A stretch of 64,000 nucleotides of DNA from Saccostrea echinata (GCF_033153115.1 NW_026889758.1:38874001-38938000); one strand, 5' to 3'; numbered from the stretch's first letter, positions 1 through 64,000 are shown. Made by a program: numbers and translations. Notes: generated from the letters alone by a model not told the origin.

Positions 1-198
1 TGCTTCCAAGTTTTCTTTAAAAGAAAGCAACCTCTTAGCTGAGTAATCAAAGGCAAGGGCAATTGCTTGGACCGTGTCCATCATGTTTCTTGCAAGTGGC
101 TCTTTGCTGGCATGTATTATGGCTAAGTTTAAATTATGTGCTTTACAGTGAACATATTCCGCTCTGGGAATCCTTTCCTTTATCCTCGCCTGTACACC
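1..198 (-). pseudogene. hAT transposase (ZMYM1/THAP12-like), downstream part, separated from its upstream part by the AcademH insertion
   Basis: Minus strand reads GVQARIKERIPRAEYVHCKAHNLNLAIIHASKEPLARNMMDTVQAIA, containing the hAT CxxH motif. It continues in frame from 10430-10505 (MRAQGYDSAANTCMSGIRRGVQ). Confidence 0.9.
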
Positions 199-297
199 CA
201 ATCTGATTAAAATACAGATCTCTTCATAGCGCAAAGCGCAGAGAGATCTGACAACGACCCATTGAGGGTCATGTTCCGTGACGTCAGAATGAACTTT
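199..297 (+). repeat. Left TIR of AcademH (99 bp)
   Basis: caatctgattaaaatacagatc...gacgtcagaatgaacttt is the exact reverse complement of 10331-10429. Confidence 0.97.
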
Positions 298-372
298 ATT
301 ATTTGCATGAAAGATAAATTTATTAACCAATCACAATACTCGTTACGAAGTTGGTTGTAACATTGTTTCAAA

Positions 373-2603
373 ATGGCGTCGAAAGAAGAAGTATCAGCTG
401 CGTTTGAAGAAATTAAAGAAAATTTTGGTTTAGATGAACTAAAAAGCGAGCAATTAGACATCCTGACATCGATTATTAGGAACGAAGATTGTGTAGGCGT
501 GTTACCGACAGGATATGGCAAGTCTTTACCATACCAGGTAGCGAAGGGTGTTGCGAACAAGTTGGGAAAAGAATTCCATAAGATCATCGTATGCTCCCCG
601 CTCATTTCCCTGATGCAGGACCAGGTGGCTCGCTTACAGAAATTTGGAAATGGTCTTAAAGTTATGTATAAAGGTATTAAACTTAAGGTTTATTCTCCCT
701 CAACGACAGTCCTTCAAAATGTAAATTGATTATCATCATTCTTAATTTTGTTGCTGGTCGCCTTAGAGTATACCTGTATACTTAACAATATTTTAGAAGT
801 TTAATGAAATTTATTTTATTTCCGGGGCTAAGTACTATAAAGCATTTTAATTTAAAGGATTTTTTTAAATATGAAGAATATGACCCCTAAATTGCCGTGC
901 TGATCAGCATGGTCAGATATCTCCTTTAATAACATTGTTTGTAGTTACATAGAATAATATTATTGCAGTGATGTTTGTTTGCTCACTTTTTAATGACTGA
1001 AACACCATAAAATGTAGAAATCTTTGCAGTTTCTTTATATAATTTCAAAATAATTTTTTTCTGTTGGCATTGCAGTAATTAATATCACATGCCGGATGCC
1101 AAATTAAAATTTTATTCTGCATAATTCAGTGAAAAATAATGGAAATTGGTCTCACAATCAGTTTTTATAAAAAATGTTCCTTCAAAAAAATATATATTGT
1201 GGAAAAATAAAATTATGACTCGCTTATGGCAATATACTGTATGTAAAGCTGCAACATAGATGAATTTTTCTGTCAGTAAAATGATACCTGTATATTGTCC
1301 AACAGACCCTGTTTTACAATCATGACAATAGTGATTGTTTCATGTGTTGGAAATTAAAATATAACCACTTGTTAGTTCACTAGAAGTGAAATTTGGATAG
1401 AAACATATAACTTCTGGACATTTAGTTATTTAATTTTTAATCATTTTCAATTATTAATAAGGTCAAAAGGATTATTGTGCAGTGGAGGAATGTGACATCA
1501 TATTTTCTTCACCAGAGCATCTTGTTGGGAATGATGATTGGAGAGGATCCTTATCGAAGCTAAAGGTCTCCTTAATAGTAGTTGATGAGTTCCATACAGT
1601 TTCTACATGGTAATTCATTCTGCACAAATGTTATATTTACATCTTAAGTAAAAAAATGTCCATTTATCACTCACTAATGAAACATTTTGAGTTTGCAGCA
1701 TTTAATTTTTTTATACTTTATTTCAGGGGAGAACTTTCCAAAAATGAACATGAAAAGGTATTTAGGCGCTGGTTTCGTTACCTTGGAGAAGTAAGAAGCC
1801 TCTTTCCGGAAGCTTCCATGCTTGCTCTCAGTGCAACTTGTACAGATGAAATTCTCAAGGAAGTGCTTCAAGCTTTAAGTATGGAGGGTGCAAAACACAT
1901 AATTGTTTCTCCAGATAAGGGTAACATCAAGTACAGTGTTTTCAGAACAGGTAGAACCATGGAACCATCTTTATTTTGGCTTATAGATGAGTTGCATGAA
2001 AATTTTGAACGTTTTCCTCGAACATTAATATATTGTAACAGCATTCAAGATGTCGCAAGAGTATTTACTTATTTTAAAAAGGAACTACCAGATTGCAGTG
2101 TTATAGAAATGTTTCATTCTGAAACCAGTGATAAGAAAAAAATGGAAATAGTGACTGATCTCAGTTCATCTGAAGGTGTTCTTAAAGTAGTTGTTTGTAC
2201 CAGTGCTCTTGGTATGGGGGTTGATATAAAGAACTGTCAAAACATAATATTATATGGACCACCTAGAAATGTTGTAGATCTTGTGCAGATTGTAGGTCGA
2301 GCGGGTCGTGATGGTTGTAATGCCAGTGCTTTGTTATTATGTAGTTCCTACCAAATAGGACATGTTGATAAAAATATGAAAGGAATTATTAATGATGATG
2401 CATGTCGTAGAAAAAATATTATGAAACATTTTATGTATGCTGAGGTAATGTTTGATCAGGAATTGCATAGATGTTGTGATAATTGTGCTCAGAAATGTTT
2501 ATGTAAAAAATGTGAAATGCCATATTTAGAAAGTTTATATATAGATAGCCACACTTTAAACACAAATTCACCAGATGAGAATTCAGAATCAGATAGTGAC
2601 TAA
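373..2603 (+). CDS. RecQ-like SF2 helicase of AcademH; exons 373-673, 1462-1609, 1727-2603; ~441 aa
   Basis: Motif I LPTGYGKS, Ia SPLISLMQDQV, II VDEFH (exon 2), III LSAT, TSALGMGVD, VI QIVGRAGRDG, and a C-terminal RQC-type Cys cluster (CRR...CCDNC). GT-AG introns have matching phases and there are no stops. Confidence 0.92.
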
Positions 2604-2680
2604 TATATACATGTATGTATAAACCAATTGTTGATATATTTGTTAAGATAGTTGTTTGTAAAGGTTTTCTTTAAATGATG

Positions 2681-3105
2681 GTTGACATCCAGAACTGTCA
2701 AAATGTTATATCAATACGACCACTTTAATTTTGTGCAAAATTTGTTTAAGCATGTTGTGATGGAAGTAACATGAATAATGGCAATGCTTTGATATTATAA
2801 TGTTGTCATACTAAATATGTTGATAAAAAGACAAAAGAAATTATTGATGTGGAGATGTAAATCTTGTGCAAATTGTTGGTTAAGCATGTTATAATGGATA
2901 TAAATCCAATTCATGCTAATGATTTCTTGTTGTGTTGTTTGAACTAAATATGACATTGATGAAAGAACGAGATGCATATTGTAGATGATGTTGAAAATTT
3001 TCCAAATGCAGAGATTATGTTTTACCAAGAACTGCGGAGATGTTTTGATAATTGTGCACAAAAATAAGCATGTAAAATATGAGAAGTGCCAGATTCAAAA
3101 TTTAA
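2681..3105 (+). pseudogene. Degenerate tandem duplicate of the helicase 3' coding region
   Basis: gttgacatccagaactgtcaaaat resembles gttgatataaagaactgtcaaaac (2220). agatgttttgataattgtgcacaaaaa resembles agatgttgtgataattgtgctcagaaa (2469). Contains stops and indels. Confidence 0.75.
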
Positions 3106-3532
3106 TTAATGTATAGTATACTTTTTTTTTCAGGAAGTGACAATCCACCTTCATTTTTTTTATACTCTCTGACAAAAAAAATTTGGCAAATGTATACATA
3201 TATATGAGATGTAGTGAATAAAATAAATAAATATAAAATCAATTTTATAGCTTAATTCTCAACAATAGAGAGTTTTCTATCACAATATCAATAATCAGTG
3301 AAACTCTGTAGAAATTCTGGGAACCATCTTGTTTGTTTATGGAACCATGTCCAGAACAGAATTTTTCTAATGGAGAAATGCATGTACTGGAAATTCATTC
3401 TGGACACAAAGATTGCTCTTGTCCTGTAAGTGTCATGACTTAAATTTCAGCAGAGGTCAGTTTTGGCATGTTCAAGGGCACTGACATACATTAATAGGTA
3501 TATATATATCTGTTTTCTAGTCATTGGAAATT

Positions 3533-3975
3533 AACAAGCAAATTCAAAGAATTGTGGTCCCCCGCTTTTGATGTCTTAGTGGATGGGATATCATTTATGG
3601 CATATTGTGTCAAATATGAACACCCTATCATGTCATTCAAGTAATCATAAAAGTTAAAAATATTTAAAATTAGGTCAAACATGATCAAGGGGCAAAAAAT
3701 AATAGCATGCTTGGAAACATCTTTCAACATTTCAACTATGAAAGTCCTATCTCTTCTCGATCAAAAGTTATTTTAAAAATTTTTTTTGAAAAGTAGGTCA
3801 AGGGGTCAAAATCATAGTTTATTTGGAAAGGCATTGTTACAGGTAATGAACTTGTGAAATATGAAAGCCCCATCTCTTGTCATTCAAAAATTATGACCAA
3901 GGTTAAAGTTTTTGTGACAGACAGACGGACGCACAGGATTTAATGTCCCCTCACTTTCGTGAAAGCGGGGGACAA
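3533..3975 (+). mobile_element. Non-autonomous Helentron-type element (HINE; pearl/CvA-like) inside AcademH
   Basis: aacaag start, subterminal gtcccccgcttt, core repeat aaaagtaggtcaa/atgaaagccc, (acag/acgg) microsatellite, terminal hairpin ending gaaagcgggggacaa. Confidence 0.75.
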
Positions 3976-4658
3976 AAAATGAACACTATAGTATAGTAGA
4001 GAGGATTTGTCATGACCTCTCTGTGAGAGAGGTGAGTTGCGATTCAATAGGTGACATCCCACTTCAATGTATTTTATGTTTCTTGATGTATTTTATGTTT
4101 CATTAAGACCATCCTTGAAAAATTAAGTTTGATAGTTGCCAGGGGATATCAGACCCAGTAAGGGGAGATTTTATATTTTGCAAATTAGATTTTAAAGCTT
4201 GAAAGCTTTAGAGGAGGCAGTCATGCCTTTTTTGTTTAACACACATGATCTCCTTAATGTTTTTTTTAAAATAATCTTACATGTTTGCCTTTCCATTGTA
4301 AACAACAGAAACCAACAATTACCAGTCAAAATTTTATTCAAATGCTTCCAAAATTACCATGATTACAGCAAATTAACTGTCTTTAAAGGCTTAATTGGCT
4401 AACTGATGTAAGATTGACATTATTAGTTTATTAAAATGGTGTAACTGATTTTTATCATATACAGTAGCTATTGACCTGTATAATTTTTCACACATGTAGC
4501 AGATACTCAAATGAAGTCTAGAAGGAAATATGTACATCTGGTTTATTTAAGAAAAATAATGATTTTGATTGTAAATGGAAGCAATATCCAATTCCATTAA
4601 AGATAGGCATTCAAATCATTAACTAAACCAAAATCATAAAGAAGGATCTCAATTTAAC

Positions 4659-5204
4659 AAACAAGAGGCCCATGGGCCACATCACTCACTTTAGTAACTT
4701 TGGCCATGCTGTATTTTACCAGATTTCCCCCTATTTAATATACCTATTGTGGCCCCGCCCTACCCCCAGGGGTCATGATTTGAACAATTTAGAATCTACA
4801 CTGCTTCCATATAAGTTTCAGTTTTTCTGGCCCAGTTGTTCTTGAGAAGAAGATTTTTAAAGATTTTTCTTATATATTTCAATGTAAAACTTGGATTCCC
4901 TATTGTGGCCCCGCCCTACCCCCGGGGGTCATGATTTGAACAATTTAAAATCTACACTATCCCAGGATGCTTCCAAATAAGTTTCAGTTTTTCTGGCCCA
5001 GTTGCTCTTGAGAAGATTTTTTAATGACCCCACACTATTTTTGTCTTTTCTTGATTATCTCCCCTTGTAAGGGGACTTGGCCCTTTATTTTAAGAATTTA
5101 CACTCCTCTTCACCCAAGGATACTTTGTACAAAGTTTGGTTAAAATTGGCCCAGTGGTTCTTGAGAAGGAGTTGAAAATGTGAAAAGTTTACGGACGGAC
5201 GGCG

Positions 5205-5249
<45 letters not shown>

Positions 5250-5250
5250 T
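4659..5250 (+). mobile_element. Non-autonomous Helentron-type element (second family) inside AcademH
   Basis: aacaagaggcccatgggccacatc start, two ~156-bp internal units, (acgg)n, terminal hairpin agctcacttgagctttcagctcaggtgagct. Confidence 0.8.
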
Positions 5251-5290
5251 AAAACTATTAATCAATATGTGAGTTAAAGGTACATAACAT

Positions 5291-8200
5291 TCACACTCTT
5301 CTATTTCGCAGTCTTCGGAATGGCAAGGATGGTTTATGTCGCAATACCATTAAAGGAAAATTTTTGAAGCTTAAAAAGAACGGATTTCTGTTCTGTGAAA
5401 GTTTTCTGCACTGGAATTGACGACCAGGTTGTTTTTCAAATGCCTGGATGGAAATTAATTCATTAACTACTATTTTCACATCTTCACGATATGATGGCAC
5501 ATGATGAAAACCTTTCCTTCCTCGAATATCACACATGTCATCAAAATGCTGTACACTTTCTACCAAGAAAGGGAAATCTTTGGAGTGTTTAATTAGGCTT
5601 TCCTTAGTTTGATGTCCAGTTGAGGCATTTTTAATCTCTCTATTCATGAATTCGACGTATTCGTCCAAAGCCATGTTCCTGTTCTTGCCACCTGACACAT
5701 TTATAAACCTGTTCTGTACAAGTCTTTCTGTTTGATCCTCGGAAAGAGTACCTGACGTAAGACTCGTTAGATGGATGCTACCAATAAGATATTTAGTTTT
5801 ACCTGTCTTATTGTACAACAGAGCCTCGTACTTTGCTGATCTAACAGAGCGAGCACCATCAGCCATATCTACCGCAGAATCCAAATTCTTATGTAAGGCA
5901 CATAAACGAAACACTAAGAGAATGTAATCAAAGAGGTCATCTTTTTCTAGATCTTTTGTTGCTGTGTCTTTAGTTGACTCATTATATCCATGTTTGGCCT
6001 TTTCATGGGTTATTAATGAATCAACATTCACATATGACTTATCACAGGAATGGCATCGAAACCTTCCATCACTTAAACTCTTTGTCCAGTAGTTCTCTGG
6101 ATGCTCAGGGTTGTCTAGTACAGTTCTAACTTCAGACAGTAAATCACTTCCTTCGAAAAACCATTTCCTTACAATTTTCTGACAAATTTCACACATCCAA
6201 GAAATTTTCTGTTCAGGTAACCACTCATGAAAGTCATCTGGAACAGGGATTGTTTGTGTTCCATCTGTCAATCCGAATTCTTTTAAGAAGAGCAAACAGC
6301 AAATTGCATCAAAAATTGTGTTGTACAGCATTTTGTATGGTCTATAAGAGTTCTTGACTTCTGCTTTTACTTCCCTCGCATTCAGTTTATTTCTGAAGAA
6401 GTATGCTGTGCCTGAATCCTTTCCAGACCCTGTACTGTAGGTTAATTTGACAATGGCCTGTAATTATTAATCAGTCATTAATTTCATGGACATGTACTAC
6501 AGATTCAGTTTCATTTTTTTAATCACTCAAATCTAAAGCAAGTGAAAAATATACTAGGGAATATATTTACGACATCATGTAGCTAAAATATCATGAAAGA
6601 ACTACCTCAAGAAAATTCATCAATCGATGAAAATCTTCGATCTTTGATATAAAGCCCTCAAAGCGATCTATTGCCTTCTCTCCATTAATCATTGAACACT
6701 GGGCTGCTTGTATCCTTTCATCAGTGAGTCTATCACCTTTGAAAATATCCAAAATTGAAAATTAAGAAATAGTTCTTATCTAGCCAATTCATTTTTAAAT
6801 TATTTTTGCCTAAAAATACAATACACTGTTTTTTTTTTTAATTATTTACAAAAATGATTGTGGGAATATGAGAAAAAATCAATCCTATCAAATTATAATA
6901 ATTTTAAAATGCTTTCCTTAACTCTTAACATATAAACAAAGTAATGAAAACCTTGATGTAAGTAATAAATGAATGTAAATTGTAGTACTTGCCTCCAAAG
7001 AAAACTGGTTCATACACATCATCATCCTTCATAGGAATATACTTTTCACTGAGGTCTTTCAACAACTTTATAACATCACCAGTGTTTTTTTCATCGCAGT
7101 CAAAAAGTCCCAAAGAAAACTGATGAAGATAAAGGTCAATGTCATTACAATATTTTCTATGCATTAATGTATACCCATTACCCTGTTGTAAACTTTACCT
7201 CCTAAAAATATATTCTATTGTACAGAATGTAAGCTTGTTGAATTTTGAAGAATATAAAATCAAATGGTTCAAAAAAAGATGTAAAATATTTCAGCTTTAA
7301 ATATGGTATATTTTAGATAAAATATATTTTTAACCTGTTTTGTTTTTAATCCTGCAAGGTGACTGTAGGCATGTTCATAATGATCTGGATAAATACTTCT
7401 TAGCAAGTTATTCATTTGTTCGTTGTTGTTAATAACTGCATTGGCCACCAAAAAAGATATTTCATTTGCAAGAAGTTCCTGTTCTCCTGTACTTGGGATA
7501 AAGTCTGTAGCATTAAGATCATCTACATCTAAAATGTACATGTAATCATCACCTATTTGTTGAGGTACAACTCGGTCAATGACTCCAATTACATTAAATA
7601 AATGAACAGACACTGTTTTCTGCTGCGTTGTACGATATGATGGGACTATATTTCGGTCCCAGTTGTCACCCACAAGTTGATATTTTGGTGTTGGTAATCC
7701 CTGTGCCCAGTCATTCTTTATTTCTAGCAACTGTTTGTCTAATAACTCATGCCATGATTCCATCTTGATCCGTAGGGTCTGTGGATGTACACTCAAACCA
7801 AGTTTAGAAAGTCTTTCAATGTCCTAAAATATAATTACACTTTATGTACAATAAAGTATAAAACATTATGATGGCTACAAAGTCTTTTTAAATGTCAAAA
7901 TATAATCAATTATATTATAATCATTATGATAACTATTGCTTAAATATAAATGAATGTTGCAGACTCAGAAATTCACATGATTTACTCAATGTACATCTGC
8001 ATTAGTCTAGTTTTGTAGCCTTACCCTTTGAGTACAACTGCCATGTAACATTATGAAGCCTATCAAGTACTGGAGAGCGGTCATTTCTCGACTTCTCCCT
8101 TGGAGACATATTGCAGCTGCCAACAATGCATGATATAATTTACTGTCAGATATTGATACTGGAATGGGTGACACAGCTGCAGAGAACACTTTCAAAAGAT

Positions 8201-10140
8201 AAGGGGCCTTAAGTTGTAATTCTCTATGCAGTTTGTCCCATGTAAACTGCATTATATTTTCATGGGTTTTGTCTCTTAGAATTCCTCCAGATTTTCTCTT
8301 GCAAATTTTCTCACATTCCAAACTTATCAAACTGGATGCTGCAGACACAACTGACTGTGGACGTATGGAAACTATTAATTTCAAAAGACTATCTTCAACG
8401 TCCTGGTCACGAAATAACACTTTACAGTACTTTTTCTGATATTCATCTACTATCCATTTTGACTTTGCACCACTTTGGAAGTAGTCAATCATCTAATTTA
8501 AAACATGAAGGAGAGACAGTTTTGTATTTTTCAATAAGTTCTGTGCCTTTACACAAAAATAAATGAATATATAAACTAGATTTCATACCTCAAGTTTAAA
8601 GGAAAACATTAAACCATAATAATCTTCACTTTCATAAAATATTTTTTAAAATGTGTATTTAAAAAATGCATACTTTAGCATGCTCAATATATACTGTGAA
8701 TTTAAAAAATGAATTAAATCAACATTACACAAGCTTACCAAATTTCTGCAGTTGACACAAGAACCTGTATAAATTCAGCATCTGCTCAATGAATAAAAAC
8801 ATGCTTAACTAAAAAGGTAACACAAAAGAACATTAACAAGGAAATAAAAATTCAAGTTTTTCTAATGCAGTAAATGTTTGAGACAATAATACATATACTC
8901 CATATTATTCCCCCTCCCTTTTCTTGTTTATATATCAGGCTGCATCAAGAACATTATCCTGCATTGTTTAAAAGTAAATAACAGGTTTTTAGAATTATAC
9001 TGTAGCAATTCAATGAAGTGTTAGTAAAAACTTTTCAATATGTAAATATCTGTTCCAATAGAGAAAAGGTCTAATCATGCTAATAGTGCATAAATTCATC
9101 CTACTATTATTATTATGATGAATTGAAACAGACATTTACAACAAGTTAAAATAACTTCAAATTTAACCACAATAGAAAATTTAACTTAATCAAAAATCTT
9201 ACCTGAATTTTACCAATTTTATATGAATCCTCCTCCTCAGAGGAAAAAAGTGCCCTTCTGGTTGGTTGGTTCCTAGGTTCATGTTGAGAAGCTGTCAATA
9301 CATCACACAGGGCAGAAGTCGCAAGTGGTACACCTACATTTAGGTAATATTCAATACTTGTCAATAGTCAGTGGTAGATTTTGTTTATTTTAACATGCCC
9401 AAGAACATGAAGAAGCAAGTTTCATTTTTTTTTAAATAAGCTGAATTTAACTTGAAAAGCATCAGATGGTATTCATTTTTATGAATGTTTTCTCATAATT
9501 TTACAATTACAACAATTTGCAAACATTTTAACACATGAGTCAATCCCACAGTATACCACTATCAGCAGATAATAAAATCAATTTACTTACATGAATACTG
9601 CATCTTGTTCATGGTAAAACCATCAGATGAAGAAGGCTTAATTTCAAATGCCTCATTTGGTCTGATAGCTGAAGTACAAGTAATATCATGGAACTTCTCT
9701 ATCTTTACTGGTATAATAGCTGACACTGCAGTTGGAAATCTGACAATTTTTGTAGATTGTAATGAGACAGGGCTCCTCAAAAGCCGTTTTTCTGAAACAC
9801 CCCGTCTAGGCGAAGGCAAACTCAAACTCACTCTTTCACTACTCTCTTTCATTTTTTCCGTTAAACTTTGTACTTCATTGCGCAACTTGATCACCTTCTC
9901 CACTGCCCTGTAACACTTTACACAGACGCCATTTTTCTCAATATCAGAGTTTTCAAGCGACCCTATCACTTTTCCAATGCTCTGAAGTCTGTCCTTAGTT
10001 AATTTTAATTTGACGTTTGTGCATTTCTTAACGATAATATTTCCAGCCCCGTCTGTCTCTTTCGTGACAAAACAAAACCCACATATCACACAAATGTTTC
10101 CGTGGAAGTAAATTCGACGAGGTGTTGATGGTTCTGTCAT
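5291..10140 (-). CDS. Academ transposase; exons 10140-9591, 9333-9203, 8492-8025, 7823-7335, 7119-6993, 6736-6606, 6457-5291; ~1020 aa
   Basis: Exons sum to 3063 nt in one open frame. Motifs LVGDNWD, FGGDRLT, EDFHRLMN and ALDEYVE give a candidate D-D-E. N-terminal CxxC...CxxC and an internal C2H2 finger (CHSCDKSYVNVDSLITHEKAKH). Intron 5 has a GC donor. Confidence 0.85.
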
Positions 10141-10330
10141 TCTCTCTAAAGGAATTAAAGCGGATAACTATACGCACTGTCATGACTGTGTCTGTCTTCG
10201 TGACTCCATGGGCGCCGCCATTTTTGCATTACTTCGGTACTCATCTAAATTTTACAATGACTATTGAGTTCCGCGTGCTTTACAAGATTACTTACAGAAA
10301 AGCGTAACTTGCCATCTGATTGGATAAATG

Positions 10331-10429
10331 AAAGTTCATTCTGACGTCACGGAACATGACCCTCAATGGGTCGTTGTCAGATCTCTCTGCGCTTTGCGCT
10401 ATGAAGAGATCTGTATTTTAATCAGATTG
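10331..10429 (-). repeat. Right TIR of AcademH (99 bp)
   Basis: Exact reverse complement of 199-297, followed by TSD ctgtacacc. Confidence 0.97.
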
Positions 10430-12064
10430 CTGTACACCTCTACGAATACCGGACATACATGTATTGGCAGCACTGTCATATCCCTGTGCCCGCATTTTAT
10501 CAACATGAATTCCTTTTTGTTCAAGTTCACTAAGGAAAAGCTCTGCAAGTGCTTCTCCTGTTGTACGTTTAGCCTCTGTAAAACCTAAAAACTCCTCTCG
10601 AACAGTTTTTGCGATTTTGTCATAAAAACGAACACATATAGATGCTTGTTCTTTTGTAGAACAGTCAGTTGATTCGTCTGAGATAAAACCGAAAAACTGA
10701 GCAGCATTGCAATCAGCGACACGAGTTTATGATTTTGTCAGCACACAGATCTATCATCTGGTGAAGTGTACTTTTTGTTTGGGTCTGCAAAAGCTAAATG
10801 ATCAGCTAACACTTTATTTTCCTTAGCTCTCATTTGAAGAATAGCAACAAAATTGCTATCTTTCTCTTCATGGCCCCTGAGTGCTAGGTTTTGTTGACTA
10901 CAAAGAACTATAGCATCAATAATGCATGAAAGAATTTCTCTATTTCTCTTTACCCTGGAGTTGTAACTGTCTGACATGGACTCCAAGGTACTGGACTTTT
11001 TGCCGTCTATAATGCTCAAGAACTCTGCTGCTGCTCGAACATTTTCATGGTGCTTACTACTATCTTGAATGTGGCGGGAAACACATCGGCCTAGGTTAGC
11101 CCAATCGTAAACAGAGGATGATATTCCAAAATCTTTATCTTTTGTATTAGTGCTCTGTGAACCGAAAAATATGCAGGGCGCACAGTACACTGCATCTGTG
11201 GAAACAGAGTAGCGCATCCACGGATTTTTCTCTAACCAGTTCCACTGGAAAGATCTTTTGATACCTCTTATTTCCCTAAAATATGTAAATAATGTTTCTA
11301 AATTTTAAAATGATAGTATGAATTCCAGACAACGATTAAAAGAGTTCTAAACGTAACCCTTTTAGAAATTTTATTTAATTGTAACATAAATGTGCATTCT
11401 CTTAGAATTAAATCTCAAATTACATAAATGTGCATTCTCTTAGAATTAAAATCTCAAGTTAGTCATGGCTTACTATATGTAGATATATTAAGGAAAATAT
11501 GTCATTTTAGTCATTTTACAAGTATTGATCTACCTTAGAGGAAACTTAAACTTTGAAGCAGATTCCCAAACCTCAGTCAGCATGCATTTTTTAATATCAT
11601 CTCTGTAAAGACGGTCCGAACTCAGGGTAGCAAAATCGTCATAGGGAGGCCTGTGATCGATATTGGCATTTGAAAAATTTGTAGAAGTGGACATGATTGA
11701 TATAGGTACAGATTTCTGCAAAGACTTGCAGGATACTTGCTCTCCATGAATATCAGTTTCACTTTTTTTAGAGGTGCATTTCCTGAAATAAGACGCAATG
11801 TCCCTCTGCATTTTGGAACAAAGAAATTGTTTTGTTTCGTATAACGATTACGTCATGTTATCGATATGATGTCATTTTTATAAGATCCGGAGCCCGAGCC
11901 CGAAATAGAAAAAGATGAGATCAAATATTTTTACATTTTTTTCTGTTTTAATAATAATATTTAATATATTTATTTTAACTTTAATTTTCTTTAAATTGAT
12001 CATTTTTTTCACGGAATAATGTGGAAGCACGTGCTTCCGTGCTTCAATGGAAGCTACGCCACTG
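10430..12064 (-). mobile_element. hAT DNA transposon, 5' portion (3' portion continues at 198 and beyond the window start)
   Basis: Terminus cagtggcgtagcttcc on - at 12064. Transposase pieces: 11811-~11533, then TTF-type zinc finger FQWNWLEKNPWMRYSVSTDAVYCAPCIFF, LALRGHEE, KYTSP, FISDESTDCSTKEQ, QGYDSAAN. Frameshifted near 10750. Confidence 0.88.
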
Positions 12065-12809
12065 ATGTTAGATGTTTGTTGTTTAACACCTACTGCATTT
12101 AAGCCTTCCCAGAGAATATCAGCGTGTACTCTGTGCCTTCACTTCTCTGAACTACAAATGTATGACGTCATAATTGAAAATGACGTCAAGTCACTGCAAA
12201 CTTGAGCTTTTATGCTGGGGAGAGTGCCATAAACTTTACACCTTCTTTCAATCTGCATATAAATTGCAAGAAAGCTAGTGTAAAATAAACGTGTTTTAAT
12301 CTTTTTTTTTTTTTTAAATCTCATAAAGCCGAATATTTTAGATAACTTTGCTTTATTACTCTTGCTTAAAAGTCAGCGTGTTTTCAAAATGTATACGAAA
12401 AATATACGTAAACTTGACATTTACCCTTTTTCATACCCGTGGATAGAGGTAGAATTTATAATATGTGTATACAAGAGACTTGTGCAGGTGATTAATGAGG
12501 ATTTATTTGAGATCTTTTGTGGAAATCTGTAAGAGAAGTTTCTTCTCTAACTGAATCTTGCTTGGGAAAAATGTGTGATGGCTTTGTCTTTGGGACGCAA
12601 AAACGTAGGGTGAATTCACCATGCATCGGACACCCTCGCACTTCAACAAGTTCTAGCGATATCGCTACCGACCGAATATTATCAAAATGGAACTTAACAT
12701 GTAGTATGTGGTTAAAATATAATTTTTTGGCACAATCGTGCCCTATTTATTGAGAAAATATCATTAAAAACCGATTTGTTGCATTTTTATTACTATACAC
12801 CCATTTCCA

Positions 12810-13018
12810 AACAGACAGAATTTATGACCTTGACCTCTGACCTCAAAATTAATAGGGTTCTTCTTTAGTCCATAGGGAGTTGCTATGCAAAACTTCATTG
12901 CGAAAGCTCAAAGGGTTCTCGAGATATCGCACGGAATCGAAAGTGTTACAGACAGACAGAAATACAGACGGACGGACAGACAGACCCAAATTAATATTTC
13001 AGTGAAAGCGGGGGACAA
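12810..13018 (+). mobile_element. Helentron-type non-autonomous element, 3' fragment
   Basis: tgaccttgacctctgacctcaaaat core, (acag/acgg)n, end gtgaaagcgggggacaa as at 3960. Confidence 0.65.
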
Positions 13019-13359
13019 ATATTTTGTACCAGAGTAATTGTATAACTTTTCCCAAGCACACTTCGGGTTCACAAGGATGCGACGAGATTATTGATGCGAC
13101 AAAAAGTTAATAATAATTGTGTTAATCAGATGCGCCGAAGCGATTAATGTGAAACACTTCAAAAATTATAAATGACCGTCACATGATCAACGAAGTCATG
13201 TGATATCATTACAAATATGTTTTTATATAGCTAAGAGAACTTTTTTATATAAATTGGCCGTACTTAAGTACATTACTTACAATTAAAAATCAAAACCGAT
13301 CTTGCAATGCAGTGTTATGTTTTGAACGCATTTAAAGCTTCGGGAAGCCTTAACACTGC

Positions 13360-13494
13360 TGCGCGGTTTATACGGTCTCATCCGAAGGACCGGTCTCCAC
13401 GTCCCGCAGTGGATTCTAACCCGCGACGTAAGGATCAGCTCCTTACTCCGCGACTCTAGGGCAGACGGTCTAACCACTGTGCCACGCAGGAGAC
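13360..13494 (-). mobile_element. tRNA-derived SINE with Meta-like core, 5' fragment
   Basis: A box tggcacagtgg, degenerate B box ggttagaatcc, then gtccttcggatgagaccgtataaacc. Homologous to 19692-19977. Confidence 0.8.
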
Positions 13495-14609
13495 TAAAGT
13501 TAGATGAAATATAAAAAAAAATGTTATAATTGAGATTTAATTTTTCACGTTCATGTTTGTCGCACTATAGGCACTTCGTTCGCATATAACATTAGCACAA
13601 CTTGTTCTGATCAACGGATGCGTTTACAGACATCAAAAATGACCATGCATTCGCTTTTTAAAGACCACTCCTGGTGTTGTTAGGTTACCAGATTTTCTTA
13701 GTTGACCATTGATAGACGTTGTGAAATGTATGATGCTTTAGAACTTATGAGCAAAAGTTTCTTCTGTGTATGATCAAGCCAATATCAACTTTTTTGGTAT
13801 TTAGTATCTATGGATTATGGGGTAACTGAAATTGTGAATTGAGTCCTTCCCGGGGAGGTGGTTGGACCAAAACCATATGAATTTATACAATCTTAAAAAA
13901 AAATCTATATTCCTGGGCGGTTTGATCAAACTGTATGCATGAATATGAGTAAGTTTGTCTTCAACTAAATGTTAAATTTTACCTTTTTTCATCTAATTAA
14001 AAGCGCAATCTGTTCAAAAAAGTTGTTAAAAAGTTGATTTAACCAATGATTAGATAATTAACTTTTCCATGATTAGTCAAACTATCAGGTGTCATTAAGT
14101 TGACGTTATTGAAAATGAAAATGAGATATGCATAGTACTTGGATTTTGATTTTTGGTTTTATGAGAAAAAATAAATTCTTCTTTTCAAGGACAGCAAAGC
14201 AATGTTTAATCATATTCATATGGAAGCATCTTGAGGTAGTGTAGATTCATGTTCGGACAAATCATGACCCTCCTGGCTAGGGTGGGGCCACAAAGAGCGA
14301 TTAAATTTTTATATAGGGAAATTCTTTAAAAATCTTCCCAAAAACAGCAAAGTCATGATTCATCATATTTACAGAGTCGCATCCTTAGCTTTGATGCAGA
14401 TTCAAGTTTATTCTGTTTAAAGTTTGATCCCTGAGCTGGGGTAGGGTTGGACCACATCAGGCGATGAAATTTTTACATAGGAATATAGGGAAAATCTTTA
14501 AAAATCGTCTTTTCAAGAACAGCTAAACCATTATCAGTCATATTTATAGGGAGGATCTTCTGGTAGTGCAGAATTAAGTCTGTTCCTATAATTATTACCT
14601 ATAATAAGC

Positions 14610-14865
14610 ACTCAGGGCCATTGAGAAGTGAGGGTTCTATCAGCTATCGTGCCAACGCCTACCGTGACACGTGCACGGGACCTCGGTTTTTAAAGTCTCA
14701 TCCGAAAGACCCGTGAACTTTCACTAATAGTGCCGGGCGCTTGGCTAAGGAACAGTCACTACCTATGTTTAAGTCTTAGATTTGACACGGCGCGGCGAAT
14801 GAGAATCGAACCCGGGCCTCCCGATCACGAAGCGAGCGCCCTATCACTAGGCTACCGTGACCGGT
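14610..14865 (-). mobile_element. tRNA-derived Meta-like SINE (second family)
   Basis: B box ggttcgattc on -, core gtctttcggatgagactttaaaaaccgaggtcccgtg. Related copy at 20060-20290. Confidence 0.7.
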
Positions 14866-15162
14866 CGAAATATATAGAGAAAAGTCTTTTTCTCAAGAAT
14901 ATCAAAGCCAAATTTAGTCATATTTATATTGAATCATCCACAGGTAGTGAAGATTCAATTTTATTCAAATCATGACCCCCCGGAGGTAGGTTGGGCGATC
15001 AAAGGAAAATTAATGTTCTCAATAACTGCAAAACCATGAAAAGTCATATTCATGTGGAAGCTCTCTCAGGTAGTTTAGATTCAATTTTGTTCAAATCATG
15101 ACCCCCGGGGGGTAGGGTTTGGCCACAATTGGCGATCAAGGTTTTACATAGTAATATATAGA

Positions 15163-16410
15163 GAACAAGATGTGTTTGTGAAACACTGATGCCCCCATAT
15201 GGCAGCTTATGGCGAAGGTTAAAGTTTCTCAAATGCAAGTCAAAATCCAGGCCAAAAGATAAAAAATGTTAAATTTGAAAGCCCTAGCTACAACTGTTCA
15301 AAAGTTATGGCGAAGGTTGAAAGTTTTTTTAAAAATTAATAAGACATTAAGGTCAAGGTCAAAGTTGTTGGTATCCAAAGGAAGGTCTTGTCACAAGGAT
15401 TACATATGTGAAGTATGAAAGCCCTAGCTGCAACCATTCAAAAGTTATGGCCAAGGTTAAAGTTTTTTTGAAAGTAGGTCAAACTCCTATGTCAAGGTCA
15501 AAGGGTCAAAGTTGTTGGTATCCAAAGGAAAGTCTTGTCACAAGGAATACACATATGTGAAGTATGAAATCCCTAGCACCAACCATTCAAAAATTATGGC
15601 CAAGGTTAAAGTTTTTCAAAAGTAGGTCAAACTTTAATGTCAAGGTCAAAGGGGTTGGTATTCAAAGGAAGGTGATGTCACAAGGATTACACATATGTGA
15701 AGTATGAAAGCCCTAGCATCAACCATTCAAAAGTTATGGCCAAGGTTAGAGTTTTTCAAAAGTAGGTCAAACTCCTAGGTCAAGGTCAAAAGGTCAAAGT
15801 GGTTGGTATCCAATATTGTCACAAGGATTACATATGTAAAGTATGAAAGCCCTAGCTCTAACCGTTCAAAAGTTATGGCCAAAGTTAAAGTTTTTCAAAA
15901 GTAGGTCAAACTCCTAGGTCAAGGTCAAAGAGGTTGATATCCAGAAGAAGGTCTTGTCACAAGGAATACACATTTGAAGTTTGAAACCCAAAGCACCAAC
16001 TGTTCAAAAGTTATGGCAAAGGTTACAGTTTTTCAAAAGTAGGTCAAATTCCAAGGTCAGGGTCAAAATTGTTGGTATCCAAAGGAAGGCCTTGTCACAA
16101 AGAATACACGTGTGAAGATTGAAACCCCAAGCACCAACTGTTCAGAAGTTATGGCCAAGGTTAAAGTCTCATAAAATTTTGCAAAAGTGGGTCAATCTCC
16201 AAGGTCAAGGTCAAAAGGTCAAATATCATGGTACCCAAAGAAAGGTCTTGTCACAAGAAATGCACATGTGAAATATGAAAGCCATAGCTCCAACCAATCA
16301 AGAGTTATGGGCAAGGTTAAAGTTGACAACAGACAGACAGATAAAAAGACAAACAGACAGACAGGACAAAAACAATATACCCCGGGATCTTTCGATCCGG
16401 GGGCATAAAA
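15163..16410 (+). mobile_element. Helentron-type non-autonomous element with ~140-150 bp internal tandem units
   Basis: aacaagatgtgtttgtgaaacactgatgcccc start, ~7 units containing aaagttatggccaaggttaaagtttt, (acag)n, hairpin ccccgggatctttcgatccgggggcataa. Same family at 29097 and 30713. Confidence 0.85.
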
Positions 16411-17496
16411 AATGTGTTGAGGAAAGACAGCTGGGCCACAATGTCTCAGGTGAGCGTTGTGACCTATAGACCTCTTGTTAAATCCCATTACCGTTCACAC
16501 GAGAGAAAACTTGTTGCTGTCCCTTGACAGCTTTTCACTTGTTATAAAAAGACTTGATCATATCTGTGTTTGATTTCATTTTTCATTCTCCGTCTTGAAC
16601 TTTGAAATTCGTTAACTGCGTTTCAGGAAAATGTCCAAGTAAGCTTGTAATTTCTTTTTTATCTTTATAGATTTTCAATTTAGTATACCAGTTAATGGAG
16701 AATCTATGGGGACTTGGTAGTGCTTAGTATTCAAGTAATTAAAGAGAATATTTTTTCAGATCTATGTTAAAAATTGGATATATTTGTATAATTCTAAAAA
16801 AAAAAATACGTAGCTGAACCGAAGAGAGACTGAGCACGAAACGACCTATTCTGTCGGTGAAAAACAGTTTTCATACTCTATTGATTATTGCAAAATAAAA
16901 AAAAGATTAAATATGTAAAGTAAAACAGTTTGGGTAAAATATCCTCGGAGGCCCCCCCCCCCCCCCCCGGTACTTCTCACCGGGGATGTTTATAGCCCCT
17001 GGATGAAACATTTGTCTATTCAAAAACTGAACAGTGATTTATATTAATGTAGTAGTTTAAGGAAAGGGTAATACATTATAGCATAAAACATTACATGACA
17101 CAGTGGTTGATCGAGGAACACACCATATGGAAGCCAATGCTCGAGGACAAAAACTCTCAAGCAAGTCACAAATTAATTAAATAAACCCGCTTACTGTGTG
17201 ATAATATGTAGGTGCAGTAGATGACTTTAAATCCATATTAATATATATTCAAAAAATTCAAACACCAATTTAGCTTTACCCAAGGGCCTGGCCCCAGGGG
17301 AGGGGGGTTGTCATCCGACAAAGATACATTGTCCGTCATTGACACATATTATATCATTCTATACATGTAGATATCAGTGGCATCTACTAATGATATGCTT
17401 AGTAATAAAAATATGTCATAGATTGATGCATGCGGTCATCCACTATATATTATTTATTTCAGTCTTGGGGGAAACTATTTGAATTTGCTACTTCTA

Positions 17497-17676
17497 CGAG
17501 GTTTGTCCCAGAAAAATGCGAACATTTTCAATATTTTTTGTTTCACTAATATTATGAAGTTAAAATTGACATACATTAAAATCAACTTTTTTAAAAATAA
17601 TTCAGAGAAAATTCAGAAAAAATTTCTCTATAAATAGCACTTTTCTCTTTTGTAAACGAATCAGTCAAAATAGCAG
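17497..17676 (-). mobile_element. One end of a split Tc1/mariner element (partner 36217-37079)
   Basis: TA + cgaggtttgtcccagaaaaatgcgaa, inverted at 37079 (cgagggttgtcccagaaaaacgcgaa + TA). Confidence 0.7.
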
Positions 17677-17870
17677 CAGGTGTAACGACGAAAAGTGACC
17701 CGAGTGGAATATTGACCGGGAGGTCAAATTTCTACGTGGAAAAGTGACCCCCGGTCAATATTCTACTGCAAGTAGGATCATTTTTCGACCGTAGAAAATC
17801 CTTCCAGGCCGGTAATTCTACGACTCCACACACGTTGAAAAATGACCCCCATAGAAATCTGACCCCCTAC
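17677..17870 (+). mobile_element. Left end of a TIR element with subterminal repeats (partner 36020-36216)
   Basis: ggtgtaacgacgaaaagtgaccc...gaatattgaccggg matches the reverse complement of ~36125-36214 over ~90 bp. Confidence 0.65.
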
Positions 17871-17890
17871 CTTTAAACTATATTATATAA

Positions 17891-18054
17891 TACAAGTAAA
17901 ACTTGTCTAATCCGGATGTGTAATCCTAAATCTTGCTTAATACGATGTTAACTTTAAGTCCATTTGTTTAAAATGTTGTCTAATCTGGAATGTTGTCTAA
18001 TCCAGCCTTTTTTTATGGAATCAGTAGTGTCCGGATTAAACAAATTTTACTGTA
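17891..18054. mobile_element. pogo/Tigger-like MITE
   Basis: Inverted ends agtaaaacttgtctaatccgga / tccggattaaacaaattttact with TA flanks. Confidence 0.65.
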
Positions 18055-18243
18055 AAACCTTTAGAAATGAGATACGCGTTCATCCCAGGGTAAGGGGGAG
18101 TGGTCGGCGAAGGCCCAGAGATAGCTGCATCTCCCGATTTTTTTTTTACTCCCAAATGTATGTTGGGGAGCAAGGTACATTCTCCCTCCGTAACGCCACT
18201 TCCCAATACTATCATCATATACAATGTATGTGGTATGTTTTTT

Positions 18244-18377
18244 NNNNNNNNNNNNNNNNNNNNNNNNNNNNNNNNNNNNNNNNNNNNNNNNNNNNNNNNN
18301 NNNNNNNNNNNNNNNNNNNNNNNNNNNNNNNNNNNNNNNNNNNNNNNNNNNNNNNNNNNNNNNNNNNNNNNNNNNNN
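18244..18377. other. Assembly gap
   Basis: Run of N. Confidence 1.
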
Positions 18378-18624
18378 TTCAAACTTCTTCTCTTGAACTG
18401 CTTAATGAATTTTGACCTATTTTAGCCTGTACTATCAATGAGTGAAGGGGTACAAAAATGCTAATTTCATGGTCCCTGCTCCCCTGGAACATGAGGGGAG
18501 AGTCTAAAACCAACAAAATTAGTGCAATTTAAAAATAAAAACCTCTTTACCCCTGGACATCAAGCATTGAGCCCTCTACCAAAATTGTAAAATTCATGGT
18601 CCCAGGGTCAGGGGTTTTAAAGTA

Positions 18625-19459
18625 CGAGGGGTGATCAAAAAGTTCGCGAACTATACCTATATATAAAAAACTCTCTTGAGATCAGAATGAAATTTGGCAC
18701 ACATATAGTCGCACACATGTTCTATAAATAGCATATGTTAAATAATGTTTTGCTCCGTGTTTGTGGCGTCACAATGTGAAAATGACGTCAATATGTAGGT
18801 CACTTGTGACAAAAAATGGTTGACTCAGTCGTACTCGAGCAACGAACGGTTGTAAAGTTTAACGTATATCTTGGAAATTCCTTTGCAGTAGAATATGATA
18901 ATTTGTACAAGGTTTATGAAGACAAAAGACTTGCCAGAATTTCAATCATTAATTGGATTGATTGTTTAAGTAAAGACAGGGAGACGGTTAAAAATGATGT
19001 TTGTTCTGTTGCCCAACGAAAAATGTGTCCTTAGTTGAGCAATTTGTTATGAAACATCGTCAAGTAACAATAAGAAAAATGGTTGTATATCTTAACAATA
19101 ATATAATTATTAAATCTCTAAAATATCGTTTACTTTAGACTTTAAACATATGAGATATGATAAAAAAAAGACGCCCATACTTTATCCACATTGGGTAAAC
19201 GAGGACTCGGGTTGTGATGGGTCACCATACTAATTGTGGGAAGGGATATCCTTATCCACCCATCCTGTTCCCGAGATTTGGCCATTTCTGACAGATGGAC
19301 TTTTTTTGTTATAAAAAATAACTTGCATGGTAAGAAATGTAAGACTCGGAAAAATCTTTTACCTCCTCTGAACAGACTGCTTCGGAGCATGTCACGTGAC
19401 TGCCTGGATCATTTAAAGAAGTAATTCAATTAGTTCGCGAACTTGCTGATCACCCCTCG
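18625..19459 (+). mobile_element. Internally deleted mariner element
   Basis: TA-flanked TIRs cgaggggtgatcaaaaagttcgcgaacta / tagttcgcgaacttgctgatcacccctcg. N-terminal HTH remnant LEQRTVVKF (18816) and C-terminal remnant HPSCSRDLAISD (degenerate HPPYSPDLAPSD). Confidence 0.88.
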
Positions 19460-19691
19460 TAAGAGCGGGTCTCTTATGATCATATTGTCTTATTGATCAT
19501 ATTGTGAAAATGTCTTGTCTCCCCTATATATATAGCAGATGAACTAAGAGCGTTGTAATGTTGAGAAAAAGTGCCTTTAGTTTTCCTAAATTGTGATATT
19601 TTTGATCCCAGATCAGGAGTTCTGATGTAAGATCGTGACTTTAATGATCACATATGTTCTCTCTTCCTTTTAGATAAACTAGGTGCGTGGT

Positions 19692-19977
19692 TTATTTGTT
19701 TGTTTGTTTGTTTGTATGTTGTTTAACGTCCCTCTCGAGAATTTTTCACTCATATGGAGACGCCACCTCTTGCCGGTGGAGAGCTGCAAATTTTGTCCTA
19801 TACTCGGATCTTTTTCGTGGCAGCACCTACTGCGACACGGGACCCCAGTTTATACGGTCTCATCCGAAGGACCGGTCTCCACGTCCCACAGTCGGATTCG
19901 AACCCGCGACGTAAGGATCAACTCCTCACTCCGCGACTCTAGAGCAGACGCTCTAACCACTCCGCCACGCAGGCGAC
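19692..19977 (-). mobile_element. tRNA-derived Meta-like SINE with both ends and a 14-bp TSD
   Basis: A box tggcggagtgg, B box ggttcgaatcc, core ccttcggatgagaccgtataaac, (aaac)n tail. TSD actaggtgcgtggt at 19678-19691 and 19978-19991. Confidence 0.9.
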
Positions 19978-20059
19978 ACTAGGTGCGTGGTAGTGATGAG
20001 TAAAGACGCCTCTTCCAAAACTCGTATAAAGTCGTCACCATACACCGATGAATGGCTTC

Positions 20060-20290
20060 AAGTTAAAACCTAAACGCGGCGCCCAGGGCCGTTGGGCAGT
20101 AATGTTTAGCGTACCAACGCCTACCGTGACCTCGGTTTCTGGGGTTTCACCGAGAGAACCCCTGATTTCTAGTGCAGGGTGCTTGGCGAAGTAACAGTTA
20201 GAATATTAACTATGTAAACGTTTTACGTTTGACACGGCACAGCGAACGAGAATCGAACCTGGGCCTCCCCATCACGAAGCGAACGTCAAC
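20060..20290 (-). mobile_element. Degenerate SINE, same family as 14610-14865
   Basis: Shares ccaacgcctaccgtgac, tttgacacggc and gagaatcgaacc. Confidence 0.65.
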
Positions 20291-20323
20291 GCTTTTCTGT
20301 TCTTACTCTATAAGAGGTTACTG

Positions 20324-21330
20324 TCACGGTAGCTCACTCCGTGGCCGGAAGGTCGTGTGTTCGAATAACGGAAGCGACTGATCTAAGTCGATAAAAAAAA
20401 ATAGGTCATGTTGCAGGGAAGGCACTAACGAATACAGTTTTGTAAGTTGTCCAGGCTCATGAAGAGGGGAACATGCATCCCCGACGTTGTTTTGTTTGCC
20501 TGGTAAGTATTTAGCACTGATAGCACAATTATACAGGGCAGATATCCAGAAGAGAATGCGGCACATGAACTGTACAAGGGGATTCCTGGAAGTTCCTTTG
20601 TTAATCCAAGAGACGGCAGAAGAGTTATCACTATATATGATCACTTTACGATTCACAAAGTATTTACTCCACCTAAACACAGATAGAAATATAGAGATAA
20701 ACTCTTTAACATTAATATGGGCCATTGCACAAGCTGGTAGGTCTAATGGCCAATTAATGTAGAAGTAGTCTCCATTGTAGTATCCTCCACCTCCTTCTGA
20801 AGAAGCATCCGTCTGGAGTGAGGTGATGGGCCGTGGATCCTGTATACGACACATGCCATTGAATATCAACATGAATGATATTCACCACTGGAGGTCCGCA
20901 AAGAAATCATCTGTGAGCAACACTTTATGATGTCTCTCAGTCACTGCATTCTTCAAGTCCAACACTCTACGATGAAATGTACGGCCACCACATATCACTT
21001 GAGAAGCCAAATTGAGCTTTCCAATTAGTGTTTCTGTCTAACACTAGCACGCTTTTTCCGAGAAAATGCTCCCAGTAAGTTGTTAAAGTCTTGAAGCTTT
21101 GATGTTGGCAAGGCTAAAGTCATAGTCACTGAATCTACTACCACCCCCAGGAATACAAGCTGCTGGGAGGGACCTTCAACCTTTGACCAGTTAATAGCGA
21201 AACCTAGCTGTCTAAGTAGGTAAATAAGTGTATACAATGCTCTTGAACATTCATGAAAAGTTTTTCCAAAAATCAAAAAATCATCAAGATAAACAATGGC
21301 AGTATAACCATACACTTTCTTTAGTATTCT
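20324..21330 (-). pseudogene. RT / RNase H remnant of the Ngaro-like element
   Basis: IVYLDDFLIFG, LGFAINWSKVEGP, FLGVVVDS and LQTDASSEGGGG. Frameshifted, and most of the RT N-terminal half is deleted. Confidence 0.85.
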
Positions 21331-22420
21331 ACAGACTGCACTACTCAGCTCCCTCATCAATAATTCTAAAGCCCTCTTATTCCCTTGCATAAGAAGTTGC
21401 GATCAAAATCATCTTGTAAATAAAATTCCCAAACCGAGTACTTTAACCCTGAAGAAGATTCAGAGCAGCGACCCGTCCCATTCCCTAGTTTTTTGGGTGA
21501 GAGAGAGCATTATGAGTTTGTGAATAACAAACAAAACAACAATGCTGCAATTTACAGTTAGTAAAGTCACACGTTTCCATATTGAATTTCCTGCATATCT
21601 CCTTGCCTTCAGGTGTGAATGGGCCACGTCGACTTCCATTCTGCTTGGAGGGACCTTCCTTCTTAGCATGTGTTCCCAATGATCCTTGTAGGGTCTGCAT
21701 AGTCAGGCTGTTCGGTTTAAAAATCAGTTGAAAATCCTGAAGGTGAGGACGAGATACACCCCATCGAAACTTTTCCTTAAACTGCAGTTCCCTATATTCA
21801 CGGTCGAAGAGAAGGACACTGCCTTTGGCGTACTTGCTGAATAAGCGATTTATGTATTTGGTGTATTCAAGGTAGTCGCGCACTCCCTGGTCATCCAATT
21901 CCTGATTAATAATCATTTCCTGCATAATCGCAGCATTACCATAGCCCCACTGTTCTATGGACAGTTTATAATAGTCACGATCAAGCTTTTTGTTAATCTT
22001 CACTCCAGTATTGGTAAGTGTAAGAAGAACATCCTTCTCTTGTTGCATAATGGGGTCAAGCCAAACGTAGTTGTGAACAAATCTTACTTTCCCCTTATTA
22101 CTGGGTGTGCTTGGTGTAATAGCAGTAGAAACATGAGAAGGGAACAAGTTAATAAGATTACTGAGGTCAACTGTACCTTGCAGGGGGTGTACATTTGGTG
22201 TAGTCTCAACTCCAGTAGCAGTCGCAGGTGCGCGAGTTGTACTCGGACTCGGGCCAGGGCTGTCTTTCTCTTGCATGGCCGCTATAGTTTGTTTGCAAGC
22301 ATCGATATTCTGAAGAAGTTCCATCTTTCGTTTGTGTAGTTCTAACGTCTGCAGCTCCTTCTCTAAAACGATTATTTCACTAGAGATAGATGGGGGTCTT
22401 GGGACTGCATGTACCCGTGG

Positions 22421-25400
22421 CAGGGTTCGACACTAACTTTTTTATGCATTAGTCCAGCCGGACTAGTGACTTGTGACTTTTACTAGTCCGCAGGTAATTT
22501 TATTAGTCCGCCAAAAATAGAGAAATAAATTATTAAACAAAAATTATTTATAAGTAGTACAATGTTTTTATTTTAGTGATTCTTTTGTTTTAAATGCACA
22601 ACACATTTAAGTGAAGTTTTTGATTAATTAATTAAACAAAAGTATCTGAGAGAAGTCAATTCATGAGGTTTAACATTTGTAAAATTAATTACAGGAACAG
22701 TAATTCCAACAGAGATTACTTTTGTATTGACTTCATATGTTAATCAAACTAGAATTTTATGTTTCAAACAGTGAGTTTTTGTTATCCCACAGTGACACTC
22801 GTTGTATTTAGTCAACCACTTTTTTGGCCAAAGAATAGAGTGGTGTTAAATCTTCCTCATCAGAGCTGTAATTATTGTTCTCATCCGTGTTATTGTAGAA
22901 CGGCCTCCTTGGTCTGACAGCACTTGAGTTCCATAGGTGAATTGCAGGCAAAGGATTAAACTTTAACACATCTTGTGTGTTAAACTGAATATGCATTAAA
23001 TCATTTAAGACCTCAGAACGGAGTCTACATCTCCAGTCTGTCTTAACCATTTTCATTTCGCTAAATCCCCTCTCAGCATCAGCAGAAGAAGTGGGAAGGG
23101 ACAAAATTATGTCCACTAGAGCAAGGAAGTTTTGATGTCCTTCCTTGTATTTATGATTCACCTCCTCCCAGGACAACTGATACACATCACAGTCACTGAA
23201 ATTACAAAATTCTTGCAGTATTATTACTGATTGTCCCGTCAAATTTGAAGTTTTTTCGTATTGTGTATTTGGCCTTCATAAAATATTTTCGTACCTTTTA
23301 TAGATCATGTTTTTCAGCATCTGCCATTCAGTATAAATCTCATCAGCATTGAATCCCGCCTTAGTCAATATTGGTGAGAAATGGTCCACTAAGATTTCCA
23401 AATCTTCATCTCCAAAGTCTACAGGAATTGTTTTCAAAAGAGATCTTACACCTGACTTGCAAACACAAGTTCTTTACTACCTATATTTTAAAATTCTTTT
23501 TTATGATTATTTTTATTTTTATTCAAAAGAGATTGAACTTTATACTGAATTTAATTACATGATAACTTAATCTAAAAATTTATACCAGCATAATTTGATC
23601 GTTTTGGCCAGCCCATAAAAGTCTGCCAACTTCGTCGCTTTGAGAATCATGGACTGCTGCTCATCGAATCTGCCATTTAAACAGTCAACTAGGCGATCAA
23701 TGGCCCCCTCTCTTGGAAACTTCAAATCTGTGTTATCTCTGGATCTTTCAATACGGTTAATTTTAAATCCATGAAACATGCCCTTGTCTAATTCCAGAAG
23801 TTGAACAAATTTCTTTAAAATTGGACCATCCCTGCAATTTAGTGACTCGAAATTCAAATTATTTTTATTAATTGATTGAAATTGATTGAAACTTGGTTTT
23901 AAAAAAATTATCATGAAATCAATGGTTTACTGTTGAATTAAATATTGGCACTTTTCTTACTTGTTTTTGTATTGATCCAGCACAGCCATTGTTGCCAATA
24001 CTTTGAGGTAAGCCTCTGACACTGTAGCCTTTTCATGCTGTAGGAACAATGATAATGTTGAAAGGACTTTAATCACATCTGTCATGAAGTGTGCATAGAC
24101 CAAAATGTCAAAATTCAACAACATTTTGAGATATCCATTAGCTTTCCCGACAGCATCAGTCGTTCTCTTAGGAACTTGGGAAGTGTGTGTCAGCTGAAAA
24201 GTATAGTACCAGAAAATAATTAATTGAAAACAAAGAGTCATAACTTTTAATTCACATCAATTGTAAAGGTTCATTGTTTTATATTTTTTGTATAAAGCAA
24301 TAAATTTTACCGTTTACAAATGACTGACAATTCCTGGGTAAGCCTTCCACAAATTTTCTAATGCCAGCAGCCAATGAGAAAGCCATCTTGTTCCACCTAT
24401 TCTTTTTGGTACAATTTTAGGCACATCCAATACTTCACATGATCTCCCAAGATCTGAACGATTTAGGGGGCTGTTATGATAAAATAAATAGAGTCCATCC
24501 AGTAGTTCTTCAAGCGTTTTATGAGATGGGTATTTACGCATGGCATCTTTGTATGCTAGCTCAAGGCGGTGAGCATGACAGTGTACTCCAATGATGCAAG
24601 GTTGACTCTCTCTTAATTTAGCTATGACTCCATTTTTCTTTCCTGTGTTGACAGATGCGCCGTCTGACCCAAAGCCCACCAGTTTGTCCTTGTAGTCTTT
24701 AATATCCAAAGATTCAAAAACTGTATCAATGCAATGACACTAATGATTCCATTCGCATCAGCACGTTCTGGCTCTCCTATTCCAATATAATATGTGTCAA
24801 CAAGTCCAGCATTTGACGATCTGCAATACACTATTTCTTGTTCTTTAACTGACTTGTCTGTTGCTCCATCAGTGATCACAGATATGAATGGACATTTGTT
24901 CAGTAACTTTTTAATATTGTTTCTAGCCTCTTGTGCAATAAAGAAGGAAAATATCTGGGCCTCTTTGTCTGTGTTATAAGTATTTCCTACATCTATCCCT
25001 TTCTTTTTGTCAAGCTCAAGTATCCAAGGATAATCAGTGAATGGACGCCTATGTTGAACCAGAGCATGGACATTACAAAATAAAACTGTTAAACGATCGA
25101 CAGCTTTTTTATTTAGTTTTTCTACAATCTTTTCTGCAGCAGACTCACCTCTAGGCGTAGATTTCGCTCTATGAATCTCAACACATTATTTTATGAAAGG
25201 ATGATTTTTCTTCATGGTATTTAATTGTTTCTAACCTAAGATTAGCACATCCAGCGACAAAAGAGCATGCTTTATCTACAGCCCCTTTCGCCTGTTCTTT
25301 ACAAATTGTACAGAACATAAGTCCTGTGCTTTTTTCAAAATATAACCAGTCTCGATTTTTCGTCCAAGATTCCTGGAAATCTCGTGATCGGCGACTCACG

Positions 25401-51930: not shown

Positions 51931-52988
51931 CCAGATTGGAACCATATATTTTTAGATTTCATACTAAATTTGAGATGCTTGAGTCGAAAACACTCATATT
52001 TTCATTAAAAAAATCAGTTGATTTTCATATAAACTTTAAGCAAAATACATGTATTTTAGACATGATTTTAGCATGGATAGAAGAGAGAAACGCCTATTCT
52101 GAGAAAGGAATAGGGATAAATTTGGCTGTAGGGTGAGATTTCCCCTGTGGGGGAAGACCTACTCTAGAGTACAAATTCCGTTGGAAAGCTGGCTATGGGC
52201 AGAAATCCTCCTCTCGACACTGATATTTGACACCTAAAAAATCCAAATTGAATACATTTTTTAATCATGCCCGAACTTTCTAAAGTAAACCAGGTTTATT
52301 GCTGTTGTCCTGGTCTGTCTGTCGTCTGTCACAATCTTCTTTCTCAATCTGCTCTTATATTATAGTAAGAGCAAAAGATATTTGGGAAAATATTTGTTAG
52401 TGTCGTGTAGAAAAGTCAATTTTCTTCGGGGGTGGGGGAGGCAACTGGGGGTTAAAAACGATGTGTATATCTACAATGAGCTGGTTCCCAGAAATCTTAC
52501 ATTTTACAAAGTAGCTAAACCATCTTTTGAAATATGAATAATGGTGTCCTGTGAATGCGTGATAAGGTTTTGGAATTTTATCCTGGAGGCTAGGTGGGTG
52601 TCGAAAACACCGGTTTTCCAGAACTGTTACATTTCAAGCGCCAGCCAATCCATCTTTTGGCATTTGATTGGTGGTGTCCCGTAGATATTCAATCAAGTTT
52701 TAAATTTTTCATTTTCATCCTGGCGGTCAATTGGGGTCAAAAAACGACCTGGTTCCCAGAACCCGTCTGTAAATCATGTTTAGGAATATGATTGGTATAC
52801 AAGTACAAACAGTTTGAATTCAGCAATAACCTTAGGCTTCTACTACAGAGAATAGTTCTCTAAATTTTATTCTAAATAGTATGAAAGCCTAAACTTTGCT
52901 ACTCTATTCTCTTCAGAGGCATCATTATTTTGAAATAAAAAGTTTTACACGTATTACTTATGCAAAATCTACAAAATCATGAAACATA

Positions 52989-55900
52989 TCAATCGTTGAA
53001 AAATGAAATGGATTCCAAAGATGGGTCGTTTTTCTTTAAAATGTCAAAAGCATTTTTAAAAACCGAGCATACAACCAGATTTAACTTGGAATCGTGTTTA
53101 TTTTGCTTTTCTTCTTGCTTTTCTTCGTCGGAGTCAGATCTAGCCTCATATCTACCAGCGGTAAGCACAGCTATGACTTCAAGCTTTCTATCCCTCGTAT
53201 TAAACGATTCTCGAAACACTATGGAACCAGAGTCTCCCGGTTCACCGAATTCTTCATCATTCATCCCCTTAACTGCAATAATACCGTCTACATTCCCGAT
53301 GATTTCTGAGGAAACAATTCTACCCTGTGTCCATTGTGAGGATGCACCTAACTTATGAACAATGTCGTCAATGAACTTCAAACTGTCTTCCTCAGGAGAC
53401 ACTTCAGCCTTTGTTGGTTTTCCCTTGTGATTTAGGAGTCCCTTACTAGAGAAGGCTTTTTCTACCTCTTTATTAACTCCAACAATTGCTAAATCGCTTT
53501 GAATTGTTTGAATTTCTCCCTTTCGATTTTGAAGGCATCTTCCTACAGGTATTCGCTCATTTGATTCATGTTCTATATATACCGTACTGTTCTCTATGCA
53601 TACATGTCTGCATGATAATGCAACCACGCGCTCCTGGTTCAGTATTGCTAGACAGCCAAGAGTCCCATAATTGTCCTCCAAAAGTGACTGATACAGCTTC
53701 GTTCCCTGAGCTTGATATCCGGCAAACGGTTTGACTTGCTCTTTTAAATTTTGTTCAGTTATTACAACAATTTTACAAAAATCTGTTGAAGTCACTGTTT
53801 CAAATGCATTTTTTATATCAGATTCGTAACTTTCATCCACAATCACTCGAAAATCTTCGAAATGGAAGCCATATTTGACAATATGTTTTTTAAACCTATA
53901 AGGATGATAAAAAATATAACTTACTACAGTGTATAGTTTTTTTTTTTTTTTTACGAAATAGCAAATCTTTCTATAAAATTTAAAATAAAAATTGTGTGCC
54001 ATAATTGTAACATCTTATTTTCAGAAAATAGGTTATGGGCAATAACATTCAATTTTGAAAGCTGGAAAAAAAAAACTTTATAAAGTTTATATATTGGTTT
54101 CAGGAGAAGGTTGCAAAGGTCTAAAAATCCTTTGCAAATACTTGTAATGTAGTATGTATCCTTCAAAGTATTGAGACTTATTGACTTTAAAAATACATCT
54201 GTTGAAGTACATGGAGAGAGAGAGAGAGAGACATCTCACCTTTCCAAGATGATATTAATTTCCCTTGGAATTTCTCTCGACTTCTGTCCAGCCTTTATCC
54301 CAGGAAACGAAGAGCATTTTTGAATACGTGTAATGATGGCGTCACTGTCTGCTAGAAAAAGTGAATTCAATTTTCGATAGTGAGATAGTGTAAGATAGTC
54401 TATAAGAGAAAGCTCTAATGCTGAAGTCAGATTATCCCATACTGCATCTGCCTCGTGGAATACAACCGAGAAACGGCCGTCTTCCTTAAGCCTTGAGTAA
54501 TCTTCGCTTGATTCGGACTCCGATGTTACGAACACACACCATTTAGAGCTCTTGATAATTTTTTCCTATAAAGATTTAAAAAAAAATATTTAAAATAATT
54601 TTCTCTTAAATTGTTAAGTGTTTAACTTTTCAATGTTTTCCCTTTTTGCCTTCGGCGTTGATTCAAAGAATTACGCAATTTAAGCCAATTGCTTGATCAC
54701 ACCATAAAAAAAATCAAAAGGAGAGAGAGAGAGAGTTTATTACTTAAATAACATTTGATATGTAGTTGGCTTCAAGCTCGTTGTTTAGGTAGGGCAATAT
54801 CAGTGTTATTGACAAAGAACCGTTTTTAAATACCTCTGCTAAACTTTGGCTTCTGTTTTCTGCTCCATGGAAACCAATAAAATAAATCAATATTGCATGG
54901 CTCAGTCCCTGGGACGCTGTAACAGAAAGCGATTTAAATATAGTCATAAAGCAAGCAACTAAAATTTCAACTTTTTATTTTGCAGAATTTCATTTTAAAT
55001 GATTGTGACAATAATATATTCGGGCTTCCAGTTCGTTGTCAAATTAGAAAATATTAGAACAAAAGAACTATTAAATAATTATTTTATCAGTCTTACATGG
55101 GAATTCATTTTCATCAAGTTTATTAGCAGTCAGTGGCTTTAGAAGTTCTAAGTTGTCTGTTGTAACCCTTCCAGCGACCAGAATTGTAGCATGCAGAGCT
55201 TCAGATAGATCAGGAGTTATAACTTCACTGTTCACTGATTCTTCATGGTTAATTAGTTTTTGGACCAGTTCAAAATGATATTCGAACCTTGGAAAATTAT
55301 CTGGTTTAAACTTCACACGGTAAACAGGATGTCCAGAAAACACTGCAGAAATAAAAAAAAAAAAATATTTTATTCTGATATTTCATATATAAATAGGACA
55401 TCACACCTTGTTCCACTTAGAAACTCTATTTTAAAATGCACATTATAAAATTTTCTGGATGGTCTGTAGCCTGTTTGTCAACGTGTAACTCTATTAAAGC
55501 TGAAAAGTTGAATCAATTTTTGTTTGTCAATGCTTCCTTAATTTCGTTATTATTTTCAGTTAATTTGTTAATGTTATAAAATTTATATAGGCATATATAT
55601 TTAAATTCTTTCCATGTGTGAGACCTAACATGTTTTATAACAGTATTGTTAGGCCATTGTTTTTATACTGTTTGACTACAGATTGCTCCGTCTGTCTGAT
55701 CAATACATAGGGCTCACAGCGGGTGTGACCGGTCGACAGGGGATGCTTACTCTTATTAGACACCTTAACCCACTTTTAGAGTTTCCAAGGGTCCGTGTTT
55801 CATGCCTTGTTTACGAATTTGTATTGTTTTAAAGACTTGAGAGATCGATCACTGTTCGTTATTTTCACCTTTTTTACCTCACAGTACTTACAGATAATAT

Positions 55901-57124
55901 GCTCCTCCTATATTTCGATGACTGTCTATTGTATAACGTAGTCTACTTACCTTCCGATTATCTATTGTATAACGTAGTCTATTTACCTTCCACTGTTTGT
56001 TCGCCTTCTTCCTTCCCTCTTTTTGAGCGACGATATTGCTTCAAAATGTTTAAAATTGAAGGATAAGCATTGTCGTTCTCAGCAACGTCTAACGCAAAAT
56101 CTACTGACGAGTCCTCACCTACTGCTAATTGTAATTCTCTGAAAATGTCTTTGGTCAAGCTTAGGTAGTCAATTTCTTCAATAGTATCTACCTCCTCCAA
56201 TTTTTTTCTCAGATGCTCAATGCCATCTCTAACTTTTTTCCCCAACTGCAAAAATCCAACTTTGTTTTGCAGTGATGATGCTCTTTCTAGGAAATTAAAC
56301 AGATCTGTGTGGTAATTTTTCAGCTTTTCTAATTGTTTCATAATATTACTACTACTTTTTTCAAATCTCTGTTTTTTATCCCGGAATCCTGTTCTCACTG
56401 CATCAAAATTTTTTTCCAATGTATTCAGACACTGTTCTTTTAAGGCCTCTATTTCCCTGTCTGTATCCATTAGCTGACATTCTTGTGTGTCCTTTAATTT
56501 TTGACAGGATTTTATTTTAGTGAAATCGATCTGATTTAAATCATCCATCAGTGACTGTAGTATATTTCTGAATTCATGATCTATTGGAAAAATCATGTTT
56601 CGACAATCCTTGTGAGAAATTTCAAGACATTTTGAGCAAACTGCTTCCCCACAAAGCCTACAAAAAGATTCAAGTTTCTGTTTATGCTTATCACAATACA
56701 AAGGAGCTCTAAATGCTATAGATAGATTGTTTGACCACTTATTCAGTGGTATAGGGCTTAATTCGTGACTACTGAAGATTTTCATGTGATCGTGACAACT
56801 TAAACATTTTCTACATATCAGTCCGCACTCCTTGCACATTTTCACTGCTATCTGATCATTGCCTTCTTTACACTGTTCACAGTTCACTTCTCCAAATTGT
56901 TCAAATTTCAATATCTCAATGATGCCTTCATTCAAAATGAAATCATCCAGTGCTTTTGGCATATCCGCTCTACAGTTTGGACACCTTTGGTTAATTTCTT
57001 CATTTTCAAGAATTTTTAACAAGCATTGGCTACATATACTTTTTGCACAACAAAGCAGAAAATGGGGCTTCCGTTCGAAGAGCTCAAAGTCCAGACCACA
57101 AACTAAACATGACTGTTCTTCCAT
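52989..57124 (-). CDS. TRIM (RING-Bbox1-Bbox2-coiled coil) protein fused to a Nal1-like trypsin-fold serine protease; exons 57124-55987, 55342-55097, 54916-54753 (or -54834), 54565-54240, 53895-52989; ~899-926 aa
   Basis: RING CLVC..CCAKSICSQC..CPNC; B-box1 CEQC..CKEC..CRKC..H..H; B-box2 CDKH..CRLC..CSKC..H; coiled coil. Protease motifs GTLGC, LSCRHV, SDLAIV, VHKLGASSQWTQG and GDSGS. Splice phases 1,1,0,2 all match with no stop. The exon 3 donor is uncertain. Confidence 0.8.
55620..55875 (+). mobile_element. 3' fragment of a Penelope-like element in intron 1 of the TRIM gene
   Basis: gggtgtgaccggtcgacaggggatgcttactc...gggtccgtgttt, the same 3' motif as 30530-30610, 59480-59550 and 60960-61030. 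Confidence 0.75.
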
Positions 57125-57247
57125 TTTATCGAAGAAGTGTGTATTTCTGAAATTGAAGAAAATGTTTTGACCAATTCTAGTATAGAACTATGATTTGAAT
57201 CAACATTTATCAAAAAGTTTGTTAGTCTGAATTGAATATTGGTTAAT

Positions 57248-57943
57248 TTAAGAAAGTCCAATCCCCAGGTTCTGAAAATCAGCTTTAAAGTAATTGAAAA
57301 TGCTCACAAAAATGTCTGATTTCACATAGTAACGTGAATTTACCCATGGAATTTCTTCAAAGTCATCATTTTAGTTTTAAATCATATTATGTAGGGAAAA
57401 TTATCAAATCTCAAATATATTTTCAGGAAATGCGAATGAAAACACCAGTTATGCATTTTCTAATTGAAAATTGATCAACTAAATTGATTTAGGATAGAAA
57501 AATATAGGTATCCGGGCATTTGGAGAAAATTGCATCTTTTTTTTTCTTTTTTTTTTTTGCTTGTACAGTATTTTAGTTCTTTTTATTCCAATTGTCATAT
57601 AATACATAGTGTAAAAAAGCTTGTGCTATCATTGCTAGACATCACATATCACATCTAATTTCATATCATGCTAATAAGCAGTGGTACCTAATGCTAGACT
57701 AAAGGAAATTCGATTTCTCTAAAAAATAAATTCATTTATTTTTTCTTTTATGGGGTACAAATGTCAACTTTTTACAAGACCGTTTCTAAGACTTCAAAGC
57801 ACTTTGAATCATATTAATTAAGAAGCATAAAATGGAAATTGTTGCACGAAAAGATCTCACTTTCAAGCTTCATTTTGAGACTTTTTGAATAAAATAATAA
57901 ATTTAAGAGTTATCCTTCCTGGCTGAGGATCGGATATCCTTAA
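57248..57943. mobile_element. Possible TTAA-bounded non-autonomous DNA element (superfamily unresolved)
   Basis: Imperfect inverted ends ttaagaaagtccaatccccag / ctgaggatcggatatccttaa. Confidence 0.35.
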
Positions 57944-59379
57944 CATATCTTACTAATTTCATCATTACACCAAGATCAAACATAACAAGTATTTTAAAAA
58001 GATTATTGCTTTGTTACATATGAAGGAGTCATCGCTACATGCAAAAGCCATACCTGTTTTTACTTGAGGACGTTTTACTACAGCTTTTCTCTGTTGGTCG
58101 TGTTATTCGGATTACAGTGTTGTTCGTTGACTGCCAGCAAGTTCTTCATCTTAAGCATAAATGCCCTCAGGTATTTTCTGCAAAGATCAGTCATGGAGAT
58201 ATGTAATTCCTTACATTAGTCATATCAAAGATTTTGTGCGAAGCATTATATAATCATCCATTAGAATCATTTAGTGTAACTGAAAATTACAAACAAAATT
58301 TTGTGCATCTGAATTAATGAGCAAGGATACAATGAACTTGATCTTTCTGCACTTAAATTTAAGTTTAATTTCACTCACTTTAAAATCAAACATATTTAAC
58401 CAGATGTGATTATTAAAATAAACTTATTTTATGCAAAATAATTCAAATACTAGTACTATTTCATTAATTTAATATTAACCTCTTGAATATTTTATAATGC
58501 GCGTAAATATTGTGTGACCCTTTTGCACTAATAAAAACATCATATTTTGGGTATTAAAAATCTTAACAGACAATAAAATATTTTCATAGATCATGCTATT
58601 CTTGAATTTATATTTGAGTCTCCCTGCATTTGCAGATTAATAATCCAATGCAAAGGATGTGACTTATTTACAAAATGTCTCGCAGAACATTAGCAATTAA
58701 ACTTTTTTTCCAATACATGTAATACACTAGGGACAGTAGAAAAAAATAGAGTCTTAAGTTTCAAAGGACAACAAAAATAAGAAATTAAACATGTTGCTAA
58801 AAACTGATTCACAATAAAGACACATACGACAAGTAAATGTTCTTATCTCCTACATAGAAGAGTTAAGTACATTGTAATTTTTTCGATTATTGAAATCAAC
58901 ACAGGAAATTTTTAATTGTAAAAAATAGAATTTTGAAAATGTTCCCAGAAAGAATATCAAAACTAAAGTGTCTCTAAACGTTTCAAAAATGATTTTGAAC
59001 AGTAAAGTTTATTTCCCAAATTTTCACCAATTGATGTAGCTTGGTCATGAAGTTTTTTGACGGAATAGATATTACTTCGTTAGTCATAGAAAAAGGTAGA
59101 AATAGTCATAAATTTTGGATGAGAAAAACTGTTATTTATCCGTTGTGATCCACTTTCAGTCAGGGTACACACACACCCTCACACACACCCACACACACTC
59201 CCTAGCTCACAAATGCAAGCACATTCCATATACATGCTCTAAAAAGGGAATTTATATTACACATGAAAACGACATTCCGCAATTTGAAAGGTAAAGTTTA
59301 GTCCAGTTCGCTTTTTTATGTATGGAGAAGGGGATTAATATACGTTTTTCATTATTGGCTGTATGAAAATAGCAATAAG

Positions 59380-60880
59380 AAAAAAGGGTGAAGATAACGA
59401 ACAGTAATCAATGAAATATGGAGATAACGAACACCAGCCAAGCTCAAAAGTCCATTAAAACAATACAAATCAGCAGAGCAAACACGGACCTCTAAAAACA
59501 TCAGATGTGGTATCAGGTGCCAAGGTGGAGTAAGCATTCCCTGTCAAACGATCGTGTGCTCCTTGTCATGATCTGGCAAAGTTCTAACGGAAAAATATGT
59601 CGACAATTCAGTGTGTAAATAATGGCCTTACAATTAGTATAAACATGTCTGTCAGCATTTGACTTAATGATAGATTGTATTTGATGACAAGGTCATTGTA
59701 TCGACTATAGAACTTGCCAAATATTGACTTTAAACGTGACTGTTGATATCCTTGTTTCCTCCGCTTGTTTGCCAATAGCTTGCCTCGTTTTAGAAATTGT
59801 TCATACATAGAGCATGCAATTGCATATCGAATCAACTGGGAGAATAAACTCAATATGCAGGCTATAAGGGTATATTGCTCAATAAATTAGGGAAGTTGAC
59901 AATAGAAAAATTTAAGTCATCACTTTTATCATAAACTTTTGTTCTTGGGTTACCATTACTGTCTTTTCTAGTAAAATATCTAAATATGAAACAGATGTGT
60001 AAGACTTTGTGGTATCTTTTATTTCAGGTTCACTTGGATATATCAAGTCAAGTCGACATATGAATGGAAGTAACTGTTGTTAATTGTTAATGCGTCGTCG
60101 ATATATCTAAATGTTGAAGGCCACGGCAAGTGTTTAATTATTCTCTTGTATTAGTTTTTGAATAAATTCTGATTCACATGAATACAAAAAAGTTACAAAA
60201 GGAACCCATGAGAATTCCGACAGATTGTTGGAAGACTTTAATTTCAAAAACTACAAAGACATTGTTATGAAAAACCCAAGAATCTATTCAATATCAACTT
60301 TGGAGTACGTGTGTGAACAATCAGAATGTTTTAAACAAAAAATTTTGCAAATGACCAATGACAAGGTAAGTAAATTTATAAGTTCCATTTTTATTGGAAA
60401 AAACTATCTGTCTATGATGTCAAAAACCTTTATATCATGGGGAATGTTTGGCAAGTGTTGAAAAATCATACGTTTTGATTTAGGGAAAATTTTGAAATTT
60501 CAAATTTATAAAACTTCCTTGGAATTTTTAGAATCCACATCTGAATAACATTATTTCGCGAATATATTGGTGTACAGTACTCATGAAGTTTTTCCTTTAC
60601 GGCTGTTAATATTTTAATTAGGAGCAAAGAAAGAGGCTTGATAGAAAATTTCCTGAAACCCGCTTTGTATCTTTGTAAGGATATTTATGTAGTTTAGGAA
60701 TCAATTATAAGTATGGTAATTCAAATTCAATTTGTTTTCGGGGATATTAAAAATTTTCAAAACTGAAATATGATTTTGAAGAATTTCCTCCCCAGAAAGG
60801 ATGTTATAGGTATAAGATGAATTGCCATTTCCAGAATTAAATCCTAGCTCCTTTGAAAAACGATTAAAATAATAAGGCTT
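59380..60880 (-). mobile_element. Penelope-like (Naiad-type) RT element, decayed
   Basis: SQLIRYAIACSMYEQFLKRGKLL..QQSRLKSIFGKFYSRYNDLV. Homologous to 63000-63840. Confidence 0.85.
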
Positions 60881-60929
60881 TATACAAACAAAGAAACAAA
60901 CAGTCTTAAAAATCTGGTGAACAATTCGA

Positions 60930-61720
60930 ATCATTAAAAGGACAAGAACACAAACTACTGGAAATTCCAGAGGTGGAATCAGGTGCCTAAGAGGAGTAAA
61001 CATCCCCTGTTGACCAGTCACACCCACCGTGATATGCATTGATTAGGTTGACGGACAAGCCAGTAGACAAATTTAATATAAAAACAATGACCTAACAAAT
61101 GGTATGAAACATTTCAGGCAAAATACGAAATGACCATTGTCAGAGGTTGCATTTAGAAAGTCATTATAATAACGACTATAGAATTTGCGTAAAGCTGATT
61201 ATAATCGGAGTTGATGAAATCATTATAACATTAATTTATTTGTCAGTAGTTTGCCTTGGTTTAAAAATTGATCGTATTCAGAGCATTCTCTTGCGTATCG
61301 AATCAGTTGGTTATGATGATGTTAAAATAATTTCATCCAGTTTAGTTACTAGTAGGTCCCAATTGTCTATAGTCAGTAAAGCATGCAAATATGAAACGGA
61401 TCTGACCTTCTCTGTAGTGTCTTTTATTTTGAGTTCACTGGGATATTTCGAGTCGACATCTGTATGAAGTAATCTGAAATTTCTCTTTGGCAGCAGTTAA
61501 TATTTTTGAAGCTTGGTTGAACATTTACTAGACTTAACTGCAATACATCTTTGTAAGAATTTATATGAAGTTTTGTAACACAGTGTTGGCACGGTAAATT
61601 AAATTCACTTCCATTGACTGGAATGCTTAACATGTTTAAACACTTCATCTTTCGGAAGGGAACTCTGGGTAAATGTTTGATTACCGGATGGTGAATTAAA
61701 CCAAGTTATAAATTATGAGC
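60930..61720 (-). mobile_element. Second, more divergent Penelope-like fragment
   Basis: 3' motif at 60960-61030, caactgattcgatacgcaagagaatgc (QLIRYAREC) on -, and tcgaaatatcccagtgaactc. Confidence 0.65.
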
Positions 61721-62602
61721 CTTACAAACAAAGACTACATTGTTTAATCAATCAAATCACTTTTGACCAAGGTCAGCAATATAATATTGTGTAAAATGTA
61801 TTGAATTTCTCAAAAACTATATGAAATTAAACTCTAAGATACATTTCTAATCTTAACAATGAATATCCTTATATGAGTTGCAAGACAGTGTCGACAAGTT
61901 CACCGAGTAAAACAAGATAAATAGTAACACAATCAAAACAGATGTTTCATTTCACCTGAATTCATTTCTTTTTTCAGCATTTGATATTTACCTATCATTA
62001 CTTTCCTGATATCCATAAATAGTCATCCATAAACAATATGATTTTAAGGGTAAATGATGAGGACACACCAGGATTCATTTAAAATGAAACATCCACGTCC
62101 ATGTTTACTTGAACAAGCACATTTTCAAAATGGCTGAGGCGGAAAATTTTTTTAATCTGAATTCTAATGACTCATTTGTAGTTATGGCAATTTGTTTTAA
62201 CAAAATCTTCATATTCTCTTTTTAAATGCGGTAATGCTAGTGTGGGATTCAAGTGATTTGGACTTGAAAATTCTGTATTTATATAGAAAGCGAAACATAC
62301 TTTGAGAATATCCCTATCTATTTATTCTTTTGGGCAATATTATGCAATGTGCGCATGCCTTCTGACTCCTAAGTTGAAACTACGAAAGCCTATTAAGATC
62401 AAATTGCTACAAAAAAAAATTGAAAGGCGTTATGCCATGGAGTGCAAAGTAGAAGGCGGAACAGTATGCCTTTCAAAAACGCAAGTGAACAGGCGCTGTT
62501 AATACAAAAAAGGCCATAATGCAAAACCATCTCATCATTTTGCGATTTCCATGTTGATTACTAAAGAATTAACAATGTGTGTCGGTTTGTTTAGCATGGT
62601 AC

Positions 62603-62960
62603 CTTTTTATACCCGCACTTTCAAAGAAAGTCAGGTATACTGTTGTTATTCTGGTCCGTCCGTCAGTCACATTATCTTCTTCCTCAACTCCTTTAACATT
62701 TTAAGGAATCAACTCGTCTTTTGGAATATGATTGATGGTGCCTTGAACATGTGCAAAAAGATTTTTGAAATTTCAATTTTTAACCTGGGGGCCAAATCTG
62801 GGTAAGACATCTTTTTGAAACAAAATCCTGGTTCCCTGATTTCCTCTTACATTTTTTTCGTCTAGTAGCCCATTCATATTTTGGAATATGATTGAGAATG
62901 TCCTGTAGATGTGTAGAAGGGTTTCAGAAATTCGGTATTTTTTAACCCTGGGGGTGGTGA
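62603..62960 (-). mobile_element. Helentron-type element fragment
   Basis: ttttatacccgcactttcaaagaaagtcaggtatac hairpin end, ccgtccgtc, then tandem units. Confidence 0.5.
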
Positions 62961-62999
62961 ACCTGGCTCTCAGGTAACTAAAGGAAAGTTCTCCAGTCA

Positions 63000-63840
63000 A
63001 TCTGCACAATCATAAACCCAGGACGAAGAGCAACAGAAAGTTTTTGTTATAAGAATTACATGTAACATGTTTATTAATTTACATTAAAAGTATTAAAAAA
63101 AATAGTAAATTTACTTACCTTGTCATTGGTCATTTGCAAAGTTATTTTGTGAAATAACATTCTGATTGTACACACAAGTACTCTGAAGTTGATATTTTAA
63201 AGATGCTTGAGTTGATTGACAATATTTATGTGGTTTTTGGAGACCAGGTCTTCCAACAATCTCTTGGAATTTCCATGGGTACCAATTGCGCCCCGTTGTT
63301 AGCAGATCTATTTTTGTATTCATATGAAGCAGAATTTATTCAAAATCATATACATGAGAAAAAGAAATCTCTTGTGACCTTCAAATCGACATTTAGATAT
63401 ATCGACAACATATTATCAATTAACAACAGTTATTTCCATTCATATGTCAACTCGATATATCCCAGTGAGCTTGAAATAGAAGATACCACAGACATATCTT
63501 TTTCATATTTGGATATTTTACTAGAAAAGGACGTTAATGGTAATCTAACAACAAAGATTTATAATAAACGTGATGACTTTAACTTTTCAATCGTCAACTT
63601 CCCTTACTAATGCAGCAGTACACCCTTATCACCTGCATATGAGGTGTATATCTCTCAGTTGATTCGATACGCAAGAGCAAGAGCATGCTCTTCGTATGAA
63701 CAATTTCTTAAACAAGGCAAGTAATTGACAAACAAGTTGATGAAACAAGAATATCAACAGTCTCGTTTAAAGTCATCATTTCGTAAGTTCTATGGTCGAT
63801 ATAATGACCTTGTCTGCAAATACAATCTATCATTAAGGTC
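63000..63840 (+). pseudogene. Penelope-like (Naiad-type) reverse transcriptase fragment
   Basis: GISMGTNCAPLLADLFLYSYE, FRYIDNILSINN and KIYNKRDDFNFSIVNFPY. Catalytic DD is mutated to DN and stops are present. Confidence 0.9.
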
Positions 63841-64000
63841 AAGATCTAGTAAATGACTTTAGACTAACTTTTTGGTGCTAGGTCCATTATGACGTCATAA
63901 TCAATTTCAACTTTCTTTTTCCCGTACTTTACGGCTCTAAGAGGATTATGTAGAAAATAAAGTATTTTCATGGAATTCAATTTGTAATCATGTTAAAAGT

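Follow-up and report, generated by a model that had tools for sequence, protein, structure and literature searches.

The question raised by this locus is whether a single gene of the oyster Saccostrea echinata encodes both a TRIM module and a serine protease and, if so, how such a protein would work. Among animal innate-immune sensors and E3 ligases, TRIM proteins form a major family, and the C-terminal module of every listed TRIM class is a binding or recognition domain. The locus was analyzed within a stretch of 64,000 nt of S. echinata DNA (the window), to which all coordinates refer.

The gene, LOC133182349, was resolved by reading of the sequence into five minus-strand exons, with all four introns having GT...AG borders and polypyrimidine tracts. 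Exon lengths of 1138, 246, 83, 326 and 907 nt sum to 2700 nt, corresponding to 899 codons plus a stop codon at 52989-52991 (minus strand), and the intron phases of 1, 1, 0 and 2 are compatible. Residue numbers are those of the RefSeq protein of this locus (XP_061173144-46, labelled "uncharacterized protein"; here P0156). The exons are:

55987-57124, minus strand: exon 1, CDS residues 1-379 plus 1 nt, encoding the RING-like finger, B-box1, B-box2 and coiled coil and then the opening ~45 residues of the protease-family core
55097-55342, minus strand: exon 2, start of the conserved middle domain with the FPRxxYHxxL motif, P0156 381-461
54834-54916, minus strand: exon 3, middle domain, 27 codons, P0156 463-489
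54240-54565, minus strand: exon 4, remainder of the middle domain with the LTSALELxLI motif, P0156 490-597
52989-53895, minus strand: exon 5, a small alpha/beta lead-in (exon residues 1-56), then the Nal1-like serine protease domain, closed by the stop codon, P0156 599-899

Exon 1 ends at the donor GAAG/GTAAAT (55987/55986), and exon 2 is bounded by the acceptor ...CTGCAG/ and the donor CCAT/GTAAGA. An alternative exon-1 donor, AG/GTGAGG at 56119/56118, is also of phase 1 and was rejected, residues 336-379 being kept in the orthologues and in P0156. All five exon translations match P0156 exactly (residues 1-379, 381-461, 463-489, 490-597 and 599-899); the exon model made from the sequence alone and the RefSeq model are therefore the same, and the five phase-compatible exons of the preliminary description are borne out letter for letter. 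The same description had reported neither a signal peptide nor an IVGG activation motif, in agreement with a protein that opens with MEEQSCLVCG, has no hydrophobic leader and carries its protease domain internally.

The N-terminal module comprises four elements:

56972-57109, minus strand: RING-like zinc finger, residues 6-51, with C6, C9, C25, C26, C31, C34, C48 and C51; contains CCAKSIC, His ligand absent
56765-56881, minus strand: B-box1, residues 82-120, with a Cys/His pattern and an orthologue-profile match to MID1 B-box1
56564-56701, minus strand: B-box2, residues 142-187, Pfam zf-B_box E 3.4e-7
56126-56563, minus strand: coiled-coil region, approximately residues 188-333, by alignment to that of TRIM28 in 6h3a

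The order RING, B-box1, B-box2, coiled coil had been proposed from the window, and this order is supported: a profile of the orthologues matches the TRIM28 RBCC (6h3a) with an E value of 2e-12 over profile positions 16-296, spanning all four elements, and B-box2 exceeds the Pfam zf-B_box cut-off (30.7 bits vs 24.1). The part of the proposal that needs amending is the RING, which is atypical, with eight Cys and no His. The RING-like finger was matched by phmmer to the TRIM32 RING (E 0.008) and to the C4C4 RING of CNOT4 (E 0.008), both weakly, and scored below the cut-off of the Pfam RING models. At the C3-x-H position no His occurs in Saccostrea or Magallana, and the Ostrea edulis sequence is CCHKSIC. 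Because the Saccostrea RING is without the canonical His ligand, E3 ligase activity of this module is uncertain. In B-box1, C82, C85, C97, C100, C104, C107, H111 and H120 are near-invariant in the orthologues, and the orthologue profile matches MID1 B-box1 (2jun at E 1.3e-4; 2ffw). In B-box2, C144, H147, C158, C163, C166 and C174 are invariant in the orthologues, with matches to the TRIM3 and TRIM2 B-boxes. The RING and B-box1 calls were made from profile and PDB matches only, the Pfam cut-off being passed by B-box2, and the coiled coil was assigned from the 6h3a profile alignment.

Comparison with related loci indicates that the fusion of TRIM module and protease is one gene, because residues 335-379, with which exon 1 closes, already match the N-terminus of proteins that consist of middle domain and protease alone, and because four oyster species share the layout. 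One such stand-alone protein is P0175 of Magallana gigas; residues 335-379 align to its residues 19-60, and P0156 335-899 is 43% identical to it. Orthologues of about 900 aa were found in S. cucullata, O. edulis (three loci) and M. gigas. The search of bivalve proteomes suggested in the preliminary description recovered the same TRIM-protease layout in RefSeq models of four oyster species, and these models establish a predicted architecture that is conserved across oysters. Uninterrupted ORFs of 901-906 aa were also located on Logan contigs of 3.2-3.8 kb; these contigs are probably transcripts, because some of them do not reach the 4.1 kb that the gene spans in the genome here. A second S. echinata locus, LOC133191699 on contig C24, retains each of the five exons, free of stops and with no exon indels other than in-frame ones; exon 2 is 90% identical between the two copies, with an in-frame 9-nt indel. 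Neither copy contains stops or frameshifts.

Exons 2-4 encode what is predicted to be a conserved alpha/beta middle domain of ~220 aa, which the preliminary description had missed. This domain gave no Pfam match and no PDB sequence match, including none to NAL1; a word-seeded search recovered only close orthologues, and ESM Atlas returned only alpha/beta neighbours with TM ≤0.5, without diagnostic value. The S. echinata genome contains at least 26 protease exons, including a cluster on contig C27, and the TRIM module at two loci only. In at least 9 of 19 distant paralogous loci, a middle-domain profile matches immediately upstream of the protease exon, and in a profile search the RBCC exon was absent at all 19. 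In P0035, another S. echinata protein, an nSTAND3 NTPase precedes this same pair of middle domain and protease (E 1e-27). From these arrangements the mobile unit is identified, at the level of sequence, as the middle domain together with the protease, occurring alone, behind a STAND NTPase or behind a TRIM module. Among named matches, the protease family is confined to bivalves and one brachiopod.

The protease features are:

52992-53726, minus strand: chymotrypsin-fold protease domain, exon-5 residues 57-301, P0156 655-899, from the fold model and the NAL1 match
53604-53606, minus strand: predicted catalytic His, codon CAT in LSCRHV, exon-5 His97, P0156 His695, aligned to ...NRHV of NAL1
53493-53495, minus strand: predicted catalytic Asp, codon GAT in IQSDLAIV, exon-5 Asp134, P0156 Asp732
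53229-53231, minus strand: predicted catalytic Ser, codon TCT in FGEPGDSGS, exon-5 Ser222, P0156 Ser820, aligned to F..EGDSGS of NAL1

The last exon is predicted to encode a serine endoprotease of clan PA, of NAL1/Ssy5 (S64-like) type, in which the His-Asp-Ser triad is intact. An alignment of 80 family sequences was used for AF2 modelling of exon 5, giving a normal two-barrel chymotrypsin fold with a pLDDT of 87.8; the single sequence gave a pLDDT of only 35. In the same alignment His97, Gly220, Asp221 and Ser222 (exon-5 numbering) do not vary, and the conservation of Asp134 is 90% or more. Both the intact triad in a trypsin fold and the NAL1-type motifs claimed earlier hold up on this evidence, with the codons CAT, GAT and TCT in place and GTLG...RHV and VxKxGxxSxxTxG...GDSGS aligning to NAL1. 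The proposed fold comparison placed NAL1 as the nearest solved structure: it was the best PDB match of the family profile (E 2e-12) and the first Foldseek match of the model (E 7e-12), and structural alignment with VIA-align of model residues 57-301 to NAL1 195-447 gave a Z of 18.1, the 214 residues aligned being 19% identical. Alignment of the model to alpha-lytic protease gave Z 18.5 over 180 residues. A phmmer search of PDB with exon 5 alone returned no match, NAL1 being found only by the family profile.

Pfam assignment of the domain in the window falls under the cut-off, with Peptidase_S64 at E 0.009 and 15 bits against 23.6, and the protein has no match to Pfam Trypsin (PF00089). Among the 80 relatives, 26 match Peptidase_S64 and 20 match Nal1_C at E ≤0.001 (best 39.3 bits; best S64 E 3.9e-10). 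ESM Atlas returned mollusc and bacterial Nal1_C/trypsin-like clusters for the protease, taken as leads only. A predicted complex of three exon-5 copies, in which the family alignment was not used, scored 0.00 and speaks neither for nor against self-association. Between LOC133182349 and the C24 copy, dN/dS of exon 5 is 0.27, indicating purifying selection, and that of exon 4 is near 1 on small counts.

TRIM scaffolds build up by way of coiled-coil dimers and B-box contacts, and STAND NTPases oligomerise. The reading preferred here is of one intact nuclear gene whose product, an 899-residue cytosolic protein of TRIM module, middle domain and protease, would be an assembly-gated intracellular effector; as a whole this has about an even chance of being correct. 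The protease would be kept quiet in the monomer or dimer and switched on when the N-terminal scaffold drives higher-order assembly, the most likely setting being innate immunity or stress signalling of bivalves. Activation by assembly is suggested by analogy with NAL1, whose catalytic triad becomes ordered in the hexamer only, and a role in immunity may be argued only from the expansion of the family and the kinds of fusion partner. The activation by B-box or coiled-coil clustering, the coupling to ubiquitin and the part in cell death put forward in the preliminary description are likewise conjectural. In a tentative extension, to which we give a low probability, the middle domain and Nal1-like protease would be a plug-in effector, unrelated to caspases, for different innate-immune assembly scaffolds, TRIM lattices in the present gene and a STAND NTPase in a paralogue, with pathogen-induced clustering switching on proteolysis, possibly together with RING-dependent ubiquitylation. 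If true, TRIM proteins would gain a new class of output, and the protease effectors of prokaryotic conflict systems would have a counterpart in animals.

The protein may instead be a ubiquitin-gated signalling protease in the manner of Ssy5, in which the RBCC and middle domain form an inhibitory pro-region that, on a cue, is ubiquitylated by the RING in cis or trans and removed by the proteasome, freeing the catalytic domain to cleave latent signalling proteins. Such a mechanism is unlikely here. The S64 matches of 26 of the 80 family members favour it, Peptidase_S64 being the Ssy5 family, and a RING-type module sits where the pro-region would be, but that RING is without its His ligand in Saccostrea, no autoprocessing site is recognisable in the sequence, and NAL1 is nearer than Ssy5 by both profile and structure. 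Moreover, the same core is present in P0175, which has no RING, and in P0035, where its partner is a STAND NTPase, and ubiquitin gating is therefore no general rule of the family.

Rather improbable as well is a regulatory, housekeeping or developmental protease that trims transcriptional regulators as plant NAL1 does, the TRIM module serving in substrate recruitment or E3-coupled disposal, with no function as an immune or death effector. Many TRIMs act outside immunity, the purifying selection on exon 5 would suit such a protease, and NAL1, the closest relative to have been characterised, functions in development and has the transcription factor FZP as a substrate (PMC12012508). Set against these points are the number of paralogous protease exons in the genome with their cluster on C27, the STAND NTPase as one fusion partner, and the restriction of named matches to bivalves and a brachiopod; lineage-specific expansion with partner swapping is typical of conflict-related genes of bivalves (PMC8195603).

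A catalytically dead or decaying copy, retained as a pseudo-protease binding domain in the manner of PRY-SPRY, is very improbable: the sub-threshold Pfam scores of the domain in the window and the dN/dS near 1 of exon 4 would fit decay, but the GDSGS oxyanion motif and the His and Ser are invariant and the Asp at least 90% conserved among the 80 relatives, both copies are free of stops and frameshifts, exon 5 is under purifying selection, and the model has a normal two-barrel fold. An artefact in which prediction merged a separate protease gene with a TRIM-only gene (exon 1, ending at an in-frame TAG at 55979-55981, two codons past the exon-1 donor, with intron retention giving a 381-aa TRIM-only product) has a very low probability, for although transcription and junction use at LOC133182349 are taken from the RefSeq models and other species, the opening ~45 residues of the core family already lie within exon 1, exons 2-4 lack any start of their own and differ between copies by in-frame indels only, the architecture is kept in at least four oyster species and the C24 copy, and ORFs of ~900 aa run contiguously on short Logan contigs.

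Under the preferred reading of an assembly-gated effector, a conserved TRIM protein with an apparently active (predicted) protease at its C-terminus would give TRIM assembly a direct enzymatic output, and the occurrence of the protease core behind a STAND NTPase suggests that bivalves have an effector cassette that can be reused. Bivalves have very large immune-gene expansions and suffer economically important viral and bacterial mortalities. To our knowledge, intracellular proteases of the NAL1/Ssy5 type have so far been studied in plants and fungi, and the predicted family would extend them to lophotrochozoan animals. LOC133182349 provides a concrete gene with defined predicted catalytic residues (His695, Asp732 and Ser820). 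The gene was already known as an annotation, "uncharacterized"; new are the middle-plus-protease mobile unit, the Saccostrea RING without His and the paralogue counts. In the literature searched, no paper was found naming LOC133182349 or LOC133191699, nor any description of a TRIM-protease architecture or of NAL1/S64 proteases in animals.

Among known systems, rice NAL1 (PDB 7y77, 8pme, 8pmg and 8has) is the closest, being cytosolic, with no signal peptide or zymogen activation motif, and sharing the chymotrypsin fold and sequence motifs; it also gave the longest structural alignment of the oyster protease (214 residues). NAL1 carries an ATP-binding domain at its N-terminus and a tail at its C-terminus, and it assembles into a D3 hexameric cage, within which FZP is cleaved; the hexamer is needed for activity, as it orders the loop bearing His234 (PMC12012508). 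Unlike plant NAL1, the oyster protease is found in an animal host and follows a TRIM module and a middle domain unrelated to NAL1 by sequence, and no sequence counterpart of the ATP-binding domain, which NAL1 uses in its trimer interface, was found in the oyster protein.

Yeast Ssy5 (Peptidase S64) likewise works inside the cell as a chymotrypsin-like signalling endoprotease and has a large non-catalytic region at its N-terminus; the S64 matches among the relatives are to its family. Ubiquitin and the proteasome are linked to the activation of Ssy5 (PMC6761765). Unlike the oyster protein, Ssy5 has no RING and neither B-box nor coiled coil, and acts in a membrane sensor complex. The bacterial secreted S1 proteases (alpha-lytic protease and Streptomyces griseus protease B) share the compact two-barrel core with an equal structural Z, but are secreted, have pro-regions and disulfides, and gave no sequence-profile match comparable to that of NAL1. 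Secreted animal S1A trypsins have a signal peptide and an IVGG-type N-terminus, neither of which is present in the oyster protein.

The N-terminal order of RING, B-box1, B-box2 and coiled coil is that of the TRIM/RBCC ligases (TRIM28, TRIM32, TRIM2/3 and MID1), from which the oyster protein differs in its eight-Cys RING and in its C-terminal module. In line with the preliminary description, no protease class is listed among TRIM classes C-I to C-XI or subfamilies A-I (PMC3503706). Lineage-specific expansions of death-fold/TRADD-N proteins with B-box and STAND partners are described for bivalves in the sections of Kaur et al. (2021, PMC8195603) considered here, which do not describe a TRIM-protease fusion. 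The PADLOC defence models gave no match to the oyster protein, and NCBIfam no meaningful match. In the prokaryotic STAND/ternary conflict systems with trypsin-like peptidase effectors the same logic is seen as is proposed for the oyster protein, a protease carried on an oligomerising sensor scaffold.

Exon borders of the five-exon minus-strand TRIM-protease gene (LOC133182349) were taken from the minus strand between 57300 and 52900 with each border recomputed. Exon translations were compared one by one, not as a joined product, with the database protein P0156 (XP_061173144/45/46, 'uncharacterized protein LOC133182349 [Saccostrea echinata]', 899 aa).

57124-55987, minus strand: exon 1, exact match to P0156 residues 1-379
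55342-55097, minus strand: exon 2, exact match to residues 381-461
54916-54834, minus strand: exon 3, exact match to residues 463-489
54565-54240, minus strand: exon 4, exact match to residues 490-597
53895-52989, minus strand: exon 5, exact match to residues 599-899

Residues of P0156 absent from the single-exon translations are split codons. Each of the four introns opens with GT and closes with a pyrimidine tract and AG, intron phases are 1, 1, 0 and 2, and the coding sequence totals 2700 nt (899 codons + stop). These borders and phases, with the exact protein match, uphold the phase-compatible five-exon model of the preliminary description; as all five translations match P0156 exactly, it is the RefSeq model. 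The triad codons also lie where they had been placed: CAT 53606-53604 (His695; His97 in exon-5 numbering), GAT 53495-53493 (Asp732; Asp134) and TCT 53231-53229 (Ser820; Ser222).

Residues 335-379, the last 45 of exon 1, share homology with the N-terminus of core proteins that stand alone (middle domain plus protease), and M. gigas LOC105346292 (P0175, 574 aa) is 43% identical to residues 335-899. A single exon thus encodes both the TRIM module and the beginning of the core. The RING, B-box and protease architecture, proposed as something to seek in other bivalves, is present in RefSeq models of S. cucullata (904 aa) and M. gigas (914 aa) and at three neighbouring O. edulis loci (899-933 aa). 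Uninterrupted 901-906 aa ORFs with RING and B-box were located on Logan contigs of 3.2-3.8 kb. Judged by size these contigs are probably transcripts, since the shortest, at least, is too small for the introns seen here. A second full gene copy (LOC133191699, product P0117) retains all exons:

C24:1635000-1644999 (L013): second full gene copy, all exons kept

The shared exon 1, the recurrence in RefSeq, the Logan ORFs and this intact copy are four independent lines of sequence evidence that support the fusion as one gene.

Over at least 7.7 kb, introns and flanks included, the C24 copy shares 94.7% identity with the gene. Indels in its exons all keep the frame, with 9 nt affected in each of exons 2 and 4. 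Identity at the protein level is 98% for the protease exon and 92% for the TRIM exon. dS between the two genes is ∼0.05, and dN/dS, from small counts, falls from ∼1 in exon 4 through 0.63 in exon 1 to 0.27 in the protease exon. The copy represents a young (segmental) duplicate or else a haplotig that was not purged.

A 17-nt tandem repeat of 3.4 copies occupies the very start of intron 1 (55924-55983). The repeat copies the sequence around the donor, so that a second GAAG/GTAAGT lies ∼39 nt downstream of the used donor and beyond an in-frame TAG at 55981-55979. A dispersed repeat of ∼165-240 bp is found inside intron 1, and weaker copies occur upstream of this gene and at other places in the C24 locus; the window coordinates given for the repeat are 55624-55862, 59672-59834 and 60701-61039. 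ORFs 55683-55832(+) and 60701-61039(-) have the common peptide GVTGxQGM..RHL.P.LEFP, which suggests one repeat family. Two further ORFs were noted:

63203-63610, plus strand: 135-aa ORF, putative reverse-transcriptase fragment of a retroelement, read from translation only
43415-43801, plus strand: 128-aa ORF, immunoglobulin-like sequence (...VTWYRNEV...YRCIVMNELG...)

Exon 5 alone gave no PDB match by phmmer and folded poorly when predicted without an alignment. HMMER, run exhaustively against 1.84 billion representatives, returned 83 relatives. His97, Gly220, Asp221 and Ser222 are invariant in an 80-sequence alignment, in which Asp134, the GTLG motif and the VHKxGAxSxWTxG block are also almost invariant. 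The profile of this alignment matched nine PDB entries of NAL1 at E 2e-12 to 1e-11, followed by DegQ/DegP and a Streptomyces serine proteinase (2sfa) at E ∼1e-3 to 1e-2. AlphaFold2 with the alignment gave a pLDDT of 87.8. NAL1 structures ranked first in Foldseek (E 7e-12), and structural realignment gave Z 18.1 over 214 residues at 19% identity (model 57-301 versus NAL1 195-447); alpha-lytic protease and SGPB tie with NAL1 (Z 18.5, 180 residues). The predicted fold of exon 5 is thus chymotrypsin-like, as had been anticipated. Plant NAL1 is the closest characterised relative by sequence profile and aligned length, so the likeness first read from motifs holds. Pfam membership appears clear for the family (S64 in 26 and Nal1_C in 20 of the 80 relatives) and borderline for P0156, which scored 15 bits for Peptidase_S64 against a cut-off of 23.6.

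B-box2 scored above its Pfam threshold (30.7 versus 24.1 bits). Single-sequence PDB matches were weak: the RINGs of TRIM32 and CNOT4, the B-boxes of TRIM3 and TRIM2, and B-box1 of MID1. With a profile built from ten full-length relatives, the best match was the RBCC crystal construct of TRIM28 (6h3a), aligned over RING, both B-boxes and coiled coil at E 2e-12; TRIM3, TRIM2, MID1 and TRIM32 came next. This agrees with the module order described previously; what had been missed is that the RING lacks its histidine. It has eight cysteines (C6, C9, C25, C26, C31, C34, C48, C51), and the C3-x-H position is without histidine in both Saccostrea species and in the Magallana and Logan relatives; CCH occurs there only in the Ostrea edulis paralogues. 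Such a RING could be a variant of C4C4 type or a finger that has been weakened, and ligase activity should therefore not be assumed.

The middle domain is encoded by exons 2-4 and continues into exon 5 for ∼56 residues. It gave no sequence match in Pfam or PDB, and the ESM Atlas offered only weak structural neighbours of alpha/beta type. The 923-Mb assembly contains at least 26 protease exons of the family, each a single open frame of ∼300 codons. At least nine are clustered within ∼450 kb of contig C27 (9.24-9.69 Mb; L018, L020, L025, L027, L028 and others), several with middle-domain exons just upstream; an RBCC exon was detected beside none of them. Profiles from the orthologue alignment located middle-domain exons directly upstream in at least 9 of 19 distant paralogues, and an RBCC exon within ∼8.5 kb in none of the 19. 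In the S. echinata paralogue P0035 (LOC133206106, 1012 aa, C54) an N-terminal nSTAND3/AAA NTPase precedes the same middle domain and protease. Its Ser motif reads GDSAA. Since paralogues share both domains, without RBCC or behind nSTAND3, the mobile unit is middle domain plus protease, and by sequence comparison the TRIM-fused form represents one of its lineages, in ostreids. The named relatives belong to oysters, scallop, pearl oyster, Mactra and the brachiopod Lingula, and every one is annotated as 'uncharacterized' or 'hypothetical'.

The sequence itself is not new, as the gene was already annotated. A protease C-terminus is absent from TRIM classes C-I to C-XI and subfamilies A-I (PMC3503706), in agreement with the preliminary description. 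Full-text search, whose incomplete coverage makes this absence of evidence, turned up no account of a TRIM-protease or an animal NAL1/S64-type protease. The protein can be described with equal right as a TRIM whose C-terminal module belongs to a new class, or as a NAL1-like protease of an animal, joined to N-terminal partners that are new.

The protein is cytosolic, its triad is intact and the protease exon is under purifying selection. The core is attached to two kinds of scaffold, the TRIM module here and the nSTAND3 NTPase in P0035. Both kinds work by induced oligomerisation. Scaffold-driven assembly would then switch the protease on. NAL1 is active only as a hexamer, its assembly ordering the catalytic-His loop (PMC12012508). 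The main alternative is an Ssy5-like route of self-ubiquitylation and then prodomain removal; Ssy5, the S64 type member, is freed when the proteasome removes its prodomain in a ubiquitin-dependent manner (PMC6761765). PADLOC models gave no match. The protein may plausibly act in immunity or cell death. As outlined in PMC8195603, lineage-specific expansions in bivalves are large and involve B-box and STAND partners, and in the conflict systems of prokaryotes trypsin-like peptidases recur as effectors attached to STAND and related scaffolds.
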